Sequence record: MH051916
Length of the DNA stretch: 64,000 nucleotides
Direction: 5' to 3' (one strand)
Source of the DNA: Enterobacteria phage vB_EcoM_IME340
Part shown: piece by piece, positions 1-64,000 of the stretch
Numbering within the stretch: position 1 is the stretch's first letter
How the letters are laid out: the number at the start of each line of letters is the position of its first letter
Position numbers and translations under genes: made by a program
Notes under the pieces: generated by a model
The model's database searches: none
The model's input: only the letters and a program-made list of their open reading frames with translations
Told to the model about the DNA's origin: nothing

Positions 1-12
1 CCGGAGTATAAT
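1..12 (+). promoter_or_regulatory. partial early-type promoter, -10 element at window edge
   Basis: ccggagTATAAT at 1-12, same motif as 62091-62101 upstream of gene 39; -35 would lie outside the window. Confidence 0.3.
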
Positions 13-54
13 ACTTTCATGGATTTTAAATCTTAATTAACCTAAGGAAATACT

Positions 55-648
55 ATGAACACACTGAAGAAAATTGTTGAGTTTATTCGCACTAAACTTG
101 GTTCTGCTATGGCTAAAAATCTATCTGTTGAAGAACAGTATACTGCCGCAGCAGCAAAACTGCTTGATAAAATTAAAGACCTAAAAACTGCTTCTGTTAA
201 ATCTATTAATGAAGAAAAACGTATTCGTGAACTTATTGTTGAAAAGAATAAACAGGCTGAATCAAAAGAGCGTGAAATTCGCAAGCTTCTTTCCGAAGGT
301 CAAGATGTAACAATGCATGCTAAACTCGGTTTGCTATATCGTCGAACAGCTGAACAGCTGACTACTAAAGCTGATGGTTATGCTGAAATGCGAATTGAAA
401 TCGCTAAGAAAGTAGTTGAGTTAGATGATGCTCGCCAAGAACTTGCAGTTAAATTGGAATATATCCGTGAAACTCGTGCAGCAAATGCCCTTGGAATTAG
501 TACTGCTGATGATGTAGTTGAAATTGCAGCACTGACTAAGGTTGATATTGAAGATACTCTTGCTCGAGTTGAAACCTTTAATGGTAATATTTCTGGGGTT
601 GAAACTACCTCTGCCGATGTTCAGGAATATATTAATTCTCTGAAATAA
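55..648 (+). CDS. hypothetical coiled-coil protein (197 aa)
   Basis: ORF-track CDS with ATG start; heptad-rich charged sequence; followed by GGGGCTTCGGCCCC hairpin. Confidence 0.6.
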
Positions 649-654
649 TGATAA

Positions 655-668
655 GGGGCTTCGGCCCC
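655..668 (+). terminator. UUCG-tetraloop hairpin (mRNA 3' stabiliser or weak terminator)
   Basis: GGGGC-TTCG-GCCCC perfect stem-loop directly after stop at 648; no clear U-tract. Confidence 0.4.
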
Positions 669-689
669 TATTACTTGGAGTAAATAGGA

Positions 690-1298
690 ATGAAAATGCA
701 AAGTGATTTCAATTCAATGTTTGAAGAGTTCCAAAGACAGATTGATGTTCCAGACCAATTACTACATGCTCTTAAACGCATGGCAGAAGGACGTAATTAT
801 TATTGGGGTTCTTCATATGAAACTGATGAAAGTCTTTCTGGAAGATTTTCTAGAGGTAAAAAGTCTTTAATACGTCCTGGAATACTTATTAACAGTATTG
901 AATCAATTCATTCATTGACATGTGATTTTGATGTTGAATTTACTGATTTTGTTTCTCCTGAATGGACGGTCTGTTATTTAAACGACGATTTTGATTATCT
1001 TGGTGTTTATAGTTTAAGTGACGCATGGTTTAAACGTAATTTACAAAAGTCAAATTTATTCTATATTGATACTACAGTAAAATTTCAGGGAAAGAAATAT
1101 TTCTTTACTCTTATAGTTGATTCTGAAACGAAGCATGAAAATAAACGTATTCTTAGTAAAAGAAATATCTTGAATATTGTTGATGATCTTTTTGATAAAT
1201 TAGTGGAAAATCCTAATTTTGAAAGTGATTTATTACTAGAAAAATTTGTGAAGGAATGCAGAGAATATGTCAAAGCCATCAATGTATCTTCCAAGTAA
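690..1298 (+). CDS. hypothetical protein (202 aa)
   Basis: ORF-track CDS; GGAG 9 nt upstream of ATG. Confidence 0.55.
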   Translation: MKMQSDFNSMFEEFQRQIDVPDQLLHALKRMAEGRNYYWGSSYETDESLSGRFSRGKKSLIRPGILINSIESIHSLTCDFDVEFTDFVSPEWTVCYLNDDFDYLGVYSLSDAWFKRNLQKSNLFYIDTTVKFQGKKYFFTLIVDSETKHENKRILSKRNILNIVDDLFDKLVENPNFESDLLLEKFVKECREYVKAINVSSK

Positions 1299-1659
1299 AC
1301 CGTTGAAGTATGAATTAAAGCGCCAGCTAATTTCTACTGATGTATTAATAGGTCCTGTTATACTTATATCATTTGTAATTCTATTGATTATTGGAGGTGT
1401 TTTAGATGTTATGACTGATATTGATTCTGGCGAAATACTTGTGTTAATGCTAATTCTTCCATTGGTAGTTCCACTTTTATTAGTACCCGTAAATTGGGTA
1501 GGATACTGGTATCAAGGAAGACATTATCGTAAACGCGTACGTGATTGGAAAGCACAGTGTAAAAAGATTAAAAAGGAACATCAGCTTAAACTTGCTGCGT
1601 ATGAATTTGATGAAATTATGAAATTTGTTAAGGAATCACGATGCAAAAGCCAAAACTAA
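1267..1659 (+). CDS. predicted membrane protein (130 aa)
   Basis: ORF-track CDS; two long hydrophobic segments; overlaps upstream gene by 32 nt. Confidence 0.5.
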   Translation: MSKPSMYLPSKPLKYELKRQLISTDVLIGPVILISFVILLIIGGVLDVMTDIDSGEILVLMLILPLVVPLLLVPVNWVGYWYQGRHYRKRVRDWKAQCKKIKKEHQLKLAAYEFDEIMKFVKESRCKSQN

Positions 1660-1999
1660 ATAAAGTCAAATATTCGTTTCCTGAGTCATTTTTAATTTTT
1701 GCTGTGGCGTTGGCTGCAGCTCTTGCGGGTAGTCTTTTTGGATTGTTAATTGACTGTCTTATTTTAAACATCGACGGCACAGTAAATATAACAGAAGTTT
1801 GGAGTGAACTTCGCTATACTAAAATTATTTCATTATTTTCATTCTTTGGTACCATGTTATATTTTCATTATGATAATTTTAAAATAAATTGGCAAAGAAA
1901 AAAAGATTACAAAATACAATTAAAAGAATATAATAGCTACATGTCTTATATTGAAAATGAATCAATGAAAGAGTTTGTGAGTGATTGCAGGAAATTAAA

Positions 2000-2003
<4 letters not shown>
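1641..2003 (+). CDS. predicted membrane protein (120 aa)
   Basis: ORF-track CDS; hydrophobic N-terminal segments; ATGA overlap with nudE start. Confidence 0.5.
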
Positions 2004-3246
<1,243 letters not shown>

Positions 3247-3247
3247 T

Positions 3248-3277
3248 GTTTACTTCCTCCAAGGACTTTGATACTAT
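3248..3277 (+). promoter_or_regulatory. early promoter (GTTTAC-N18-TACTAT)
   Basis: GTTTAC at 3248-3253 and TACTAT 18 nt downstream, upstream of denV. Confidence 0.5.
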
Positions 3278-3304
3278 ACATTCATCAACTACTTGGAGGA
3301 AATT

Positions 3305-3718
3305 ATGACTCGTATCAATTTAACACTTGTTTCTGAACTGACCGACCAACATCTTATGGCTGAGTATCGTGAATTACCACGCGTATTTGGTGCAGTCCGT
3401 AAACATGTTCAAAACGGTAAACGTGTAAAGGATTTTAAAATCTCTCCAACATTTATCTTAGGCACAGGTCACGTAACATTCTTTTATGACAAACTCGAAT
3501 TTTTACGTTTACGTCAAATCGAGCTAATCGCTGAATGCTTGAAACGTGGTTTCAAAATCAAGGACACGACTGTCCAGGATATTTCCGACATCCCTGTCGA
3601 ATTTCGTAATAATTATGTCCCGTCCGAAGCGTCCATTGCGATAAGTCAAGCTCGCTTAGATGAAAAAATTGCTCAACGCCCTACTTGGTACAAATACTAT
3701 GGTAAATCAATTTACTAA
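3305..3718 (+). CDS. denV: endonuclease V, pyrimidine-dimer DNA glycosylase
   Basis: [31 protein letters not shown]... matches T4 DenV as recalled; start moved to ATG after GGAGG. Confidence 0.95.
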
Positions 3719-3724
3719 GGAAAA

Positions 3725-3985
3725 ATGAAAATGTATCAAGAATTTATCGCTGAAGCAGATGCCAAAGGCCCCAAATTTAAAGTTAAAGCTTTCGTTGGTG
3801 ATGCCGAAGATTTTGGCTCATTAAAACGTAATGGGTATTTTTTCTTAGGTGGTGATGGTAAAGAAATCAACACCTATGCAAAACGTAGTGAAATTGCTTA
3901 TGTTGCTGCAAGTCCTAAAGTAGATGTTGACGATATTGGATACGATTTTAACAACTTCGGAATTATTTCTGGCGGTGAAGCTTAA
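3725..3985 (+). CDS. internal-protein-like head protein with CTS (86 aa)
   Basis: N-terminus MKMYQEFIAEA = IP capsid-targeting sequence. Confidence 0.7.
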   Translation: MKMYQEFIAEADAKGPKFKVKAFVGDAEDFGSLKRNGYFFLGGDGKEINTYAKRSEIAYVAASPKVDVDDIGYDFNNFGIISGGEA

Positions 3986-3988
3986 ACG

Positions 3989-4018
3989 GTTTACGCTTAA
4001 GTATTAATATGGTATAAT
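3989..4018 (+). promoter_or_regulatory. early promoter
   Basis: GTTTAC 3989-3994, TATAAT 4013-4018, 18-nt spacer. Confidence 0.6.
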
Positions 4019-4048
4019 TACTCTATCAAAACAAACAAGGAAACAAAA

Positions 4049-4363
4049 ATGAAAACATATAAAGAATTTATTGCAGAATCCGCCAACCAACGCGTTGAAG
4101 GTGGTTATATTTGGATTGAACAAGTTGAGCCACCGAGCCGCACTTCTACAGGTAAATGGAAAATTACTGTTGATGGTCCTGGTGGTAAACGTAGGACTCT
4201 TAAAGAAATTAATGGGTACTATGAAGAAGCTCTTTCGGATGCAGGAACTTACATGATGCAAATCATGATTAAAAACCCTGAAAACCGTTTTGCAGCTAAA
4301 GTCTTCCGACGCATCGGTAATAAACTTTATGACGCATACTCTAAAAACTTCCCTAAAGAATAA
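4049..4363 (+). CDS. internal-protein-like head protein with CTS (104 aa), IPII-like by size
   Basis: N-terminus MKTYKEFIAES; basic small protein. Confidence 0.7.
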   Translation: MKTYKEFIAESANQRVEGGYIWIEQVEPPSRTSTGKWKITVDGPGGKRRTLKEINGYYEEALSDAGTYMMQIMIKNPENRFAAKVFRRIGNKLYDAYSKNFPKE

Positions 4364-4389
4364 CATGAATTAAAACAATAGGAACAAAA

Positions 4390-4968
4390 ATGAAAACGTA
4401 TCAAGAATTTATTGCTGAAGCTTCTGTAGTAAAGGCCAAAGGCATTAATAAGGACGAGTGGAACTATCGTGGTGGAAACGGCTTTGACCCTAAAACAGCC
4501 CCTATTGAACGATACTTAGCTACAAAAGCTTCCGATTTTAAAGCTTTCGCTTGGGAAGGACTTCGCTGGCGTACCGATTTAAATATTGAAGTTGACGGAC
4601 TTAAATTTGCTCATATTGAAGATGTTGTTGCTAGTAACTTAGACGCAGCTTTTGTTAAAGCCGACAGTGATCTTCGTCGCTGGAATTTAAAACTGTTCTC
4701 TAAACAAAAAGGCCCGAAGTTTGTGCCTAAAGCCGGTAAATGGGTCATTGATAATAAATTAGCTAAGGCTGTCAACTACGCTGGTCTTGAATTCGCCAAG
4801 CACAAATCATCATGGAAAGGTCTTGATGCAATGGCTTTCCGTAAAGAATTTGCCGATGTTATGGCTAAAGGCGGCTTTAAGGCAGAAATAGATACCTCTA
4901 AAGGTACGTTTAAGGACGCTAATGTTCAGTACGCTTACGCCGTTGCTAATGCAGCCCGTGGTAATTAA
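4390..4968 (+). CDS. ipIII: internal protein III
   Basis: 192 aa; MKTYQEFIAEASVVKAKGINKDEW... matches T4 IPIII as recalled. Confidence 0.9.
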   Translation: MKTYQEFIAEASVVKAKGINKDEWNYRGGNGFDPKTAPIERYLATKASDFKAFAWEGLRWRTDLNIEVDGLKFAHIEDVVASNLDAAFVKADSDLRRWNLKLFSKQKGPKFVPKAGKWVIDNKLAKAVNYAGLEFAKHKSSWKGLDAMAFRKEFADVMAKGGFKAEIDTSKGTFKDANVQYAYAVANAARGN

Positions 4969-5097
4969 TAAGGCCGATACTTAGGCCTATTTACATTCAA
5001 ATAACATGGGAACAACCTGGACCTCATGATTCTATGAGGGATTCCCGCCAACCTGTAATAAGGTCGAGCCCAAGTGCGGTAATGGGTAAATACAGAA

Positions 5098-5688
5098 ATG
5101 GACAATTCACGCGCCATGGAATGGCCCAAATTTAGAGAGAATAAAATGAGAACATTTTTAACTGGTCCTTATCTATCCCTGATGAATGCTTTTACACACC
5201 ATTCTGATGCTAGAGTAGAAGAAATTTGTAATAGTGGATTTTATGTACCTGATTCGCCACATTTATTTAAAGAATACTGCACACTTCGATTAGATGGTGG
5301 ACGTCAATCCGGTAAATCAACTGCAGTAACTAATTTTGCCGCTAATTGGTTGTATGACGGTGGAACAGTTATTGTTCTTTCTAATACTTCAGCTTACGCT
5401 AAAATTTCTGCGGGCCACATTAAAAAAGAATTTTCACGCTATTCTAATGATGATATTCGATTCCGTTTATTTACTGATTCTGTCCGTAGTTTTGTTGGTA
5501 ATAGAGGTAGCAAGTTCAGAGGTTTATCGCTTTCGCGGATTTTGTATATAATCGATGAGCCTGTTAAATCTCCTGATATGGATAAAATTTACGATATTCA
5601 TATTGAAACTGTGCAATACTGCTGCAATAGTAAATGTTGCATTGGTGGTATTACTCGTCCACAGTTTTTCGTAATTGGAATGCAATGA
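5098..5688 (+). CDS. P-loop NTPase-like protein (196 aa)
   Basis: Walker A GGRQSGKST and Walker B-like ILYIIDEP; weak SD, start may be ATG at 5146. Confidence 0.55.
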   Translation: MDNSRAMEWPKFRENKMRTFLTGPYLSLMNAFTHHSDARVEEICNSGFYVPDSPHLFKEYCTLRLDGGRQSGKSTAVTNFAANWLYDGGTVIVLSNTSAYAKISAGHIKKEFSRYSNDDIRFRLFTDSVRSFVGNRGSKFRGLSLSRILYIIDEPVKSPDMDKIYDIHIETVQYCCNSKCCIGGITRPQFFVIGMQ

Positions 5689-6014
5689 TGACAGATACGC
5701 AACTTTTCGAATATCTTTATTTTTCGCCAAAAACTATTAAAAATAAATTGGTGAATCATTTTGAAATTTTGGCAAATAACAACGTCTTGAGCGAATTTTA
5801 TCCTAAGCAATACAAATTACAAAAAGGCGTATTCAAAGGATGCAGAGTTTTGTGTACTGCTCCTAATGCAAGATTAATGAATAAAATTCCATATTTTACC
5901 ATGGAATTTATTGATGGACCTTTTAAAGGACTAATCACCCAAAGTTTAATGGCATATGATTCTGAGCCATTTTTAATTAAAGAACAATCTTGGATAAATT
6001 TATTTTCTAATTGA
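5685..6014 (+). CDS. hypothetical protein (109 aa)
   Basis: ORF-track frame; start set to ATG in ATGA overlap with upstream stop. Confidence 0.5.
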   Translation: MMTDTQLFEYLYFSPKTIKNKLVNHFEILANNNVLSEFYPKQYKLQKGVFKGCRVLCTAPNARLMNKIPYFTMEFIDGPFKGLITQSLMAYDSEPFLIKEQSWINLFSN

Positions 6015-6020
6015 GGTTAT

Positions 6021-6383
6021 ATGAAAGCATATCAAATTCTTGAAGGCACGCATAAAGGTACTATTTATTTTGAAGATGGTATTCAAGCACGAATTATTGT
6101 CTCTAAAACTTTTAAAGATGACTCTTTTGTAGACCCAGAAATTTTCTATGGTTTGCATGCCCGTGAAATTGAAATTGAAACACAACCTACAGTTAAAATT
6201 GAAGGTGGTCAACACCTGAACGTTAACGTTCTGCGTCGTGAAACTCTGGAAGATGCAGTTAAGCATCCGGAAAAATATCCGCAGCTGACCATCCGTGTAT
6301 CCGGATATGCAGTTCGCTTTAACTCTCTGACTCCGGAACAGCAACGCGACGTTATTGCTCGTACCTTTACTGAGAGTTTGTAA
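6021..6383 (+). CDS. autonomous glycyl-radical cofactor (GrcA/YfiD-like spare part protein)
   Basis: C-terminal ~64 aa [59 protein letters not shown] carry the RVSGY glycyl-radical motif and match E. coli GrcA as recalled. Confidence 0.85.
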
Positions 6384-6604
6384 TGGCAAAGATAATTATT
6401 GAAGGTTCTGAAGATGTGCTAAATGCTTTCGCCGAGTGGTTTAGTAATTCAGGCGAACAGCAATTTAATGAAGCGTGGAACATGGGTGATATTAGTGGAA
6501 TTTATCCTACGACAGAAATTTCTGTTCAAGGATATGGAATTCATGAACCTATTCGTTTAGTTGAATATGATTTGGGAACAGGTGAGGAAGTAAAATATGA
6601 TTGA
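6383..6604 (+). CDS. hypothetical protein (73 aa)
   Basis: ORF-track CDS; start overlaps upstream stop. Confidence 0.5.
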   Translation: MAKIIIEGSEDVLNAFAEWFSNSGEQQFNEAWNMGDISGIYPTTEISVQGYGIHEPIRLVEYDLGTGEEVKYD

Positions 6605-6863
6605 AGACATTAAAGGTTATAAGCCACATACTGACGATAAAATCAGTAAAGTGAATGCTATCAAAGACGCTGAAGTTCGTTTAGGACTTATCTTTGATGC
6701 TTTATACGATGAATTCTGGGAAGCACTAGATAATTGTGAAGACTGTGAATTCGCGAAGAATTATGCTGAAAGCCTCGATCAGTTAACTATTGCTAAAACG
6801 AAACTCAAAGAAGCCAGTATGTGGGCTTGTCGTGCTGTGTTCCAACCAGAGGAAAAATATTAA
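6597..6863 (+). CDS. hypothetical protein (88 aa)
   Basis: ORF-track CDS in tight gene array. Confidence 0.5.
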
Positions 6864-7141
6864 TGGCTCAATTAAGCGCAGGGTTTGGTTATGAGTATTA
6901 TACTGCCCCTCGTCGTGTATCTGTTGCTCCTAAGAAAATTCAAAGTCTTGATGACTTCCAGGAAGTAGTTCGTAAAGCTTTCCAGGACTATGCGAGTTAT
7001 CTTAAAGAAGATTCACAGGACTGTCTCGAAGAAGATGAAATTGCTTACTATGAGCAGCGTCTTGAACAGCTCAAAAACCTACATGAGGTTCGTGCAGAAG
7101 TTACAAAGTCTATGAATAAATTGATTAGATTTAAAGAATAA
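6863..7141 (+). CDS. hypothetical protein (92 aa)
   Basis: start set to ATG overlapping upstream stop (TAATG). Confidence 0.5.
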
Positions 7142-7143
7142 CT

Positions 7144-7173
7144 GTTTACTTTTCCTCTTGACTGTGGTATAAT
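7144..7173 (+). promoter_or_regulatory. early promoter upstream of regB
   Basis: GTTTAC 7144-7149, TATAAT 7168-7173. Confidence 0.6.
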
Positions 7174-7200
7174 TTTTCTATCAGTTAAGAGGAGAATAAC

Positions 7201-7662
7201 ATGACTATCAACACAGAAGTTTTTATCCGTCGAAATAAGCTTCGTCGTCACTTTGAGTCGGAGTTTCGTCAAATTAACAATGAGATTCATGAGGCATCAA
7301 AAGCAGCAGGAGTCTCATCGTTTCATCTAAAATATTCTCAACATCTTCTTGATCGTGCAATTCAACGGGAGATTGATGAGACATATGTTTTTGAATTATT
7401 CCACAAAATAAAAGACCATGTTTTAGAAGTTAATGAATTCCTGAGTATGCCTCCGCGTCCTGACATTGATGAGGATTTTATTGATGGAGTTGAATATCGC
7501 CCTGGACGTTTAGAAATTACAGATGGAAATCTTTGGCTTGGATTTACGGTTTGTAAGCCTAATGAGAAGTTCAAAAACCCGTCACTTCAATGCAGGATGG
7601 CAATTATCAACAGTCGTCGTTTACCAGGAAAGGCTTCTAAAGCAGTAATTAAAACTCAATGA
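7201..7662 (+). CDS. regB: RegB sequence-specific endoribonuclease
   Basis: 153 aa; MTINTEVFIRRNKLRRHFESEFRQINNEI... matches T4 RegB as recalled. Confidence 0.93.
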   Translation: MTINTEVFIRRNKLRRHFESEFRQINNEIHEASKAAGVSSFHLKYSQHLLDRAIQREIDETYVFELFHKIKDHVLEVNEFLSMPPRPDIDEDFIDGVEYRPGRLEITDGNLWLGFTVCKPNEKFKNPSLQCRMAIINSRRLPGKASKAVIKTQ

Positions 7663-7669
7663 GGTAAGC

Positions 7670-8215
7670 ATGAGAAAAGCACTACTCGCTGGTCTATTGG
7701 CCATTTCAATGATGGCACATAGCTCCGAGCATACTTTCAGTAATGTCCAACTCGATAACATGCGTTACGCATATCAATTCGGGGAACAATTTTCTAAGGA
7801 TGGAAAATATAAAACACACAAAAATATCCACAAGAGTGGATTAGGTCATATAATGGCTGCTATTTTATGGCAAGAAAGCTCTGCCGGAGTTAATTTAAAA
7901 TCTAAACCAAAGCATCATGCCTATGGAATGTTCCAAAATTATTTGCCGACCATGCGAGCAAGAGTTAAGGAACTTGGTTATAATATGACCGATGCTGAAA
8001 TAAAAAGAATGTTGAATAAACGGTCCAATTCAGCTTCCTGGGCGTACATTGAACTTTCTTATTGGTTAAATATACATAAGGGCGATATAAGAAAGGCAAT
8101 ATCCTCTTATAATTCGGGATGGAATGTTAAAGCAGGTTCTAAATATGCTTCTGAAGTCCTAGAAAAGGCTAACTACCTTAAAAATAATAAACTGTTGGAA
8201 ATAGTAAATGACTAA
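7670..8215 (+). CDS. secreted lytic-transglycosylase-like protein (181 aa)
   Basis: N-terminal signal peptide; SLT-type motifs WQESSAG, GMFQ, YNSG. Confidence 0.6.
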   Translation: MRKALLAGLLAISMMAHSSEHTFSNVQLDNMRYAYQFGEQFSKDGKYKTHKNIHKSGLGHIMAAILWQESSAGVNLKSKPKHHAYGMFQNYLPTMRARVKELGYNMTDAEIKRMLNKRSNSASWAYIELSYWLNIHKGDIRKAISSYNSGWNVKAGSKYASEVLEKANYLKNNKLLEIVND

Positions 8216-8555
8216 AATTTTGGTTTTATGTATAGGATTAATTTCATTTTCTGCTTATGCGTCAGCAGATACATCATATACTGAAATTAGGGAGTATGTG
8301 AACCGCACTGCAGCGGATTATTGTGGGAAAAATAAAGCATGCCAAGCTGAATTTGCGCAGAAATTAATATATGCATATAAAGACGGAGAAAGAGATAAAT
8401 CAAGCAGATACAAAAACGATACATTATTAAAACGATATGCTAAAAAGTGGAATACCCTAGAATGTTCAGTTGCGGAGGAAAAAGATAAAGCCGCTTGTCA
8501 TTCAATGGTTGACCGTTTAGTAGATTCTTATAATCGAGGATTGAGTACTAGATGA
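8208..8555 (+). CDS. small secreted cysteine-containing protein (115 aa)
   Basis: signal peptide MTKILVLCIGLISFSAYASA; 4 Cys. Confidence 0.55.
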   Translation: MTKILVLCIGLISFSAYASADTSYTEIREYVNRTAADYCGKNKACQAEFAQKLIYAYKDGERDKSSRYKNDTLLKRYAKKWNTLECSVAEEKDKAACHSMVDRLVDSYNRGLSTR

Positions 8556-9031
8556 TTGTAAAATATATCAAGGGCGATATTGTCGCCCTCTTTCTTGAAG
8601 GTAATATTATTGCGCACGGGTGTAACTGTTTTCATACAATGGGCAGTGGTGTAGCTGGTCAATTAGCAAGAGCCTATCCCAAAATTTTAGAAATAGATAA
8701 AACCACTACTGAGTACGGTTCTCGTGATAAATTAGGCGATATGTCTATTGTTTTTAAACATAAACCTAATGGGTTTGGCATATGTTATAACTTGTATACG
8801 CAATACGAACCAGGTCCTAATCTTGATTATGGTGCTTTAGTAAACTGCATGATAGAATTAAATCTACAGGCAGAAACCCTTTTGTTTAAACCGGTAATTT
8901 ACATTCCACGCATAGGTTGTGGTATTGCTGGCGGCGATTGGGATAAGGTTTCTAAATTAATCGACATGTTTACTCCTGATATTGATTTAATAGTGGTGGA
9001 TTATGAAAGTACATTACCCACATCCGTTTGA
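8552..9031 (+). CDS. macro-domain-like protein (putative ADP-ribose binding/hydrolase)
   Basis: GDI-(x)-HGCNCFHTMGSGVAGQ glycine loop and IPRIGCGIAGGDW resemble macro-domain signature regions; motif-based only. Confidence 0.55.
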   Translation: MIVKYIKGDIVALFLEGNIIAHGCNCFHTMGSGVAGQLARAYPKILEIDKTTTEYGSRDKLGDMSIVFKHKPNGFGICYNLYTQYEPGPNLDYGALVNCMIELNLQAETLLFKPVIYIPRIGCGIAGGDWDKVSKLIDMFTPDIDLIVVDYESTLPTSV

Positions 9032-9215
9032 TCCTAAAAACAAAGCAGTAATTATTCGTCAATGGGAACGCATTTGCCGTACTAAATGTCCAATTAATAG
9101 TCCACATGATGTAGATAAAGACTACATTGGAACATTCGTTGAATATACATTTATTGATAAGAAAGGTCGTAAACAGCATGTAGAAGAATACTGCGTAAAG
9201 GTGACATGGTTATGA
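9003..9215 (+). CDS. hypothetical protein (70 aa)
   Basis: ORF-track CDS; overlaps upstream gene end. Confidence 0.4.
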   Translation: MKVHYPHPFDPKNKAVIIRQWERICRTKCPINSPHDVDKDYIGTFVEYTFIDKKGRKQHVEEYCVKVTWL

Positions 9216-9418
9216 GCCAAACTAGTATTCTTAAAAATGCCCACTGTGAAAAGTGTAAGTGGCCGGTTGTTTTTGCTTTATGTAACGATGAAATGGCTTG
9301 TGATTTCGATTATTGGTGCTATTGTTCTAATAAAGGATGCATCAATCATAAAGGTGAAGGATTTTATTCGGGATTTTATCCTTATCCAGATTTCGTTAAA
9401 GAAGGTAAACCGAAATGA
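9212..9418 (+). CDS. small Cys-rich protein (68 aa)
   Basis: 9 Cys incl. CEKCKW and CYCSNKGC; start at ATGA overlap. Confidence 0.5.
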   Translation: MSQTSILKNAHCEKCKWPVVFALCNDEMACDFDYWCYCSNKGCINHKGEGFYSGFYPYPDFVKEGKPK

Positions 9419-9588
9419 ATAGTTCTGAGTTACAATATGAAGTGTTACGTGAACTTGATAATTTAATTGAACTCGCTGTTAATAAAGGTTTTGCCATTGG
9501 AATTGGTCAAAAAGATACTGATCATTTAACTGTGGAAATATTTAAGCAAAAGCGAATTATTTTAAAACTTCTGGAAATTAATATATGA
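9415..9588 (+). CDS. hypothetical small protein (57 aa)
   Basis: ATG overlaps upstream stop; fills gap; below ORF-track size cut-off. Confidence 0.4.
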   Translation: MNSSELQYEVLRELDNLIELAVNKGFAIGIGQKDTDHLTVEIFKQKRIILKLLEINI

Positions 9589-9770
9589 GCCTAAGCAAAG
9601 AACAAAAAGACAAACTCTTTTCTCTTATCCACGAAATTATGGATAAAAATAGTGAATTGGAAAAAGTTTGTAATGAATGCGGTCCTTTTAGCGCAAATGA
9701 ATATGAAGAACTTTCCAAAGAATTTGATAATAAAGAACAAGAACTCATTGATTATATAAATTCCTTATGA
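9585..9770 (+). CDS. small helical protein, member of a ~60-aa paralogue family
   Basis: MSLSKEQKDKLFSLI...YINSL; shares N-terminal xEQxxKL and C-terminal Y-L/I-E-x-L pattern with 5 other ORFs. Confidence 0.55.
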   Translation: MSLSKEQKDKLFSLIHEIMDKNSELEKVCNECGPFSANEYEELSKEFDNKEQELIDYINSL

Positions 9771-9955
9771 TTACTCGCGAACAAAAGAACGAAATATTAT
9801 TTTTAGTTGGTGAAATTATTAGTTTAGAAAAGGATTTGTCTTTTGAAATATCTTCTGAATATGGAGATGCCGAAACATATTACGAATTAGTAAAATCTAT
9901 CGATAAAGCTGAAAATGATTTAGAAACATATTTAGAAAATTTAACTAAGGACTAA
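9767..9955 (+). CDS. small helical protein, paralogue family member
   Basis: MITREQKNEILFLV...TYLENL. Confidence 0.55.
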   Translation: MITREQKNEILFLVGEIISLEKDLSFEISSEYGDAETYYELVKSIDKAENDLETYLENLTKD

Positions 9956-9956
9956 G

Positions 9957-10538
9957 ATGGCGAGTTTAATTTTTACTTATGCAGCAATGAATGCTGGAAA
10001 ATCTGCTTCTCTTTTGACTGCTGCGCATAATTATAAAGAACGTGGAATGAGTGTATTAGTTCTTAAGCCTGCTATTGATACTCGCGATTCTGTCTGTGAA
10101 GTCGTTTCTCGCATTGGAATTAAACAGGAAGCGAATATTATTACAGATGATATGGATATTTTCGAGTTCTATAAATGGGCTGAAGCACAAAAAGATATTC
10201 ATTGCGTATTTGTAGATGAAGCCCAGTTTTTAAAAACTGAACAAGTGCATCAATTGAGTCGAATTGTTGATACATATAATGTTCCTGTTATGGCTTATGG
10301 ATTAAGGACTGATTTCGCTGGAAAATTGTTTGAAGGTTCTAAAGAACTTTTAGCGATTGCAGATAAACTTATTGAACTAAAGGCAGTTTGTCATTGCGGC
10401 AAAAAAGCGATTATGACAGCTCGATTGATGGAAGATGGAACACCAGTTAAAGAAGGTAATCAAATCTGTATTGGTGATGAAATTTATGTTTCTTTGTGTA
10501 GAAAACACTGGAACGAATTAACTAAAAAGCTCGGTTAG
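9957..10538 (+). CDS. tk: thymidine kinase
   Basis: 193 aa; MASLIFTYAAMNAGKSASLL (P-loop) ... matches T4 Tk as recalled. Confidence 0.93.
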   Translation: MASLIFTYAAMNAGKSASLLTAAHNYKERGMSVLVLKPAIDTRDSVCEVVSRIGIKQEANIITDDMDIFEFYKWAEAQKDIHCVFVDEAQFLKTEQVHQLSRIVDTYNVPVMAYGLRTDFAGKLFEGSKELLAIADKLIELKAVCHCGKKAIMTARLMEDGTPVKEGNQICIGDEIYVSLCRKHWNELTKKLG

Positions 10539-10580
10539 TGCAAAAGTTATAAATAGGTTTATCTAACTAAAGGGGTATAT

Positions 10581-10793
10581 ATGCTACAATTAACTGAAAA
10601 GCAACTTCGCAATCTTACTGTGCTTCAATTAGATGAAATTCGTAGGGAAGTTGGAAATATCATTTCAGCTTTGCGTCGAGAAGTATCACTCAACCAATCT
10701 CCGGCAGACTATACTAGATTGCGAAATTTTGAAAAATACCTTGATAAAGTTAAGGCCGTGCATCGGCATAAAGTAAATACAGGACAAAAATGA
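10581..10793 (+). CDS. hypothetical protein (70 aa), rI.-1 position
   Basis: ORF-track CDS immediately upstream of rI. Confidence 0.5.
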
Positions 10794-10805
10794 TAGGAGG
10801 CCTTT

Positions 10806-11099
10806 ATGGCCTTAAAAGCAACGGCACTTTTTGCCACGCTAGGATTGTCATTTGTTTTATCTCCATCGATTGAAGCGAATGTCGATCCTCATTTTGATAA
10901 ATTTATGGAATCTGGTATTAGGCACGTTTATACACTTTTTGAAAATAAAAGCGTAGAATCGTCTGAACAATTCTATAGTTTTATGAGAACGACCTATAAA
11001 AATGACCCGTGCTCTTCTGATTTTGAATGTATAGAACGAGGCGCGGAGATGGCACAATCATACGCTAGAATTATGAACATTAAATTGGAGACTGAATGA
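10806..11099 (+). CDS. rI: lysis inhibition regulator RI
   Basis: 97 aa; MALKATALFATLGLSFVLSPSIEANVDPHFDKFMESGIRHVY... matches T4 RI as recalled. Confidence 0.9.
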   Translation: MALKATALFATLGLSFVLSPSIEANVDPHFDKFMESGIRHVYTLFENKSVESSEQFYSFMRTTYKNDPCSSDFECIERGAEMAQSYARIMNIKLETE

Positions 11100-11482
11100 A
11101 ATTCAGCGACTTTTCACAAAGTGGAAAACCTTCAAAGGCAGATGAATACTTAGGTTTATTAATGGCTGCACAAGCTTATTTTCATTCTGCACATTTTGAA
11201 ACTAAAAGTTATGCTAGACACAAAGCATACGATTTTATTTTCTCCGAGTTGCCAGATTTAATTGATAAATTTGGTGAGCAATATTTGGGGTATTCTGGTA
11301 GAAAATACACACCTTCAATTCCAGATGCCAGTAAACTTCCTACCGACACAATTAAAATGATTGATCGCATACTAGACCAATCTAACAGCATTTATAAAGA
11401 AATGCCTCCAGCCATCCAAAGCACGATAGATGATATTACTGGAATGTTTTACCAGAGTAAGTATCTTCTTTCCCTCGAATAA
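11096..11482 (+). CDS. hypothetical protein (128 aa), rI.1 position
   Basis: ATGA overlap with rI stop; followed by terminator. Confidence 0.55.
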
Positions 11483-11486
11483 CATT

Positions 11487-11510
11487 AGTCTCCTTCGGGA
11501 GACTTTTTTC
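11487..11510 (+). terminator. intrinsic terminator
   Basis: AGTCTCC-TTCG-GGAGACT hairpin followed by TTTTTTC. Confidence 0.7.
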
Positions 11511-11519
11511 ATTTTACCG

Positions 11520-11549
11520 GTTTACTTTCCGTTTGAGCTGTGGTACTAT
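11520..11549 (+). promoter_or_regulatory. early promoter (member of repeated promoter family)
   Basis: GTTTAC 11520-11525, TACTAT 11544-11549, followed by conserved ACAACTATC leader. Confidence 0.55.
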
Positions 11550-11577
11550 ACAACTATCGGATAAAGAGGAGAACATC

Positions 11578-11766
11578 ATGAAAATTGAAGCACTCAATCA
11601 AGAAGGAAATATCTACGTCATCATTAACGGTGATTTTTTCGTCGACATGGATGAAGTTACCAGTGAAGAACTTGAAGAACTTCTTAAGAAACGTTATGAT
11701 ATGTGTGATGAAGCTGCAACTCATATGGCGTGTGCAATATTCTCTCTTTCATATGTGGTGGAATAA
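11578..11766 (+). CDS. hypothetical small acidic protein (62 aa)
   Basis: ATG after GAGGAG SD. Confidence 0.5.
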
Positions 11767-11969
11767 TGATTAGTATCGAACAAGCAGATAAAATTAAAGA
11801 ATTGGTAGCTTTAATTCGCAAAGCAGATGAGGAACTTAGTGACTTTGCTTGGTTTTCGGCAGGCATTGCAAATAAAGGTATTGAAGAATTTGAAGCTAAA
11901 GTTGATAATGCTGTAGAAGCTTTAGATATGTTTCTTGATGAAATTATCGATCACAATACGAGAGTTTAA
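11766..11969 (+). CDS. small helical protein, paralogue family member
   Basis: [17 protein letters not shown]... Confidence 0.5.
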   Translation: MISIEQADKIKELVALIRKADEELSDFAWFSAGIANKGIEEFEAKVDNAVEALDMFLDEIIDHNTRV

Positions 11970-11971
11970 GT

Positions 11972-12166
11972 ATGCTGACACACGAACAGTTTGAAAAAAT
12001 CATTAAATTAGCACGTGATGTTGAAATAGATTCATATCAATTAGCAGTTGAGCATTGTGAAGGATATTCATACGAAGGTATAGCAGCAGCTAAAAGAGAT
12101 TTGGATAAATCTAAAGCTAAGTTAGTTCAATATCTTGAAATGATTAGGTGGAATAATGAAAACTGA
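11972..12166 (+). CDS. small helical protein, paralogue family member
   Basis: MLTHEQFEKIIKLARDV...LVQYLEMI. Confidence 0.5.
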   Translation: MLTHEQFEKIIKLARDVEIDSYQLAVEHCEGYSYEGIAAAKRDLDKSKAKLVQYLEMIRWNNEN

Positions 12167-12329
12167 AAAGCAGATGTTTTTAATGAAGCTAATTGAAGAA
12201 TATGCTAATGCAGTTTCTGACTATGAGTGTTCTTCTCGTGAAAGGGGTATAGCTTTCGCAAAAGAAGAAATGAAAATCATGGTTGATGCTCACACAAAGC
12301 TTCAGAATTTTATTGAAAACGTCATTTAA
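12156..12329 (+). CDS. small helical protein, paralogue family member (57 aa)
   Basis: MKTEKQMFLMKLIEEY...LQNFIENV; below ORF-track cut-off. Confidence 0.4.
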   Translation: MKTEKQMFLMKLIEEYANAVSDYECSSRERGIAFAKEEMKIMVDAHTKLQNFIENVI

Positions 12330-12331
12330 CG

Positions 12332-12361
12332 GTTTACAAGTTGGCAAGGTTATGGTATAGT
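12332..12361 (+). promoter_or_regulatory. early promoter
   Basis: GTTTAC 12332-12337, TATAGT 12356-12361. Confidence 0.55.
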
Positions 12362-12389
12362 AATCTTGTCAACTGCTAAGGAGAAGAGA

Positions 12390-12494
12390 ATGAAAATTTT
12401 GTTTGTTGTGTATGTGATGATTCAATATAATTACCCAATGTTTACGTATAATTTGGTGAACAACATTATTGATATTATTCAAAGGAGTATGTAA
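12390..12494 (+). CDS. possible 34-aa hydrophobic leader peptide
   Basis: strong SD AAGGAG before ATG; stop overlaps next start (TAATG); contains SD of downstream gene. Confidence 0.3.
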   Translation: MKILFVVYVMIQYNYPMFTYNLVNNIIDIIQRSM

Positions 12495-12679
12495 TGACAA
12501 GTGAGCAGGCTTTTAAATTAAGAGAATTAATTGAGACGTATAGTAGAGCTGTTCATACATCAACAATTATTGATGAATCAGCTTTCTCCGGACATGCTAA
12601 CAAGATTAAATACAAAACTCTTATGGAAGAAGCTAAAGTAAATCTTGATTCTTATATTGAAACTTTAATTGGTAAATAA
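12494..12679 (+). CDS. small helical protein, paralogue family member
   Basis: MTSEQAFKLRELIETY...SYIETL. Confidence 0.5.
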   Translation: MTSEQAFKLRELIETYSRAVHTSTIIDESAFSGHANKIKYKTLMEEAKVNLDSYIETLIGK

Positions 12680-12680
12680 T

Positions 12681-13223
12681 ATGAAAGCTGTAATTGAAAC
12701 AACTGATTTGTTCGGTGACCTGGTTATCGAAAAACGTGATAATGTATACGTTCTGACGCAGGAAGACGATAATATTACTATTCTTCCTATGGAACTGGCT
12801 GCGATTTTATCTTATGCTCCCTCAGGAGTTACCGGTGTAACTAATATTACAGGCGACCTCCAAGTTCGTTTTTATCGTGGCCTTTACGGCGGTAATATTG
12901 AAACTGAATTTATGTGTCTTTCTATCAACAATTGGGCAACATTCGTTACCAAGGTGAAAGAATTCTTGGAATCTGAAACAATCGAAACACCCGAAAAGGC
13001 TAAACTTCAATGGGCTAAAGATCGCGGTGCTAGCATTATTAATCCAGTAGCTGCAAATTATACTACGACTTTGGATGTCAAGACTTCTTATGAAGATGGC
13101 GATGTCGTACTTGTTCGCCAAATTGATGATTCTCGAGCACATATTGTCACATTTACCAAAGACGAAGCTATTGCACTAAAGACTTATCTTGATTCTGTCA
13201 TTCCAACTATGATTTCAAAGTGA
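12681..13223 (+). CDS. hypothetical protein (180 aa), paralogue of next gene
   Basis: C-terminal ...TFTKDEAIALKTYLDSVIPTM resembles ...LSKSEAEAMIKYLTTVTPSM of next ORF. Confidence 0.55.
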   Translation: MKAVIETTDLFGDLVIEKRDNVYVLTQEDDNITILPMELAAILSYAPSGVTGVTNITGDLQVRFYRGLYGGNIETEFMCLSINNWATFVTKVKEFLESETIETPEKAKLQWAKDRGASIINPVAANYTTTLDVKTSYEDGDVVLVRQIDDSRAHIVTFTKDEAIALKTYLDSVIPTMISK

Positions 13224-13229
13224 GGAAAT

Positions 13230-13751
13230 ATGTTTATTTCAAGTGGAAGTGGTTTAATTCGCGTTGAATTTAAAAATGACATCTTTCTTATTCAAGGAGA
13301 TGATATTATTAAAATGAGTTATGACGAAATCAAGAAAATTTGTCATGCTCTTGAAAGTCATGGAAAAGTGAACGCTGTTATTGATATTGGCGATTTATGG
13401 GTGACACTTTATGAAGTATCCGAAGGATTTAACATTGAAGATGAAAATAACATTTTAGCTATTGATAAAAGAACTGATTTGTTTGATGTATTAAAAGCCT
13501 ATGAGCAGTCAAATGGCGGAAGAAAAGCTGTATTGATTTATCAAAAACCGCATTCATGTGGAACTGCTTCAATCATTTCAAATATTGAAGGCGAAGTTGA
13601 TACTTATATGTGTGTTTTAAAAGCTGGTGGTGACCGTCATCCGGATTTTATTTCTATTCGTCAAAACAATGAAGAAATTTCATTGTCAAAATCAGAAGCT
13701 GAAGCTATGATTAAGTATTTAACAACCGTTACGCCTTCAATGAAAGGATAA
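13230..13751 (+). CDS. hypothetical protein (173 aa), paralogue of previous gene
   Basis: shared C-terminal motif with 12681-13223. Confidence 0.55.
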   Translation: MFISSGSGLIRVEFKNDIFLIQGDDIIKMSYDEIKKICHALESHGKVNAVIDIGDLWVTLYEVSEGFNIEDENNILAIDKRTDLFDVLKAYEQSNGGRKAVLIYQKPHSCGTASIISNIEGEVDTYMCVLKAGGDRHPDFISIRQNNEEISLSKSEAEAMIKYLTTVTPSMKG

Positions 13752-13753
13752 TT

Positions 13754-14215
13754 ATGATTATTAATGAAAACTCTTGGCACTATAAATTATTCAAATTGTT
13801 TAACGATGAATGGCAACGACCTAAGACACTATGCGCATATTTTTGGTCTATTGCCATACCTACATTTTTCGTTTCTATTTTTGGGTGTGCTATACTCGTA
13901 GGGTTAACAATTATTTGTGCAGAAAGCCTACAACGTTGGCTTATTTTCGGTAGTTTATGGACTCTTCTTCCATCGGCATTTATACTTGCGCTTTTGGTTG
14001 TTTTACTTATTATCGGTTCATTTGTTATTCCTGCACATTTGCGTGAAAAATATAAAGATTATAAATGGAAAAAGGATTATGCTTTACACGTAGAAAATAT
14101 TGATAGGGCGTATAAAGGTTTACCTCCTATTCAACCCAAGAAATCGATTATCGTTGAATTTTTAAAAGCTCGTAAAGCTAAAGTATGTCCTGTTATTGAA
14201 TATAAGGCTGAATGA
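13754..14215 (+). CDS. predicted membrane protein (153 aa)
   Basis: 2-3 hydrophobic helices. Confidence 0.55.
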   Translation: MIINENSWHYKLFKLFNDEWQRPKTLCAYFWSIAIPTFFVSIFGCAILVGLTIICAESLQRWLIFGSLWTLLPSAFILALLVVLLIIGSFVIPAHLREKYKDYKWKKDYALHVENIDRAYKGLPPIQPKKSIIVEFLKARKAKVCPVIEYKAE

Positions 14216-15225
14216 TGAAAACAGTAATGAAAAGCTATTTTGGTAGTCATCTTTATGGAATTTCTACTCCAGAATCTGATGTAGATTTTAAAGAAATCTT
14301 TGTTCCTCCTGCTCGCGATATTCTTATTGGAAACGTCAAAGAGCACATGAGTAAAAACACTAACAACACATCATCTAAAAACACTAAAGATGATATTGAC
14401 CATGAACTATACAGTCTTAAGTATTTCTTTAAATTAGCAGCAGATGGTGAAACTGTAGCATTGGATATGCTTCACACTCCACCTGAACTAGTGGTTAAAT
14501 CTGATTTGCCTGATGTGTGGAAGTTTATTCAAGACAACCGTTCTCGTTTTTATACGACTAACATGAAATCCTATTTAGGATATGTCCGCAAGCAAGCTTC
14601 TAAATATGGTGTTAAGGGTTCTCGTTTGGCCGCATTGCGTGATGTATTGAAAGTAGTTAATCAAATCCCCGATCAGTGGGTTGATTACCGAGAAGATGGA
14701 ACACAAGGACAACGTCGTACTAAAATTGCAGATATTAAACACCGTCTTCCAGAAAACGAATTCTGCGAATGGGTATTTCATAATCATGAGAAAACAGGCC
14801 CGCAAACGTTCTATACTGTGTTGGGTCGTAAATATCAGACAACGCTTTCTCTTATTGAGCTTAAGCAGTCTTTGAATAAACTTGATGCTGAATATGGTGA
14901 ACGCGCTCGTAAGGCTGAAGCTAATGAGGGCATTGACTGGAAAGCTCTGAGTCATGCTTGCCGTGGTGGACTCCAACTATTGGAAATTTACAAAACTGGT
15001 GACTTAGTCTATCCACTTCAAGACGCTCCATTTATTCTCGACGTGAAGTTGGGTAAACATCCATTTAAAACTGTTCAAGAGTTTTTGGAAGATGTGGTCG
15101 ATCAAGTAGAAGCAGCATCCATTGAAGCTTCTAAGAACGGTATGCAGCAAAAAGTAGACATGGGTTTCTGGGATGACTTCCTTGAGAGGGTTTATCTTGA
15201 AAACCACCGAAGTTATTATAAATGA
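14212..15225 (+). CDS. nucleotidyltransferase-fold (Pol-beta superfamily) protein (337 aa)
   Basis: N-terminal GSHLYGISTPESDVDF fits the G[SG]x(9-13)D-h-[DE]-h NTase signature. Confidence 0.6.
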   Translation: MMKTVMKSYFGSHLYGISTPESDVDFKEIFVPPARDILIGNVKEHMSKNTNNTSSKNTKDDIDHELYSLKYFFKLAADGETVALDMLHTPPELVVKSDLPDVWKFIQDNRSRFYTTNMKSYLGYVRKQASKYGVKGSRLAALRDVLKVVNQIPDQWVDYREDGTQGQRRTKIADIKHRLPENEFCEWVFHNHEKTGPQTFYTVLGRKYQTTLSLIELKQSLNKLDAEYGERARKAEANEGIDWKALSHACRGGLQLLEIYKTGDLVYPLQDAPFILDVKLGKHPFKTVQEFLEDVVDQVEAASIEASKNGMQQKVDMGFWDDFLERVYLENHRSYYK

Positions 15226-15227
15226 TA

Positions 15228-15251
15228 GGGAGCCTTCGGGCTCCCTTTTTT
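15228..15251 (+). terminator. intrinsic terminator
   Basis: GGGAGCC-TTCG-GGCTCCC hairpin followed by TTTTTTATTT. Confidence 0.7.
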
Positions 15252-15276
15252 ATTTCAAAATTTTTTTCACAAAACG

Positions 15277-15306
15277 GTTTACAAGCATAAAGCTTTATGG
15301 TACTAT
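15277..15306 (+). promoter_or_regulatory. early promoter with conserved leader (repeat copy A)
   Basis: GTTTAC 15277-15282, TACTAT 15301-15306; leader to ATG near-identical to 41702-41765. Confidence 0.6.
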
Positions 15307-15340
15307 ACAACTATCAACTGATACGGATTTGGAGAATAAA

Positions 15341-16309
15341 ATGAAAACTGTAACTATCAATAAGGGTATCTACTTCGGTAAAGAAATCTCTGGAACTTTT
15401 GAGCTCTTAGGCGAATGGTTCCCAGATAATGCTCCGGTAGATGCACAAGGAGATGGTAAAGTTTTTGTTGAAATTGACGGTAAACGTCGCGGTGTTTGGG
15501 TTTACAAATCAGATATTTCATATGATGGTGTAAAAGTTGAAGAAGTTAAAGAATCGTATGAAGATATGAAAACCCGCATTAATAAAAGATTTAATGTTAT
15601 GGGAATGATGACGAATGGTATTATTAATGGAAATATTCGTTCATTAATTATCTCTGGCGCAGCAGGTATTGGTAAAACGTATTCTTTAGATAAAGCTTTA
15701 AATAAAGCAAATGATAATGGATACATTGAATATAAAAGCATTAATGGTAAAATCTCTGGTATTGGTCTTTATGAGCAGCTTTGGAATAATCGTGAAGAGA
15801 ATTCTGTCCTTTTGATTGATGATGTGGATGTTTTTTCTGATATGGACATTCTTAATCTTCTGAAAGCTGCTCTGGACACTGGAGAGACCCGTAAAGTCTG
15901 CTGGAGCACTGCATCTTCTTACTTAGAAGAAAAAGGCATTGACCGTGAGTTTGAATTTAAAGGAACGATTGTTTTTATCACAAACGTTGACATTGACCGC
16001 GAATTAGACCGTGGTACTAAACTTGCCCCACACTTACAAGCATTAGTGTCACGCTCAGTTTATTTGGATTTGGGTGTTCACACTAATGAAGAAATTATGG
16101 TCAGGGTTGAAGATGTTATTCTTTCAACTGACATGATGCAAAAGCGCGGTCTTTCTGATGAAGAAACTTATAAAGCATTATCATGGATGAAAGTTAATGT
16201 TAATCGTTTACGCAATGTTTCACTGCGTACTGCTCTTTATCTTGCTGACTTTATTATGACCGACAAAAACGGTTGGGAAGAAATTGCTGAGGTTACTCTT
16301 CTGAAATAA
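15341..16309 (+). CDS. AAA-type P-loop ATPase (322 aa)
   Basis: Walker A GAAGIGKT, Walker B LLIDDVD; start at ATG after GGAG SD. Confidence 0.65.
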   Translation: MKTVTINKGIYFGKEISGTFELLGEWFPDNAPVDAQGDGKVFVEIDGKRRGVWVYKSDISYDGVKVEEVKESYEDMKTRINKRFNVMGMMTNGIINGNIRSLIISGAAGIGKTYSLDKALNKANDNGYIEYKSINGKISGIGLYEQLWNNREENSVLLIDDVDVFSDMDILNLLKAALDTGETRKVCWSTASSYLEEKGIDREFEFKGTIVFITNVDIDRELDRGTKLAPHLQALVSRSVYLDLGVHTNEEIMVRVEDVILSTDMMQKRGLSDEETYKALSWMKVNVNRLRNVSLRTALYLADFIMTDKNGWEEIAEVTLLK

Positions 16310-16410
16310 TTCATAAGAGGACTTCTATGACAAAAAGGCAGTTCAGAAATAGATTATATGGACTGCCATTAAAAAGATGACTAGAATTAAACTGGTAAAT
16401 GGAGGTAGTG

Positions 16411-16713
16411 ATGTTATACTCAAAGGCTCGTGAAATTTACGAAACTAAGATTAAAGAAGCTGTATTTCAATTTGCAACGACAATGCGATGGACAAATGAC
16501 TGGGAGTATTCAAAAAATCATAAGAAGCCCATGGTGACAAGAAAGGCTCACATGTTAGTGTTAATAGACCGTGAGCAGATTAAAGCCCGAGAAGCCCTCC
16601 AGAATCATAAAAAGGCTGCCTTTGAATGGTTTATGGATAACACTGCTCCCGAGACTAAGAAAGCAGTGAGCGCATGGTTCAGTGGAAAAAATTGTGAAAG
16701 AAGTTTCTTTTAG
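16411..16713 (+). CDS. hypothetical protein (100 aa)
   Basis: start set to ATG 5 nt after GGAGG. Confidence 0.5.
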   Translation: MLYSKAREIYETKIKEAVFQFATTMRWTNDWEYSKNHKKPMVTRKAHMLVLIDREQIKAREALQNHKKAAFEWFMDNTAPETKKAVSAWFSGKNCERSFF

Positions 16714-16715
16714 TG

Positions 16716-16745
16716 GTTTACAAGACTGTTCCTCTGTGGTACTAT
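16716..16745 (+). promoter_or_regulatory. early promoter (repeat family)
   Basis: GTTTACAAGACTGTTC...GGTACTATACAACTATCAACT, as at 41702. Confidence 0.6.
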
Positions 16746-16773
16746 ACAACTATCAACTACGGAGGAACACAAA

Positions 16774-17301
16774 ATGAACGCTAAAGATATTTTCAACTTG
16801 GTAAATTACAACGATGGTAAATTTAAATCTGAAGCACAAAGTAAGTTCTTTAATGACATCTCAATCGGAGGTGAAATCACTGTTGATGGAGGACAAATTT
16901 ACAAATCCCGTTGGAATTGGATCGTTATTATCGATGAGATTGGTATTGTAGAAATTTACAAGAATACGAATAAAAATCGTACATTACACTGGTCTCGTGA
17001 TACTAACGAACAGTACAAAAAGGATAAAGCATCTAAATTATCTCGTGTAACTCAAGAAGATATTGAGTTCATCAAGAAAGATATTTTAATGTATGATAAT
17101 TTAATTGCTGAAGAGCAAGCTGTTATTGATAAATTTGACGAGATTAAAGCTTCTCGTGAAATTCCTGATTTTATGAAAGAATCAGTGAATGAACGATACA
17201 CTCTCATTTCAGAGCGTATTGAAACTTACAAAAAGCAAAGAGCTGAACGCCAAAATACTCTTCGGAAGTTTGAAGAACGGTTAAAGACGGTACTCGCATA
17301 A
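16774..17301 (+). CDS. hypothetical protein with C-terminal coiled coil (175 aa)
   Basis: ORF-track CDS after GGAGG SD. Confidence 0.55.
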   Translation: MNAKDIFNLVNYNDGKFKSEAQSKFFNDISIGGEITVDGGQIYKSRWNWIVIIDEIGIVEIYKNTNKNRTLHWSRDTNEQYKKDKASKLSRVTQEDIEFIKKDILMYDNLIAEEQAVIDKFDEIKASREIPDFMKESVNERYTLISERIETYKKQRAERQNTLRKFEERLKTVLA

Positions 17302-17356
17302 CCGCTTTATACCAAGGATGGTATAATGGTTCTAAGCCCTTTTAATTGAGATTATT

Positions 17357-17764
17357 ATGAAACAGTTGATAATTAAAAGATTGAATTTATTGATATGTTG
17401 TTTATGTGTAGTAGTTGCATACGGTTATTACGCAATTAATGATTATATGCACTATAAAGATTATGATGTTACTGTAGTTAATACTATTACAGGAACACAA
17501 GGAAAAGGGTCTAGTTTATCGTTTATTGCCGTATATGAACTCAAAGACGGTTATAGATTTAGTGAATATATTTCCCCAGAGATGTATTCTTCAATAGAAA
17601 AAGGTGATAATATTACTGTAAGTTTACGTCCTTTCGACGTAAAACAGACACTGTTTGATAATATTATTTGGTTCTTTGGGATGGTATTAGTTCAATCTGT
17701 GTGTGGTGCTTACGTAGTCTGTTCCATCTTATTCTGTATATTTAGTAAAATTGAAATTGAGTGA
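17357..17764 (+). CDS. predicted membrane protein (135 aa)
   Basis: N- and C-terminal hydrophobic helices. Confidence 0.55.
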   Translation: MKQLIIKRLNLLICCLCVVVAYGYYAINDYMHYKDYDVTVVNTITGTQGKGSSLSFIAVYELKDGYRFSEYISPEMYSSIEKGDNITVSLRPFDVKQTLFDNIIWFFGMVLVQSVCGAYVVCSILFCIFSKIEIE

Positions 17765-17771
17765 GGAAAAT

Positions 17772-18662
17772 ATGTCAGTCGTAATTAATAATGTCAATGC
17801 AGTAATTAAATCTTTAGTTAATAAAAAAATGATGAATGAATGGACTGTATTTCGTCGTGGAGAGCCAGATAAATTTTTTCATAGATTTAACCCAACTTTG
17901 GATTTGAATGTTATTGACAGAGATGTTCATGCCGAAATTTTAGATAAGTTTAAAGTTGATATTGGCTTTGGATTAGAAAAACATTTACAGCGAACAAATG
18001 GGTCTGGAATGAGTTTATCTAATCGCATTATGAAAGCCCTTAATAAAATTGGAGCGTTGTCTCGTATTAATGCGAGTGAAATCCTTCGTAATTATAATAA
18101 AGGATATGACCTTTATGGTCGACTAATGCCGAAATTATCATTCGATCAAATGATAGCGGATTTGTGGGAAAATCAACGACGATTATTAGCATTAGGCGCT
18201 CGATTAGCTAAAGGTCTAGATAAACAAATGATTTTTAAGACCAATAATACAGAAGACCTTAAATGCTTTAAATTTAGTATTCGTGGAGATGATTATTACA
18301 TCAGAGCTCGCTCTACAGATTATGTTAATATGGGGCATCATCTCTGTTTGGCTTTTGAAGTTTTAAAAGAAGCTGGAACATTAGAATATTCATCTGGTGC
18401 AAAATGCCCTATTGGTTCAAGTTGTATTTTAATTTATCGCCCGGATGAATCCAGTTCAACTAAATTGCCTACGAAACCTGTACCAGTTCGTAGTAACGAA
18501 AAACATTCTGAACAAATTGATTATTTTAATAAACAGATTGAAGAGCTGAATATTTCTATTCAACAATATGACGATGAAATTTTCAGACTATCTGGATTGA
18601 GTAGTAAAGCTAAATCTGAGCGTGAAAAGTTAATTAAAATTGTTGATTTACTTAAATCTTAA
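17772..18662 (+). CDS. coiled-coil-tailed protein, tandem family member 1 (296 aa)
   Basis: start at ATG after GAGGAAAAT; globular N-domain plus C-terminal heptad region. Confidence 0.55.
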   Translation: MSVVINNVNAVIKSLVNKKMMNEWTVFRRGEPDKFFHRFNPTLDLNVIDRDVHAEILDKFKVDIGFGLEKHLQRTNGSGMSLSNRIMKALNKIGALSRINASEILRNYNKGYDLYGRLMPKLSFDQMIADLWENQRRLLALGARLAKGLDKQMIFKTNNTEDLKCFKFSIRGDDYYIRARSTDYVNMGHHLCLAFEVLKEAGTLEYSSGAKCPIGSSCILIYRPDESSSTKLPTKPVPVRSNEKHSEQIDYFNKQIEELNISIQQYDDEIFRLSGLSSKAKSEREKLIKIVDLLKS

Positions 18663-18670
18663 GGAACACT

Positions 18671-19699
18671 ATGAAAACTCGTTCTCAAATTGAAGATATG
18701 GTTCGTAACGCTAGCGATACTCGTGATGTTATGACATTTTTGTGTGAAAATAATTTAGATTTTGATAAAGTTAATCGTGCTATTCATCACTTTAAATATC
18801 TGAATAGCAGTGAATGGGTGCGTAATTTTAGTAAAGCAGGGTATATTACGCAAATGACTGCTCGTGAGCAGCTCACCGATTTCTGTAAAACTATTGATTA
18901 TAAAAATCCTCTATTTGTTCAAGGCGTTGGTCAAAGTAAGGTCAATTTATCATCTGGATTTTTCAATCCAAATCATTATCGTATTGAATGGAGATTTATT
19001 GCTCTGTTCCGTAGACAATTAAAGCAAATTTTATCAACTGCGAGTCGATTAAAAGGTTCTGATATTAACTTAAAGAATCTGAAATTTGATGGTTATACTC
19101 TTCAGATGGAAGTAAGACCATTAAAAGAAAATAATAGAACCGCACGAATTAGCTTTAAACCTAATACAAAAAATTCTCTTTCAATTTGTGAATGCCTTAA
19201 ATCACAGTTGACAGAAGCATTTAAGTATATGGATGTTGTTGCTGGTGTTCAGTCTAAGATTTCAAAGCATTTCGAACGATTTAAATTAGACACAACAACA
19301 TATGAACTTGATATGATCGTTTCATTTAAATACGATTTTTTGAGAAAGGATGAAGTCACGCAAGAGAAAAAGCAGGAAGTGCAAGATAACTTAAATTTAA
19401 ATTTATCCAATTACTCATCAAACGATCCTAAATTTTGGATGTATAGTTCAGGTAATAAGGATGCATGGAAATTCAATAAAGTGAATTTTCTTCCTGTTGA
19501 AAATCCGAGTCTTAAACCTGTTGAAAAATGGCATGCTGATGCGATTGAGAAGTCTATCAAGGCAGTAGATGATGAACTCGTTAAAGCAACTAATGAAGTG
19601 TTAGAAGCTGAAAAGATGTTAGAAAAAGCTCAAGAAAAAGTCAAAAATCTCACGAAGCAACGTTCTAAACTGAACAATGCACTAAATGCACTGAACTAG
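18671..19699 (+). CDS. coiled-coil-tailed protein, tandem family member 2 (342 aa)
   Basis: N-terminus MKTRSQIED; QILSTASRLKG motif; C-terminal coiled coil. Confidence 0.55.
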   Translation: MKTRSQIEDMVRNASDTRDVMTFLCENNLDFDKVNRAIHHFKYLNSSEWVRNFSKAGYITQMTAREQLTDFCKTIDYKNPLFVQGVGQSKVNLSSGFFNPNHYRIEWRFIALFRRQLKQILSTASRLKGSDINLKNLKFDGYTLQMEVRPLKENNRTARISFKPNTKNSLSICECLKSQLTEAFKYMDVVAGVQSKISKHFERFKLDTTTYELDMIVSFKYDFLRKDEVTQEKKQEVQDNLNLNLSNYSSNDPKFWMYSSGNKDAWKFNKVNFLPVENPSLKPVEKWHADAIEKSIKAVDDELVKATNEVLEAEKMLEKAQEKVKNLTKQRSKLNNALNALN

Positions 19700-19728
19700 T
19701 TTACTTTACCACAAGGATGTGGTATAAT
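19699..19728 (+). promoter_or_regulatory. early promoter (identical copy at 63946-63975)
   Basis: GTTTACTTTACCACAAGGATGTGGTATAAT. Confidence 0.6.
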
Positions 19729-19756
19729 GTTCTTACTTTCTACTGAGGAGATTAAT

Positions 19757-20758
19757 ATGACTCGTAACGAATATATCAAATCATTCAACAGCGTTATTGA
19801 TGATAAAGCTATACCGATGTTTGGCCAAAATAGCGTTATTTCCATTATCAATCAATGGCTCAATAGTGTTGACGCAAGTATTGTTTCTTCTGTTAAATTT
19901 ATTCATGAAATTCGTAAAATTTCTAGCCGTGTAGATAAAGATGTTATCAAGAAAGCCTTTAAAGAGTCTCGTCTTCTTTCATATTTGGTTAATCGGGATA
20001 TTCTTGGTAATTTTGGGAAAGAAATTAAACGAACCAAAGATGTAGTAGGATATAATTGGTTCGGTGATGTTAATTCTTATCATCTTAATGTCAAAGAAGA
20101 CCCCGAGAATATTTTTACTCGTCGTTGGATTAGTAATTTCAGACTTTTCAAAGGACAGATTCTAAAATCAGCTTCTAAATTATGTTATGGCGATTATCGT
20201 CAAATTCATCCTTTGGCTTCTGATATGATTATCATAAAAGAATATGAACTTGATAAAAATAAAGTATCTATTTTTGTGAATTATGGATTTTTTACACCAG
20301 AAACTAATCAAAAGAACATTAATAAATTTTTCTCAATTGCTAGCACTATAACTCGTCAATTAGAGACTGCACTACTTTGTATGGAAACGGTAGAAAATAT
20401 TCATACTTATCCTTTTAAGAATATGTGCGGTTGGGAAGGATATAAAATTGTAGTTAGTCTTCGTGAAGTGAAATGTGCTTATTCACCGACTGATAAAGAA
20501 ATTTACCAACAAAAATGTGATGAAATTGTGAATACTCCTAAAGAAGAAACTACACTTGAGGAACTAATGGATAATCTTGATGATTCGCCTGAACCCGTAG
20601 AAATTCGTCCAGAAGTTATTGCACTAGAAAAAGCTTATAAAGAAGCTCTAGAAATTTCTAATAAAGCGCAGAAAGAATATGAGCAGGCTAAAAGGATTTG
20701 GGAAGAATCTGTTAATCGCCTTGATCGTTTAGAACAAGCTTTACAGTTAATTAAGTAA
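19757..20758 (+). CDS. coiled-coil-tailed protein, tandem family member 3 (333 aa)
   Basis: start at ATG after GAGGAG; QILKSASKL motif; C-terminal coiled coil. Confidence 0.55.
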   Translation: MTRNEYIKSFNSVIDDKAIPMFGQNSVISIINQWLNSVDASIVSSVKFIHEIRKISSRVDKDVIKKAFKESRLLSYLVNRDILGNFGKEIKRTKDVVGYNWFGDVNSYHLNVKEDPENIFTRRWISNFRLFKGQILKSASKLCYGDYRQIHPLASDMIIIKEYELDKNKVSIFVNYGFFTPETNQKNINKFFSIASTITRQLETALLCMETVENIHTYPFKNMCGWEGYKIVVSLREVKCAYSPTDKEIYQQKCDEIVNTPKEETTLEELMDNLDDSPEPVEIRPEVIALEKAYKEALEISNKAQKEYEQAKRIWEESVNRLDRLEQALQLIK

Positions 20759-20810
20759 TTTAAAGCCAAGGATGGCTCGGAGTATAAATCATTAACCAAG
20801 TGAGAAGAAC

Positions 20811-21740
20811 ATGAAAACTCGTAAACATTATATTGATTATTTTGATAGTCTTATTACTAAACACCGTAATTATCAAATCGGGCACAGAGCAGTAATCAAT
20901 AATATTCTTCGTGATTTCCTTCAATATGTTGGCCAAGAAAATCATATCTGTAAAGATACACAGAACGCTTATTCTCATTCGTTGGGCAATTTGCTTGAAT
21001 GGTTTAAACGTTCTCGTATGTTATCTTCTACTGTAGCTCGCGATAACATTAAAAACTTTATGAAGCCGAGCTTTATTAAATCTGAGACATCTATAACTGA
21101 TTTGGTTGAATTTACTATTGTTAACGATGTTAAAAAGACTCATTTGGCTGATTGGTTATCTACCATTCCTGAAACTAAATTTGCTGATAAATTTGCTTGT
21201 CAATTCAATGACCAAGTGAATATGCTTTTTAAGCATGCTCGCAAACTGTTTACTGCGGGCGATGACCGTACAAATACAGTTCATGTTAAGGACTGGGTTA
21301 TTGCTGATGAAGTAACACACAAGCCAGGTGGTTCATCAGTATTAATTAATATCCAGGTTCCTTATTATTACTCACGTAATCTCGGCACCATGACAGCTAG
21401 AGAAATTAATAAGCACAACAAAACTATTCGTTCGTTATCTTATAAACTTCGCATGATGTTAAAAATCATGGACGTAGTAGAAATGTATGACGAAACCGAA
21501 AATAATGGTTCAATGTTATACAGTTCACGTATTCTAATTAAACTGAAGAACCCTAATACATATAAGCCAGTTGTAAAAGAACCTAAAGTAGAAAAGGTTG
21601 ATAACCTGAGCGAAGAACGCGAATATCTCAATGCTCGTTTGATTGAAGTTGAAGCCCAGATTGCCGAACACACCAAATTGTTAAAAGCTCTTAATGCAAA
21701 AGCAAATGGTTTACGCAATGCTATTGAGGTATTGAAATGA
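20811..21740 (+). CDS. coiled-coil-tailed protein, tandem family member 4 (309 aa)
   Basis: N-terminus MKTRKHYID; C-terminal coiled coil. Confidence 0.55.
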   Translation: MKTRKHYIDYFDSLITKHRNYQIGHRAVINNILRDFLQYVGQENHICKDTQNAYSHSLGNLLEWFKRSRMLSSTVARDNIKNFMKPSFIKSETSITDLVEFTIVNDVKKTHLADWLSTIPETKFADKFACQFNDQVNMLFKHARKLFTAGDDRTNTVHVKDWVIADEVTHKPGGSSVLINIQVPYYYSRNLGTMTAREINKHNKTIRSLSYKLRMMLKIMDVVEMYDETENNGSMLYSSRILIKLKNPNTYKPVVKEPKVEKVDNLSEEREYLNARLIEVEAQIAEHTKLLKALNAKANGLRNAIEVLK

Positions 21741-22054
21741 AAAAGCGTCTATTAGAAGATATTGCAGCTTCAAGTAATTCCAGTCTAATTAAAATTATTA
21801 TGGCTGGTGAAGAAGACGATCTGGAAATGCGTGGAAAGATTCATGGTTGCGATGATTTAGACTTTAAACCTCCAGCCTGGGATGCCATTATGGTTATGGT
21901 TGAACGCCGCGAAAGGGCTTCTAAAAACGTTCCTAATTGCCCTGAATGTGGAACTGAACAGGTTCAATTAATTCATTGGCAGACTAGTAATCTTCGTTAT
22001 AAATGCCGTCATTGCAAACATCGATTTGAGAGAGAAGAAAATGACCAAGCGTAA
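21737..22054 (+). CDS. zinc-ribbon protein (105 aa)
   Basis: CPECG-x15-CRHCKH four-Cys ribbon. Confidence 0.55.
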
Positions 22055-22283
22055 AGAATATATGGAGATTGCTGAAAAAGCAGTCCGTGAATTAGCAATA
22101 GCTTATTATAATGAACACGGTAAATTTCCTGATAGATACAGCGTGCTTAAATCTGCTTTAACTCGTTCATATAAAAATATGCTATCAGAAGTAAGTGATA
22201 TTATATACAAATATAAAGAACAAACTGGCCAAAGTCTTGATTATGACGAGACTTTTAAACAAGTACTAGGAATTAAGGAATAA
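22041..22283 (+). CDS. hypothetical protein (80 aa)
   Basis: start set to internal ATG. Confidence 0.45.
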
Positions 22284-22284
22284 T

Positions 22285-22548
22285 ATGTTTAAAGTATATG
22301 GTTATGATAGCAACATCCATAAATGTGTGTATTGCGATAATGCAAAACGTCTTTTGACTGTGAAGAAACAGCCGTTTGAATTTATCAACATTATGCCGGA
22401 AAAAGGTGTTTTTGATGATGAGAAAATTGCTGAGCTTCTGACTAAACTAGGTCGTGATACTCAAATCGGATTGACGATGCCTCAGGTATTTGCTCCTGAT
22501 GGAAGTCATATTGGTGGATTTGACCAATTGCGGGAATACTTTAAATGA
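22285..22548 (+). CDS. nrdC: glutaredoxin/thioredoxin NrdC
   Basis: 87 aa; MFKVYGYDSNIHKCVYCDNAKRLL (CxxC) matches T4 NrdC as recalled. Confidence 0.9.
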   Translation: MFKVYGYDSNIHKCVYCDNAKRLLTVKKQPFEFINIMPEKGVFDDEKIAELLTKLGRDTQIGLTMPQVFAPDGSHIGGFDQLREYFK

Positions 22549-22760
22549 TGCTCGAAGGAACTGATTATATCCATGACTACCGCGGAAGCGCGGTATATGT
22601 TGGTGATGAGGTTGCAGTTTATTATGGGTATGGAACTTTGATGACAGCAAAGGTTATTCAAATTAAAAATGGCCGCGCTAAACTTGAAGTTTATTATTCT
22701 AATGGTGAAAAGTCTATTTCTAAATGGAAATATGGCGATTGCATGGTTAAACTGGGGTAA
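22545..22760 (+). CDS. hypothetical protein (71 aa)
   Basis: ATGA overlap with nrdC stop. Confidence 0.5.
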   Translation: MMLEGTDYIHDYRGSAVYVGDEVAVYYGYGTLMTAKVIQIKNGRAKLEVYYSNGEKSISKWKYGDCMVKLG

Positions 22761-22762
22761 AT

Positions 22763-23071
22763 ATGATTTACGATGTTGATGCAGTTTTGAGCGAAATAAT
22801 CGAAGACCATGATGCATTTTCAGAAAATTATGATTTCGATTTTTCGGATTATCTTAAACCTGTCGAAATAGAAGACTGGGTGCAAGACGGTAAATGTCAA
22901 TATCGTCAGTGTGTTTATTTTAGTCCAAAACATAATGTACATGTTTCCGTAAATGAATGCCGTTCAGGTTCTTATCATTCTGACTGGTATTATGCAGTTC
23001 CTACTGTTGAACTAGTCGAACCTCGAGAACGTGTAGTAACTCAGACAATACGAGAATGGATTACGCTATAA
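22763..23071 (+). CDS. hypothetical protein (102 aa)
   Basis: ORF-track CDS. Confidence 0.5.
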   Translation: MIYDVDAVLSEIIEDHDAFSENYDFDFSDYLKPVEIEDWVQDGKCQYRQCVYFSPKHNVHVSVNECRSGSYHSDWYYAVPTVELVEPRERVVTQTIREWITL

Positions 23072-23194
23072 AACCCTGGTGGGCGGCTAGATGGGAAACT
23101 GTAGAGCCAGAGCCGGAAGAATCGGTTTACACTGATGAAGAAACAGTATATAATGAACCTACAATAAATGACATAATTGATATGGAGATGGGAC

Positions 23195-23641
23195 ATGATT
23201 ACAGTAGATAAGTGGTTTAGAATTAATCGTGCTGATAAAGAGCTGTGTAATTACTGGCCAGAACTTAGTGCAGGTACTGTCTTTAAAGTTCGTGAACTTG
23301 TAAAAGAATGTGAAGATGATATAGAACCTGATACTGGAATTATTGAAATTGAACTTTCTGATGGAAAGATTATTAACATCTACGATAAGCCAATTACGTA
23401 TTGGTGCTTATGGAATACTGAATCAGTAGAAAATGGCGAAATTGAAGAAGTTGTAGAACGAGTTGATCAAGCTATTCATAAACCTAAAGCCGCTTTTCAA
23501 GGTGAACGTATTTCATATGCATTAGCTAAATTAGCTGCGCAAGAAAATAACGATGGTTATGAAGGAAATTTGATGCAAGCTGCGGCAGAATATATTGAAT
23601 GGCTTGAAACTCAAATTTCTTTTTCTGACCGAGCGTTTTAA
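23195..23641 (+). CDS. hypothetical protein (149 aa); possibly pin by position
   Basis: lies between nrdC and gene 49 where T4 has pin; sequence identity not verified. Confidence 0.45.
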   Translation: MITVDKWFRINRADKELCNYWPELSAGTVFKVRELVKECEDDIEPDTGIIEIELSDGKIINIYDKPITYWCLWNTESVENGEIEEVVERVDQAIHKPKAAFQGERISYALAKLAAQENNDGYEGNLMQAAAEYIEWLETQISFSDRAF

Positions 23642-23817
23642 TGAAAACTGAATTGGTTTATACTGAAAAGTTAAATGGTGGTAAGGTTTGGAAACTTTTT
23701 ATTAAAGGAAGTCCTACCGACTCTAATATGACCACTTGTGTAGGAACTTATTCTCGTCCTACTAAAAAGATGATTCGGCAATATAAGCGATTGCATCGAA
23801 TGTTTTACAATACTTGA
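23641..23817 (+). CDS. hypothetical basic protein (58 aa)
   Basis: TAATG coupling to upstream gene. Confidence 0.35.
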   Translation: MKTELVYTEKLNGGKVWKLFIKGSPTDSNMTTCVGTYSRPTKKMIRQYKRLHRMFYNT

Positions 23818-23828
23818 AAATAATAAAT

Positions 23829-23861
23829 ACCCTTATCTATTTAAGGTAAGGGTTTATTATG
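23829..23861 (+). promoter_or_regulatory. hairpin overlapping gene 49 ribosome-binding site
   Basis: ACCCTTA...TAAGGGT inverted repeat spans the SD just before ATG 23859. Confidence 0.4.
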
Positions 23862-24332
23862 TTATTGACTGGCAAATTATACAAAGAAGAAAAACAGAAA
23901 TTTTATGATGCACAAAACGGTAAATGCTTAATTTGCCAACGAGAATTAAATCCTGATGTTCAAGCTAATCACCTTGACCATGACCATGAATTAAATGGAC
24001 CGAAAGCTGGAAAGGTACGTGGATTGCTTTGTAATCTATGCAATGCTGCGGAAGGTCAAATGAAGCATAAATTTAATCGTTCTGGCTTAAAGGGACAAGG
24101 TGTTGATTATCTTGAATGGTTAGAAAATTTACTTACTTATTTAAAATCCGATTACACCCAAAATAATATTCACCCTAACTTTGTTGGAGATAAATCAAAG
24201 GAATTTTCTCGTTTAGGAAAAGAGGAAATGATGGCTGAGATGCTTCAAAGAGGATTTGAATATAATGAATCTGACACTAAAACACAATTAATAGCTTCAT
24301 TTAAGAAGCAGCTTAGAAAGAGTTTAAAATGA
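23859..24332 (+). CDS. 49: endonuclease VII (Holliday junction resolvase)
   Basis: 157 aa; MLLTGKLYKEEKQKFYDAQNGKCLICQRELNPD... matches T4 gp49 as recalled. Confidence 0.93.
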   Translation: MLLTGKLYKEEKQKFYDAQNGKCLICQRELNPDVQANHLDHDHELNGPKAGKVRGLLCNLCNAAEGQMKHKFNRSGLKGQGVDYLEWLENLLTYLKSDYTQNNIHPNFVGDKSKEFSRLGKEEMMAEMLQRGFEYNESDTKTQLIASFKKQLRKSLK

Positions 24333-26146
24333 CAATTGAAAAAGAAATTGAAGGATTAATTCATAAAACTAATAAAGACCTTTTAAACGAGAATGCTAAT
24401 AAAGATTCTCGTGTTTTTCCAACTCAACGGGACCTTATGGCTGGTATTGTGTCTAAACACATTGCCAAAAATATGGTCCCGTCTTTTATTATGAAAGCGC
24501 ATGAAAGCGGAATTATCCATTTCCATGATATTGATTATTCTCCTGCTCTTCCATTTACTAATTGCTGTTTAGTAGATTTAAAAGGAATGCTTGAGAACGG
24601 ATTTAAGCTCGGTAATGCACAGATTGAAACTCCTAAATCAATTGGCGTTGCTACTGCAATTATGGCACAAATTACTGCACAGGTTGCTTCTCATCAATAT
24701 GGCGGAACGACTTTTGCGAATGTAGATAAAGTCCTTTCTCCTTATGTTAAACGCACCTATGCAAAACATATTGAGGACGCGGAAAAATGGCAAATCGCTG
24801 ATGCATTGAATTATGCCCAATCTAAAACAGAAAAAGACGTATACGATGCATTCCAAGCTTATGAATATGAAGTAAATACTCTCTTTAGTTCAAACGGACA
24901 AACGCCCTTTGTAACAATTACATTTGGCACGGGAACTGACTGGACCGAACGAATGATTCAGAAAGCAATTCTGAAAAATCGTATTAAAGGTCTTGGTCGT
25001 GATGGGATAACTCCTATTTTCCCTAAACTTGTCATGTTCGTTGAAGAAGGTGTTAATCTTTATAAAGACGATCCGAATTATGATATTAAGCAGCTTGCTT
25101 TAGAGTGCGCAAGCAAAAGAATGTATCCTGACATCATTTCGGCTAAGAACAATAAAGCTATCACCGGTTCATCTATTCCTGTTTCTCCAATGGGTTGCCG
25201 TAGTTTCTTGGGCGTATGGAAAGATTCGACTGGTAATGAAATTCTTGATGGACGTAATAATCTTGGTGTTGTAACACTGAATCTTCCTCGCATTGCGCTA
25301 GATTCTTATATTGGAACACAGTTCAATGAACAGAAATTTGCCGAATTGTTCAATGAGCGAATGGATTTATGTTTTGAAGCATTGATGTGTAGAATTAGTT
25401 CCTTAAAAGGAGTTAAAGCTACTGTTGCTCCTATTCTTTACCAAGAAGGTGCATTCGGGGTTCGTCTTAAACCTGATGACGATATAATTGAGTTATTTAA
25501 AAACGGTAGAAGTTCAGTGTCCTTAGGATACATTGGTATTCACGAATTGAATATTCTTGTCGGTCGTGATATTGGACAAGAAATTTTAACTAAAATGAAT
25601 GCTCATCTTAAGCAGTGGACTGAAAGAACTGGTTTTGCTTTTAGCTTGTATTCTACTCCTGCTGAAAACCTGTGCTATCGCTTCTGTAAACTTGATACCG
25701 AAAAATATGGAAGTGTAAAAGATGTTACCGATAAAGGCTGGTACACTAACAGTTTCCATGTTTCAGTAGAAGAAAATATTACTCCGTTTGAAAAGATTTC
25801 TCGCGAAGCCCCATATCATTTCATCGCGACAGGCGGTCACATTTCTTATGTTGAACTTCCTGATATGAAAAATAACCTAAAAGGCCTTGAGGCTGTATGG
25901 GATTATGCTGCACAACATTTAGATTATTTTGGCGTTAATATGCCAGTAGATAAATGTTTTACGTGTGGAAGTACCCATGAAATGACTCCTACTGAAAACG
26001 GATTTGTTTGTTCTATTTGTGGAGAAACTGATCCTAAAAAGATGAACACAATAAGAAGAACATGTGGCTATTTGGGAAATCCGAATGAACGCGGATTTAA
26101 TCTTGGCAAAAATAAAGAAATCATGCATAGGGTTAAACACCAATGA
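24329..26146 (+). CDS. nrdD: anaerobic ribonucleoside-triphosphate reductase, intronless
   Basis: 605 aa uninterrupted; C-terminal RRTCGYLG glycyl-radical motif and CxxC..CxxC zinc site. Confidence 0.93.
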   Translation: MTIEKEIEGLIHKTNKDLLNENANKDSRVFPTQRDLMAGIVSKHIAKNMVPSFIMKAHESGIIHFHDIDYSPALPFTNCCLVDLKGMLENGFKLGNAQIETPKSIGVATAIMAQITAQVASHQYGGTTFANVDKVLSPYVKRTYAKHIEDAEKWQIADALNYAQSKTEKDVYDAFQAYEYEVNTLFSSNGQTPFVTITFGTGTDWTERMIQKAILKNRIKGLGRDGITPIFPKLVMFVEEGVNLYKDDPNYDIKQLALECASKRMYPDIISAKNNKAITGSSIPVSPMGCRSFLGVWKDSTGNEILDGRNNLGVVTLNLPRIALDSYIGTQFNEQKFAELFNERMDLCFEALMCRISSLKGVKATVAPILYQEGAFGVRLKPDDDIIELFKNGRSSVSLGYIGIHELNILVGRDIGQEILTKMNAHLKQWTERTGFAFSLYSTPAENLCYRFCKLDTEKYGSVKDVTDKGWYTNSFHVSVEENITPFEKISREAPYHFIATGGHISYVELPDMKNNLKGLEAVWDYAAQHLDYFGVNMPVDKCFTCGSTHEMTPTENGFVCSICGETDPKKMNTIRRTCGYLGNPNERGFNLGKNKEIMHRVKHQ

Positions 26147-26613
26147 ATTACGATAGATTTTATCCCTGCGATTTTGTGAATGGCCCTGGATGCAGGGTCG
26201 TTCTTTTCGTTACAGGTTGTTTGCATAAATGTGAAGGGTGTTATAATAAATCAACATGGAATGCTAGAAATGGCGTTCCATTCACTGGTGAAACACTAGA
26301 ACAATTAATTGAATGTTTGAATAATGATTATATAGAAGGATTAACTATAACTGGAGGAGACCCTCTTTATCCTGATAACCGAGATGATGTTCATTGCATT
26401 GTTCAAACGGTAAAAAATCTTTATCCGAATAAAAGCATTTGGTTGTGGACAGGATATAAATTTGAAGATATTAAACAACTAGAAATGCTTAAATATGTTG
26501 ATGTTATTATTGATGGGAAGTATGAGAAAAATCTTCCGACCAAAAAGCTGTGGCGAGGTTCAGATAATCAGCGACTTTGGTCAAATACCGATGGGGTGTG
26601 GAAACATGATTAA
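26143..26613 (+). CDS. nrdG: anaerobic RNR activating enzyme (radical SAM)
   Basis: CLHKCEGC radical-SAM cluster motif; ATGA overlap with nrdD. Confidence 0.9.
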   Translation: MNYDRFYPCDFVNGPGCRVVLFVTGCLHKCEGCYNKSTWNARNGVPFTGETLEQLIECLNNDYIEGLTITGGDPLYPDNRDDVHCIVQTVKNLYPNKSIWLWTGYKFEDIKQLEMLKYVDVIIDGKYEKNLPTKKLWRGSDNQRLWSNTDGVWKHD

Positions 26614-26728
26614 ACTGAATTATATTATTGATACTATAAATGATATGATTTTTCATTTTGGTCCAGAATTTTATTCGCAGTATAGTTTAGTACTTATCAA
26701 TGCTTGGTTAATCAATTAAGGGTAAAAT

Positions 26729-26944
26729 ATGTATAAATTTCGTAAAGGTTTAGCTGATTTTCTTACAACTGTAACGTTCTTTTTGTTTATGGCAGTTGGA
26801 GCTATTTTTCTTATTCCTTTTATTGCTATATTTTTCGTGATTAGTTTGATTTCTCCAGAAAAAGGCTTATCTTCTAGTGAGTTCAATGAGCGTCTGGATA
26901 AAATTACTAACAAACTGAATGCGGTTCTTGATAAAAAGGCTTAA
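26729..26944 (+). CDS. small membrane protein (71 aa)
   Basis: two hydrophobic helices. Confidence 0.5.
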   Translation: MYKFRKGLADFLTTVTFFLFMAVGAIFLIPFIAIFFVISLISPEKGLSSSEFNERLDKITNKLNAVLDKKA

Positions 26945-26946
26945 TT

Positions 26947-27258
26947 ATGATTAGTTTTGAGCGGTATGTGGTAGAGAGTTGGAAGGGTTTTGATATGTTC
27001 GGTAATGACTATTATTTTTATGAATGCAGTCTAAATCCTAGTTTTTGGGCTGGGCGTGAACGAGAACTTGAAGAAATTAATAACCGCGCTGAATTGTTAG
27101 GTGAATTACCTACGGTTTATTTTACCTTTGATGCATCTGGATTTGTTATCCAGGTTTATTTTCCTGAAGAAAATTCTGGCGATGATTCTGTTAACCCGCC
27201 ATACTGGGCTTATCAAGGAATTATTTCTCGTGGAACAAAACTCGAACTTAAAGAATAA
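26947..27258 (+). CDS. hypothetical protein (103 aa)
   Basis: ORF-track CDS; stop lies 1 nt before the glutaredoxin-domain frame begins. Confidence 0.55.
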   Translation: MISFERYVVESWKGFDMFGNDYYFYECSLNPSFWAGRERELEEINNRAELLGELPTVYFTFDASGFVIQVYFPEENSGDDSVNPPYWAYQGIISRGTKLELKE

Positions 27259-27259
27259 G

Positions 27260-27553
27260 ATTGAAATCTATGGCATCCCCGAAGAAGTAGGTCGTTGTCC
27301 TGGATGTCAATCAGTTACAAAACTTCTAAAGGAGCTCAATGCTCCTTTTACTTTCTATAAAGTTCTTACAAATAATGGCAAGATTGAGTATGATCGTCCA
27401 CTGATTGTATCTCTTGCTAAACGCGCTGGATTCACATCTCTTAACATTCGTTATCCAGTCATTTTCATTAATGATTCTAGACAAAAGAACATTAAACACT
27501 TCAAAGAAACTCTCATTTCACTTGGATATGATAGAGATATCATAGAAGACTAA
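27260..27553 (+). CDS. nrdH: NrdH-like glutaredoxin; start codon unresolved
   Basis: KIEIYGIPEEVGRCPGCQ (CPxC) redoxin fold; no in-frame ATG/GTG/TTG near domain start; ATT at 27260 is the only candidate. Confidence 0.6.
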   Translation: MEIYGIPEEVGRCPGCQSVTKLLKELNAPFTFYKVLTNNGKIEYDRPLIVSLAKRAGFTSLNIRYPVIFINDSRQKNIKHFKETLISLGYDRDIIED

Positions 27554-27557
27554 GACG

Positions 27558-27580
27558 GGCCCTCTGGGCCTTTCTTTCTC
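27558..27580 (+). terminator. intrinsic terminator
   Basis: GGCCC-TCT-GGGCC hairpin followed by TTTCTTTCTC. Confidence 0.55.
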
Positions 27581-27650
27581 ACATTCTGTATATTACCATT
27601 CTAACTATCATTCACTTCTTATCATTCCCTAAAATAATTTTCACAAAGTT

Positions 27651-27680
27651 GTTTACAAGAAGTTCAAACTGTGGTATTAT
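27651..27680 (+). promoter_or_regulatory. early promoter
   Basis: GTTTAC 27651-27656, TATTAT 27675-27680. Confidence 0.55.
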
Positions 27681-27710
27681 TAACATATGAATTGCCTTTG
27701 AGGATTTGAT

Positions 27711-27893
27711 ATGGTTGTGGTTGATAAAGAAATTAAAAAGGGACAATATTATTTTATTAATGGTAATGTTGTTCGTGTTACTTATGTAAACGGTTTTGAA
27801 GTTTATTATCTTATACTTAAGTTACATAAACAGATGATTTGTGATCGTGCTGTATTTAGTTCAGTTGCTAAGGAAATTAAACTCCATGGGTAA
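27711..27893 (+). CDS. hypothetical protein (60 aa)
   Basis: ATG after GAGGA SD. Confidence 0.5.
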   Translation: MVVVDKEIKKGQYYFINGNVVRVTYVNGFEVYYLILKLHKQMICDRAVFSSVAKEIKLHG

Positions 27894-28179
27894 AACGTAT
27901 CGTCGTAAAGATTTAAAAGTGCGTGATTATGACTATTTCGGAAAGCGTAAAGCTCCTGATGGTGTAAGTCATAAAGATATGGTTGAAAACATTTTTCGCT
28001 CTGATAAATGGCGTAGAATGAAAGGCATTGATTCAGAAGTTAAAGATGAGCTAAATCGTCAATTACGTAGTGAAGTAAGAAAGTTGAAAAAATCAGTTTA
28101 CATTGACGATGATTTTGATTACAATACTTCTCAACGAGTTGCTAAGCGCAAATCAAACGAGTGCTATCGTTACAGCTGA
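27886..28179 (+). CDS. hypothetical basic protein (97 aa)
   Basis: Lys/Arg-rich. Confidence 0.5.
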   Translation: MGKTYRRKDLKVRDYDYFGKRKAPDGVSHKDMVENIFRSDKWRRMKGIDSEVKDELNRQLRSEVRKLKKSVYIDDDFDYNTSQRVAKRKSNECYRYS

Positions 28180-28186
28180 GGAAAAT

Positions 28187-28318
28187 ATGAATATCAAACG
28201 AATGCTTTTTAAACAAGGATTATACACTTTAAATGTTGCTCCAAAAGGCGATACGACCAAGTGGTCAGTAAATGACTGGATTAAATTCATTGATGAAAAT
28301 GGTAACTGGAAAATTTAA
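28187..28318 (+). CDS. hypothetical small protein (43 aa)
   Basis: GAGGAAAAT SD then ATG. Confidence 0.35.
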   Translation: MNIKRMLFKQGLYTLNVAPKGDTTKWSVNDWIKFIDENGNWKI

Positions 28319-28519
28319 ATGAATCCTGAATCTAAATTATCGCAACGAATTGCCGAAGCTCGTCGTCAGTTCTTTGAAAATATGATAGCCCAAGGTATTG
28401 ATGACGAAGTTTTTCTGAACTGGTTTTGGAATCACAAATATTCAAAATGCGCAGGAGCAATATTAATATCAGCCGCAATGATGTACGAAGGCTGGAAGGG
28501 CGCCAAACAGTTTAGCTAA
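28319..28519 (+). CDS. hypothetical protein (66 aa)
   Basis: TAAATG coupling; followed by terminator. Confidence 0.5.
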   Translation: MNPESKLSQRIAEARRQFFENMIAQGIDDEVFLNWFWNHKYSKCAGAILISAAMMYEGWKGAKQFS

Positions 28520-28537
28520 GGGCTTCGGCCCTTTTTG
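28519..28537 (+). terminator. intrinsic terminator
   Basis: GGGC-TTCG-GCCC hairpin plus TTTTT. Confidence 0.65.
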
Positions 28538-28571
28538 GATAATAAAATTTTAACGCAATTGAGGATAATGT

Positions 28572-28898
28572 ATGACTATTCAAATTAAAAACGCCATCAA
28601 TTCTTATGCATATGATAAAGTAGTTTCTCTGCTAGAAAAAGGCGATATTGTAACTCCTCAAATTTTGGATAAATGGGAAAAAGAGCTTCATCAGATGATG
28701 AAACAGAATGATCAGAAAATTGGACGAAATACTGTCCGTGAATTGTTAGTTCAATATATCTTGTCAGAATTTGATGTTAAAGCTTTTGGCGTAGAATCTA
28801 AAGCTTATCAAAAGCATGAAATTTCTGATAAAACTATTCGTCGTATGAAAAATCAACGCAAGAAAAAATTTGCTGACCTGAAAATTACTAAGGCATAA
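28572..28898 (+). CDS. hypothetical protein (108 aa)
   Basis: GAGGA SD. Confidence 0.5.
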   Translation: MTIQIKNAINSYAYDKVVSLLEKGDIVTPQILDKWEKELHQMMKQNDQKIGRNTVRELLVQYILSEFDVKAFGVESKAYQKHEISDKTIRRMKNQRKKKFADLKITKA

Positions 28899-28900
28899 TT

Positions 28901-29116
28901 ATGAATGAAGCTCTTATTAACGATTTACGTCTTGCCGGATATGAAGTAAATACAAACGGCATTGGTTTAACTCAAATTGAAGGAAACGGATTTATCCTTG
29001 AGTATGAATTTAGCCAATGGTGGTTATATGCTAATTACGGCAAACTGATTGAATATGTCGATCAGTTTGATTCACTAGATGCAGCTCTTGAAGCGGCTAA
29101 GTTGATGAATGTATGA
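28901..29116 (+). CDS. hypothetical protein (71 aa)
   Basis: ORF-track CDS. Confidence 0.5.
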   Translation: MNEALINDLRLAGYEVNTNGIGLTQIEGNGFILEYEFSQWWLYANYGKLIEYVDQFDSLDAALEAAKLMNV

Positions 29117-29382
29117 AATTTATTAATATTTCTATTACTATTGAAAATTATGGAATTTTCTATGTTGACCAATATATGAAAATTTCATTTTTCCCAAATA
29201 AGACTGGTGTTGGATATTGGGAAAGCCATGTTTCTGAATTAAATGAAAGTGAATATGTTAGCACACATGAAAAGTTTTTAGACTTTTTATATCATGCTGA
29301 TTTAACTAGTCATTACATAGATATTCATGAATTTAAAAAGATGATGGAGAAAGTGTTCCAAGCATACTGTTTACTTAGATAA
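29113..29382 (+). CDS. hypothetical protein (89 aa)
   Basis: ATGA overlap. Confidence 0.5.
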   Translation: MKFINISITIENYGIFYVDQYMKISFFPNKTGVGYWESHVSELNESEYVSTHEKFLDFLYHADLTSHYIDIHEFKKMMEKVFQAYCLLR

Positions 29383-29460
29383 CTGATATCCTCTATGCTT
29401 TAAGATAGATCTTCAAATATTATGATATAATAGATCTATGAATTGAGCTAAGAGGTGAAA

Positions 29461-30018
29461 ATGTCAGAAACTAAGCCTAAATATAATTACGTAAACAATA
29501 AAGAGCTTTTACAAGCTATTATTGATTGGAAAACAGAATTAGCAAATAATAAAGACCCAAATAAAGTAGTTCGTCAGAATGATACTATCGGATTAGCCAT
29601 TATGCTTATTGCAGAAGGCTTATCTAAACGTTTCAACTTTTCAGGATACACCCAGTCTTGGAAACAAGAAATGATTGCAGATGGTATAGAAGCTTCTATT
29701 AAGGGGCTTCATAATTTTGATGAAACGAAATATAAAAACCCACATGCATATATAACTCAAGCTTGTTTTAATGCATTCGTCCAACGTATTAAAAAAGAAC
29801 GTAAGGAAGTTGCAAAGAAATATAGTTACTTCGTTCACAATGTCTATGACAGTCGTGACGACGATATGGTTGCGTTAGTAGATGAAACTTTTATTCAAGA
29901 CATCTACGATAAAATGACGCATTACGAAGAATCAACCTATAGAACACCGGGGGCTGAAAAGAAAAGTGTTGTAGACGATTCTCCTAGTTTGGATTTTTTA
30001 TATGAGGCTAACGATTAA
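29461..30018 (+). CDS. 55: late-transcription sigma factor gp55
   Basis: 185 aa; [30 protein letters not shown]... matches T4 gp55 as recalled. Confidence 0.93.
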
Positions 30019-30220
30019 CCTCTCCGGATTCTTGGAAGAAATACCTGAAGTTGAAGCTATTCCCTATTTACTTAAAATGTATCTCAGGGAAGTTTTAGCT
30101 CTTGACATTGATATTGATCCAGAAAATCCGTATGATACCGCTTTTAAATCTAATGGTGTAGAATTAAACTATCGGTATCATTTAACAGATGATGATTTTT
30201 ATTTTATATTAGAGAAATAA
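30002..30220 (+). CDS. hypothetical protein (72 aa)
   Basis: ORF-track CDS. Confidence 0.5.
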
Positions 30221-30221
30221 T

Positions 30222-30539
30222 ATGACTGATAAACCCGAAATTAATGATGAAGTGGAAAAGCTTATTTCTTCTATTGAAGAAAAGAACCGTCTTGAAGCAG
30301 AAAGAAAAGCAAATAAGTTATTGTCTAAAAATAAACGCGAACTGAACCGTCTTTATAAACACGCTCAGATTGCAGCTGAAAACAATAATTTTGCTCAATA
30401 CGAATATGCTATCAAGAAAAGTCGGGATATTCTAAAACAGCCATATAACGATGAACTCATTAGTATTCTTTGGAAGACTACTAGATCGCAGATTGAGGAT
30501 ATGATTGATGCTTACACACGTAAAATTCAAGCGTCTTAA
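30222..30539 (+). CDS. hypothetical protein (105 aa)
   Basis: ORF-track CDS. Confidence 0.5.
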   Translation: MTDKPEINDEVEKLISSIEEKNRLEAERKANKLLSKNKRELNRLYKHAQIAAENNNFAQYEYAIKKSRDILKQPYNDELISILWKTTRSQIEDMIDAYTRKIQAS

Positions 30540-30711
30540 AATTAATGCAGGATTTACTGAATCTTTGAATGGTCATCTTTGTGTTAAAATTTCTGAAAAA
30601 GAATACCATGATAGTTCAATTAAAGAAGTTAATCCTCCTATTGTAAGAGCAGACCCTAATATGAAAGTGTGGGTTGATTCTTATCAAGTCAAAAAATGGT
30701 GGCAACTGTGA
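30508..30711 (+). CDS. hypothetical protein (67 aa)
   Basis: overlaps upstream ORF by ~30 nt; start uncertain. Confidence 0.4.
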   Translation: MLTHVKFKRLKINAGFTESLNGHLCVKISEKEYHDSSIKEVNPPIVRADPNMKVWVDSYQVKKWWQL

Positions 30712-30886
30712 AAGATGAACACCCAGACTTCTGAAAAGATTATAATAAAATTCGTTCCTCTAAAGTAGAAATGATGAGACGCTTTAAAGAGGCTCACGAT
30801 AAAGCTAAAGCAGAAGGAACTATAACGTATAAGCGCATAAAATTTAGAAGCTCTAATGAGCCTCTGTATGGTGTATTATGCGGATA

Positions 30887-30900
30887 GGAGCTTCGGCTCC
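30887..30900 (+). terminator. UUCG hairpin
   Basis: GGAGC-TTCG-GCTCC. Confidence 0.4.
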
Positions 30901-30953
30901 TATATTGCTTTATAAATTTTTGGTAAAATAAACCAAAACAATGAGGATATTAA

Positions 30954-32156
30954 ATGAAAGTATGCATTTTTATGGCTCGAGGTCTTGAAGGTTGCGGTGT
31001 AACTAAATTTTCTCTTGAGCAGCGTGATTGGTTTATTAAAAATGGTCATGAAGTAACTTTGGTTTATGCTAAAGATAAATCATTTACTCGTAATTGCGCG
31101 CATGATTATAAGTCATTTTCAATTCCAGTTTTATTGGCAAAAGAATACGATAAAACACTTAAGCTGGTAAATGATTGTGATATTCTAATTATCAATTCAG
31201 TTCCTGCTACTTCAGTAGAAGAAGACACCATTAATAACTATAAAAAAATTATTGATAACATTAAACCTTCGGTTCGTGTTGTAGTTTATCAGCATGACCA
31301 TTCTTCTCTTTCTTTACGCCGAAATTTGGGATTAGAAGAAACTGTTCGTCGAGCTGATGTTATTTTTAGCCATTCTGATAATGGTGATTTTAATAAAGTT
31401 TTAATGAAAGAATGGTATCCGGAAACTGTTTCTTTGTTTGATGATATTGAAGAAGCACCGACCGTATATAACTTTCAGCCTCCTATGGATATTGCGAAGG
31501 TTCGATCAACCTACTGGAAAGATGTTTCTGAAATTAACATGAATGTTAACCGTTGGATTGGTCGTACTACTACATGGAAAGGTTTTTATCAGATGTTTGA
31601 TTTTCACGAAAAACATCTTAAACCTGCAGGACTAAGTACTATTATGGAAGGTCTGGAACGTTCTCCAGCGTTCATTCCTATTAAAGAAAAAGGAATTCCA
31701 TACGAGTATTATCGTCTTCATCAAGTAGACCAAATTAAAATTGCTCCTAATTTGCCAACGCAAATTCTCGACCGCTATGTAAATAGCGAAATGCTTGAAC
31801 GCATGAGTAAATCCGGATTTGGTTATCAGCTAAGCAAGTTGGACAAAAAATATCTACAACGTTCTTTAGAATATACTCATCTCGAGCTTGGTGCATGTGG
31901 AACAATTCCGGTATTTTGGAAATCTACTGGCGAAAATTTAAAATTCCGTGTTGATAATACTCCTTTGACCTCACATGATAGCGGTATCATTTGGTTTGAT
32001 GAAAATGATATGGAATCAACATTTGAACGTATTAAAGAACTGTCATCTGACCGAGCTCTTTATGACCGTGAGCGAGAAAAAGCATATGAATTTTTGTATC
32101 AGCATCAAGATTCAAGCTTCTGCTTTAAAGAACAGTTTGACATTATTACAAAATAA
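30954..32156 (+). CDS. agt: DNA alpha-glucosyltransferase (HMC glucosylation)
   Basis: 400 aa; ...CIFMARGLEGCGVTKFSLEQRDWFIKNGHEVTLVYAKDKSFTR... matches T4 alpha-gt as recalled. Confidence 0.93.
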   Translation: MKVCIFMARGLEGCGVTKFSLEQRDWFIKNGHEVTLVYAKDKSFTRNCAHDYKSFSIPVLLAKEYDKTLKLVNDCDILIINSVPATSVEEDTINNYKKIIDNIKPSVRVVVYQHDHSSLSLRRNLGLEETVRRADVIFSHSDNGDFNKVLMKEWYPETVSLFDDIEEAPTVYNFQPPMDIAKVRSTYWKDVSEINMNVNRWIGRTTTWKGFYQMFDFHEKHLKPAGLSTIMEGLERSPAFIPIKEKGIPYEYYRLHQVDQIKIAPNLPTQILDRYVNSEMLERMSKSGFGYQLSKLDKKYLQRSLEYTHLELGACGTIPVFWKSTGENLKFRVDNTPLTSHDSGIIWFDENDMESTFERIKELSSDRALYDREREKAYEFLYQHQDSSFCFKEQFDIITK

Positions 32157-32171
32157 AGGGCTTCGGCCCTT
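32154..32171 (+). terminator. UUCG hairpin / weak terminator
   Basis: AAAGGGC-TTCG-GCCCTTT. Confidence 0.5.
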
Positions 32172-32332
32172 TAGCTTTATACGGAGTTTGATATAATGAT
32201 ATTTCTTGGATATGTGATACTTTTTCTTGCATTTTATCTATTCACTAGAGCATGTTGGATTGGGTTCTTTAGCACTCCAGATGGATTTATTTCAATAATT
32301 TTATTTTGCATTTCAATGACGGTTCTTGATAT

Positions 32333-33352
32333 ATGAAAATTTTAAATTTAGGTGATTGGCATTTAGGCGTTAAAGCTGATGATGAGTGGATTCGCGGTAT
32401 TCAAATTGATGGAATTAAGCAAGCGATAGAATATTCTAAGAAAAATGGAATTACGGTATGGATTCAATACGGTGATATTTTTGATGTGCGAAAAGCGATC
32501 ACGCATAAAACTATGGAGTTTGCCCGTGAAATAGTTCAAATGCTTGATGATGCTGGTATTACCCTGCATACTGTTGTAGGAAACCATGATATGCACTTTA
32601 AAAATACTTTAACTCCAAATGCTTCTACTGAGCTTTTGGCTAAATATCCTAATGTTAAAGTATATGATAAGCCTACTACAGTAGATTTTGACGGATGTTT
32701 GATTGATTTAATTCCTTGGATGTGCGAAGAAAATACTGGTGAAATTCTTGAACACATTAAAACTTCATCTGCTTCCTTTTGTGTCGGTCACTGGGAACTG
32801 AATGGATTTTATTTTTATAAAGGAATGAAATCTCACGGTCTTGAACCTGATTTCCTTAAGACTTATAAAGAAGTGTGGTCTGGTCACTTCCATACTATCT
32901 CTGAGGCTGCTAACGTCAGATATATTGGGACACCATGGACACTAACTGCAGGTGACGAGAATGACCCTCGTGGGTTCTGGATGTTTGATACAGAAACAGA
33001 ACGAATGGAATTTATTCCAAACAACACTACCTGGCATCGTCGAATTCAATATCCATTTAAGGGAAAAATTGACTATAAAGATTTTACAAATCTATCAGTA
33101 CGTGTTATAGTAACTGAGGTAGACAAAAATCTGACGAAGTTCGAATCTGAACTAGAAAAAGTTGTGCATTCATTACGAGTTGTGTCAAAGATTGATAACT
33201 CTGTCGAGTCAGATGATAGTGAAGAAGTTGAAGTTCAATCTCTTCAGACGTTGATGGAAGAATACATTAATGCAATTCCAGACATCACTGATTCTGATCG
33301 CGAAGCACTTATTCAATATGCAAATCAGTTATATGTAGAGGCAACACAATGA
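32333..33352 (+). CDS. 47: recombination endonuclease subunit gp47 (Mre11-like)
   Basis: 339 aa; MKILNLGDWHLG phosphoesterase motif, GNHD. Confidence 0.92.
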   Translation: MKILNLGDWHLGVKADDEWIRGIQIDGIKQAIEYSKKNGITVWIQYGDIFDVRKAITHKTMEFAREIVQMLDDAGITLHTVVGNHDMHFKNTLTPNASTELLAKYPNVKVYDKPTTVDFDGCLIDLIPWMCEENTGEILEHIKTSSASFCVGHWELNGFYFYKGMKSHGLEPDFLKTYKEVWSGHFHTISEAANVRYIGTPWTLTAGDENDPRGFWMFDTETERMEFIPNNTTWHRRIQYPFKGKIDYKDFTNLSVRVIVTEVDKNLTKFESELEKVVHSLRVVSKIDNSVESDDSEEVEVQSLQTLMEEYINAIPDITDSDREALIQYANQLYVEATQ

Positions 33353-33612
33353 CTTTTGATGAATTTAAAAATGTTATGATGAGTCAGCATTTTGAATGCG
33401 AAGTAAAAGATGATATTGGGCATAAAGAAATTATTGAATACTGGTTTGAACCACTAGAGGTTGAAGATAAGTGTATTAAAAAGGTTACGGTCTGCACTGA
33501 CTGGGCTGTATCTTTTAACTTCAACATTTTAGATAATGACACACCTAAATCATTACAAGATATGGCTGTATCTTGTATTAAGGATGCATACTGTGAAGTT
33601 TTCGACATTTGA
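33349..33612 (+). CDS. hypothetical protein (87 aa), 46.x position
   Basis: ATGA overlap with 47. Confidence 0.5.
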   Translation: MTFDEFKNVMMSQHFECEVKDDIGHKEIIEYWFEPLEVEDKCIKKVTVCTDWAVSFNFNILDNDTPKSLQDMAVSCIKDAYCEVFDI

Positions 33613-33799
33613 CATTAACGATGAATTCATAGCAAATATTGATTACACCGAAGAAGATTCTAGATATGTTGGAATAATTTATATCACATCAAAAGCAGCA
33701 CAAGGTGTTGTTTGCATGGCTGAATTTGATGAATACTTTTTAGATTATGATGATATGATAGAATGGTCTAAAAGATACATTAAAAGGAATCTTTTGTGA
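33584..33799 (+). CDS. hypothetical protein (~71 aa), start uncertain
   Basis: ORF-track frame 33536-33799; internal ATG chosen to minimise overlap. Confidence 0.4.
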   Translation: MHTVKFSTFDINDEFIANIDYTEEDSRYVGIIYITSKAAQGVVCMAEFDEYFLDYDDMIEWSKRYIKRNLL

Positions 33800-35478
33800 A
33801 GAATTTTAAACTAAACCGAGTTAGGTATCAAAATATAATGTCAGTAGGTGGAAATCCTATTGACATTCAACTAGATAAGGTTCAAAAAACTCTTATTACT
33901 GGGCGAAATGGCGGTGGTAAGTCTACTATGTTAGAAGCCATCACATTTGGGCTTTTTGGCAAGCCATTTCGTGATGTAAAGAAAGGCCAATTAATAAACA
34001 GTACAAATAAGAAAGAACTTTTAGTTGAACTGTGGATGGAATATGATGAGAAAAAGTACTATATCAAAAGAGGACAAAAACCAAATGTTTTCGAAATCAC
34101 CGTTAACGGTACACGTCTTAATGAATCTGCCAGCAGTAAAGATTTCCAAGCAGAATTTGAACAGCTTATCGGAATGTCATACGCCAGTTTCAAACAGATC
34201 GTCGTACTCGGCACGGCTGGATATACCCCTTTCATGGGCCTATCCACTCCTGCAAGAAGAAAACTCGTCGAAGACCTGCTCGAGGTAGGAACATTAGCTG
34301 AAATGGATAAGCTTAATAAAGCACTAATACGTGAATTAAATTCACAAAATCAAGTGCTTGATGTTAAAAAAGATAGTATTATCCAACAAATTAAAATATA
34401 TAACGATAATGTTGAACGCCAGAAAAAATTAACTGGTGATAACCTTACTCGTCTGCAGAATATGTATGATGATTTGGCAAAAGAAGCTAGAACGCTAAAA
34501 TCGGAAATAGAAGAAGCTAATGAAAGATTAGTTAATATTGTTTTGGATGAAGACCCGACTGATGCATTTAATAAAATCGGTCAAGAAGCATTTTTAATTA
34601 AATCAAAAATTGACTCGTATAATAAAGTCATTAATATGTATCACGAAGGTGGATTATGTCCAACCTGTTTGTCACAATTAAGTTCCGGTGATAAAGTTGT
34701 TTCTAAAATTAAAGATAAAGTTTCTGAATGTACGCATTCATTTGAACAGCTTTCAACACACCGTGATAATTTAAAAGTTCTTGTTGATGAATACCGAGAT
34801 AATATTAAAACCCAGCAGACGTTGGCAAATGATATTCGCAATAAAAAGCAATCCTTAATCACGACGGTAGATAAAGCTAAAAAAGTTAAAGCGGCTATAG
34901 AAAAAGCATCATCCGAGTTTATTGACCATGCTGATGAAATAGCACTGCTTCAAGAAGAACTTGATAAAATTGTTAAGACAAAAACTAATTTAGTAATGGA
35001 AAAATACCATAGAGGAATTTTGACTGATATGCTCAAAGATTCTGGTATTAAAGGTGCTATTATTAAAAAGTACATTCCATTATTTAATAAGCAGATTAAC
35101 CATTATCTTAAAATAATGGAAGCGGATTATGTGTTTACATTAGATGAAGAATTTAATGAGACAATTAAATCCCGTGGTCGTGAAGATTTTAGTTATGCTT
35201 CATTTAGTCAAGGTGAAAAAGCACGAATTGATATTGCTCTTTTATTTACTTGGCGTGATATTGCTGAAAAAGTTTCAGGTGTTAAAATAAACACACTAAT
35301 TCTTGATGAAGTTTTTGATTCAGCAACTGATGTTGAAGGTGTAAAAGCTATTTCAACTATTTTAGATAGTTTAAAAAATACTAATGTTTTTGTTATTTCG
35401 CATAGAGACCATGACCCACAAGCATATGGTCAGCATCTTCAAATGAAAAAAGTTGGTCGATTTACTGTAATGGTTTAA
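33796..35478 (+). CDS. 46: recombination endonuclease subunit gp46 (Rad50/SbcC-like ATPase)
   Basis: 560 aa; Walker A GRNGGGKST, central coiled coil with CPTC zinc hook, C-terminal LILDEVFD; GTG start. Confidence 0.92.
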   Translation: MKNFKLNRVRYQNIMSVGGNPIDIQLDKVQKTLITGRNGGGKSTMLEAITFGLFGKPFRDVKKGQLINSTNKKELLVELWMEYDEKKYYIKRGQKPNVFEITVNGTRLNESASSKDFQAEFEQLIGMSYASFKQIVVLGTAGYTPFMGLSTPARRKLVEDLLEVGTLAEMDKLNKALIRELNSQNQVLDVKKDSIIQQIKIYNDNVERQKKLTGDNLTRLQNMYDDLAKEARTLKSEIEEANERLVNIVLDEDPTDAFNKIGQEAFLIKSKIDSYNKVINMYHEGGLCPTCLSQLSSGDKVVSKIKDKVSECTHSFEQLSTHRDNLKVLVDEYRDNIKTQQTLANDIRNKKQSLITTVDKAKKVKAAIEKASSEFIDHADEIALLQEELDKIVKTKTNLVMEKYHRGILTDMLKDSGIKGAIIKKYIPLFNKQINHYLKIMEADYVFTLDEEFNETIKSRGREDFSYASFSQGEKARIDIALLFTWRDIAEKVSGVKINTLILDEVFDSATDVEGVKAISTILDSLKNTNVFVISHRDHDPQAYGQHLQMKKVGRFTVMV

Positions 35479-35533
35479 TTTATAAGAGATTATGCTTTAA
35501 TTTATTAGAGTATAATCTCTATGGAGGAAAAAC

Positions 35534-35722
35534 ATGGAATATTCAACTGGACAGCATCTATTAACTATTCCTGAAATAAAACGATATATTCTGAGAAATA
35601 ATTTTTCTAATGAAGAGCATATAGTTACTGAATCTATGCTTAAGAATGCATTTAAAGCAGAATATACGAAAATAATGTCCAATAGAAATGAAGCTTGGAC
35701 TGTTACTGATTATTATGACTAA
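35534..35722 (+). CDS. hypothetical protein (62 aa)
   Basis: GGAGG SD. Confidence 0.5.
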   Translation: MEYSTGQHLLTIPEIKRYILRNNFSNEEHIVTESMLKNAFKAEYTKIMSNRNEAWTVTDYYD

Positions 35723-35731
35723 AGGTGTATT

Positions 35732-36121
35732 ATGACTAAAATTACTGTGAATTATACTGTTGATGTAAAAGATATTCAGCCAAAACACGTGCGTTCTGAA
35801 TCAAATCCGCAAAACCAAAATAAAATTCGTCGAGCATGGGTTTTGTCTCTTTCTGATAACGCAATGGAAGTTATTCAGAACAAAATTAAATCTGCACCTG
35901 CTCGTCATGCATATTATGAAGCTATCGATCGTGAAGTGAGTGATAAATGGATTGAACTGATGCGCAAACATACGACAGAATCTCTAAATGCTGGTGCTAA
36001 ATTTATTATGACTTCATGTGGTGAACGCCTTGAAGATGATTATTGCGGTAATGCAGATGAACGTCTAATTGTTGCTGCTCAAATTGTTGCGGAAACAATT
36101 GCTGCTGATTTTAATCGTTAA
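35732..36121 (+). CDS. rpbA: RNA polymerase-binding protein RpbA
   Basis: 129 aa, position between 46 and 45; sequence consistent with T4 RpbA as recalled. Confidence 0.8.
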
Positions 36122-36160
36122 TTGCTTTATTAAATTAGTTATAAAATTAAATCTCATTTG
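36122..36160 (+). promoter_or_regulatory. putative MotA-dependent middle promoter for gene 45
   Basis: MotA-box-like TTGCTTTA followed ~12 nt later by TATAAA. Confidence 0.4.
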
Positions 36161-36176
36161 AATTGAAGGAAATTAC

Positions 36177-36863
36177 ATGAAACTGTCTAAAGATACTACT
36201 GCTCTGCTTAAAAATTTCGCTACTATTAACTCTGGTATTATGCTTAAATCCGGTCAATTTATTATGACTCGCGCGGTTAATGGTACAACTTATGCAGAAG
36301 CAAATATTTCTGACACTATTGATTTTGATGTAGCAATTTATGATTTGAACGGTTTTCTCGGTATTCTGTCTCTAGTTAATGACGATGCAGAAATTTCCCA
36401 GTCAGAAGACGGTAATATTAAAATTGCTGATGCTCGTTCAACAATTTTTTGGCCAGCAGCCGATCCGAGTACAGTAGTTGCTCCTAATAAACCAATTCCA
36501 TTCCCAGTAGCATCTGTTGTTACTGAAATTAAAGCTGAAGACCTTCAACAGCTATTGCGTGTATCTCGTGGTCTGCAGATTGATACAATCGCTATCACAG
36601 TAAAAGAAGGTAAAATCGTAATTAACGGTTTTAATAAAGTAGAAGATTCTGCTTTGACCCGTGTTAAATATTCTTTGACTCTTGGTGATTATGATGGTGA
36701 AAACACATTTAATTTCATTATCAATATGGCAAATATGAAAATGCAACCAGGAAATTATAAACTTCTGCTCTGGGCAAAAGGTAAACAAGGTGCTGCTAAA
36801 TTTGAAGGTGAACACGCGAATTATGTAGTAGCTCTTGAAGCTGATTCTACCCACGATTTTTAA
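36177..36863 (+). CDS. 45: sliding clamp gp45
   Basis: 228 aa; MKLSKDTTALLKNFATINSGIMLKSGQFIMTRAVNG... matches T4 gp45 as recalled. Confidence 0.95.
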   Translation: MKLSKDTTALLKNFATINSGIMLKSGQFIMTRAVNGTTYAEANISDTIDFDVAIYDLNGFLGILSLVNDDAEISQSEDGNIKIADARSTIFWPAADPSTVVAPNKPIPFPVASVVTEIKAEDLQQLLRVSRGLQIDTIAITVKEGKIVINGFNKVEDSALTRVKYSLTLGDYDGENTFNFIINMANMKMQPGNYKLLLWAKGKQGAAKFEGEHANYVVALEADSTHDF

Positions 36864-36867
36864 TAGA

Positions 36868-36882
36868 GGGCTTCGGCCCTTT
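36868..36882 (+). terminator. UUCG hairpin / weak terminator
   Basis: GGGC-TTCG-GCCC then TTT. Confidence 0.5.
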
Positions 36883-36914
36883 ATAATTTACACTAAAACT
36901 TGAATGAGGAAATT

Positions 36915-37874
36915 ATGATTACTGTAAATGAAAAAGAACACATTCTTGAACAGAAATATCGTCCATCTACTATCGATGAATGTATTCTTCCCGCCTTTGA
37001 TAAAGAAACCTTTAAATCTATTACAAGTAAAGGTAAGATTCCGCATATTATTCTTCATTCTCCTTCTCCAGGAACAGGTAAAACAACTGTAGCAAAAGCA
37101 TTGTGTCATGACGTAAATGCTGATATGATGTTTGTGAATGGATCAGATTGTAAAATTGATTTCGTTCGCGGTCCTTTGACCAATTTTGCTAGTGCAGCTT
37201 CATTTGATGGTCGTCAAAAAGTAATCGTCATTGATGAATTTGACCGTTCAGGATTAGCAGAGTCTCAGCGACATCTTCGTTCCTTTATGGAAGCTTATAG
37301 TTCAAACTGTAGTATTATTATTACTGCTAACAATATTGATGGTATTATTAAACCGCTTCAGTCACGCTGCCGAGTTATTACGTTCGGTCAACCGACCGAT
37401 GAAGATAAAATTGAAATGATGAAGCAGATGATTCGTCGATTGACTGAAATCTGTAAGCATGAAGGAATTGCTATAGCTGATATGAAAGTTGTAGCAGCTT
37501 TGGTTAAAAAGAATTTTCCTGATTTTCGTAAAACTATTGGCGAGCTCGATAGTTATTCATCTAAAGGTGTTTTGGATGCTGGTATTTTATCACTGGTTAC
37601 TAACGATCGTGGTGCTATTGATGATGTTCTTGAGTCTCTCAAAAATAAAGATGTTAAACAACTCAGAGCTTTAGCACCAAAATATGCGGCTGATTATTCG
37701 TGGTTCGTTGGTAAACTTGCTGAAGAAATCTATACACGCGTAACTCCGCAAAGTATTATTCGTATGTATGAAATTGTTGGTGAAAATAACCAGTATCATG
37801 GAATTGCGGCTAATACTGAATTACATTTAGCATATCTTTTCATTCAATTAGCGTGTGAAATGCAGTGGAAGTGA
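36915..37874 (+). CDS. 44: clamp loader large subunit gp44
   Basis: 319 aa; [22 protein letters not shown]..., Walker A GTGKTT. Confidence 0.95.
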
Positions 37875-37875
37875 T

Positions 37876-38439
37876 ATGAGCTTATTTGAAGATGATATTC
37901 AATTAAACGAGCATCAAGTTGCTTGGTATTCAAAAGATTGGACAGCTGTCCAATCTGCTGCTGATTCTTTTAAAGAAAAAGCTGAAAATGAATTTTTTGA
38001 AATAATTGGAGCTATTAATAATAAAACTAAATGCTCTATTGCTCAAAAAGATTATTCAAAATACATGGTTGAGAATGCATTATCACAATTTCCTGAGTGC
38101 ATGCCAGCTGTATATGCTATGAATTTAATTGGATCAGGTTTAAGTGATGAAGCCCATTTTAATTATCTGATGGCTGCTGTTCCTCGGGGTAAAAGATATG
38201 GTAAATGGGCAAAACTGGTTGAAGATTCTACCGAAGTATTGATTATTAAGTTACTTGCTAAGCGGTATCAAGTTAATACAAATGATGCAATTAACTATAA
38301 ATCAATTCTTACTAAAAATGGAAAACTTCCTTTAGTATTAAAAGAACTAAAAGGTTTAGTCACGGATGATTTTTTGAAAGAAGTGACTAAGAATGTAAAA
38401 GAACAGAAACAACTCAAAAAACTAGCATTGGAATGGTAA
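37876..38439 (+). CDS. 62: clamp loader small subunit gp62
   Basis: 187 aa; [22 protein letters not shown]... Confidence 0.9.
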
Positions 38440-38440
38440 A

Positions 38441-38809
38441 ATGATTGAAATTACTCTTAAAAAACCTGAAGATTTTCTGAAAGTAAAAGAAACTTTGACT
38501 CGTATGGGAATTGCTAATAATAAAGATAAAGTTCTGTATCAGTCCTGCCACATTCTTCAGAAAAAAGGACTATACTATATCGTTCATTTTAAAGAAATGC
38601 TTCGTATGGATGGTCGCCAGGTTGAAATGACAGAAGAAGATGAAGTTCGTCGTGATTCGATTGCATGGCTGTTAGAAGATTGGGGACTGATTGAAATCGT
38701 TCCTGGTCAAAGAACTTTTATGAAAGATTTAACCAATAACTTCCGAGTTATTTCTTTTAAACAAAAACATGAATGGAAACTCGTTCCTAAATATACGATT
38801 GGCAATTAA
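38441..38809 (+). CDS. regA: translational repressor RegA
   Basis: 122 aa; MIEITLKKPEDFLKVKETLTRMGIANNKDKVLYQSCHILQKKGLYYIVHFKEM... Confidence 0.95.
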   Translation: MIEITLKKPEDFLKVKETLTRMGIANNKDKVLYQSCHILQKKGLYYIVHFKEMLRMDGRQVEMTEEDEVRRDSIAWLLEDWGLIEIVPGQRTFMKDLTNNFRVISFKQKHEWKLVPKYTIGN

Positions 38810-38813
38810 GCAA

Positions 38814-38830
38814 GGGGCTTCGGCCCCTTA
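38814..38830 (+). terminator. UUCG hairpin
   Basis: GGGGC-TTCG-GCCCC. Confidence 0.5.
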
Positions 38831-38851
38831 TTTGGAGTATAATATATCAAG

Positions 38852-38887
38852 AGCCTAATAACTCGGGCTATAAACTAAGGAATATCT
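38852..38887 (+). promoter_or_regulatory. gene 43 translational operator (hairpin plus SD)
   Basis: 5-bp stem AGCCU/GGGCU with 8-nt loop AAUAACUC directly upstream of SD AAGGAA and ATG; matches the known gp43 autogenous operator architecture. Confidence 0.6.
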
Positions 38888-41584
38888 ATGAAAGAATTTT
38901 ATATCTCTATTGAAACAGTCGGAAATAACATTGTTGAACGTTATATTGATGAAAACGGAAAGGAACGTACTCGTGAAGTAGAATATCTTCCGACTATGTT
39001 TAGACACTGTAAGGAAGAATCAAAATACAAAGACATTTACGGTAAAAACTGCGCTCCTCAAAAATTTCCATCAATGAAAGATGCCCGAGATTGGATGAAA
39101 CGAATGGAAGACATCGGTCTCGAAGCTCTCGGTATGAACGATTTTAAACTCGCTTATATCAGTGATACATATGGTTCAGAAATTGTTTATGACCGAAAAT
39201 TTGTTCGTGTAGCTAATTGTGACATTGAGGTTACTGGCGATAAATTTCCTGACCCAATGAAAGCAGAATATGAAATTGATGCTATCACTCATTATGATTC
39301 AATTGACGACCGTTTTTACGTCTTTGATTTGTTGAATTCAATGTACGGTTCAGTATCAAAATGGGATGCAAAGTTAGCTGCTAAACTTGACTGTGAAGGT
39401 GGTGATGAAGTTCCTCAAGAAATTCTTGACCGAGTAATTTATATGCCATTTGATAATGAGCGTGATATGCTCATGGAATATATTAATCTCTGGGAACAGA
39501 AACGACCTGCTATTTTTACTGGTTGGAATATTGAGGGATTTGACGTTCCGTATATCATGAATCGTGTTAAAATGGTTCTCGGCGAACGTAGTATGAAACG
39601 CTTCTCTCCAATCGGTCGAGTAAAATCTAAACTAATTCAAAATATGTACGGTAGCAAAGAAATTTATTCTATTGATGGCGTATCTATTCTTGATTATTTA
39701 GATTTGTACAAGAAATTCGCATTTACTAATTTGCCATCATTCTCTTTGGAATCAGTTGCTCAGCACGAAACCAAAAAAGGTAAATTACCATATGATGGTC
39801 CTATTAATAAACTTCGCGAGACTAATCATCAACGATACATTAGTTATAACATTATTGACGTAGAATCAGTTCAAGCAATTGATAAAATTCGTGGGTTTAT
39901 CGATCTAGTTTTAAGTATGTCTTATTATGCTAAAATGCCTTTTTCTGGCGTAATGAGTCCTATTAAAACTTGGGATGCTATTATTTTTAACTCACTGAAA
40001 GGTGAACATAAGGTTATTCCTCAACAAGGTTCGCACGTTAAACAAAGTTTTCCAGGTGCATTTGTGTTTGAACCTAAACCGATTGCTCGTCGATACATTA
40101 TGAGTTTTGACTTGACGTCTCTGTATCCTAGCATTATTCGTCAGGTTAACATTAGTCCTGAGACTATTCGTGGGCAGTTTAAAGTTCATCCAATTCATGA
40201 ATACATCGCAGGAACAGCTCCTAAGCCAAGTGATGAATATTCTTGTTCTCCGAATGGATGGATGTATGATAAGCATCAAGAAGGTATCATTCCAAAGGAA
40301 ATCGCTAAAGTATTTTTCCAACGTAAAGATTGGAAAAAGAAAATGTTCGCCGAAGAAATGAATGCCGAAGCTATTAAAAAGATTATTATGAAAGGCGCAG
40401 GGTCTTGTTCAACTAAACCAGAAGTTGAACGATATGTTAAGTTCAATGATGATTTCTTAAACGAATTATCGAATTACACCGAATCTGTTCTTAATAGTCT
40501 GATTGAAGAATGTGAAAAAGCAGCTACACTTGCTAACACAAATCAGCTAAACCGTAAAATTCTTATCAACAGTCTTTATGGTGCTCTTGGTAACATTCAT
40601 TTCCGTTACTATGATTTGCGAAATGCTACTGCTATCACAATTTTTGGTCAAGTCGGTATTCAGTGGATTGCTCGTAAAATTAATGAATACCTGAATAAGG
40701 TGTGTGGAACTGATGGTGAAGATTTCATCGCAGCAGGTGATACTGATTCTGTATATGTTTGCGTAGATAAAGTTATTGAAAAAGTAGGTCTTGACCGCTT
40801 TAAAGAACAAAATGATTTAGTTGAATTCATGAATCAGTTCGGTAAGAAAAAGATGGAACCTATGATTGATGTTGCATATCGTGAGTTATGTGATTATATG
40901 AATAACCGCGAGCATCTGATGCATATGGACCGTGAAGCTATTTCTTGTCCACCGCTTGGTTCAAAGGGTGTTGGTGGATTTTGGAAAGCGAAAAAACGTT
41001 ATGCTCTGAACGTTTATGATATGGAAGATAAACGATTTGCTGAACCGCATCTAAAAATCATGGGTATGGAAACTCAACAAAGTTCAACACCAAAAGCAGT
41101 ACAAGAAGCTCTCGAAGAAAGTATTCGTCGTATTCTTCAGGAAGGTGAAGAGTCTGTCCAAGAATACTACAAGAACTTTGAGAAAGAATATCGTCAGCTT
41201 GACTATAAAGTTATTGCTGAAGTAAAAACCGCGAACGATATAGCTAAATATGATGATAAAGGTTGGCCAGGATTTAAATGCCCGTTCCACATTCGTGGTG
41301 TGCTAACTTATCGTCGAGCTGTTAATGGTTTAGGTGTAGCTCCAATTTTGGATGGAAATAAGGTAATGGTTCTTCCATTACGTGAGGGAAATCCATTTGG
41401 TGACAAGTGCATTGCTTGGCCATCGGGTACGGAACTTCCAAAAGAAATTCGTTCTGATGTACTGTCTTGGATTGACTACTCAACTTTGTTCCAAAAATCG
41501 TTTGTTAAACCGCTTGCGGGTATGTGTGAATCGGCAGGTATGGACTATGAGGAAAAAGCTTCGTTAGACTTCCTGTTTGGCTGA
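38888..41584 (+). CDS. 43: DNA polymerase gp43
   Basis: 898 aa; MKEFYISIETVGNNIVERYIDENGKERTREVEYLPTMFRHCKEESKYKDIYGKNCAPQKF... Confidence 0.97.
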   Translation: MKEFYISIETVGNNIVERYIDENGKERTREVEYLPTMFRHCKEESKYKDIYGKNCAPQKFPSMKDARDWMKRMEDIGLEALGMNDFKLAYISDTYGSEIVYDRKFVRVANCDIEVTGDKFPDPMKAEYEIDAITHYDSIDDRFYVFDLLNSMYGSVSKWDAKLAAKLDCEGGDEVPQEILDRVIYMPFDNERDMLMEYINLWEQKRPAIFTGWNIEGFDVPYIMNRVKMVLGERSMKRFSPIGRVKSKLIQNMYGSKEIYSIDGVSILDYLDLYKKFAFTNLPSFSLESVAQHETKKGKLPYDGPINKLRETNHQRYISYNIIDVESVQAIDKIRGFIDLVLSMSYYAKMPFSGVMSPIKTWDAIIFNSLKGEHKVIPQQGSHVKQSFPGAFVFEPKPIARRYIMSFDLTSLYPSIIRQVNISPETIRGQFKVHPIHEYIAGTAPKPSDEYSCSPNGWMYDKHQEGIIPKEIAKVFFQRKDWKKKMFAEEMNAEAIKKIIMKGAGSCSTKPEVERYVKFNDDFLNELSNYTESVLNSLIEECEKAATLANTNQLNRKILINSLYGALGNIHFRYYDLRNATAITIFGQVGIQWIARKINEYLNKVCGTDGEDFIAAGDTDSVYVCVDKVIEKVGLDRFKEQNDLVEFMNQFGKKKMEPMIDVAYRELCDYMNNREHLMHMDREAISCPPLGSKGVGGFWKAKKRYALNVYDMEDKRFAEPHLKIMGMETQQSSTPKAVQEALEESIRRILQEGEESVQEYYKNFEKEYRQLDYKVIAEVKTANDIAKYDDKGWPGFKCPFHIRGVLTYRRAVNGLGVAPILDGNKVMVLPLREGNPFGDKCIAWPSGTELPKEIRSDVLSWIDYSTLFQKSFVKPLAGMCESAGMDYEEKASLDFLFG

Positions 41585-41597
41585 TAGAATAAATCTA

Positions 41598-41619
41598 GGG
41601 ACCTCCGGGTCCCTTTTTC
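41598..41619 (+). terminator. intrinsic terminator
   Basis: GGGACC-TCCG-GGTCCC then TTTTT. Confidence 0.7.
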
Positions 41620-41701
41620 ATACAAGTAATATAAATCTATACTTAGGAAAAATAGGTGATTCTGGACTTCTGGAATTCATTAAAATTTTTTTCACAAAAC
41701 T

Positions 41702-41731
41702 GTTTACAAGACTGTTCTTCCGTGGTACTAT
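41702..41731 (+). promoter_or_regulatory. early promoter with conserved leader (repeat copy B)
   Basis: GTTTAC 41702-41707, TACTAT 41726-41731; downstream leader ACAACTATCAACTGATACGGATTTGGAGAAT identical to copy at 15307-15337. Confidence 0.6.
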
Positions 41732-41765
41732 ACAACTATCAACTGATACGGATTTGGAGAATGAA

Positions 41766-42146
41766 ATGAAAATCGCTATTTTGGTTATTACATTGGGTCT
41801 TACTGGTTGTGTAGCTCAAGGACCGGTAGTAAATCAATCTGATGTAGGAAAAATTGTAAACTGTTCAAGCAAATTTTATAATCCTAATGTTAAGTGTTAT
41901 AAAGAAGCTCCAAAACAGACAGTAGAACAAATGCAGGCGAATTTTGACGAAGCTATTCGTCCAGATGAATCTGCCCAAGCATATCGTAATTCAGATGTAA
42001 TTACACGCGAAGAAAAAATTGAAAGCTACTGCGCTGAACTTTGGGCAAATTGGGCTAATAATTACCAATGGCGTACTGGTAAAAATGCTCCGATGGAGTA
42101 TGTAGTGAATTCTTATAATTCATGTGTAAAAAATTTGACTAAGTGA
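41766..42146 (+). CDS. putative lipoprotein (126 aa)
   Basis: signal peptide with lipobox LTGC; start at ATG after GGAG. Confidence 0.6.
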   Translation: MKIAILVITLGLTGCVAQGPVVNQSDVGKIVNCSSKFYNPNVKCYKEAPKQTVEQMQANFDEAIRPDESAQAYRNSDVITREEKIESYCAELWANWANNYQWRTGKNAPMEYVVNSYNSCVKNLTK

Positions 42147-42153
42147 GGAAAAC

Positions 42154-42405
42154 ATGGAAACTTTAGTAGCAGGTTCAATTTTTATGGTTTTAGTTTCAGG
42201 CGTGTTGGCTATTATTATATACATGCTTCCGTGGTTCATCGCCTTGATGCGCGGGTCAAAATCGACAGTAGGAATCTTTTTCACATCTTTACTGTTTAAC
42301 TGGTCAATCATTGGTTGGTTTATTACATTTATTTGGTCAATTGCGGGTGAAACTAAAAAATCTGTACAGCAAAATCAAGTAATTATCATCAGAGAGAAGG
42401 AATGA
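42154..42405 (+). CDS. imm: superinfection immunity protein Imm
   Basis: 83 aa, two TM helices, ...MLPWFIALMRGSKST... matches T4 Imm as recalled. Confidence 0.85.
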   Translation: METLVAGSIFMVLVSGVLAIIIYMLPWFIALMRGSKSTVGIFFTSLLFNWSIIGWFITFIWSIAGETKKSVQQNQVIIIREKE

Positions 42406-42551
42406 AAAGCAAAATTTTAGCAGTATTGCTTTTAATCTTGATGATTATAATAAGTATATACTATAGCGTAGCAGTTCCTTGTATGATTCCAACGCTTATT
42501 ATAGGTTGGAGTTTATTACTGTTACAAGTTAAATATGAATGTATCAATTGA
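42402..42551 (+). CDS. small hydrophobic membrane peptide (49 aa)
   Basis: ATGA overlap with imm stop; entirely hydrophobic. Confidence 0.4.
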   Translation: MKSKILAVLLLILMIIISIYYSVAVPCMIPTLIIGWSLLLLQVKYECIN

Positions 42552-42558
42552 GGTTTAA

Positions 42559-43299
42559 ATGATTAATGACTCTATGACAGTTGAAGAAATCCGTCTTCAT
42601 TTGGGAATTGCATTAAAGGAAAAAGATTTCGTAATTGATAAAACCGGTGTTAAAACTATTGAAATTATTGGCGCATCATTTGTAGCAGATGAACCTTTTA
42701 TTTTTGGTGCTCTTAATGACGAATACATTCAGCGTGAACTTGAATGGTATAAGTCTCAAAGTTTGTTTGTTAAAGATATTCCAGGTGAAACACCAAAGAT
42801 TTGGCAGCAGGTAGCATCTTCTAAAGGCGAAATTAACTCGAATTATGGTTGGGCCATCTGGTCAGAAGATAACTATGCCCAGTATGATATGTGTTTAGCT
42901 GAACTTGGTCAAAATCCTGATTCTCGACGTGGTATCATGATTTATACTCGTCCATCCATGCAGTTTGACTACAACAAAGATGGTATGTCAGATTTCATGT
43001 GTACGAATACAGTACAGTACCTGATTCGTGATAAGAAAGTCAATGCAGTGGTTAACATGCGTTCAAATGACGTGGTCTTCGGATTCCGTAATGATTATGC
43101 ATGGCAAAAATACGTAATAGATAAATTAGTATCTGATTTGAATGCAGGTGATTCAACTCGCCAGTATAAAGCAGGTTCTATTATATGGAATGTCGGAAGC
43201 CTTCATGTGTATTCTCGTCATTTTTATTTGGTTGACCATTGGTGGAAAACTGGCGAAACTCATATTGCGAAAAAAGATTATAACGGTGAGTGGAAATGA
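42559..43299 (+). CDS. 42: dCMP hydroxymethylase gp42
   Basis: 246 aa; MINDSMTVEEIRLHLGIALKEKDFVIDKTGVKTIEIIGASF... Confidence 0.93.
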   Translation: MINDSMTVEEIRLHLGIALKEKDFVIDKTGVKTIEIIGASFVADEPFIFGALNDEYIQRELEWYKSQSLFVKDIPGETPKIWQQVASSKGEINSNYGWAIWSEDNYAQYDMCLAELGQNPDSRRGIMIYTRPSMQFDYNKDGMSDFMCTNTVQYLIRDKKVNAVVNMRSNDVVFGFRNDYAWQKYVIDKLVSDLNAGDSTRQYKAGSIIWNVGSLHVYSRHFYLVDHWWKTGETHIAKKDYNGEWK

Positions 43300-44138
43300 T
43301 TCAATTCGTAATTCCAAGCTATCAACGCGTAGGGGCAGTTTCTGCCCTTGATATGTTTCCGACTGATTATGAACCTCATATTGTAGTACGTGAACACGAA
43401 GAAAAAGCTTATTATGACGCTTATGGGTCTAGAGCTAAAATTGTAGTTATTCCCGATGATGTAAATGGAATTGCTGGAACTCGTAAAGCAATTACTGATA
43501 TGTATGCAGGTCAACGAATTTGGATGATTGATGATGATACTACTATTCGTATGAGTTCAATGCGAAAGAAAGATGATCGTCGCTGCGTAGATAAAATTAA
43601 TCAGTTAACCCGTGAGCAGTTCTATGAATTGATTCAATACGTTGAAGATGCCATGGATTGCGGGTATTATCATGGTCATGCTCGTCTACCAATTTTTAAA
43701 ATTACTTCATCTTGGGGTAATTATCGTGAAAATTCATATGGATTCACGAATACATGGTATGATTTAGGAAAACTTACAACAGAACAAATTGGGTATGGAA
43801 AAATTGATTTATGCGAAGATATGTATGCATTTCTCAATTTAATTAATCAAGGTTATCCACATTTGGCCTTGTTCAAATATCTGGTTGTATCCGGAAAAGC
43901 ACAAGCTCCTGGCGGATGCAGCTCAATTCGTAGTAATTCTAAACATAATAGAGCGCTTGAGCAAATCAATAGAGAATTTCCAGAGCAAGCTCGTTGGAAA
44001 ACATCGAATATTGAAAAGAGAAAATCGTTGGGTGAAGAAGATGAGCCATTAAAGGTTCTTCGCATGTGTGTTTCGCGCAAAGAAAAATCAGAAGCGTTTC
44101 ATAAGTTTAATGCTATTCATCCAATAGCAGTTGATTAA
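43296..44138 (+). CDS. putative GT-A-fold glycosyltransferase at the beta-gt locus
   Basis: DxD-type motif IWMIDDDTTI; unlike T4 beta-gt N-terminus; ATGA overlap with gene 42. Confidence 0.55.
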   Translation: MIQFVIPSYQRVGAVSALDMFPTDYEPHIVVREHEEKAYYDAYGSRAKIVVIPDDVNGIAGTRKAITDMYAGQRIWMIDDDTTIRMSSMRKKDDRRCVDKINQLTREQFYELIQYVEDAMDCGYYHGHARLPIFKITSSWGNYRENSYGFTNTWYDLGKLTTEQIGYGKIDLCEDMYAFLNLINQGYPHLALFKYLVVSGKAQAPGGCSSIRSNSKHNRALEQINREFPEQARWKTSNIEKRKSLGEEDEPLKVLRMCVSRKEKSEAFHKFNAIHPIAVD

Positions 44139-44215
44139 TGCCTAAATTTATTGTGTTATAATTACCCTATCTTTAACCAGTGAGGAAAATATAATGATGC
44201 CTATGGAAAAAATGA

Positions 44216-45397
44216 ATGTCTATTGCAGATTTAAAATCCCGTTTGATTAAAGCTTCCACTTCTAAAATGACTGCTGAACTGACTACATCTAAATTCTTTA
44301 ATGAAAAGGATGTAATCCGTACAAAAATCCCAATGCTTAATATTGCTATTTCCGGTGCGATTGATGGTGGTATGCAGTCTGGTTTAACCATTTTTGCAGG
44401 TCCTTCTAAACACTTTAAATCAAATATGTCTTTGACTATGGTTGCGGCGTATTTGAACAAATATCCTGATGCAGTTTGTCTATTTTATGATAGCGAATTT
44501 GGTATCACTCCAGCTTATTTGCGATCCATGGGAGTTGACCCGGAACGAGTAATTCATACACCAATTCAGTCAGTTGAACAACTGAAAATTGATATGGTGA
44601 ATCAGCTTGAAGCTATCGAGCGTGGTGAAAAAGTTATTGTATTCATCGACTCAATCGGTAATATGGCTTCTAAGAAAGAAACGGAAGATGCCTTGAATGA
44701 AAAATCTGTGGCAGATATGACTCGTGCTAAATCACTGAAGTCATTATTCCGTATTGTTACTCCTTATTTTAGTATTAAAAACATTCCATGTGTTGCGGTT
44801 AACCATACAATTGAAACAATTGAAATGTTTAGTAAAACCGTGATGACAGGCGGTACAGGCGTAATGTATTCGGCTGATACTGTATTCATTATCGGTAAGC
44901 GCCAGATTAAAGATGGTTCTGATCTTCAGGGGTATCAATTTGTTCTAAATGTAGAAAAATCTCGTACCGTTAAAGAAAAAAGTAAATTCTTTATTGATGT
45001 TAAATTTGACGGTGGTATCGATCCTTATTCTGGATTGTTAGATATGGCTCTTGAATTAGGATTTGTAGTAAAACCTAAAAATGGTTGGTATGCTCGTGAA
45101 TTTCTTGATGAAGAAACCGGCGAGATGATTCGCGAAGAAAAATCTTGGCGCGCAAAAGATACTAATTGCACTACATTCTGGGGTCCTTTATTTAAACATC
45201 AGCCATTCCGAGATGCTATTAAACGTGCTTATCAATTAGGTGCTATTGATAGTAATGAAATTGTTGAAGCTGAAGTTGATGAATTGATTAACTCAAAGGT
45301 TGAAAAATTTAAATCTCCAGAAAGTAAAAGTAAATCAGCAGCTGATTTAGAAACTGACCTAGATCAGTTAAGTGATATGGAAGAATTTAATGAATAA
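44216..45397 (+). CDS. uvsX: RecA-like recombinase UvsX
   Basis: 393 aa; ...DLKSRLIKASTSK...GPSKHFKSN (Walker A) matches T4 UvsX as recalled. Confidence 0.95.
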   Translation: MSIADLKSRLIKASTSKMTAELTTSKFFNEKDVIRTKIPMLNIAISGAIDGGMQSGLTIFAGPSKHFKSNMSLTMVAAYLNKYPDAVCLFYDSEFGITPAYLRSMGVDPERVIHTPIQSVEQLKIDMVNQLEAIERGEKVIVFIDSIGNMASKKETEDALNEKSVADMTRAKSLKSLFRIVTPYFSIKNIPCVAVNHTIETIEMFSKTVMTGGTGVMYSADTVFIIGKRQIKDGSDLQGYQFVLNVEKSRTVKEKSKFFIDVKFDGGIDPYSGLLDMALELGFVVKPKNGWYAREFLDEETGEMIREEKSWRAKDTNCTTFWGPLFKHQPFRDAIKRAYQLGAIDSNEIVEAEVDELINSKVEKFKSPESKSKSAADLETDLDQLSDMEEFNE

Positions 45398-45728
45398 AGA
45401 TGATTTAGATTTAGAAATTATCGACGAATCCCCCTCTTCGGAGGGGGAAGAAGAAAGAAAAGAACGTCTTTTTAATGAATCTCTTAAGATAATTAAATCT
45501 GCCATGGAAAATGTTATCCAGGAGATTGTCATTAAACTAGAAGATGGTTCTACACACATTGTGTATGTGACAAAATTAGATTGGGTTGATGGAAAAGTCG
45601 TAATGGACTTTGCTGTTCTTGACCAAGAAAGAAAAGCTGAGTTAGCTCCTCATGTAGAAAAATGTATTACAATGCAACTACAAGATGCATTTAATAAAAG
45701 GTCAAAGAAAAAATTTAAATTCTTTTAA
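45390..45728 (+). CDS. 40: head vertex assembly protein gp40 (by position and size)
   Basis: 112 aa between uvsX and 41. Confidence 0.6.
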   Translation: MNKDDLDLEIIDESPSSEGEEERKERLFNESLKIIKSAMENVIQEIVIKLEDGSTHIVYVTKLDWVDGKVVMDFAVLDQERKAELAPHVEKCITMQLQDAFNKRSKKKFKFF

Positions 45729-45737
45729 GGAGTAAGT

Positions 45738-47165
45738 GTGGTAGAAATTATTCTTTCTCATCTCATATTTGATCAAGCTTATTTTTCAAAAGTTTGGCCA
45801 TATATGGATTCAGAATATTTTGAAAGTGGTCCAGCTAAAAATACATTCAAATTAATTAAATCTCATGTTAATGAGTATCATAGCGTTCCATCTATTAATG
45901 CGTTAAATGTTGCATTAGAAAATAGTTCATTTACTGAAACAGAATATTCTGGTGTAAAAACACTTATTTCAAAACTAGCCGATTCTCCAGAAGACCACAG
46001 CTGGTTAGTAAAAGAAACAGAAAAATATGTTCAGCAAAGGGCGATGTTTAATGCTACGTCTAAAATAATTGAAATTCAAACTAATGCTGAGCTTCCTCCG
46101 GAAAAACGAAATAAGAAAATGCCGGATGTTGGTGCTATTCCTGACATCATGCGCCAAGCATTATCAATTTCATTTGATAGCTATGTTGGCCATGATTGGA
46201 TGGATGACTATGAAGCACGTTGGCTATCTTATATGAATAAAGCTCGTAAGGTTCCATTTAGACTCAAAATTCTAAATAAAATTACTAAAGGCGGAGCTGA
46301 GACTGGAACACTGAACGTTTTAATGGCTGGTGTTAACGTCGGTAAGTCATTAGGTCTGTGTTCATTGGCAGCAGATTATTTACAGCTCGGTCATAATGTT
46401 CTTTACATTTCAATGGAAATGGCAGAAGAAGTCTGTGCTAAACGTATTGACGCTAATATGCTCGATGTTTCTCTTGATGACATTGATGATGGGCATATTT
46501 CTTACGCTGAATATAAAGGAAAAATGGAAAAATGGCGTGAGAAATCTACTCTCGGCCGTTTAATCGTTAAACAGTATCCTACTGGTGGAGCAGACGCTAA
46601 TACATTTCGATCGCTTTTAAACGAATTGAAGCTCAAGAAGAATTTTGTTCCAACAATCATTATTGTCGACTATCTAGGTATATGTAAATCTTGCCGCATC
46701 AGAGTTTACTCAGAAAATAGTTACACAACTGTTAAAGCTATCGCAGAGGAATTGCGTGCTCTGGCTGTTGAAACCGAAACTGTTCTTTGGACTGCAGCAC
46801 AGGTTGGTAAGCAAGCTTGGGATTCTTCTGATGTTAACATGAGCGATATTGCAGAATCCGCCGGTCTTCCAGCAACAGCCGATTTTATGCTTGCGGTCAT
46901 TGAAACCGAGGAGTTAGCAGCTGCTGAACAACAACTCATTAAGCAAATTAAATCACGATATGGTGATAAGAATAAATGGAATAAGTTTTTGATGGGTGTT
47001 CAAAAAGGAAATCAGAAATGGGTAGAAATTGAACAAGATTCTACTCCAACTGAAGTGAACGAAGTAGCAGGTTCACAACAGATACAAGCTGAGCAGAATC
47101 GCTATCAAAGAAATGAATCTACTCGAGCTCAGTTAGATGCTTTAGCAAATGAATTAAAATTTTAG
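45738..47165 (+). CDS. 41: replicative DNA helicase gp41
   Basis: 475 aa, GTG start; MVEIILSHLIFDQAYFSKVWPYMDSEYF; Walker A GVNVGKS. Confidence 0.93.
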   Translation: MVEIILSHLIFDQAYFSKVWPYMDSEYFESGPAKNTFKLIKSHVNEYHSVPSINALNVALENSSFTETEYSGVKTLISKLADSPEDHSWLVKETEKYVQQRAMFNATSKIIEIQTNAELPPEKRNKKMPDVGAIPDIMRQALSISFDSYVGHDWMDDYEARWLSYMNKARKVPFRLKILNKITKGGAETGTLNVLMAGVNVGKSLGLCSLAADYLQLGHNVLYISMEMAEEVCAKRIDANMLDVSLDDIDDGHISYAEYKGKMEKWREKSTLGRLIVKQYPTGGADANTFRSLLNELKLKKNFVPTIIIVDYLGICKSCRIRVYSENSYTTVKAIAEELRALAVETETVLWTAAQVGKQAWDSSDVNMSDIAESAGLPATADFMLAVIETEELAAAEQQLIKQIKSRYGDKNKWNKFLMGVQKGNQKWVEIEQDSTPTEVNEVAGSQQIQAEQNRYQRNESTRAQLDALANELKF

Positions 47166-47194
47166 TTTACAAGCTGACAAGACTATGGTATAGT
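47165..47194 (+). promoter_or_regulatory. early promoter
   Basis: GTTTAC 47165-47170, TATAGT 47189-47194. Confidence 0.6.
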
Positions 47195-47223
47195 AGTCTT
47201 GTTGGTTAAATGTGGAGATTGTT

Positions 47224-47415
47224 ATGGAATTAGCAAAGATTGTTTTTATTGGCTGGTTTGAAAATGGTAATATGTTTACCAAAGAAATTACTATGGATGT
47301 GTCTGATAAAGATCAAATTCTATGGGTCACTTCACAACTTGCTGAAGTTAATAAAGCTTTAGTTAAAGCATTTGTTAATGATAAAAAAGTTTTTGAATCT
47401 GATTGGCGAGGGTAA
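47224..47415 (+). CDS. dmd: Dmd (61.5), inhibitor of host RnlA/LsoA toxins
   Basis: MELAKIVFIGWFENGNMFTKEITM...AEVNKALVKAF resembles T4 Dmd as recalled. Confidence 0.8.
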   Translation: MELAKIVFIGWFENGNMFTKEITMDVSDKDQILWVTSQLAEVNKALVKAFVNDKKVFESDWRG

Positions 47416-47416
47416 T

Positions 47417-47659
47417 ATGCATACGGTTTTATTTAAACCTACTCCGTATAACGTCAGGAAAAATACTCAATTCAAAGCACTTATTGCAGATACGTGGGAA
47501 TTGGTGTTAGATATTCCAGCAGAAGAAAGTCCTCCATTTGGTCGAGTGGAATTTATTAAGTTTGCTGTGCGCCCTACGAAGCGACAGATTCGTCAATGCA
47601 AAAGATACTTTCGTAAAATAGTCAAGTTAGAGAAACAGTTATTGATGCTAGTAAAATAG
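47417..47659 (+). CDS. hypothetical protein (80 aa), 61.4 position
   Basis: TAATATG coupling. Confidence 0.5.
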   Translation: MHTVLFKPTPYNVRKNTQFKALIADTWELVLDIPAEESPPFGRVEFIKFAVRPTKRQIRQCKRYFRKIVKLEKQLLMLVK

Positions 47660-47661
47660 TA

Positions 47662-47691
47662 GTTTACAAGCTGATAGAGTTGTGTTATAGT
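47662..47691 (+). promoter_or_regulatory. early promoter
   Basis: GTTTAC 47662-47667, TATAGT 47686-47691. Confidence 0.6.
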
Positions 47692-47722
47692 AATTCTATC
47701 AGCTAATCGCGGAGAAAAGAAA

Positions 47723-47977
47723 ATGATGCTAGTTAATAGAGAATATCAGTTTAAATCAGAAGAAGATTTGGAAAAATTCGCAAGTGGTTGTGAACTGAAT
47801 AGACGCACAGCTAAAGTCATAGGATTAAAACCCTTTACAGTTCTAGATTGTGAAGTTTCTAAATTCCGCAGAGGGTGTTCTATTAGCGGTCATGCTCTGG
47901 TTGATGGGAACACATTTTTCTTTGTTTTTAGCGTCAGAGAACTTTTATTGATTAACGAACTTGAGGAAATAAAATAG
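47723..47977 (+). CDS. hypothetical protein (84 aa)
   Basis: GGAGAAAAGAAA SD. Confidence 0.5.
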   Translation: MMLVNREYQFKSEEDLEKFASGCELNRRTAKVIGLKPFTVLDCEVSKFRRGCSISGHALVDGNTFFFVFSVRELLLINELEEIK

Positions 47978-48006
47978 TTTACTTTTGTTAGAAATTGAGA
48001 TACTAT
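47977..48006 (+). promoter_or_regulatory. early promoter
   Basis: GTTTAC 47977-47982, TACTAT 48001-48006. Confidence 0.5.
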
Positions 48007-48034
48007 ATAAACATAAACTACTGGGGAGATTATC

Positions 48035-48328
48035 ATGAAAAAATTTGTTTTTGCTGCAATTTTTGCTTTAGCTTCTTGTGCTGCTCAGCCTGCTATGGCA
48101 GGTTATGATAAAGATTTGTGCGAATGGTCTATGACTGCAGATCAGACTGAGGTTGAAACTCAGATTGAAGCAGATATTATGAATATCGTTGAGCGTGATC
48201 GCCCTGAAATGAAAGCTGAAGTACAAAAACAGCTTAAGTCTGGTGGTGTAATGCAGTATAATTACGTTCTGTATTGTGATAAAAACTTCAATAATAAAAA
48301 TATCATCGCTGAAGTGGTAGGTGAATAA
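48035..48328 (+). CDS. sp: Spackle (61.3), periplasmic superinfection-exclusion protein
   Basis: 97 aa, signal peptide; MKKFVFAAIFALASCAAQPAMAGYDKDLCEWSMTADQTEVE... matches T4 Sp as recalled. Confidence 0.85.
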   Translation: MKKFVFAAIFALASCAAQPAMAGYDKDLCEWSMTADQTEVETQIEADIMNIVERDRPEMKAEVQKQLKSGGVMQYNYVLYCDKNFNNKNIIAEVVGE

Positions 48329-48340
48329 TTAGAGGTTAGT

Positions 48341-48697
48341 ATGTATAGTTCTGAATTTTCATATTTAAAAATGGAAAAAATTTCATACGATTTTATAGAT
48401 GAAAAGGTTTATTACAGTTTCCATGAACCACGTTTTAATAGTGAGGTTGGGTTTATTGTAGTAAAAGACAATTTTATTTTAAAAATATATTCGGCGTTAA
48501 AGGATTTTCACTACGAAAATATTAACCTAAAATTTGATAAAGAAAACGTTCGAAATTGTGCAGTAACAATTACAGGAAATAAAGATACATGTGTTATGCT
48601 ATCTGATGAAATTAATGATTTGCTAAATGACGCAGAAAGGGTTGCTATTCCATCAATTGATGACCAAATTTTTAATGCTTTTATGAATAGAGGTTAA
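48341..48697 (+). CDS. hypothetical protein (118 aa), 61.2 position
   Basis: ORF-track CDS. Confidence 0.5.
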   Translation: MYSSEFSYLKMEKISYDFIDEKVYYSFHEPRFNSEVGFIVVKDNFILKIYSALKDFHYENINLKFDKENVRNCAVTITGNKDTCVMLSDEINDLLNDAERVAIPSIDDQIFNAFMNRG

Positions 48698-48698
48698 T

Positions 48699-48863
48699 AT
48701 GAAAACATATAAAGAATTTATCAAAGAAGATATGGTAGCTGGAGATTCAGGTGGTAATCCTGAAAATATCTCTACTGGAACAACGTCAGGTGCTGTAGTA
48801 AATAAAGGTCCTGAACAGATTCCTAAAAAGAAAAAAGAGGAATCTAAAGAAAAAGAAGAGTAA
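48699..48863 (+). CDS. small protein with capsid-targeting-like N-terminus (54 aa)
   Basis: MKTYKEFIKED resembles IP CTS MKTYQEFIAE; Gly/Lys/Glu-rich tail; below ORF-track cut-off. Confidence 0.45.
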   Translation: MKTYKEFIKEDMVAGDSGGNPENISTGTTSGAVVNKGPEQIPKKKKEESKEKEE

Positions 48864-48865
48864 AA

Positions 48866-49894
48866 ATGTCATCAATACCTTGGATTGATAATGAGTTTGC
48901 ATACCGTGCATTAGCTCATTTACCTAAATTCACACAAGTAAATAATAGTTCAACTTTTAAATTACGGTTTAGATGTCCTGTTTGTGGAGATTCAAAAACC
49001 GACCAAAATAAAGCCCGTGGATGGTATTACGGTGATAATAATGAAGGAAATATTCATTGTTATAACTGTAACTATCATGCACCAATCGGAATATATTTAA
49101 AGGAGTTTGAACCTGATTTATATCGTGAGTATATCTTTGAAATAAGAAAAGAAAAAGGTAAAAGTCGTCCAGTAGAAAAACCTAAAGAACTTCCTAAACA
49201 ACCCGAGAAGAAAATAATTAAATCTCTTCCGTCATGCATTAGATTAGATAAACTGACGGAAGACCATCCAATTATAAAATACGTAAAAGCTCGCTGTATT
49301 CCAAAGGATAAATGGAAATATCTTTGGTTTACAACTGAATGGCCTAAATTAGTTAATAGTATAGCACCAGGAACATATAAAAAGGAAATACCTGAGTCTC
49401 GTCTTGTTATTCCAATTTATAATGTTAATGGAAAAGCTGAGTCTTTTCAAGGACGTGCATTAAAGAAAGATGCTCCTCAAAAATATATCACCATCAAAGC
49501 TTATCCTGAGGCAACAAAAATCTATGGTGTTGAACGGGTTAAAGACGGTGATGTATATGTTCTAGAAGGACCTATAGATTCGCTTTTTATTGAAAATGGT
49601 ATAGCTATTACAGGCGGTCAATTAGACCTAGAAATTGTTCCATTTAAAGATAGACGTGTATGGGTTTTAGATAATGAACCTCGTCATCCTGACACTATTA
49701 AGCGAATGACTAAATTAGTTGATGCAGGAGAAAGAGTTATGTTTTGGGATAAATCTCCCTGGAAATCAAAAGATGTTAATGATATGATTAGAAAGGAAGG
49801 TGCAACCCCTGAACAAATTATGGAATATATGAAAAATAATATTGCCCAGGGGTTGATGGCTAAAATGCGGTTATCTAAATATGCTAAGATTTAA
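48866..49894 (+). CDS. 61: DNA primase gp61
   Basis: 342 aa; zinc ribbon CPVCGDSK...CYNCNYH; TOPRIM region. Confidence 0.9.
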   Translation: MSSIPWIDNEFAYRALAHLPKFTQVNNSSTFKLRFRCPVCGDSKTDQNKARGWYYGDNNEGNIHCYNCNYHAPIGIYLKEFEPDLYREYIFEIRKEKGKSRPVEKPKELPKQPEKKIIKSLPSCIRLDKLTEDHPIIKYVKARCIPKDKWKYLWFTTEWPKLVNSIAPGTYKKEIPESRLVIPIYNVNGKAESFQGRALKKDAPQKYITIKAYPEATKIYGVERVKDGDVYVLEGPIDSLFIENGIAITGGQLDLEIVPFKDRRVWVLDNEPRHPDTIKRMTKLVDAGERVMFWDKSPWKSKDVNDMIRKEGATPEQIMEYMKNNIAQGLMAKMRLSKYAKI

Positions 49895-50091
49895 ATTAAC
49901 CCAACTAAAGCAAATGCTAAATCTACGAATGTATCAAGAGTAACTACTGGAATATTAATACCATGCGCAATAGCAACTGGCGATAAAACAAAATTCCAAA
50001 GTAAAATTCCTATCATAGCAGAAATAGTAAAAGCTATACGTTTTTTATTACCTTTGATGGCATTAACAAGTGCCATTAATTTTTGTACCAT
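49891..50091 (-). CDS. small two-helix membrane protein (66 aa), convergent to gene 61
   Basis: only minus-strand ORF in an otherwise uncoded gap; strong SD AAGGAGG 4 nt before ATG; near-TATAAATA motif upstream. Confidence 0.45.
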   Translation of the reverse strand: MVQKLMALVNAIKGNKKRIAFTISAMIGILLWNFVLSPVAIAHGINIPVVTLDTFVDLAFALVGLI

Positions 50092-50161
50092 ATGTCCTCC
50101 TTATTGCTTTATATATTTATTGTATAATTAATCTACTAATCCATGAATTGAAAGGATATAT

Positions 50162-50812
50162 GTGAATTACCAAAAAATTTACTCGGCTTTAATTACAAAA
50201 GCTAAATGCCGGCATCTTGGCGGATATAAAGAACGCCATCATATAATTCCTAGATGTATGGGAGGAACAGATGGCAAAAACAATCTTGTTGAGTTAACTG
50301 CGCGTGAGCATTTTATAGCTCATAGATTATTAACTAAAATATATCCAGATGTGAGAGGATTGCATTATGCTGTAAATTTAATGCGATATAATAAAGGTGT
50401 TAAATTAACAAGTAGATTAATAGAAACCCTTAAAATCCAAAACTCCGTTCTTTTCTCGGGTGAAAATAATCCTAGATATGGCAAGCCGTCATGGATTAAA
50501 GGCAAAAAGACCCCAGAAGAAACTAAAGCCAAAATGCGTCTAGCTCATAAAGGTAAAATTATATCCGATGAAGCCAAGGCTAATATGAGTAAAGCCCGAA
50601 AAGGAAGATTTAGCGGTAAAAATTCACCTCGATATGGTTTACCAAATCCTAGGCGAGGAGAAATATGGAATAGTTATGATGCGCTTTATGAATTATGGGT
50701 TTATAATAATAGACCTAAACGCACAAAATTTAATAAAATAGCTGTCAAGGCAGGTTATCCTAATATCTGCTATAGACATATGATAGAAAACTTCATAAGA
50801 AAGGAAAAATAA
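50162..50812 (+). CDS. HNH homing-type endonuclease with NUMOD-like repeats
   Basis: HNH core HHIIPRCMGGTDGKNNLVELTAREHFIAH; repeated NPRYG / NSPRYG motifs; GTG start after AGGA. Confidence 0.7.
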   Translation: MNYQKIYSALITKAKCRHLGGYKERHHIIPRCMGGTDGKNNLVELTAREHFIAHRLLTKIYPDVRGLHYAVNLMRYNKGVKLTSRLIETLKIQNSVLFSGENNPRYGKPSWIKGKKTPEETKAKMRLAHKGKIISDEAKANMSKARKGRFSGKNSPRYGLPNPRRGEIWNSYDALYELWVYNNRPKRTKFNKIAVKAGYPNICYRHMIENFIRKEK

Positions 50813-50813
50813 C

Positions 50814-51332
50814 ATGCCACATTTCAACGAATGTAGTCAACTGATCGCTGGTGCAGATAAAGCTCAAAATGAATATTGGGATATTCTCGGTGACGAAAAA
50901 GACCCGCTGCAGGTTATGCTTGATATGCAGAAATCTCTACAGGTTCGTTTAGCTAAAGATAAACCTGAATATAATCGTCATCCTGATGATTTGGCTACTG
51001 CTGGTGAAGTTGTTGATTGGCTGCGTAATCAGAAAGATTATATTGACGATGAATTCCGTGAACTTCTGACATCTCTTGGTGGTATGAGCAATGGCGAAAA
51101 AGATGCATCTGCTGTATGGAAGCCTTGGAAAGCTCAACATGGTGAACGTCGTGAAACTCTGATTACTGATTTGTCTCCACAAGACCAGTTGGAAATTAAA
51201 TTCGAAATGATTGATATTCTTCATTTCGTTCTGAACATGTTCCAAGGTCTTGGTCTTACGGCTGAAGAAATCTTTAAACTTTATTATCTGAAAAATGCTG
51301 AAAACTTCGCTCGTCAAGACCGAGGTTATTAA
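50814..51332 (+). CDS. 56: dCTPase/dUTPase gp56 (MazG-like)
   Basis: 172 aa, position upstream of soc; sequence consistent with T4 gp56 as recalled. Confidence 0.85.
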   Translation: MPHFNECSQLIAGADKAQNEYWDILGDEKDPLQVMLDMQKSLQVRLAKDKPEYNRHPDDLATAGEVVDWLRNQKDYIDDEFRELLTSLGGMSNGEKDASAVWKPWKAQHGERRETLITDLSPQDQLEIKFEMIDILHFVLNMFQGLGLTAEEIFKLYYLKNAENFARQDRGY

Positions 51333-51376
51333 TAGCTCGTTTATTTAAACGACGACTTAAAAGCCGCGAGAATTAT

Positions 51377-51384
51377 TATAAATA
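51377..51384 (+). promoter_or_regulatory. late promoter for soc
   Basis: exact TATAAATA 31 nt upstream of soc ATG. Confidence 0.7.
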
Positions 51385-51414
51385 ATCATGTAATTTAAAT
51401 AAAAGGAGAATTAC

Positions 51415-51660
51415 ATGGCTAGTACTCGCGGTTATGTTAATATCAAAACGTTTGAGCAGAAATTAGATGGAAATAAGAAAATTGAAGGAAAGGAAATTTC
51501 TGTAGCTTTCCCTCTTTATTCTGACGTTCACAAAATTTCTGGCGCTCATTACCAGACATTCCCTTCAGAAAAAGCAGCATATACTACTGTATATGAAGAA
51601 AATCAACGTACTGAATGGATTGCTGCAAACGAAGATTTGTGGAAAGTAACTGGCGGTTAA
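51415..51660 (+). CDS. soc: small outer capsid protein Soc
   Basis: MASTRGYVNIKTFEQKLDGNKKIEGKEISVAFPLYSDVHKISGAHYQTF... matches T4 Soc as recalled. Confidence 0.9.
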   Translation: MASTRGYVNIKTFEQKLDGNKKIEGKEISVAFPLYSDVHKISGAHYQTFPSEKAAYTTVYEENQRTEWIAANEDLWKVTGG

Positions 51661-51667
51661 TAATTCA

Positions 51668-51695
51668 AGGACTCCTGAAGGAGTCCTTTTTTTTC
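51668..51695 (+). terminator. intrinsic terminator
   Basis: AGGACTCC-TGAA-GGAGTCCT hairpin followed by TTTTTTTT. Confidence 0.75.
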
Positions 51696-51704
51696 ATTTA
51701 AACG

Positions 51705-51734
51705 GTTTACTTTCCAAAACAAGTATGGTATAAT
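51705..51734 (+). promoter_or_regulatory. early promoter
   Basis: GTTTAC 51705-51710, TATAAT 51729-51734. Confidence 0.6.
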
Positions 51735-51760
51735 AAAATTATCTTATAGAGGAGAGCACC

Positions 51761-51967
51761 ATGTTAAATCGTTGGATTAAACCAAATGAAGATTTAGATA
51801 TTATCATTTCACGGCATGTAATGAAGAAATATGAACTACAACCATGGTCTACAGAAGTTGTTGTGCATTCATTTATGATGTACGCAGATGGTTCTGTCGA
51901 ATTTAATGCAGAGATTCGATATGATTATGGTGAGAAGCAAGTTGAATTCAAGAGAGGCTTTTTGTAA
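51761..51967 (+). CDS. hypothetical protein (68 aa)
   Basis: GAGGAGAG SD. Confidence 0.5.
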   Translation: MLNRWIKPNEDLDIIISRHVMKKYELQPWSTEVVVHSFMMYADGSVEFNAEIRYDYGEKQVEFKRGFL

Positions 51968-52308
51968 TGTTTATCTTTAATTGGTTTAAAAATTTCTTTA
52001 CGGATTTTTTCTTTACAGCTCCTGGAGAAGGTGTAGTTCCTATTTCAAATGACTACCTTCCTTTAACTGTAGTTGAATATGTTTATATGGGAGATGGAAC
52101 AGTAGAAGCGGTTACTATGACTTATGAAGAAGCCCAGGAATATTATAAAAATCCTTGGCGCTGGTCAACACCTACTACATCATCTAATACAAAGAATACA
52201 CAGTCTAATTCTGATTCATATGACACTAATGTTCCTGTTCATGTATGGGCGGGCGATTCATGTGGAAGTTCTTGTGATTCTAGTTGTTCATCTACATCTT
52301 GTGATTGA
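51967..52308 (+). CDS. hypothetical protein with Cys/Ser-rich tail (113 aa)
   Basis: C-terminus [16 protein letters not shown]. Confidence 0.5.
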
Positions 52309-52316
52309 GGAAAATT

Positions 52317-52802
52317 ATGGAAGCGATTTTGTTTGAAATGTATATTAGCAGTAATAGTATGTCGTTTGCTAAAGACGTTCCAATTACTGTAGCAGTAATG
52401 ATTGATAAGGGTTATTGTGACCCAATGTATCTCGTAGAAAATTTCGTTTCAATGCCAGTTCCAGAAGATGCTGAAATAAAACTTAAAAAGATTGGTATCA
52501 TTGAAACTGTACCAAATATTCCATTTAGAGCAATTGAAGCATTTACTAAATCCGAATACATTAATGTTAGCGCAGAACAATATAATGATAAACCTTTATC
52601 TTTCTATTCGTATGATTCATTATATAGTTGGAAAATAGATAAAGGAAATAAATTTATAATTGCGAGTGAAGATGCGTTATCATACTTTATTTCTTCTGTA
52701 TGGAATAGTTTACATCCAAATTTGCTAAAAATTCATGAATTTGATGATGCTCCTACTGTTGTTTTGGGTAAAGTAAATGAAAGTTCTGAAGAAAATGCTT
52801 GA
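52317..52802 (+). CDS. hypothetical protein (161 aa)
   Basis: ATG after TGAGGAAAAT. Confidence 0.5.
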
Positions 52803-52980
52803 ATGGTTCAATAGACCAAACTCAATGTACATTGACGATGGTTGGGTTGAACAAGCAAATAAAGAAATGCAGAACGAATCAGAAGAATGGATGAAATCAA
52901 TGATTAATGCTGAGAAAGAAAAGAAATTAGAACGCTCAGCGCTTAAATTGATGAGAGACATCTATGGGGATAAATCATGA
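52795..52980 (+). CDS. hypothetical protein (61 aa)
   Basis: start overlapping upstream stop. Confidence 0.4.
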
Positions 52981-53141
52981 ACAGAGATATGACGCTAGAA
53001 GAGGCCAAGGCTAAAGCAAATGAAGCATTGGATTTGCTTCTTAAAATTGGCAGTAAAATGATGGAAGAGAATGAAAAATATATCCAGGAAAACAAAATTC
53101 CTGACGGCCCATTAGTAGGCAAAAGGAAATCACATGATTGA
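52977..53141 (+). CDS. hypothetical small protein (54 aa)
   Basis: ATGA coupling to upstream ORF. Confidence 0.35.
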
Positions 53142-53604
53142 AGTAGCAAAACATTATTCAATAGAATTTATGTCTAAAGAAGGTAAATCAGTAAATACGC
53201 TTGATAAAAAGTGCTCATTAATTATTCCTTTAGCAGAAAATCCGGATCTTTTAATTAAAGATATAAAAGAAAGAAAATACCCAGAAAATGTTATCCTAAT
53301 TATAAAGCATACTGAAGATATTTTGCAGAATACTGATTCACCATTTTCTTCTTCTGAAGCTTTAACTATTAAAGGATATAAAAGAGCTCATGAATATGGT
53401 CTTTTTGACCTGTTTGAAGATGATAACGTTAAATTAGCGAGTCAACCTTCTAAAAGTAAAACATTCATTATTGAAGATATTAAAGACATAAATGCATTTG
53501 TTAAGATGGTCTGGGCTCATTTTGATGTTGGACTACGCTGGAGAATGTCCGAAGAAGAAAGAAAAATTATTGAAGCTAATCGTTATTTTGGTTTTTATCG
53601 CTAG
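53134..53604 (+). CDS. hypothetical protein (156 aa)
   Basis: ORF-track CDS. Confidence 0.5.
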
Positions 53605-53612
53605 GAATTAAT

Positions 53613-53795
53613 ATGGATTTATTTGAGATGTTAGAAGATAATCATTCTACGAATATCCAGAATGATTCTAGTGATTATAAGAAAGAGTACCGTATAGTAT
53701 TACAGAATTATGGAATTGAAGCCCCAGATGCTCTTCTAGAAGAACTAGCTTCATACCATCTTGACCCTCCGCCCTGGGCTCCCTGGGCAAAATAA
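53613..53795 (+). CDS. hypothetical acidic protein (60 aa)
   Basis: ORF-track CDS. Confidence 0.45.
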   Translation: MDLFEMLEDNHSTNIQNDSSDYKKEYRIVLQNYGIEAPDALLEELASYHLDPPPWAPWAK

Positions 53796-53806
53796 TTCAA
53801 AAAGTT

Positions 53807-53836
53807 GTTTACTTTCCTTCCTAACAATGATATGAT
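53807..53836 (+). promoter_or_regulatory. early promoter
   Basis: GTTTAC 53807-53812, TATGAT 53831-53836. Confidence 0.5.
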
Positions 53837-53862
53837 AGCTTCTGAAGTATATGGAGGCTATC

Positions 53863-54486
53863 ATGATTATTAATCTTGCAGATGTTGAACAGTTATCTAT
53901 AAAAGCTGAAAGCGTTGATTTTCAACATGATATGTATAAAAAGGTCTGTGAAAAATTTACTGACTTTGAACAATCAGTTCTTTGGCAATGTATGGAAGCC
54001 AAAAAGAATGAAGCTCTTCATCGGCAGTTGAATAAAATCATTAAAAAGCATTTAACTGAATCACCTTATCAGTTATATCGTGGTATATCAAAATCGACAA
54101 AAGAACTCATTAAAGATTTACAAGTCGGAGAAGTGTTTTCAACGAACAGAGTAGATTCATTTACTACTAGTTTGCACACAGCGTGTTCTTTTTCTTATGC
54201 TGAATATTTCACTGAAATAATATTTCGCTTAAAAACTGATAAAGCTTTTAATTATTCTGACCATATCAGCGATATTATACTTTCTTCTCCTAATACTGAG
54301 TTTAAGTATACATATGAAGATACTGATGGATTAGATTCAGAACGTACTGATAACTTAATGATGATTGTACGTGAACAAGAATGGATGATTCCAATTGGAA
54401 AGTATAAAATAACTTCTATTTCAAAAGAAAAATTACACGATTCATTTGGAACATTTAAAGTGTATGATATTGAGGTAGTTGAATGA
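53863..54486 (+). CDS. modB: Mod-family ADP-ribosyltransferase (207 aa; ModB by size)
   Basis: R-S-E ART triad elements: YRG, STS-like FTTS, EQEWMIP; paralogue of next gene. Confidence 0.7.
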   Translation: MIINLADVEQLSIKAESVDFQHDMYKKVCEKFTDFEQSVLWQCMEAKKNEALHRQLNKIIKKHLTESPYQLYRGISKSTKELIKDLQVGEVFSTNRVDSFTTSLHTACSFSYAEYFTEIIFRLKTDKAFNYSDHISDIILSSPNTEFKYTYEDTDGLDSERTDNLMMIVREQEWMIPIGKYKITSISKEKLHDSFGTFKVYDIEVVE

Positions 54487-55085
54487 AATATTCAGCAATG
54501 CAATTAAAAGATTTTAAAATCAAATCAATGGATGCATCGGTGCGTGCTTCTATTCGTGAAGAATTACTTTCTGAAGGATTTAATTTATCTGAAATTGAAC
54601 TTTTAATTCATTGTATTACTAATAAGCCAGACGACCACTCTTGGTTAAATGAAATAATCAAATCTCGTTTGGTTCCAAACGATAAACCTCTTTGGAGAGG
54701 TGTTCCAGTTGAGACTAAGCAAGTGTTAAATCAAGGAATTGATATTATTACATTTGATAAAGTAGTATCAGCTTCATATGATAAAAATATAGCTCTACAT
54801 TTTGCTTCTGGATTAGAATACAATACACAAGTTATTTTTGAATTCAAAGCTCCTATGGTATTTAATTTTCAGGAGTATGCTATAAAAGCTCTACGTTGTA
54901 AAGAATATAGTCCAAGTTTTAAGTTTCCAGATAGCCATCGCTATCGTAATATGGAATTAGTTTCAGATGAACAAGAAGTAATGATACCAGCTGGAAGTGT
55001 ATTTAGAATTGCGGATAGATACGAGTATAAAAAGTATTCAACATACACTATCTATACTCTTGACTTTGAAGGATTTAATCTATAA
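54483..55085 (+). CDS. modA: Mod-family ADP-ribosyltransferase (200 aa; ModA by size)
   Basis: LWRG, SASYD, EQEVMIP motifs; ATGA overlap with previous gene. Confidence 0.7.
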   Translation: MKYSAMQLKDFKIKSMDASVRASIREELLSEGFNLSEIELLIHCITNKPDDHSWLNEIIKSRLVPNDKPLWRGVPVETKQVLNQGIDIITFDKVVSASYDKNIALHFASGLEYNTQVIFEFKAPMVFNFQEYAIKALRCKEYSPSFKFPDSHRYRNMELVSDEQEVMIPAGSVFRIADRYEYKKYSTYTIYTLDFEGFNL

Positions 55086-55141
55086 TGGAAGGACTTAGAT
55101 TCATTATACCATGAAAGTTTTAAAGCATTTTTCATAAAGTT

Positions 55142-55171
55142 GTTTACAAGCTGAAGTAAAAATGTTATAGT
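55142..55171 (+). promoter_or_regulatory. early promoter
   Basis: GTTTAC 55142-55147, TATAGT 55166-55171. Confidence 0.6.
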
Positions 55172-55200
55172 ATAAGTAGTTAACCGTCCGTGAGAAAAAT

Positions 55201-55947
55201 ATGAAACTGTCTAAAAATCAAATTCGTAAAATTACACGTCGTCTAGAGCATACTCAGGCATCTGCTAAAAGACGTTCTAAAGATTTTAACTTAGACTTCA
55301 ATTACATTAAGAACATTTTAGATCAGAAAGTTTGCGCTTACTCGGGAGAACCTTTTGATAATCATATTGAAGGAGAGAAATTATCATTAGAACGTTTTGA
55401 TAATAACGTTGGATACATTAAAGGGAATGTTATTGCAGTAAAGAAAAAGTATAATACATTTCGTTCTGATTATACTTTAGAAGAGTTGATTGAAAAGCGT
55501 GATTTATTTGCTTTGCGAATTGGTCGTTCATCTGCGAAAAAAGTTCATAAACTAAATTTAGATGAAAAGAAATGGGCTAAAATCAAAAAGACTTATAATC
55601 AAATTAAAGCTATACAGAAAAAACGCGAAAACCGAATTGAGCACATTTCTCAGCTTTCTAAATCAAAACAAACCTCTGACGTTAAGCTAACGATTATAGC
55701 ACTTAAAGCTCGTATTGATGGTTCTCGTATAGCAGAAGGCGCTGAAGTTGTTAAACTAAACGTTCTTCTTAAAGGCTCGGATTGGAAAACTGTGAAAAAA
55801 TTGTCAGAAGCAGAAATGCAATATGATATGTGTGATAAAATTATTCAAGGTGTAGAGCGGTATCAAAACTTGTCTTTTATTGATAAACTTAAACTGAAAA
55901 GAGGATACCCGCTAAATTGTTCAATTTTTAAACTTATCCGAGGATAA
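55201..55947 (+). CDS. srd: Srd-like protein (248 aa), assigned by position and size
   Basis: basic protein between mod genes and dda as in T4. Confidence 0.55.
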   Translation: MKLSKNQIRKITRRLEHTQASAKRRSKDFNLDFNYIKNILDQKVCAYSGEPFDNHIEGEKLSLERFDNNVGYIKGNVIAVKKKYNTFRSDYTLEELIEKRDLFALRIGRSSAKKVHKLNLDEKKWAKIKKTYNQIKAIQKKRENRIEHISQLSKSKQTSDVKLTIIALKARIDGSRIAEGAEVVKLNVLLKGSDWKTVKKLSEAEMQYDMCDKIIQGVERYQNLSFIDKLKLKRGYPLNCSIFKLIRG

Positions 55948-55948
55948 T

Positions 55949-56260
55949 ATGTTTTATGTATATGCGATAGTGTATAGAGATAAAGATGGATTTGCGGTGC
56001 CTGTTCCGCTTGATGAACATCGTCCTGCTGTATTTTTTGAAAGGGAGATTGCTGATAAAGTATTTACTACTCTTAAAGAGCAGTATCAACTAGCTTTAGG
56101 TATGGGAATTCCGAGATTAGTTGAGACTCCACGCAAGTTTTGGTTTAATAAAATAGAAGTTAAACACGTTAAGCCTGATGTAGACACACAAAGATTATAT
56201 CGGCGAATTTTAGATACTGGGCGTATTGTTAGTATACCAATTGCAGGGAATTTACGATGA
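55949..56260 (+). CDS. hypothetical protein (103 aa), dda.1 position
   Basis: ORF-track CDS. Confidence 0.5.
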   Translation: MFYVYAIVYRDKDGFAVPVPLDEHRPAVFFEREIADKVFTTLKEQYQLALGMGIPRLVETPRKFWFNKIEVKHVKPDVDTQRLYRRILDTGRIVSIPIAGNLR

Positions 56261-57576
56261 CATTTGATGATTTGACCGAAGGCCAGAAAAATGCCTTTAA
56301 CATCGTTATGAGGGCTATTAAAGAAAAGAAACATCATGTAACTATTAATGGACCTGCTGGTACTGGTAAGACTACTCTTACTAAGTTCATCATTGAAGCT
56401 TTAATATCTACGGGCGAAACTGGAATTATTTTAGCAGCTCCTACACATGCAGCTAAAAAGATTCTTTCAAAACTATCAGGGAAAGAAGCGAGTACTATTC
56501 ACAGTATTCTTAAAATTAACCCAGTAACATACGAAGAAAACGTTCTTTTTGAACAAAAAGAAGTACCGGATTTAGCTAAATGCAGAGTATTAATCTGCGA
56601 CGAAGTATCAATGTATGATAGAAAGCTATTTAAAATTCTGCTTTCAACTATTCCACCTTGGTGTACTATAATTGGAATAGGCGATAATAAGCAAATTAGA
56701 CCTGTTGACCCAGGAGAAAACATTGCTTATATCAGTCCATTCTTTACGCACAAAGATTTTTATCAATGTGAACTCACTGAAGTTAAACGCAGTAATGCTC
56801 CTATTATTGATGTAGCTACTGATGTTCGCAACGGTAAGTGGATTTATGATAAAATTGTTGACGGGCATGGAGTACGTGGATTTACTGGTGATACCGCTTT
56901 ACGCGATTTTATGGTAAATTATTTTTCAATCGTCAAATCGCTAGATGATTTGTTTGAAAATCGCGTAATGGCATTTACGAATAAATCTGTTGATAAGTTA
57001 AATAGCATTATTCGCAAAAAGATTTTTGAAACTGATAAAGATTTTATCGTTGGTGAAATTATTGTAATGCAGGAACCATTAATTAAAACATATAAAATTG
57101 ATGGAAAGCCTGTGTCAGAAATTATTTTTAATAATGGACAATTAGTTCGTATTATAGAAGCAGAGTATACATCAACATTTGTTAAAGCTCGTGGTGTTCC
57201 TGGAGAATATCTAATTCGTCATTGGGATTTAACAGTAGAAACTTACGGCGATGATGAATATTATCGTGAAAAGATTAAAATAATTTCATCTGATGAAGAG
57301 CTGTATAAGTTTAACTTATTTTTAGGTAAAACGGCAGAAACTTATAAAAATTGGAATAAAGGTGGAAAAGCTCCATGGAGTGATTTTTGGGATGCTAAAT
57401 CACAGTTTAGTAAAGTGAAAGCACTTCCTGCATCAACATTCCACAAAGCTCAGGGCATGTCTGTAGATCGTGCTTTCATCTATACGCCTTGTATTCATTA
57501 TGCAGATGCTGAACTAGCACAGCAGCTTCTTTATGTTGGTGTCACTCGTGGTCGTTATGATGTGTTTTATGTATGA
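56257..57576 (+). CDS. dda: Dda DNA helicase (SF1B)
   Basis: 439 aa; MTFDDLTEGQKNAFNIVM...INGPAGTGKTT matches T4 Dda as recalled. Confidence 0.93.
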   Translation: MTFDDLTEGQKNAFNIVMRAIKEKKHHVTINGPAGTGKTTLTKFIIEALISTGETGIILAAPTHAAKKILSKLSGKEASTIHSILKINPVTYEENVLFEQKEVPDLAKCRVLICDEVSMYDRKLFKILLSTIPPWCTIIGIGDNKQIRPVDPGENIAYISPFFTHKDFYQCELTEVKRSNAPIIDVATDVRNGKWIYDKIVDGHGVRGFTGDTALRDFMVNYFSIVKSLDDLFENRVMAFTNKSVDKLNSIIRKKIFETDKDFIVGEIIVMQEPLIKTYKIDGKPVSEIIFNNGQLVRIIEAEYTSTFVKARGVPGEYLIRHWDLTVETYGDDEYYREKIKIISSDEELYKFNLFLGKTAETYKNWNKGGKAPWSDFWDAKSQFSKVKALPASTFHKAQGMSVDRAFIYTPCIHYADAELAQQLLYVGVTRGRYDVFYV

Positions 57577-57597
57577 TTAAATTTGAGGAAGCTATTC

Positions 57598-57843
57598 GTG
57601 GAAATAACTAAAGACCAGTTTTATCTACTTCAAGATAAAGTGAGCGAAATTTATGAAATAGCTTATAGTAAAAATCGCAAAAACGTGAAAATTGAATCAG
57701 GCAAGTTAATGCTTCAATTGGAAGAAATTGAACGAGATTTGATTGCGTTAGAATTCTTTTGCGGTGAAGTGAAAACTGTTACAATTAGTGATTATATTTT
57801 AGGTGAAATTAGCCATCTTTATAAGGCGATTATTAATGATTGA
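57598..57843 (+). CDS. hypothetical protein (81 aa), paralogue of next; start uncertain (GTG)
   Basis: C-terminal region resembles next ORF. Confidence 0.4.
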   Translation: MEITKDQFYLLQDKVSEIYEIAYSKNRKNVKIESGKLMLQLEEIERDLIALEFFCGEVKTVTISDYILGEISHLYKAIIND

Positions 57844-58078
57844 ATTAAGTTTACACCAATTTAAATCTCTTATGGCAAATGTTAAAGCTGTCATTGAGGA
57901 AAATCCAGGACCTGATAATGTTACTATTCGCGAAAAAGCTTCAAAGATAGTATACAGTCTTGAAGAGATACAAAAAGATATTGAATCTATTGCAAAATTT
58001 ATTGATGAGCCCATTAATAAAGTTTATATCCAAGATTATACTGTAGGTCAAATTCGCGATTTAGCAAGGAAAATTTAA
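57836..58078 (+). CDS. hypothetical protein (80 aa), paralogue of previous
   Basis: ...IQKDIESIAKFIDEPINKVYIQDYTVGQI vs ...IERDLIALEFFCGEVKTVTISDYILGEI. Confidence 0.5.
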   Translation: MIELSLHQFKSLMANVKAVIEENPGPDNVTIREKASKIVYSLEEIQKDIESIAKFIDEPINKVYIQDYTVGQIRDLARKI

Positions 58079-58761
58079 TGTTTGATTTTATTATAGATTT
58101 TGAAACAATGGGAAGCGGTGAAAAGGCAGCTGTTATTGATTTGGCTGTTATTGCCTTTGACCCTAATCCAGAAGTAGTTGAAACATTTGATGAATTAGTT
58201 TCACGCGGCATTAAAATCAAGTTTGATTTAAAAAGCCAAAAAGGACATCGTCTTTTTACTAAAAGCACTATTGAATGGTGGAAAAATCAGTCTCCTGAAG
58301 CTCGAAAAAATATTGCACCATCAGATGAAGATGTAAGCACTATCGATGGTATTGTAAAATTTAATGATTACATCAATGCACATAACATCGATCCTTGGAA
58401 ATCTCATGGCTGGTGCCGTGGAATGTCGTTTGATTTTCCAATTTTAGTCGATCTCATTCGCGATATTCAACGTCTTAATGGCGTTTCTGAGAATGAACTT
58501 GACACATTTAAGTTAGAACCGTGTAAATTCTGGAATCAGCGTGATATTCGTACCAGAATTGAAGCACTTCTCCTTGTTCGTGATATGACCACGTGTCCTC
58601 TTCCAAAGGGAACTTTAGATGGATTCGTTGCACATGATTCTATTCATGACTGTGCGAAAGACATCCTGATGATGAAGTATGCTTTGCGATATGCTATGGG
58701 TCTTGAAGACGCTCCGTCAGAGGAAGAGTGCGATCCTCTATCTCTTCCAACAAAACGATAA
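58078..58761 (+). CDS. dexA: exonuclease A (DnaQ-like 3'-5' exonuclease)
   Basis: 227 aa; MFDFIIDFETMG (DxE exo motif). Confidence 0.85.
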   Translation: MFDFIIDFETMGSGEKAAVIDLAVIAFDPNPEVVETFDELVSRGIKIKFDLKSQKGHRLFTKSTIEWWKNQSPEARKNIAPSDEDVSTIDGIVKFNDYINAHNIDPWKSHGWCRGMSFDFPILVDLIRDIQRLNGVSENELDTFKLEPCKFWNQRDIRTRIEALLLVRDMTTCPLPKGTLDGFVAHDSIHDCAKDILMMKYALRYAMGLEDAPSEEECDPLSLPTKR

Positions 58762-58767
58762 AAAGTT

Positions 58768-58797
58768 GTTTACTTCCTCGGTTAGTTGTGGTATTAT
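58768..58797 (+). promoter_or_regulatory. early promoter
   Basis: GTTTAC 58768-58773, TATTAT 58792-58797. Confidence 0.55.
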
Positions 58798-58824
58798 AAC
58801 ACCATAGCTACTGAGGATAATAAA

Positions 58825-59325
58825 ATGAAAATTTATCGTGTTGAATCATCGTTTAGTATTCTTGATTATGAAGATGCTATAACAATACGTCGAAATCTTT
58901 GTGTTCAAATAACGCCGTACAGGAGTATAATAGATTCATGGAGCGAAGAGTGGCTATTACACGTAGGTTATGACAGACCTAATTTTATGCATCATAGCGA
59001 TAATAATAAAAGAATTCCTTTACCACACGAAGATAAATTATTAGTTAAAAACGCTAATATAGTAATTAATACTAAGTTCAAGAAAGATTATGTTGGAGTA
59101 GAATATCATATTCCAGGATGGTTTATAGCTCTTTATCATTTTGCTTTCGCTAGTGAATATGATATGATGAGATGGTTCACACGAGAAGAGCGGGAAGAAT
59201 TATCTTCTAAAGGATTTTATCTCGCTGTATACGAAGTTCCTGAAGATGAAGTTATCATTGGCGGGCACCAAGTAATGTTCCGCAAATCGCATGCTGAACT
59301 CATAGATTTTATTGAAATGAGATAA
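58825..59325 (+). CDS. hypothetical protein (166 aa)
   Basis: ATG after GAGGATAAT SD. Confidence 0.5.
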   Translation: MKIYRVESSFSILDYEDAITIRRNLCVQITPYRSIIDSWSEEWLLHVGYDRPNFMHHSDNNKRIPLPHEDKLLVKNANIVINTKFKKDYVGVEYHIPGWFIALYHFAFASEYDMMRWFTREEREELSSKGFYLAVYEVPEDEVIIGGHQVMFRKSHAELIDFIEMR

Positions 59326-59327
59326 TT

Positions 59328-59861
59328 ATGAAATTTAATTATAATCCTGAATACACACCAAATCCGGTAGCTAAACTGATTGATTTTGATGTTGTAAGCA
59401 CTTATGTATGCCCTGTTAAACCACTGGAAATTAAGGAACCTACTATGACTACCGCTATTGAAATCGGCAAAACCTACAAACTAGTTGAACCTGAAATTAA
59501 AACTAATGCCTTGATTTCCGGCTATAAAACTTTGACTGATGTTTTTGGCGAAGGCGAATTTACTGTTGAAGACTTTGGAAAAAGTAAATGGTTTACTAAA
59601 TCTTATATTGTCCACGGTCGTCGTTTAGACAATAACAAAATAGAGAAAATCCTGGTTTATGAAGCAGAGTTCATCCTCTTTCAAGAATGCGATCCTACTG
59701 ACCTTTTGACTCGTGCGGTAGCTATCAAGACTCCATTTATTTCGGTCTGTGGTTGGGTAACAGACCAGTGGATTGAAGATGGTGTTGAACTTCTGAACGT
59801 TGTTCATGCAGGTGATTTTAGTGTAGTACCTCGTAGTGCGGTGGTAGCTATTTTAAATTAA
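59328..59861 (+). CDS. hypothetical protein (177 aa), paralogue of next
   Basis: C-terminal ...VCGWVTDQWIEDGVELLNVVHAGDFSVVP resembles next gene. Confidence 0.55.
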   Translation: MKFNYNPEYTPNPVAKLIDFDVVSTYVCPVKPLEIKEPTMTTAIEIGKTYKLVEPEIKTNALISGYKTLTDVFGEGEFTVEDFGKSKWFTKSYIVHGRRLDNNKIEKILVYEAEFILFQECDPTDLLTRAVAIKTPFISVCGWVTDQWIEDGVELLNVVHAGDFSVVPRSAVVAILN

Positions 59862-59863
59862 TA

Positions 59864-59893
59864 GTTTACAAACTCTTGGGACCAGAGTATAAT
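59864..59893 (+). promoter_or_regulatory. early promoter
   Basis: GTTTAC 59864-59869, TATAAT 59888-59893. Confidence 0.6.
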
Positions 59894-59937
59894 GGTCCCG
59901 TGGAGTATAAAATCTTTTTAACAAGTGAGAGATAAGT

Positions 59938-60435
59938 ATGATTATTAATATTGGTGAATTAGCTCGTGTATCTGATAAATCCCGTTCTAAAGCAGCAGGA
60001 AAATTGGTCGAAATTGTAAGCATTCAGCTTAAACACGGCGTTAAAGATGAAGATTCTGAAGTAAAAGTGCGTATCATTCCTAAAGATGGAAAGTCTAAAC
60101 CTCAGTTTGGCTATGTTCGTGCGAAATTTCTTGAGTCTGCGTTTTTGAAAGCTGTTCCTGCTAAAGGAATTGAAACGATTGATACTTCGCATGTAGGTGT
60201 AGACTTTAAGTGGAAACTCGGTCAGGCTATTAAGTTCATTGCTCCTTATGAATTCGAATTTACCGAAGATGAGGAAGGGGTTGTTCAAAAACGTCGTACT
60301 CGTGCTATGTGTGCATACATTACCGATCAATGGGTAGAAGATGGCGTTAAGTTGTACAACGCGGTATTTTTAGGAACATACAAAGTCATTCCTGAAAGTT
60401 GGATTAAACACTATAGCAAAGCTCGCTGTGCATAA
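59938..60435 (+). CDS. hypothetical protein (165 aa), paralogue of previous
   Basis: ...MCAYITDQWVEDGVKLYNAVFLGTYKVIP. Confidence 0.55.
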   Translation: MIINIGELARVSDKSRSKAAGKLVEIVSIQLKHGVKDEDSEVKVRIIPKDGKSKPQFGYVRAKFLESAFLKAVPAKGIETIDTSHVGVDFKWKLGQAIKFIAPYEFEFTEDEEGVVQKRRTRAMCAYITDQWVEDGVKLYNAVFLGTYKVIPESWIKHYSKARCA

Positions 60436-60606
60436 AGTTTAAATTTTTTCATAAAACTATATACATCAGTAGTTGATTATGGTATTATATCAATATCAAC
60501 TACTGATACAGAAAACAACTTGGAGAATAAAATGGAAAATTTGCCAAAGGTGCTGCTACTCTTCTGAAACGCATCGCTCCACTGTTCAATTAATGAGGAA
60601 ATTGTA

Positions 60607-60822
60607 ATGAAACGTAAAACTGTTCAGAAATGCACTAATGACGAATTTGAAGATGTATTATTCGATCCAGATTTGGTAGTGGTTCAAAAGGAACACACCA
60701 TTAAGTTTACTCACTTGACTTCGGTTTATGTGTATGAAAAGGTTGGTGATAAACAGCCAATTTACGGTGTATTCCGTGAAATCACTGAAGACGGTACAAC
60801 TTACTGGAAGGAAATTTATTAA
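60607..60822 (+). CDS. hypothetical protein (71 aa)
   Basis: GAGGAAATTGTA SD. Confidence 0.5.
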
Positions 60823-61241
60823 TGGCTATTAGATTTGAAGTTAATAAATGGTATCAATTTAAAAATAAACAAGCTCAAGAAAATTTTATTAAAGACCATA
60901 TTAATAACGGAATTTATGCGCGCCGTTTAGGTATGTATCCTTTTAAAATTTTAGATGTGGACGCTCTTGGGCGTCCTATTAAAATTTTGTCATCTACTGG
61001 AAATTTAGTACTATCTCCTGATAAAGATGTTTTGGATGAAGACTTTATTTGGCTTTCAAAAAGTGAAGCTGGGTTCTTTGATGAAGTTGAAAATCCATAT
61101 CAGGCTGCTGAAGAACAAGAGCAGGAAGAGCAAGAACAAATAGAAGATTTCACAGAATTCCCGGTCATGAAAGTTACTATTGAAAATAATGAACAGGCAT
61201 GGTCCTTGTATCAGATGTTGAAAGCACATTTTAAGGAATAA
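60822..61241 (+). CDS. hypothetical protein with acidic EQ-rich segment (139 aa)
   Basis: ORF-track CDS. Confidence 0.5.
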
Positions 61242-61243
61242 TT

Positions 61244-61420
61244 ATGCCAATGTATGATTATAAATGCCAATCCGAAGATTGCGGGCATGAATATGAAAAA
61301 ATTAAAAAGATTTCTGAACGAGAAAATGATGTTTGCCCTAAATGTCATCGTTTGTCTACTCGTCGGCCTTCTGCTCCTAAGCATGTGAATGGTGGATTTT
61401 ACGACTTACTTAAAGGGTGA
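61244..61420 (+). CDS. small zinc-ribbon protein (58 aa)
   Basis: CQSEDC...CPKC four-Cys ribbon; below ORF-track cut-off. Confidence 0.4.
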   Translation: MPMYDYKCQSEDCGHEYEKIKKISERENDVCPKCHRLSTRRPSAPKHVNGGFYDLLKG

Positions 61421-61422
61421 TT

Positions 61423-61794
61423 ATGTTTAAAATCGGTAAGAAATATCGTGTTCGCGAAGGTGAAGAAAAGAAATATCTACTTTCTTCTATTTATAGGAAT
61501 GGTTCTATTAATGCCGTAATATCTACAAGCGAATTTATCGTTGAAGATATGAAAGGCCATAATGTTACAATGATTAGTACAGCATCTGGAAATGATGGAA
61601 AAATTCTTCACAGTTTTCAGAGTAATGTTCTAATTTATGATGAAGAATTTGACTTCTTCGAAGAAGTTCCTGAAGATTTTGATTTTGAATGCACTATCAC
61701 TATGAAATCTGGCGACCCTCTTTCTTTTACAGTTAAAGATGAAAGAAGTCGCTTGAGAATTATTAGTCTCCTTCAAGCCATTAAATTTGAGTGA
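61423..61794 (+). CDS. hypothetical protein (123 aa)
   Basis: ORF-track frame, ATG start. Confidence 0.5.
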   Translation: MFKIGKKYRVREGEEKKYLLSSIYRNGSINAVISTSEFIVEDMKGHNVTMISTASGNDGKILHSFQSNVLIYDEEFDFFEEVPEDFDFECTITMKSGDPLSFTVKDERSRLRIISLLQAIKFE

Positions 61795-62059
61795 AATTAT
61801 GAAATATGTTAATCGTTCTATCGCGGCATTAGTATTAGCAGTATCTTTAGTAGGATGTACTGATGCTGATAATGCAACCAAAGTTTTGTCTTCAAGTGGT
61901 TTTACTAATATTGAAATCACTGGATATAATTGGTTCGGTTGCTCTGAAAATGATTTCCAACACACTGGATTTCGTGCTATTGGACCTACCGGGCAGAAAG
62001 TAGAAGGAACAGTATGTTCTGGTCTATTCTTCAAGGATTCGACTATCCGTTTTAAATAA
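61787..62059 (+). CDS. putative lipoprotein (90 aa)
   Basis: signal peptide with lipobox LVGC. Confidence 0.55.
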   Translation: MSEIMKYVNRSIAALVLAVSLVGCTDADNATKVLSSSGFTNIEITGYNWFGCSENDFQHTGFRAIGPTGQKVEGTVCSGLFFKDSTIRFK

Positions 62060-62060
62060 A

Positions 62061-62077
62061 AGGCCTTCGGGCCTTTA
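62061..62077 (+). terminator. UUCG hairpin / weak terminator
   Basis: AGGCC-TTCG-GGCCT then TTT. Confidence 0.55.
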
Positions 62078-62090
62078 GCTTTATGATTAC

Positions 62091-62101
62091 CGGAGTATAA
62101 T
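62091..62101 (+). promoter_or_regulatory. promoter -10 region upstream of gene 39
   Basis: ccggagTATAAT; no GTTTAC -35. Confidence 0.4.
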
Positions 62102-62128
62102 ATTCCCGAAACCAAACGAGGATAAGTG

Positions 62129-63946
62129 ATGATTAAGAATGAAATTAAAATTCTGAGCGATATTGAACATATCAAAAAGCGTAGCGGCATGTATATTGGC
62201 TCTTCTGCTAATGAAATGCATGAGCGCTTTCTGTTTGGTAAATGGGAAAGTGTTCAGTATGTACCTGGTCTTGTTAAGCTTATTGATGAAATTATTGATA
62301 ACTCAGTAGATGAAGGTATTCGTACTAAGTTTAAATTCGCAAATAAAATTAATGTTACTATCAAAAACAATCAAGTAACAGTTGAAGATAACGGTCGTGG
62401 TATTCCACAGGCGATGGTTAAAACACCTACCGGTGAAGAAATTCCTGGTCCTGTTGCTGCATGGACTATTCCAAAAGCAGGTGGTAACTTTGGTGATGAT
62501 AAAGAACGCGTCACTGGCGGTATGAACGGTGTTGGTTCTAGTTTAACTAACATTTTTTCTGTGATGTTTGTCGGTGAAACTGGCGACGGTCAAAATAATA
62601 TTGTAGTTCGCTGCTCGAATGGCATGGAAAATAAATCGTGGGAAGATATTCCTGGAAAATGGAAAGGAACACGTGTTACTTTCATACCTGATTTTATGTC
62701 ATTTGAAACTAATGAGCTATCTCAAGTTTATCTTGACATTACACTAGATCGTCTCCAGACACTTGCAGTAGTTTATCCTGATATTCAATTTACCTTTAAT
62801 GGTAAAAAGGTTCAGGGTAATTTTAAGAAATATGCACGCCAATATGATGAACATGCTATCGTTCAAGAACAAGAAAATTGTTCTATTGCGGTTGGTCGTT
62901 CACCGGATGGTTTTCGTCAATTAACATACGTCAATAACATTCATACTAAGAATGGTGGCCATCACATTGACTGCGTTATGGATGATATTTGTGAAGACCT
63001 TATTCCACAAATCAAACGTAAGTTCAAAATTGATGTAACTAAAGCACGTGTTAAAGAATGTTTGACTATCGTTATGTTTGTTCGTGATATGAAAAACATG
63101 CGATTTGATTCTCAAACTAAAGAGCGTTTGACTTCTCCATTTGGTGAAATTCGTAGTCATATTCAGCTTGATGCTAAAAAGATTTCACGTGCTATTTTAA
63201 ATAATGAAGCAATTTTAATGCCAATCATTGAAGCTGCCTTGGCTCGTAAATTGGCGGCAGAAAAAGCAGCAGAAACTAAAGCAGCTAAAAAGGCTTCTAA
63301 AGCTAAGGTTCATAAACATATTAAAGCGAATCTTTGTGGTAAAGATGCTGATACTACTCTTTTCTTGACTGAGGGTGATTCTGCTATTGGATATCTTATT
63401 GATGTTCGTGATAAAGAACTTCATGGTGGTTATCCATTGCGTGGTAAAGTTCTTAACAGTTGGGGCATGTCATATGCTGATATGCTTAAAAACAAAGAAC
63501 TATTTGATATTTGTGCAATCACTGGATTGGTTCTTGGTGAAAAAGCTGAAAACTTGAATTATCATAATATTGCTATTATGACTGATGCTGACCATGATGG
63601 TCTAGGAAGCATTTATCCTTCTTTGCTCGGATTTTTTAGTAATTGGCCAGAACTGTTTGAACAAGGAAGAATTCGCTTTGTCAAAACTCCTGTAATCATC
63701 GCTCAGGTCGGTAAAAAACAAGAATGGTTTTATACAGTCGCTGAATATGAGAGTGCTAAAGATGCTCTACCTAAACATAGCATCCGTTATATTAAGGGAC
63801 TTGGCTCTTTGGAAAAATCTGAATATCGCGAGATGATTCAAAACCCAGTATATGATGTTGTTAAACTTCCTGAGAACTGGAAAGAGCTTTTTGAAATGCT
63901 CATGGGAGATAATGCTGACCTTCGTAAAGAATGGATGAGCCAATAG
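62129..63946 (+). CDS. 39: DNA topoisomerase II large (ATPase, GyrB-like) subunit, unsplit
   Basis: 605 aa; MIKNEIKILSDIEHIKKRSGMYIGS; GHKL ATPase motifs; a single ORF covers the region that T4 splits into genes 39 and 60. Confidence 0.9.
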   Translation: MIKNEIKILSDIEHIKKRSGMYIGSSANEMHERFLFGKWESVQYVPGLVKLIDEIIDNSVDEGIRTKFKFANKINVTIKNNQVTVEDNGRGIPQAMVKTPTGEEIPGPVAAWTIPKAGGNFGDDKERVTGGMNGVGSSLTNIFSVMFVGETGDGQNNIVVRCSNGMENKSWEDIPGKWKGTRVTFIPDFMSFETNELSQVYLDITLDRLQTLAVVYPDIQFTFNGKKVQGNFKKYARQYDEHAIVQEQENCSIAVGRSPDGFRQLTYVNNIHTKNGGHHIDCVMDDICEDLIPQIKRKFKIDVTKARVKECLTIVMFVRDMKNMRFDSQTKERLTSPFGEIRSHIQLDAKKISRAILNNEAILMPIIEAALARKLAAEKAAETKAAKKASKAKVHKHIKANLCGKDADTTLFLTEGDSAIGYLIDVRDKELHGGYPLRGKVLNSWGMSYADMLKNKELFDICAITGLVLGEKAENLNYHNIAIMTDADHDGLGSIYPSLLGFFSNWPELFEQGRIRFVKTPVIIAQVGKKQEWFYTVAEYESAKDALPKHSIRYIKGLGSLEKSEYREMIQNPVYDVVKLPENWKELFEMLMGDNADLRKEWMSQ

Positions 63947-63975
63947 TTTACTTTACCACAAGGATGTGGTATAAT
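63946..63975 (+). promoter_or_regulatory. early promoter (identical to copy at 19699-19728)
   Basis: GTTTACTTTACCACAAGGATGTGGTATAAT. Confidence 0.6.
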
Positions 63976-64000
63976 TAATTGGACAAATGAGGATATTGAA

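Follow-up and report, generated by a model that had tools for sequence, protein, structure and literature searches.

The locus considered here raises the question of what a small, stand-alone macrodomain protein does in a phage that also encodes ADP-ribosyltransferases of its own. A preliminary description of the DNA had called the open reading frame at 8552-9031 macro-domain-like and had offered two functions for its product, namely editing of the phage's own ADP-ribosylation of host proteins or countering of host toxins of the DarT type. The reading preferred here, to which we give a probability of roughly 70%, is that this is the tk.4/adfM gene of Tequatrovirus and that it encodes a stand-alone, orphan antitoxin-like macrodomain ADP-ribosylglycohydrolase, which reverses the marks made by DarT2. 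The finding as such is already known: the A1pp match of tk.4 orthologues has been in print since 2006 (PMC1524935), and a preprint of 2025 described what the T4 orthologue does.

Gene content and layout of the locus

The window, by which is meant the whole stretch of 64,000 nucleotides that was analysed (Enterobacteria phage vB_EcoM_IME340, record MH051916), belongs to Tequatrovirus. Over the segment 7600-10600 it shares 99.0% identity with Escherichia phage vB_EcoM_G4507, and a single alignment covers at least 80% of that segment in 317 phage records. The macrodomain gene and its two immediate neighbours are as follows.

8552-9031, plus strand: tk.4/adfM-type gene for a single-domain macrodomain protein of 159 residues (open reading frame list, Pfam Macro, phrog_335, AlphaFold2, Foldseek)
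8208-8555, plus strand: vs (valyl-tRNA synthetase modifier), the upstream neighbour, 99.1% identical to T4 Vs
9003-9215, plus strand: tk.3 (DUF7202), the downstream neighbour, 94.3% identical to T4 Tk.3 (Pfam PF23832)

The reading frame begins with ATG, its coordinates include the stop codon, and its start overlaps the stop of vs in the form ATGA. The gene order in the window, regB - vs.1 - vs - macrodomain gene - tk.3 ... tk - rI.1 - rI - rI.-1, is that of phage T4, and the array from regB to rI.-1 is tightly packed, with overlapping start and stop codons; the macrodomain gene is probably expressed from this array. A promoter scan of 6300-11700 returned 19 sites where shuffles predicted 20.4, and since this overall count does not exceed chance the scan is uninformative. 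The only signals from the promoter and terminator scan that agree with the annotation are a sigma-70-like site that precedes regB (7145-7173) and a terminator-like hairpin that follows rI.-1 (11487-11504).

The slot occupied by the gene is that of tk.4 in T4, which carries the GenBank/RefSeq label "phosphatase; contains A1pp phosphatase motif". The same gene is annotated as "macro domain protein" in the record of G4507, and as "phosphatase", "Poa1p-like family protein" or "RNase III inhibitor" in others. The value of the present analysis is mainly one of annotation, in that the name should be adfM/tk.4-like macrodomain and not "phosphatase".

Assignment to the macrodomain superfamily

The sequence of the product assigns it to the macro superfamily as a macrodomain, and binding of ADP-ribose is predicted from its Gly-rich loops. 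Its match to the Pfam family PF01661 (Macro) spans positions 2-117 of the 118 in the profile and scores 33.1 bits, above the gathering cut-off of 22 (E=6.2e-8), and phrog_335, the PHROG that also holds T4 Tk.4, matches with E=1.6e-71. A single-sequence search of the PDB sequences found Bacteroides BT1257 (2e-10), yeast Poa1p (1.8e-9), SCO6735 of Streptomyces coelicolor (9e-8) and the macrodomain of Mycobacterium tuberculosis (Mtb) DarG (1e-5), with human TARG1 also among the matches. A family profile built from 119 homologues and searched against the same sequences gave BT1257 at 8e-19, TARG1 at 6e-16, SCO6735 at 5e-15, Mtb DarG at 2e-12 and Taq DarG at 1.5e-10.

Structure prediction leads to the same place. 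The AlphaFold2 model, with the family alignment as input, has a pLDDT of 94.0 and a pTM of 0.89, consists of alternating strands and helices, and is disordered at its last five residues only. When the model was compared with the PDB by Foldseek, the first matches were TARG1 (the best, E=2e-10), Poa1p, BT1257 and the Taq and Mtb DarG macrodomains, with TM scores of about 0.7-0.8; the top 50 matches are all macrodomains or macrodomain-scaffold designs, each with a probability of 1.00. ALC1 was reached through the BT1257 query and stands at Foldseek rank 29. By its nearest sequence and structure relatives the protein belongs to the TARG1/ALC1-like class of macrodomains, tested members of which take Glu/Asp esters and T/U-linked nucleic-acid ADP-ribose as substrates (PMC9411070; PMC10789625; PMC13036486). 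The preliminary call of a macro domain is thus borne out by the Pfam match above cut-off, by the confidence of the model and by the macrodomains that head the Foldseek matches; a non-macro fold had been named there as the outcome that would speak against the call, and the prediction gave a macro fold.

Predicted active site and comparison with known macrodomains

Three short stretches of the gene cover the motifs on which the predicted chemistry depends.

8615-8662, plus strand: H-x-C-N motif and first Gly-rich ADP-ribose/phosphate-binding loop HGCNCFHTMGSGVAGQ, residues 22-37 (family conservation, SCO6735 alignment)
8798-8803, plus strand: codons T83-Q84, with Gln where TARG1 (K84) and DarG (K80) have the catalytic Lys (family and profile alignments)
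8903-8941, plus strand: second Gly-rich (phosphate-binding) loop IPRIGCGIAGGDW, residues 118-130 (family conservation)

In the first of these, H22, G23, C24, N25, M30 and G31 are at least 90% conserved across the 119 family members and G33 and A35 are invariant; the stretch HGCNCFHTMGSGVAGQ aligns with H24-V25-C26-N27 of SCO6735, where mutagenesis of N27 and H24 has been reported (PMC9411070). In the last, P119 and W130 are invariant, I121, G122, G124, A126, G127 and G128 are conserved to at least 90%, and the loop matches the PRIGCGLAGGxW of BT1257 and SCO6735. Both motifs, HGCNCFHTMGSGVAGQ and IPRIGCGIAGGDW, had been quoted in the preliminary description and are indeed found in the product. 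Q84 is invariant among the same homologues and T83 is at least 90% conserved.

The profile alignment places Q84 opposite K84 of TARG1, and A126 opposite the catalytic D125 of that enzyme. The SCO6735 sequence was recovered through the BT1257 query, the Taq and Mtb DarG sequences came from PDB alignments, and an explicit alignment of eight sequences was made. In its catalytic column SCO6735 and BT1257 have Q, as do T4 Tk.4 and the window protein, whereas the Mtb and Taq DarG sequences, TARG1 and PhiKZ gp104 have K. As the Gln column is shared with SCO6735 and DarG has Lys, the T4-like AdfM would be mechanistically nearer to SCO6735 than to DarG. The conserved Q84 and N25, together with the GCG(L/I)AGG loop, thus assign a putative Gln-type, SCO6735-like site to T4-like AdfM. 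That a site of this type parts T4-like AdfM from DarG and from PhiKZ AdfM seems to be unreported in the literature consulted, and the distinction between Gln-type and Lys-type AdfM bears on the catalytic mechanism by which thymine-linked ADP-ribose is reversed.

SCO6735 (PDB 5e3b) and BT1257 (2afc/2fg1) share with the phage protein the TARG1/ALC1-like fold, the H-x-C-N motif, the Gln (Q85 in SCO6735 as against Q84) and the PRIGCG(L/I)AGGxW loop. SCO6735, the only enzyme with this Gln to have been characterised, cleaves dT-ADPr; its Q85A variant is inactive, N27 is important and positions Q85, and G128 is likewise of functional importance; the protein protects against DarT, and a dead mutant too inhibits DarT, by binding it (PMC9411070). 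However, the identity of these proteins to the window protein is only 26-27%, and they carry a mobile-loop insertion of six residues, described in SCO6735 as bearing the DNA-binding Lys89 and Lys94 (PMC9411070), in place of which the window protein and T4 Tk.4 have a gap of six columns in the eight-sequence alignment. The residue before the Gln also differs, being T83 in the window protein, as in the xTK of TARG1 and DarG, but G in SCO6735. Finally, SCO6735 is encoded by a chromosomal, DNA-damage-induced gene, whereas the window protein is phage-encoded.

The macrodomain of DarG2 (Taq, 5m31; Mtb, 5m3i; T. africanus, 7omu) is of the same macro class, is matched by Foldseek with E of about 1e-8 and TM of about 0.73, and presumably acts on the same substrate, DarT2-modified thymidine. 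Unlike the phage protein it has a catalytic Lys80 in an FPTK motif, a C-terminal DarT-binding domain and an adjacent darT, all of which are absent from the window locus. Identity with DarG was accordingly rejected; the matches to DarG models in NCBIfam and PADLOC are specific but weak, and far under cut-off, that of NCBIfam DarG reaching 27.8 bits where 250 are called for. TARG1/OARD1 is the best fold match and cleaves both T- and U-linked ADP-ribose (PMC13036486), but where it has the catalytic dyad Lys84/Asp125 the window protein has Q84 and A126, and identity with TARG1 was rejected for this reason.

Probable countering of DarT2

The window protein falls, by its position between vs and tk.3, its full-length homology and the common PHROG, into the orthologous group of T4 Tk.4/AdfM. 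The two proteins are 58% identical over 155 residues (E=4e-70), are of similar length (159 residues in the window, 155 in T4), consist of a single macro domain, and share the HGCNCFHTMGSGVAGQ loop and the catalytic segment NLYTQ..PGPN. They differ in 42% of residues and in the C-terminal tail, that of the window protein being longer by four residues and reaching 29 nt into tk.3.

It is this orthology that connects the locus with DarT. When T4 lacks both adfA and adfN it is still resistant to DarTG2, from which a further anti-DarTG2 factor was predicted (PMC11825919). In a preprint of 20 November 2025, a T4 transposon library grown on a DarTG2 host gave tk.4 as the sole significant hit, and a clean tk.4 knockout was DarTG2-sensitive; its authors called the gene adfM (anti-DarT factor Macrodomain) and inferred that T4 AdfM removes ADP-ribose from DNA enzymatically (bioRxiv 10.1101/2025.11.20.689424). 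As quoted from the same work, the phenotype of tk.4 in T4 was found with DarTG2 only, among several defence systems and two growth media (bioRxiv 10.1101/2025.11.20.689424). Since T4 requires tk.4 against DarTG2 and the window gene is its orthologue, the part of the preliminary description that had the protein counter DarT-type toxins is supported. By analogy, the 58%-identical window allele would have the same target as its T4 counterpart, and ADP-ribose would be removed from the DNA enzymatically.

The course of events would be as follows. Once host DarTG2 is triggered, DarT2 places ADP-ribose on the thymidines of TNTC motifs in single-stranded DNA, and replication of the phage DNA is thereby blocked. 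The phage macrodomain most likely grips the ADP-ribose by means of its two Gly-rich loops and cleaves the bond between thymine and ribose, which would restore the DNA. The chemistry is probably of the SCO6735 type, in which N25 would position Q84 and a water molecule would attack, and not that of DarG and TARG1 with their Lys. As with SCO6735, the protein may in addition bind DarT2 stoichiometrically and so inhibit it.

That erasure is a workable strategy for phages is shown by an unrelated lineage. PhiKZ gp104, a macrodomain independently named AdfM, strips DarT2 marks off a TNTC oligonucleotide in vitro (PMC13309987). It resembles the window protein in being a stand-alone phage macrodomain that counters DarTG2, but it is Lys-type (FPTKDNW), DarG-like and imported into the phage nucleus. 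It was rejected as an orthologue, given a BLASTP similarity that is local only (23 bits) and its Lys-type site; as gp104 and T4 Tk.4 are not orthologous, the name AdfM covers two macro subfamilies. Other anti-DarT factors work in other ways. AdfB of ICP1 binds DarT directly and is termed an antitoxin mimic, with no description as a macrodomain in the part of the report that treats it (PMC11481870), while AdfN (gp30.3) of T4 removes DarT1 marks from guanosine (PMC11825919). AdfN is, like the window protein, an orphan antitoxin-like enzyme of the same phage group, but it has the unrelated NADAR fold and is specific for guanine rather than thymine. Its gene, 30.3 in T4, presumably lies outside the window, to judge from T4 gene numbering. 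DarT-type DNA ADP-ribosylation is a widespread anti-phage defence, and stand-alone erasers such as AdfN and AdfM show that antitoxin-like enzymes have been co-opted by phages.

A divergent allele of tk.4

The proteins encoded around the macrodomain gene (RegB, Vs.1, Vs, Tk.3, Tk.2, Tk.1, Tk, RI.1, RI and RI.-1) are 94-100% identical to those of T4, against the 58% of the macrodomain protein itself, and the change is abrupt in the DNA.

8570-9045, plus strand: divergent allele cassette relative to T4 (drop in DNA identity)

Up to about position 8570 the DNA is 97-100% identical to that of T4; the figure falls to 37-87% across 8570-9045 and is back at 97% from 9050. This is a sharply bounded, cassette-like allele replacement that is limited to the tk.4 reading frame, and such a cassette on a near-identical backbone seems to be unreported in the literature consulted. 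Within the protein, the two alleles agree to about 85% in residues 1-48, the N-terminal, ADP-ribose-binding part, and the NLYTQ..PGPN segment is likewise conserved, whereas divergence is strong in residues 49-79 and in the C-terminal helix. In the second Gly-rich loop the window allele has the family consensus, GCGIAGG, where T4 has GAGIGKG, the T4 Tk.4 stretch reading PRIGAGIGKGNW. Given this difference and the 42% of residues changed, specificity could differ from that of the T4 allele.

The window-type allele, at 90% identity or more, is found in 317 phage records and appears intact and widespread; the T4-type allele is found in 224 at the same threshold, with a further 159 at 80-90%. The two deeply diverged alleles on near-identical Tequatrovirus backbones are a natural experiment on eraser specificity, and the cassette and the Gln-type site are useful leads, although neither would surprise specialists.

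One could therefore ask whether the divergent allele performs the same chemistry against some other ADP-ribosylating threat, be it a different DarT2 lineage, ADP-ribosylation of uracil or RNA bases, or another nucleic-acid ART toxin, with the swap of cassettes an arms-race exchange. The sharp bounds of the cassette in its 94-100% identical backbone and the abundance of both allele classes fit this idea. It would also be in keeping with the cleavage of U-ADPr on RNA by TARG1-like enzymes, SCO6735 included (PMC13036486), and with the allele-specific activity of other anti-DarT factors, AdfA and AdfB (PMC11481870; PMC11825919). On the other hand, the active-site residues, like the N-terminal half at about 85%, are conserved between the alleles. 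Moreover, alleles are often replaced in mosaic fashion among T-even genomes, also where function does not change. We consider a different target to be unlikely. The fuller proposal, that the allele is functionally distinct, neutralises nucleic-acid ADP-ribosylating toxins in another spectrum than the T4 allele and is kept by an arms race, and that a Gln/water mechanism arose in phages independently of the Lys-type PhiKZ AdfM, is likewise doubtful; if it were true, T-even phages would carry interchangeable "eraser" alleles, akin to anti-restriction cassettes.

Possible small-molecule substrates

The N-terminal half of the window protein resembles yeast Poa1p, an ADP-ribose-1''-phosphate phosphatase, so that substrates of low molecular weight come into consideration as well. 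The protein would then hydrolyse ADP-ribose-1''-phosphate, O-acetyl-ADP-ribose or immune signals derived from ADPR, for example those of Thoeris. Poa1p ranks among the top matches in both sequence (E=1.8e-9) and fold (TM 0.80), the T4 gene carries its label of phosphatase with an A1pp motif, and a preference for soluble ADPr derivatives has been proposed for many viral macro domains by Aravind and colleagues (PMC9503650). In the Poa1p structures the catalytic residues that were mutated are H23, S30 and F152. The sequence match to Poa1p is, however, mainly to the N-terminal half, being strong over residues 3-79 and resuming weakly at 116-148. RNA repair in T4 is not known to produce Appr>p. The window protein has an invariant Q84, as in the DNA-ADPr hydrolase SCO6735. 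Nor would small-molecule hydrolysis account for the phenotype of the T4 orthologue under DarTG2 only, in the conditions quoted, and we regard it as distinctly improbable. A phage macrodomain acting on Thoeris signals was also sought, and the one candidate paper concerns the host ThsA macro domain and not a phage protein.

The mod genes

Removal of DarT2 marks, the reading preferred here, leaves the ADP-ribosyltransferases of the phage itself to be considered.

53851-55085, plus strand: modB-like and modA-like ADP-ribosyltransferase genes (phrog_832, near-identical annotated genes)

The presence of two Mod-type genes had been noted in the preliminary description and is confirmed: the reading frames 53851-54486 and 54483-55085 match phrog_832, "RNA polymerase ADP-ribosylase" (7e-42 and 4e-33), and near-identical genes elsewhere bear the labels modA and modB. 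It is very improbable that the macrodomain protein erases the arginine ADP-ribosylation, or RNAylation, of host proteins by Alt, ModA and ModB, even though it shares a genome with modB and modA and an arginine-specific macrodomain class does exist, exemplified by Legionella MavL as cited in PMC13036486, because the transferases concerned, Alt, ModA and ModB, are specific for arginine (PMC8120803) and the window protein is TARG1/ALC1-like and not MavL-like. The enzymes named in review as erasers of Arg-ADPr are ARH1 and DraG (PMC10789625).

The distribution of the genes points the same way. The macrodomain family occurs in 2772 phage records, including phages of Pseudomonas, Vibrio, Acinetobacter and Aeromonas, whereas ModA homologues detectable by tblastn, a search that very divergent ARTs may escape, occur in 926, and none of these four groups is among the ten commonest organism names of the latter. 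No co-localisation of tk.4 with the mod genes was found, the distance in the window being about 45 kb. Editing of the phage's own Mod and Alt marks, the other function that had been offered for the protein, is therefore not upheld. As to the mod genes themselves, the start at 53863 that had been assigned to the first of them is the second in-frame ATG (Met5) of the reading frame that begins at 53851.

The boundaries of tk.4

Codons 7-13 of the macrodomain gene tk.4 (window 8571-8589) contain a GC-rich hairpin of 8 bp with the sequence AGGGCGA-TATTG-TCGCCCT, which is followed by a T-rich run and has a predicted dG of approximately -12.6 kcal/mol (ViennaRNA). The T4 copy of this element is identical, and its position coincides with the exact left edge of the divergent tk.4 cassette, the segment in which this gene departs from its T4 counterpart. 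The hairpin may act as an RNA element or mark a recombination boundary, or its resemblance to a terminator may be fortuitous.

The 3' end of the gene also differs between the two phages. In T4, tk.4 and tk.3 share an ATGA stop/start overlap, whereas in the window this overlap is out of frame, and tk.4 therefore runs 29 nt into tk.3 (9003-9031). The resulting tail is 4 residues longer than that of T4 Tk.4, and residues 155-159 have a pLDDT below 50 in the predicted structure.

Neighboring genes

Upstream of tk.4 are found two genes that are nearly identical to those of T4:

7670-8215, vs.1, two genes upstream of tk.4; 99.4% identical to T4 Vs.1
8208-8555, vs, adjoining tk.4; 99.1% identical to T4 Vs

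The product of vs.1 matches the SLT lytic transglycosylase domain (PF01464) weakly, its 23.4 bits lying just above the cut-off of 21.3, and its N-terminal ~20 residues are hydrophobic and, judged by eye, form a putative signal peptide. In T4, vs showed the strongest depletion of any gene in minimal medium (HIDEN-SEQ preprint, bioRxiv 10.1101/2025.11.20.689424).

Downstream, the tk.3-tk.2 interval (9206-9588) holds two small ORFs without a counterpart in T4:

9206-9418, small ORF; Pfam PF23895, 'Phage zinc binding domain'
9415-9588, small ORF; phrog_3452, function unknown

As the alignment with T4 is interrupted at 9216 and picks up again at 9584, the pair looks like a two-gene module that was gained or lost by insertion or deletion.

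In the region 53134-56260, three further ORFs surround the ADP-ribosyltransferase genes modB and modA:

53134-53604, T4 MRH-like protein; PF24070
55201-55947, 248-aa ORF for which the Pfam search matched nothing
55949-56260, Y01A-family protein; PF25693

The name AdfM

The name AdfM has been given to two non-orthologous phage macrodomains. T4 Tk.4 (bioRxiv 2025) is of the Gln type, named for the residue at the catalytic column, whereas PhiKZ gp104 (Cell Rep 2026) is of the Lys type and DarG-like. This double use could lead to confusion in annotation.

What the first reader, a model, noticed from the sequence alone, without database searches (positions are those of the whole stretch)
9585..12679. 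Dispersed family of ~60-aa helical proteins on both sides of tk and rI
Six small ORFs (9585, 9767, 11766, 11972, 12156, 12494) share an N-terminal M-x-[ST]-x-EQ-x-x-K-[LI]...L[IV] segment and a C-terminal Y-[LI]-E-x-[LI] ending, with little else conserved. This pattern suggests a rapidly diversifying small-protein family.
Basis: seen in the sequence. Interest (0 to 1): 0.5.

Follow-up and report, generated by a model that had tools for sequence, protein, structure and literature searches.

The report
Six-copy helical-hairpin gene family in T4-like phage
The six small genes are real relatives of one another: a known but uncharacterised family (Pfam DUF7438) of about 60-residue two-helix proteins that T4-type phages make early in infection and do not need in laboratory hosts; their job is still unknown.

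Summary
The window is a T6/RB18-like Tequatrovirus. The six ORFs are T4 tk.2, tk.1, mobD.4, mobD.3, a full-length mobD.2a, and a sixth copy that T4 lacks. All six match Pfam DUF7438 at 52-69 bits (cut-off 25).

- **Not a composition artefact.** In leave-one-orthogroup-out profiles, each left-out ORF is the top non-training hit among 413 window ORFs. Each also beats all 1000 of its own shuffles. A member also occurs in a 59% GC contig.
- **Exactly six.** No other ORF in the 64 kb scores, and rI.1 and the other small neighbours are unrelated.
- **Fold.** AlphaFold gives confident antiparallel two-helix hairpins (pLDDT 89 and 94). The conserved residues are an N-cap box plus the heptad core. The surface and loop vary.
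- **"Rapidly diversifying" is only partly right.** The paralogues are old, with no DNA-level similarity, and orthologues are under purifying selection (dN/dS 0.03-0.38). Copy number, loop indels and tk.2/tk.1 chimeras do vary between phages.
- **T4 data.** The genes are expressed early, four of the five T4 copies are detected as protein, and knockdown has no fitness effect.
- **Function.** My best guess, by inference only, is small acidic binders of host or defence proteins.

The family is already catalogued, so interest is modest.

The parts
9585..9770 (+). DUF7438 copy 1, orthologue of T4 tk.2 (61 aa, net charge -8). Its ATG overlaps the stop of the preceding ORF (ATGA).
   Evidence: Pfam DUF7438 68.6 bits. 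phrog_653. 97% identical to T4 tk.2. AlphaFold hairpin H5-30/H37-60, pLDDT 89.
9767..9955 (+). DUF7438 copy 2, orthologue of T4 tk.1 (62 aa, net charge -10). Overlaps the tk.2 stop (ATGA). It lies directly upstream of tk (9957-10538).
   Evidence: Pfam DUF7438 55.6 bits. phrog_653. 100% identical to T4 tk.1.
11766..11969 (+). DUF7438 copy 3, orthologue of T4 mobD.4 (67 aa from the ATG at 11766, net charge -9). This is the long-loop variant; T4 has a 60-aa short-loop allele.
   Evidence: Pfam 61.6 bits. phrog_653. Loop indel variants among 43 cluster representatives, with an invariant C-terminal 16 residues.
11972..12166 (+). DUF7438 copy 4, orthologue of T4 mobD.3 (64 aa, net charge -3).
   Evidence: Pfam 56.8 bits. 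phrog_653. 92% identical to T4 mobD.3.
12156..12329 (+). DUF7438 copy 5, a full-length version of T4 mobD.2a (57 aa, net charge -2). The T4 copy is cut to 38 aa.
   Evidence: Pfam 52.4 bits. phrog_2758. T4 mobD.2a is 38 aa.
12494..12679 (+). DUF7438 copy 6 (61 aa, net charge -1). No counterpart in T4. A copy sits at the same place, just upstream of the mobD.1 homologue, in Dhakavirus VR5. RefSeq labels it 'helicase loader' or 'kilA' without support.
   Evidence: Pfam 56.9 bits and no other family. phrog_4859. AlphaFold hairpin H3-28/H34-59, pLDDT 94. Found in 191 phage records. VR5 copy at L006 10698-10880.
11487..11548 (+). Terminator-like stem-loop (11487-11504, followed by a T run), then a T4-early-promoter-like site (GTTTAC at 11519 ... 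TGgTAcTAT ending 11548). Together they lie ahead of the mobD.5/mobD.4/mobD.3/mobD.2a unit. This is context, not a family member.
   Evidence: Terminator scan. Promoter read from the sequence; promoter function is inferred, not shown.
12333..12361 (+). Best sigma-70/T4-early-type promoter match in the region (TTTACA-17-TATAGT with an upstream TG). It lies ahead of mobD.2 (12390-12494) and copy 6. This is context.
   Evidence: Promoter scan, 10 of 12 with an extended -10. The total number of promoter-like sites in the region is not above the shuffled expectation, so the site is only suggestive.

Best explanation
**Identity (shown).** The six ORFs are paralogues of one small phage protein family, Pfam DUF7438. 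They correspond to T4 Tk.2, Tk.1, MobD.4, MobD.3 and MobD.2a, plus a sixth copy that T4 lacks. They lie in the accessory early-gene region around tk and rI of a T6-like Tequatrovirus.

**Structure (predicted).** Each protein is a single antiparallel two-helix hairpin of about 60 residues. Three things are conserved: an N-terminal helix-capping box (T-x-E-Q), the heptad a/d core (including small Ala/Ser positions mid-helix), and a wider hydrophobic patch at the open end, where the N- and C-termini meet. Almost the whole solvent-exposed surface and the loop vary. Most members are strongly acidic.

**Expression (from T4 data).** The genes are transcribed early. Four of the five T4 copies are detected as protein. 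They are dispensable on laboratory E. coli.

**Mechanism (inferred, not shown).** I propose the hairpin is a stable scaffold, probably pairing into Rop-like four-helix bundles through the conserved open end. Its variable surface would bind and neutralise host proteins soon after infection, as host take-over or counter-defence. Different paralogues would cover different targets or target variants, and may be partly redundant.
For: **Identity and fold**
- Family membership and statistics.
- Hairpin fold with pLDDT 89 and 94.
- Heptad core, capping box and mean net charge of -6.5 (against about 0 for other small ORFs).

**Selection and expression**
- Purifying selection on each orthologue, dN/dS 0.03-0.38.
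- In T4, MobD.3 and MobD.4 are classed early RNA/early protein, and Tk.1 and Tk.2 early RNA/middle protein (PMC9697503 supplement).
- CRISPRi-ART knockdown of tk.1, tk.2, mobD.2a, mobD.3 and mobD.4 is 'Not Fit', meaning no fitness effect (PMC11879866 supplement).
- The nrdC.11-mobD.3 block can be deleted (PMC9825161).

**Accessory character**
- Copy number varies from 0 to 6 between genera. The sixth copy is present or absent among Tequatroviruses.
- Other small genes of unknown fold in the same accessory stretch of T4 have turned out to be counter-defence factors. nrdC.5 acts against Dsr1 (PMC9391042) and nrdC.1 against Septu (bioRxiv 10.1101/2025.11.20.689424).
Against: - No experiment or database links any member to a partner or phenotype. 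There are no literature hits for the gene names, accessions or sequences.
- None of the five T4 genes is mentioned in the main text of the HIDEN-SEQ screen against defence systems and clinical isolates. Its supplementary tables were not checked.
- None of the family's six N-terminal hexapeptides occurs in the supplements of the accessory-gene screen.
- Oligomeric state could not be predicted with the tools available.
- Three copies (mobD.3, mobD.2a and the sixth) are only weakly acidic.
- A variable surface is also what relaxed constraint on a small scaffold would produce.
Confidence: 0.4

Rival explanations
1. Nucleic-acid mimic or nucleic-acid-binding regulator. The acidic hairpins would dimerise into four-helix bundles. 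These would either imitate DNA/RNA to trap DNA-binding host proteins (as Ocr or Arn do) or, like Rop, bind RNA structures and tune early phage gene expression.
Against: Three of the six copies are nearly neutral (-1 to -3). There is no sequence relation to Rop or any other solved protein (best E 0.17). Acidic proteins do not bind RNA directly. No conserved charged surface positions exist beyond the N-cap E/Q.
Confidence: 0.15
2. Accessory modulators of the pathways encoded next to them. Candidates are lysis inhibition (rI, rI.1, rI.-1), nucleotide salvage (tk), or the macro-domain protein Tk.4.
For: The order macro domain - (small ORFs) - DUF7438 - tk is kept in Tequatro-, Mosig-, Dhaka-, Jiaoda- and Moonvirus and in a metagenomic relative. 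The second cluster follows rI/rI.-1 directly. A paper title and abstract in the search results (PMC2962797; not read) report that rI.1 and rI.-1 affect lysis inhibition.
Against: Conserved order in a vertically inherited early transcription unit is weak evidence for a functional link. phiR1-RT, PS2 and leE keep tk and rI without any DUF7438 copy within 8 kb. Profile comparison shows no relation to rI.1 or the other neighbours. The family member in a 59% GC contig has a different neighbourhood.
Confidence: 0.1
3. Little or no present function. On this view the ORFs are tolerated passengers of the hyperplastic region, duplicated and shuffled by recombination.
For: Dispensable in the laboratory. 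T4 carries a truncated copy and has lost the sixth. Chimeric and fused variants occur. The region is of the kind described as hyperplastic and shuffled between promoter/stem-loop cassettes (PMC2839356).
Against: Reading frames are intact across five genera. dN/dS is 0.03-0.38. The core and capping residues are kept across 38 clusters at 50% identity. Proteins are detected in T4-infected cells. The C-terminal 16 residues of mobD.4 are invariant in 43 cluster representatives.
Confidence: 0.1
4. Compositional artefact. On this view the shared motifs arise by chance in AT-rich small ORFs. This is the refutation condition the first reader named.
For: Pairwise similarity is mostly insignificant.
Against: Leave-one-out profiles, the shuffle controls and the curated Pfam thresholds are all passed. 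The neighbouring AT-rich small ORFs score nothing. A member exists in a 59% GC contig.
Confidence: 0.01
5. The sixth copy is a replicative helicase loader, as RefSeq and phrog_4859 name it. Alternatively it is a KilA anti-repressor, or mobD.4 is a molybdopterin-guanine dinucleotide biosynthesis protein MobD, as some records name them.
For: Only the labels themselves.
Against: Pfam, NCBIfam and PADLOC give no hit other than DUF7438. A 61-residue hairpin has none of the domains of known loaders. The 'MobD' label evidently comes from the T4 gene name mobD.4, which refers to the neighbouring homing endonuclease gene mobD. The other T6 labels in AP018814 are visibly shifted or wrong: tk is called 'hypothetical protein' and a neighbour 'rI antiholin'.
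Confidence: 0.02

Closest known systems
Pfam DUF7438 (PF24219); T4 Tk.1, Tk.2, MobD.3, MobD.4, MobD.2a; PHROGs 653, 2758, 4859
   Same: The six ORFs are members. They match the model over its full length above the curated threshold. They are 92-100% identical to the T4 or T6 proteins, except mobD.4, which is 81% identical to T4's short-loop allele (96% to T6's).
   Different: Nothing differs in kind. This phage has six intact copies, where T4 has four intact and one truncated. PHROGs splits the family into three groups that Pfam and my profiles unite.
Rop (ColE1 repressor of primer), a 63-residue helical hairpin that forms a homodimeric four-helix bundle
   Different: No sequence relation. Dimerisation and RNA binding are untested. 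Rop is plasmid-encoded and single-copy.
T-even internal proteins (IpI, IpII, IpIII and relatives)
   Same: Both are families of small T-even accessory proteins that share a short conserved N-terminal segment and little else. Both vary in number between phages. Individual Ip proteins block particular variants of host type IV restriction enzymes (PMC12373910).
   Different: The Ip capsid-targeting sequence MKTY[QK]EFI[AK]E is present in three other ORFs of this window but not in the six hairpins. The hairpins also lack a consistent [LI]-x-E cleavage site. Here the conserved N-terminus is a helix cap plus core, not a signal peptide.
Other small T4 accessory early proteins with counter-defence roles (Dmd, TifA, AdfA, NrdC.5, NrdC.1)
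   Same: All are small, early and non-essential in the laboratory, and are encoded in variable regions. NrdC.5 and NrdC.1 lie further downstream in T4's mobD-nrdC accessory stretch, a few kb beyond the second DUF7438 cluster.
   Different: No sequence or demonstrated functional relation. None of those forms a five- or six-copy paralogous family.

Membership tests
Pfam DUF7438 (PF24219) | Whole-protein score above the curated gathering threshold (25 bits) | tested here: met
   68.6, 55.6, 61.6, 56.8, 52.4 and 56.9 bits for the six ORFs.
Pfam DUF7438 (PF24219) | The match spans essentially the whole 57-position model and the whole protein | tested here: met
   Profile positions 1-56/57 of 57 are matched in every case.
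Pfam DUF7438 (PF24219) | Similarity independent of each copy's own orthologues being in the model | tested here: met
   Leave-one-orthogroup-out HMMs recover each left-out ORF at E 1e-3 to 2e-6, with 0 of 1000 shuffles reaching the real score.
Pfam DUF7438 (PF24219) | Common fold among divergent members | tested here: met
   The tk.2-type and the sixth copy (19% identical) both give two-helix hairpins, pLDDT 89 and 94. BFVD top hits are other T4-like phage members.
Rop family | Sequence match to the Rop family or to solved Rop chains | tested here: not met
   No Rop hit in Pfam at E <= 1. The PDB profile search has a best E of 0.17, to unrelated proteins.
Rop family | Helical hairpin of about 60 residues | tested here: met
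Rop family | Homodimeric four-helix bundle that binds RNA kissing complexes | not testable with these tools
   Only single-chain prediction was available.
T-even internal proteins (Ip) | N-terminal capsid-targeting sequence MKTY[QK]EFI[AK]E ending in a prohead-protease site | tested here: not met
   The pattern is found in window ORFs 4049-4363, 4390-4968 and 48699-48863 only. The six hairpins lack it and have no consistent [LI]-x-E near residue 10.
Replicative helicase loaders (the label of phrog_4859 and RefSeq) | Recognisable loader domain (T4 gp59-type, DnaC/DnaI-type or similar) | tested here: not met
   Copy 6 hits only DUF7438 in Pfam and nothing in NCBIfam.
Molybdopterin-guanine dinucleotide biosynthesis proteins (the RefSeq label on mobD.4) | MobA/MobB-type domain | tested here: not met
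   No such hit in Pfam or NCBIfam. The label follows the T4 gene name mobD.4.
Known anti-phage defence system components (PADLOC) | Match to any PADLOC model | tested here: not met
   No family at E <= 1 for any of the six.

The most novel reading that the evidence does not exclude
The DUF7438 hairpin may be a phage-encoded, diversifiable binder scaffold. The conserved open end would let the co-expressed paralogues form homo- and hetero-dimeric four-helix bundles. The variable surfaces and loops would then give a small combinatorial repertoire, each member neutralising a different host defence or take-over target. Mutual redundancy would hide single-gene phenotypes in the knockdown and transposon screens done so far.
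Probability: 0.15. Interest if true: 0.6.

Novelty: already known. Interest (0 to 1): 0.3.

Why it matters
T4 is the best-studied lytic phage, yet roughly half of its genes have no known role. A five- or six-copy family of expressed, conserved, dispensable early proteins is a compact target for closing part of that gap.

If the hairpins bind host defence or take-over targets, they would add a new class of small inhibitors. They would also explain why single knockdowns are silent.

As it stands, the finding rediscovers a catalogued family (Pfam DUF7438). This work adds the following:
- a whole-family view across three PHROGs;
- a fold prediction;
- an account of what is and is not conserved;
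- copy-number history across genera;
- correction of three misleading database labels.

Tried and rejected
**Seventh-member candidates**
- rI.1 (10581-10793) starts LTEKQ and ends EKYLDKV, so it looked like a member. It is not significant with the family HMM, and hhalign probability is 1.6%. Rejected.
- The small neighbours 9415, 9206, 9003 and mobD.5 were tested as distant relatives. hhalign probability was at most 1.2%. Rejected.
- The weak hits at 52777-52980 and 61244-61420 in one leave-one-out run (E 0.03-0.04) were not confirmed by the broader profile (E 0.13 or absent).

**Alternative readings**
- Ip-like capsid targeting of the conserved N-terminus: rejected.
- Recent duplication or gene conversion: no DNA repeats between copies.

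**Structure and family searches that gave nothing useful**
- The AlphaFold database library was not available.
- The PDB sequence-profile search found nothing.
- NCBIfam and PADLOC gave no hits.

**Searches for related loci and literature**
- The search for related loci with the family alignment failed because no stretch is conserved enough.
- tblastn with the divergent member P0138 found nothing in the phage collection.
- Literature searches by gene name, Pfam/PHROG id, UniProt accession, UniProt entry name and peptide sequence found no functional study.
- The T4 genome review PMC150520 is not held.

**Not possible**
- Multimer prediction, because of the single-chain tool and the input restriction.
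Full report
**Where the window comes from.** The 3.3 kb around the finding is 97-98% identical to many Tequatrovirus genomes, including AV119, JK23, RB18 and T6. The + strand of the window is the reverse of the T4 map. Using the T4 record, the genes line up as follows.

| Window start | T4 gene or family |
|---|---|
| 8552 | tk.4 (macro domain) |
| 9003 | tk.3 (DUF7202) |
| 9206, 9415 | two small genes that T4 lacks |
| 9585 | tk.2 |
| 9767 | tk.1 |
| 9957 | tk |
| 10581 | rI.1 |
| 10806 | rI |
| 11096 | rI.-1 |
| 11578 | mobD.5 |
| 11766 | mobD.4 |
| 11972 | mobD.3 |
| 12156 | mobD.2a, full length here (57 aa), cut to 38 aa in T4 |
| 12390 | mobD.2 |
| 12494 | a gene absent from T4 |
| 12681, 13230 | two mobD.1-like genes |

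- The six ORFs are present as described.
- Their alignment shows the N-terminal and C-terminal motifs, with 21-34% pairwise identity to the first sequence.
- All six match Pfam DUF7438 (PF24219) over the full 57-position model at 52-69 bits, against a curated cut-off of 25.
- PHROGs splits them into phrog_653 (four copies), phrog_2758 (mobD.2a type) and phrog_4859 (sixth copy), with weaker cross-hits between these groups.

The Pfam model probably contains orthologues of each copy, so I made an independent test. I collected 110 cluster representatives and assigned them to the six orthogroups. I then built six profiles, each leaving one orthogroup out. In every case the left-out window ORF was the best non-training hit among all 413 ORFs of at least 35 aa in the window. 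E-values were 1e-3 to 2e-6, and the next best was 0.03-0.4. Each real score (14-23 bits) also exceeded all 1000 shuffles of the same sequence, whose maximum was 14.7.

Several further results rule out an AT-rich composition artefact.
- The C-terminal pattern occurs in exactly these six of 249 ORFs of 40-90 aa.
- Pairwise comparison alone is weak, except tk.2 versus tk.1.
- A profile of 32 diverse members finds exactly six hits in the 64 kb (E 2e-16 to 2e-21), with nothing else below E 0.13.
- rI.1, which superficially resembles the motif, and the other small neighbours are unrelated by profile-profile comparison.
- One member sits in a 59% GC phage-like contig.

**What the proteins look like.** AlphaFold2 with family alignments gives a confident antiparallel two-helix hairpin for two copies that are only 19% identical. 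The tk.2-type has helices 5-30 and 37-60 at pLDDT 89. The sixth copy has helices 3-28 and 34-59 at pLDDT 94.

Column statistics on 32 diverse members show what is conserved.
- A T-x-E-Q box sits at the very start of helix 1. It is a helix N-cap with the N3 glutamine.
- Hydrophobic positions recur at 3-4 residue spacing in both helices, which is a heptad a/d core. Mid-helix positions are Ala or Ala/Ser.
- Extra hydrophobic positions lie next to the core at the open end of the hairpin, where the two conserved segments face each other.

Nearly all other positions are variable. Within orthogroups, substitutions and indels concentrate in the loop and the helix ends beside it. By contrast, the last 16 residues of mobD.4 are invariant in 43 cluster representatives.

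The family is acidic, with mean net charge -6.5. The window copies range from -10 to -1.

**Distribution and history.** An exhaustive HMMER search of 1.84 billion cluster representatives found only 38 clusters at E <= 1e-3. Two of these (936 and 1364 aa) look like chance matches to repeat proteins.

Scanning about 8 kb on each side of tk (12 kb around the hit for Merlin) in representative phages gave the following copy numbers.

| Phage (genus or group) | Copies |
|---|---|
| T6 and this window (Tequatrovirus) | 6 |
| T4 (Tequatrovirus) | 4 intact plus 1 truncated |
| VR5 (Dhakavirus) | 3 |
| Merlin (Moonvirus) | 2 strong plus 1 weak |
| moha (Mosigvirus) | 2 |
| JD18 (Jiaodavirus) | 1 |
| phiR1-RT (Tegunavirus), PS2, leE | 0 |

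- A metagenomic T4-like contig has a single copy, upstream of tk.
- The copy just upstream of tk, after the macro-domain gene, is the most widely kept. It is probably the oldest.
- The T4 genome annotation in the CRISPRi-ART supplement assigns phrog_653 to exactly four T4 genes. T4 therefore has no further copies elsewhere.
- The sixth copy occurs in 191 phage records, whereas about 548 carry the region. VR5 has a copy at the same position, just upstream of its mobD.1 homologue. T4 therefore most likely lost it.

The paralogues share no DNA repeats. Orthologue comparisons give dN/dS of 0.03-0.38, similar to rI.1 and rI. The counts are small, and synonymous sites are saturated between genera.

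The duplications are therefore old and each copy is maintained by selection. 'Rapidly diversifying' overstates the case.

Turnover is nonetheless visible.
- mobD.4 has loop indel alleles (60 versus 67 aa).
- T4's mobD.2a is truncated.
- Natural tk.2/tk.1 hybrids exist in which helix 1 comes from one paralogue and helix 2 from the other. One is in phage UFV-AREG1 (64 aa) and another is 50 aa long.

**Expression and dispensability (from T4 literature).**
- In the time-resolved omics study of T4, MobD.3 and MobD.4 are classed early RNA/early protein.
- Tk.1 and Tk.2 are classed early RNA/middle protein.
- MobD.2a has early RNA and no protein call (PMC9697503 supplement).
- In the CRISPRi-ART screen, all five T4 genes are 'Not Fit' on knockdown (PMC11879866 supplement).
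- The block nrdC.11-mobD.3 can be lost from viable genome-reduced T4 (PMC9825161).

In the window, the genes are packed with overlapping or abutting start and stop codons.
- A terminator-like hairpin at 11487-11504 is followed by an early-promoter-like site.
- The best promoter match in the region lies at 12333-12361.
- Promoter function is inferred only.

**What they most likely do.** No experiment bears on this, and I found no paper on the family. I infer function from four features: early expression, small size, dispensability in the laboratory, and variable copy number. Two further features point the same way: a conserved scaffold with a variable, mostly acidic surface, and the precedent of nearby T4 accessory genes. 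Of those, nrdC.5 acts against Dsr1, nrdC.1 against Septu, and Ip2/Ip3 against type IV restriction variants.

The most likely role is therefore binding and neutralising host proteins early in infection. The proteins probably act as dimeric four-helix bundles, with paralogues covering different targets.

I put this at about 0.4. Identity as DUF7438 paralogues I put at about 0.97.

The rivals are a DNA-mimic or Rop-like regulator, modulation of the neighbouring lysis-inhibition or nucleotide functions, and no current function.

Weak negative evidence comes from two screens. The five T4 genes do not appear in the main text of HIDEN-SEQ, which was run against several defence systems and clinical isolates. 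A search for the family's six N-terminal hexapeptides in the supplements of an accessory-gene screen also found nothing. Redundancy among paralogues could explain the silence.

**Database labels.** Three labels on these genes are unsupported: 'helicase loader' (phrog_4859 and RefSeq), 'kilA anti-repressor' (T6 record), and 'molybdopterin-guanine dinucleotide biosynthesis protein MobD' (RefSeq, on mobD.4). No family search supports any of them. The last evidently derives from the T4 gene name.

**Verdict.** The feature is real and correctly described. It is not new, however. It is a curated domain of unknown function, and the ORFs are annotated in hundreds of near-identical genomes.

Noticed in passing
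window 8552-9031: The macro-domain gene (tk.4 position; Pfam Macro) is only 57-58% identical in protein to T4 and T6 Tk.4. The genes a few hundred bases downstream are 94-100% identical. It is 88% identical to a metagenomic allele (L013), 81% to L011 and 73% to the VR5 copy. This looks like an allele replacement by recombination.
   Followed up: partly
window 12681-13223 and 13230-13751: Two adjacent genes both carry the T4_y05I N- and C-terminal domains (MobD.1-like 'putative transcription factor'). They form a second tandem paralogue pair, directly downstream of the hairpin cluster. T4 has one copy followed by the mobD homing endonuclease.
   Followed up: no
window 9206-9418 and 9415-9588: Two small genes lie between tk.3 and tk.2 with no counterpart in the T4 record stretch searched. 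One is a Phage_zn_bind protein (70 aa). The other is a 57-aa phrog_3452 protein with no Pfam family. Both are present in T6 and in metagenomic contig L013.
   Followed up: partly
proteins P0050 (Escherichia phage UFV-AREG1, 64 aa) and P0097 (50 aa): These are natural hybrids: the N-terminal half of tk.2 is joined in register to the C-terminal half of tk.1. They probably arose as deletions by recombination between the adjacent paralogues. They show that helix 1 and helix 2 of different paralogues can be combined in an open reading frame.
   Followed up: partly
L014 6001-6354 (metagenomic contig, 59% GC): A 117-aa protein has an N-terminal DUF7438 domain (41 bits) and a 57-residue C-terminal extension with no family. 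It lies among many small same-strand ORFs of a phage-like contig unrelated to T4, next to a DUF4325 protein. It is the only clear member seen outside T4-like phages.
   Followed up: partly
window 11567-11586 and 12379-12398: mobD.5 and mobD.2 are the first genes after the two early-promoter-like sites. Their translation start regions are near-identical (AGGAGAAnnnnATGAAAATT) and contain GGAG. The T4 record describes GGAG as the motif cut by the RegB endoribonuclease. Copy 6 also has AAGGAG before its start. Possible RegB control was not tested.
   Followed up: no
window 48699-48863: A 54-aa ORF begins MKTYKEFIKE, the capsid-targeting sequence shared with the two internal-protein genes at 4049-4363 and 4390-4968. 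It is a possible small internal protein lying far from the ip locus.
   Followed up: no
public records AP018814 / NC_054907 (T6), NC_000866 (T4): Product names in this region are unreliable. In AP018814, tk is 'hypothetical protein', small ORFs are 'rI antiholin', 'tail assembly protein' and 'integrase and recombinase', and tk.2 is called from a later start (44 aa). RefSeq names mobD.4 a molybdopterin biosynthesis protein, and calls tk.3 'Tk.2'.
   Followed up: yes
proteins P0109 and P0125: The N-terminal 40 residues of MobD.3 are fused to the C-terminus of NrdC.11. One of the two comes from a T4 derivative named T4583L. The fusion matches the nrdC.11-mobD.3 deletion reported for genome-reduced T4.
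   Followed up: no

Follow-up and report, generated by a model that had tools for sequence, protein, structure and literature searches.

Early transcription in phage T4 relies on a promoter class in which UP, −35, TGn and −10 elements are accompanied by an extra consensus (PMC2988021; PMC1524935). Cassettes of the PeSL type, already described as hotspots of gene shuffling, consist of a stem-loop, an A/T tract, the pattern TTTACW N17 TAYWAT, an SD and a start codon (Arbiol et al. 2010, PMC2839356; Comeau et al. 2014, PMC4122927). The PeSL papers describe the T4/PST pair and map crossovers in RB49 and phi1 to the interval between the −10 box and the ATG (PMC2839356; PMC4122927). Mini-circles that arise by recombination between flanking cassettes have been shown in RB49 and phi1 only and in no T4-group phage, and the 2010 paper regards the T-even elements as analogs rather than homologs of the PeSLs in RB49; its discussion attributes cassette exchange to general homologous recombination, or to microhomology recombination, between conserved regulatory blocks (PMC2839356). 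The optimal target of the T4 endonuclease RegB with ribosomal protein S1 is GGAGAAUAAAA, with the consensus GGAGRAYARAA (Durand et al. 2006, PMC1702504), and T4 nrdC.8 is reported to be moderately cut by RegB (PMC1702504).

The window analysed here, the whole stretch of 64,000 nucleotides, is from a Tequatrovirus with ~97–98% identity to many (hundreds of) T4-like coliphage genomes. The T4 early-transcription strand corresponds to its + strand, on which all features listed below are located.

Copies of the cassette

A preliminary description of this DNA had reported a repeat at 15261–15345 and 41686–41770, with partial copies at 16716–16775, 11520–11580 and 60455–60535, and had proposed that it is a promoter-leader cassette preceding unrelated genes. 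The main pair and all partial copies are found at these positions. In an ungapped comparison of 15256–15347 (copy 1) with 41681–41772 (copy 2), 79/92 positions are identical: 21/28 in the upstream A/T block, 6/6 in the −35 element GTTTAC, only 5/14 in the −35/−10 spacer, 9/10 in TGn/−10, and 37/38 in the stretch that follows the −10 box through ATGA. The window contains two exact occurrences of the 40-mer TGGTACTATACAACTATCAACTGATACGGATTTGGAGAAT, compared to 0.00 expected in 100 shuffles, even with 3 mismatches. When the early-promoter sites of the window are compared in 171 pairs, the runner-up in identity after the −10 box reaches 25/38 and the median is 14/38. The main pair is thus much more alike than chance or the family background would give.

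Copy 1 follows an intrinsic terminator hairpin, AGGGAGCC-TTCG-GGCTCCCT (15227–15246) and a T run, which ends the nrdC.11 transcription unit and represents the “stem-loop” part that cassettes of the PeSL type have; its stem ends 30 nt before the −35 element. The UP-element-like, A/T-rich block CAAAATTTTTTTCACAAAACG (15256–15276), in the region from about −40 to −60, abuts the −35 element. A block of this type, CAAAATTTTTTTCACAAAAC, is common to the copies at 15256, 41681, 27630, 55121 and 60441, and is missing at 16716, where the upstream half is nrdC.9 coding sequence. We take this A/T block to resemble the E. coli UP consensus. The core promoter (15277–15306; 55.6 bits with the position weight matrix, PWM) comprises GTTTAC at 15277–15282, a 14-nt variable spacer, and TGG plus TACTAT at 15298–15306; the orthologous site in phage SA20RB is annotated as T4-early-promoter-like. 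Transcription would start near A15313, which lies 7 nt beyond the −10 box, giving a predicted 5′ untranslated leader, ATCAACTGATACGGATTTGGAGAATAAA (15313–15340), which is predicted to be unstructured and belongs to the segment shared with 41732–41769. The SD and a candidate RegB/S1 target coincide in the 11-mer GGAGAATAAAA (15331–15341). The gene behind copy 1 (15341–16309) encodes a 322-residue homolog of NrdC.10, a P-loop NTPase-like early protein encoded at the equivalent position in T4. The support for its earlier assignment as an AAA ATPase consists of a Walker A motif and of Pfam AAA/STAND matches that fall below the curated cut-offs.

Copy 2 lies downstream of gene 43 (DNA polymerase), and the terminator hairpin after that gene (41597–41614) is 87 nt upstream of the −35 element. 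The promoter (41681–41731; 57.8 bits) contains an UP-like block (41681–41701), GTTTAC (41702–41707), an nrdC.8-type spacer, and TGG plus TACTAT (41723–41731). The leader (41738–41768) carries GGAGAATGAAA at 41756–41766 and ends with the imm.1 start codon (41766–41768). The imm.1 homolog (41766–42146; 126 residues) belongs to DUF5481 and has the lipobox LTGC, which bears out its earlier description as a lipoprotein; the gene order in T4 is 43, imm.1, imm, 42.

The partial copy in front of the nrdC.8 homolog (16716–16776) shares the −35 element, spacer, −10 element, start region and CAACTATCAACT, and has a different leader with GGAGGAACACA. Another partial copy (11487–11580) consists of a hairpin (11487–11504), an early promoter in which the −35 element at 11520 and TGGTACTATACAACTATC are shared, a leader with GGAGAACATCA, and an ATG at 11578 that opens a 62-residue ORF. 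Between motB and cef, a further copy (60441–60534; 30.3 bits) has the UP-like block, TGG plus TATTAT, and a long leader variant, ATCAACTACTGATACAGAAAACAACTTGGAGAATAAAATG, which ends in GGAGAATAAAATG at 60522–60534. Right behind it is an 11-codon remnant ORF (60532–60567), the product of a 208-nt internal deletion of an 89-residue ORF that is intact in some relatives, and this remnant is followed by cef (60607–60822). Two family members were absent from the preliminary description: one at 27630–27694 (47.8 bits), with the UP-like block, −35 element and extended −10 element in common, and one at 55121–55172 (35.9 bits), sharing the UP-like block and the −35/spacer type. A terminator hairpin is close to the promoter only at the copies at 15277, 11520 and 51705. 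Since the hairpin is distant at 41702, and none is present at the 16716 and 60459 copies, not every copy is a full PeSL.

Promoter class and candidate RegB sites

With a T4-specific PWM, 20 early-promoter sites score ≥30 bits on the + strand of the window, and none on the − strand even at ≥15 bits. An exact pattern scan for GTTTAC-N16-19-TAnnnT gives 22 matches on the + strand versus 2 on the − strand. The sites lie ~30–50 nt 5′ of an SD and start codon, each co-oriented with its downstream gene. The repeats combine a GTTTAC −35 element, an equivalent spacing of 17–18 nt and a TAnnnT −10 hexamer; the −35 element is exact at 15277, 41702, 16716 and 11520, and is the weaker ATATAC at the 60459 copy. 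In the family consensus and information profile, the extended −10 element reads TGGTACTAT or TGGTATTAT and is followed by a ..CTATC start region. Judged by these features, the repeats are members of the T4-type early-promoter family, and transcription probably initiates at the cassette copies. A scan with the generic sigma-70 consensus found 27 sites versus 25.6 expected and thus does not separate them from background, so that the T4-specific matrix is needed. A reading as a middle promoter was rejected: the sole GCTT that could serve as a MotA box in the copy 1 spacer is 5 nt from the −10 element, compared to 11–13 nt in the published pattern. The promoter-leader cassette proposed earlier is present, in the form of an early promoter, leader, SD and start codon co-oriented with unrelated genes, and T4 has it at the same loci.

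The preliminary description had also identified the GGAG of the SD as the RegB cleavage motif. The shared leader ends in GGAGAATAAAATG, which contains the optimal RegB/S1 site, and the 11-mer of copy 1 equals the published optimum exactly (PMC1702504). The window itself encodes RegB (7201–7662; Pfam REGB_T4, E = 1e-68), and the SD region of that gene (7191–7201) is GGAGAATAACA. Exact matches to GGAGRAYARAA occur only twice in the 64 kb, both within cassette copies (15331 and 60522). When ≤1 mismatch to GGAGAATAAAATG is allowed, six sites are found, all on the + strand, versus 0.37 expected; these include the SD of regB itself and a motB.2 site. GGAG is present at 15331, 41756, 60522 and 16761, in agreement with the RegB rule, by which GGA does not vary and position 4 is G or, rarely, U. 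The fit to the 11-nt consensus is 11/11 at 15331 and 60522, 10/11 at 41756, where G replaces the A of the consensus at position 8 in the imm.1 copy, and 8/11 at 16761, which represents the alternative GGAGG form. In RNA folding predictions for four leaders, GGAG is mostly unpaired and the minimum free energies are not below those of shuffled sequences (z −0.2 to +1.35). From the agreement with the consensus, the nrdC.10, imm.1 and 5′-cef leaders are likely RegB substrates.

Mosaicism and the origin of the copies

Copy 2 is a mosaic: its spacer matches that of the 16716 copy (12/14), and its leader matches that of copy 1 (37/38). Spacer and leader types are likewise recombined in chimeric combinations across phages, and at least six different first genes follow the same leader in T4-like genomes. 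Several relatives differ by insertions or duplications at the cassettes. In ECO07P1, a module of promoter, modA-like gene and terminator is inserted just 5′ of copy 1. EH2 retains the UP block and the −35 element, continues with a foreign spacer, −10 element, leader, 66-residue ORF and second promoter, and rejoins at GGAGAATAAAATG. In CT01, the −10 element, leader and 5′ end of imm.1 are partially duplicated in tandem around a gene fragment. Other phages have an ORF of 78–85 residues between the cassette and imm.1, with its junction exactly at ATGAAAAT. There are ~6 cassette copies per genome in 542 phage records; a scan with the cassette pattern gave 9 stretches in IMG/VR and 24 in metagenomes, 4 of the latter being chance matches in unrelated DNA.

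The repeats had been suggested as substrates for deletions and duplications. The insertions, the partial duplication, the presence or absence of ORFs and the mosaics at the cassettes speak for a role in recombination, but the deletion expected between the neighboring copies at 15298 and 16737, with loss of nrdC.10 and nrdC.9, was found in 0/545 related genomes (query: a synthetic junction with the nrdC.11 end and the cassette fused to nrdC.8). Recombination between the two best copies, at 15.3 kb and 41.7 kb, was discarded as a source of viable deletions because the DNA polymerase gene (38888–41584) is among those that would be lost. The 208-nt deletion after 60532 and the junction at ATGAAAAT reflect microhomology at the cassette edge, rather than long cassette-to-cassette homology, and the ACT indel in the leader could have arisen by slippage instead of gene conversion.

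We read these observations, namely how the sequences are built, on which strand they lie, that T4 conserves them, that they are mosaic, that indel alleles occur at the cassettes and that the window has regB, as pointing to T4-like early promoters with short RegB-target leaders, of the PeSL type and related to each other by descent and exchange, and assign this reading a probability of about 0.88. Host sigma-70 RNA polymerase would use the UP-like block, the −35 GTTTAC and the TGn −10 element right after infection, and each promoter would feed an unstructured leader of ~28–50 nt, followed by the SD and start codon. RegB and ribosomal protein S1 would then act in trans on the SD region GGAGAATAAAATG, cutting GG^AG, and this cut would inactivate the early mRNAs a few minutes after infection begins. 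Common descent and the swapping of segments would explain why the copies at nrdC.10 and imm.1, and also the one at cef apart from an insertion, are alike beyond the promoter consensus. The A/T tract, the −35 element, the −10/start region and SD-ATGAAAA may serve as homology patches for the phage recombination system, so that spacers and leaders would be reassorted and small genes inserted, lost or duplicated at the cassettes. Taking sequence, comparison and literature together, the interpretation in the preliminary description appears to be essentially right.

The same likeness could arise by convergence alone, if each copy had been independently selected as a strong promoter with a RegB-sensitive ribosome-binding site and neither descent nor exchange were involved. 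Much of the similarity does reside in functional blocks (UP-like block, −35, TGn/−10, CTATC and GGAGAATAAAATG), and the best copies differ in the spacer, a segment without a sequence-specific role. However, the 15 nt between the start region and the SD, AACTGATACGGATTT, have no known function and are identical in both copies, and they are found again, with indels, at 4 other loci in relatives. The 12/14 match between the 41702 and 16716 spacers is equally at odds with independent selection, which does not predict mosaic combinations of spacer and leader types in different phages, and we consider convergence improbable. The conservation might instead be due to an extra cis-regulatory element in the leader, such as an operator for a DNA-binding protein of phage or host at the small inverted repeat TATCA-AC-TGATA close to +1, or an RNA element that is structured or is the target of an sRNA, and not to promoter or RegB function. 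The predicted start site of copies 1 and 2 does coincide with an imperfect palindrome, TATCAACTGATA, and the shut-off of T4 early promoters has been described as incompletely understood (PMC3014915; PMC2988021). Yet the palindrome varies in spacing, with a 3-nt ACT insertion in T4 imm.1 and in the cef copy, and is missing in the nrdC.8 and 11520 copies; as RNA, the leaders fold no more stably than shuffled sequences. An element of this kind therefore seems very improbable. A riboswitch- or attenuator-like leader was rejected on the same folding comparison of four leaders, and no Rfam family matched when the whole window was scanned at gathering thresholds. The near-exact identity over 50 nt at two distant loci could also suggest that, in this genome alone, a segment was recently duplicated or the assembly is faulty. 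T4, however, has the pair at both loci, as do hundreds of phages and metagenomic contigs that were sequenced independently, and ~90 bp alone are shared, with unrelated flanks; these comparative data already refute such an origin, to which we give practically no weight.

The leader subfamily ATCAACT(ACT)GATAC(G/A)GA...TTGGAGAATAAAATG may be a distinct portable module of early promoter and RegB-sensitive start, spread by short-patch gene conversion at the conserved −35, −10 and SD elements, so that a small gene placed behind it would be switched on instantly and turned off by RegB within minutes. We propose this tentatively and regard it as somewhat unlikely. If true, the RegB “consensus” GGAGAAUAAAA would in part reflect the ancestry of paralogous leaders, and not independent selection at each site.

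Comparison with known systems

Seen as T4-like early promoters with RegB-target leaders, the sites would place ~20 transcription units in 64 kb under one immediate-early, self-limiting control, with strong host-polymerase promoters followed by RegB cleavage, and the cassettes would account for accessory genes coming and going at these spots. All of this is already known, either as textbook T4 biology or as the published PeSL model. The value of the analysis lies in the correct annotation of the window and in a few specific examples of alleles from the nrdC.11/nrdC.10, 43/imm.1 and motB/cef junctions.

Lambdoid morons and integron cassettes are likewise small accessory genes, which either bring a promoter and a terminator with them or enter the genome at a recurring sequence; in contrast to them, no integrase or attC-type site is involved in the T4-like cassettes. 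Like PeSLs, the cassettes are multi-copy, adjoin indels between close relatives and form chimeras, and the main copies are conserved as one block that begins with the A/T tract, takes in the −35 and −10 elements and includes the SD and the start codon of the downstream ORF. They differ from PeSLs in that the 16716 and 60459 copies have no adjacent stem-loop and that of the 41702 copy lies 87 nt away.

The T4 RegB/S1 sites (PMC1702504) have GGAG in the SD followed by an A-rich 7-mer, and the optimum GGAGAAUAAAA is matched exactly by copy 1 and by the cef copy; a predicted single-stranded context and regB are present here too, whereas the imm.1 copy deviates at position 8. The window departs from T4 by minor allelic differences alone: for instance, its imm.1 leader is without the ACT that the T4 leader carries, and the −10 element of the cef copy is TATTAT instead of TACTAT. 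The strand bias and the position 5′ of early ORFs are alike in T4 and in the window, and T4 has corresponding cassettes in front of nrdC.10, imm.1, nrdC.8 and cef, with the same architecture and nearly the same sequence.

Promoter-leader repeats and their genomic setting

The segments at 15256–15347 and 41681–41772 are identical at 79 of 92 positions in an ungapped alignment, so that the near-exact repeat reported in the preliminary description at 15261–15345 and 41686–41770 is real. The two copies agree at 21/28 positions of the upstream A/T block, 6/6 of the −35 element, 5/14 of the spacer, 9/10 of the TGn/−10 element and 37/38 of the nucleotides following the −10. The window contains exactly two instances of a 40-mer that runs from the −10 to the Shine-Dalgarno sequence, where shuffled sequence would be expected to give zero even at three mismatches. 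When all 171 promoter-site pairs of the window are compared over the stretch after the −10, the runner-up reaches 25/38 identity and the median pair 14/38. Copy 1 (+ strand) is flanked by the nrdC.11 and nrdC.10 homologs, and copy 2 (+ strand) by gene 43 (DNA polymerase; 38888–41584) and imm.1. The three partial copies are also as described, located at 16716 (5′ of nrdC.8), 11520 (5′ of a 62-residue ORF) and 60455 (between motB and cef). That description omitted two further members, at 27630 and 55121, which have the upstream block in common.

Hundreds of Tequatrovirus (T4-like) genomes, from phages of Escherichia, Shigella, Yersinia and Salmonella, match two 2–3 kb stretches around the claimed copies with 97–98% identity. 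T4 carries the same cassette sequences at the corresponding places, and comparison with its reference shows that the T4 minus strand is the + strand of the window; early transcription runs in this direction. The interval from nrdC.10 to imm.1 is ∼1.9 kb shorter in the window than in T4. An Rfam scan of the whole window yields no family at or above its gathering score, which suggests that the nrdD group I intron of T4 is absent.

The exact pattern GTTTAC-N16–19-TAnnnT occurs 22 times on the + strand versus twice on the − strand. A position matrix built from 19 of these sites identifies 20 + strand sites at ≥30 bits, including the 60459 copy, which was not in the training set, and no − strand site in the window at ≥15 bits. 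A Shine-Dalgarno sequence and start codon follow ∼30–50 nt 3′ of each site. The family consensus consists of an A/T tract, GTTTAC, TGTGGTAtaAT and then taTC. The upstream block, CAAAATTTTTTTCACAAAAC, is presumably similar to the E. coli UP-element consensus. T4 early promoters form an "UP/−35/TGn/−10" class with extra consensus regions (PMC2988021; PMC1524935); all sequence features of this class are present, and, as judged from sequence, the repeats belong to it. Orthologous sites are labelled T4-early-promoter-like in the GenBank record of one relative. A generic sigma-70 scan did not separate the cassette sites from background. The proposed promoter-leader cassette shared by unrelated genes thus corresponds to T4-type early promoters 5′ of nrdC.10, imm.1, nrdC.8 and others.

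Other short repeats are present in the window. The early promoters at 19697–19728 and 63944–63975 are a second pair of paralogous promoters, with an exact 32-nt stretch in common (TAGTTTACTTTACCACAAGGATGTGGTATAAT) before they diverge; this stretch takes in the normally variable spacer, and one of the two promoters overlaps the gene 39 stop codon. A near-identical family of terminator hairpins with UUCG tetraloops, (A)GGGCTTCGGCCC(T), at 651–676, 32153–32178, 36863–36888, 38810–38835 and 62054–62084, forms a second group of short repeats scattered over the window. Five small ORFs (start codons at 2965, 3725, 4049, 4390 and 48699), four of them clustered around denV, are nearly alike in their first ∼30 nt, encoding MKTY(K/Q/S)EF(I/L), which we take to be like the N-terminal capsid-targeting sequence common to T-even internal proteins.

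The leader and its putative RegB site

The leader common to the copies is predicted to be unstructured, and its 3′ end reads GGAGAATAAAATG. In an in vivo survey by Durand et al. (2006) that covered 68 of T4's 71 intergenic GGAG motifs, the efficient target of the endoribonuclease RegB with ribosomal protein S1 was described as a single-stranded 11-mer, GGAGAAUAAAA, with the consensus GGAGRAYARAA; nrdC.8 of T4 was cleaved moderately (PMC1702504). Exact matches to this consensus occur only twice in the window, at 15331 and 60522, both within cassette copies, and the imm.1 copy matches at 10/11 positions. GGAGAATAAAATG is found six times at ≤1 mismatch, always on the + strand, versus 0.37 expected; these occurrences include the Shine-Dalgarno sequence of regB itself and the motB.2 GGAU site named in PMC1702504. 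The motB site GGAGTATAAAA, the model substrate of that study, is likewise present.

The regB gene (7201–7662, + strand; Pfam REGB_T4, E = 1e-68) and its putative targets are both in the window. The Shine-Dalgarno region of regB, GGAGAATAACA, matches the consensus at 10/11 positions, which fits the report that T4 RegB cleaves its own mRNA. The consensus matches, together with the presence of regB, strongly argue that RegB would cleave at the nrdC.10, imm.1 and cef-upstream sites, in line with the earlier identification of the GGAG Shine-Dalgarno as a RegB motif. A mildly new angle is that the leader subfamily may act as a portable promoter-plus-RegB-site module, and its paralogy may have inflated the published RegB consensus.

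Rearrangements at the cassette junctions

A 95-nt cassette query matches 542 phage records at ∼6 places each. The cassettes themselves are mosaic. The imm.1 cassette shares 12/14 spacer positions with the nrdC.8 cassette and 37/38 leader positions with the nrdC.10 cassette; its upstream block recurs in four other copies. Across isolates and metagenomes, at least six different genes stand first behind members of the leader subfamily, and spacer and leader types occur in chimeric combinations. A metagenome contig, OBRH01000009.1 (L026, 2296–6222), has three cassettes within 4 kb flanking small genes without counterpart in the window, and this region looks hyperplastic.

Close relatives show three alleles at the nrdC.11/nrdC.10 junction, namely the window/T4 form and those of ECO07P1 and EH2. 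In ECO07P1, a whole module (early promoter, modA-like gene and terminator) is inserted directly 5′ of the nrdC.10 cassette. The gene of this Escherichia phage (L005, 1250–1860; 161 residues) is annotated as a modA-like ADP-ribosyltransferase and has no Pfam match at E ≤ 0.01; the larger allele is seen in several further records (H2, H9, H10). EH2 retains the upstream block and −35, continues with a different spacer, −10 and leader, adds a 66-residue ORF and another promoter, and rejoins the window sequence at GGAGAATAAAATG of nrdC.10.

At the 43/imm.1 junction, some phages carry a lipoprotein-like ORF of 78–85 residues between the cassette and imm.1, with the junction relative to the window/T4 form exactly at ATGAAAAT (alignment A1). 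In CT01-type phages, the −10, leader and imm.1 5′ end are partially duplicated in tandem around a fragment of this ORF. In Shigella phage CT01 (L006, 1400–1740), the duplication comprises the imm.1 promoter −10, the leader and the first 30 codons, and the enclosed fragment is part of the 85-residue ORF carried 5′ of imm.1 elsewhere. HY01, PEC04 and vb_GEC_SH_GT have the same type of duplication, which the deposited annotation reads through as two overlapping "hypothetical proteins".

At the motB/cef junction, some metagenomic and IMG/VR genomes have an intact 89-residue ORF behind the cassette (product MENLIIIEQ...KFAKGAATLLKRIAPLFN). A 208-nt internal deletion in the window and T4, beginning in both right after ATGG, leaves an 11-codon remnant (60532–60567, + strand; alignment A2; compare L013, L021, L023 and L025) directly 3′ of the cef-upstream cassette, where the T4 annotation has no gene.

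Insertion, a split cassette, duplication, ORF presence or absence and mosaic forms in relatives are in keeping with the suggested role of cassettes as recombination substrates. The simple deletion predicted between the neighbouring copies at 15298 and 16737 was not borne out: a synthetic junction query found the repeat-mediated junction in 0 of 545 relatives. Recombination joining the two best copies would take out ∼26 kb and yield no viable deletion, because the DNA polymerase gene lies in the interval. Two of the observed indels involve no more than short microhomology at the edge of the cassette. Slippage may account for an ACT indel in the leader; in ECO07P1 and L017, a further compared sequence, it occurs together with a G-to-A change, and since the two together match the long leader variant, short-patch conversion is suggested.

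Comparison with PeSL elements

The interpretation in the preliminary description is essentially correct, and the cassettes are established, already known T4 biology: early promoters, RegB-sensitive Shine-Dalgarno sequences and modular shuffling mediated by promoter-early stem-loop (PeSL) elements. Repoila et al. reportedly made an earlier observation, in 1994, at T-even internal-protein loci. PeSLs were first shown in RB49 and phi1, where mini-circle crossovers fall between the −10 and ATG (PMC2839356), and a later study extended the description to the T4/PST pair, giving TTTACW-N17-TAYWAT as the promoter consensus (PMC4122927). The window cassettes have the same composite of stem-loop, A/T tract, −35, −10, Shine-Dalgarno sequence and start codon. 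However, the stem-loop is not found at every copy: it is close to the promoter at copy 1 (15227–15246) and the 11520 copy (11487–11504), 87 nt away at copy 2 (41597–41614), and absent at the 16716 and 60459 copies. Some copies therefore qualify as full PeSLs and others as partial ones. Like PeSLs, the window cassettes are multi-copy and adjoin indels between close relatives, with chimeric products.
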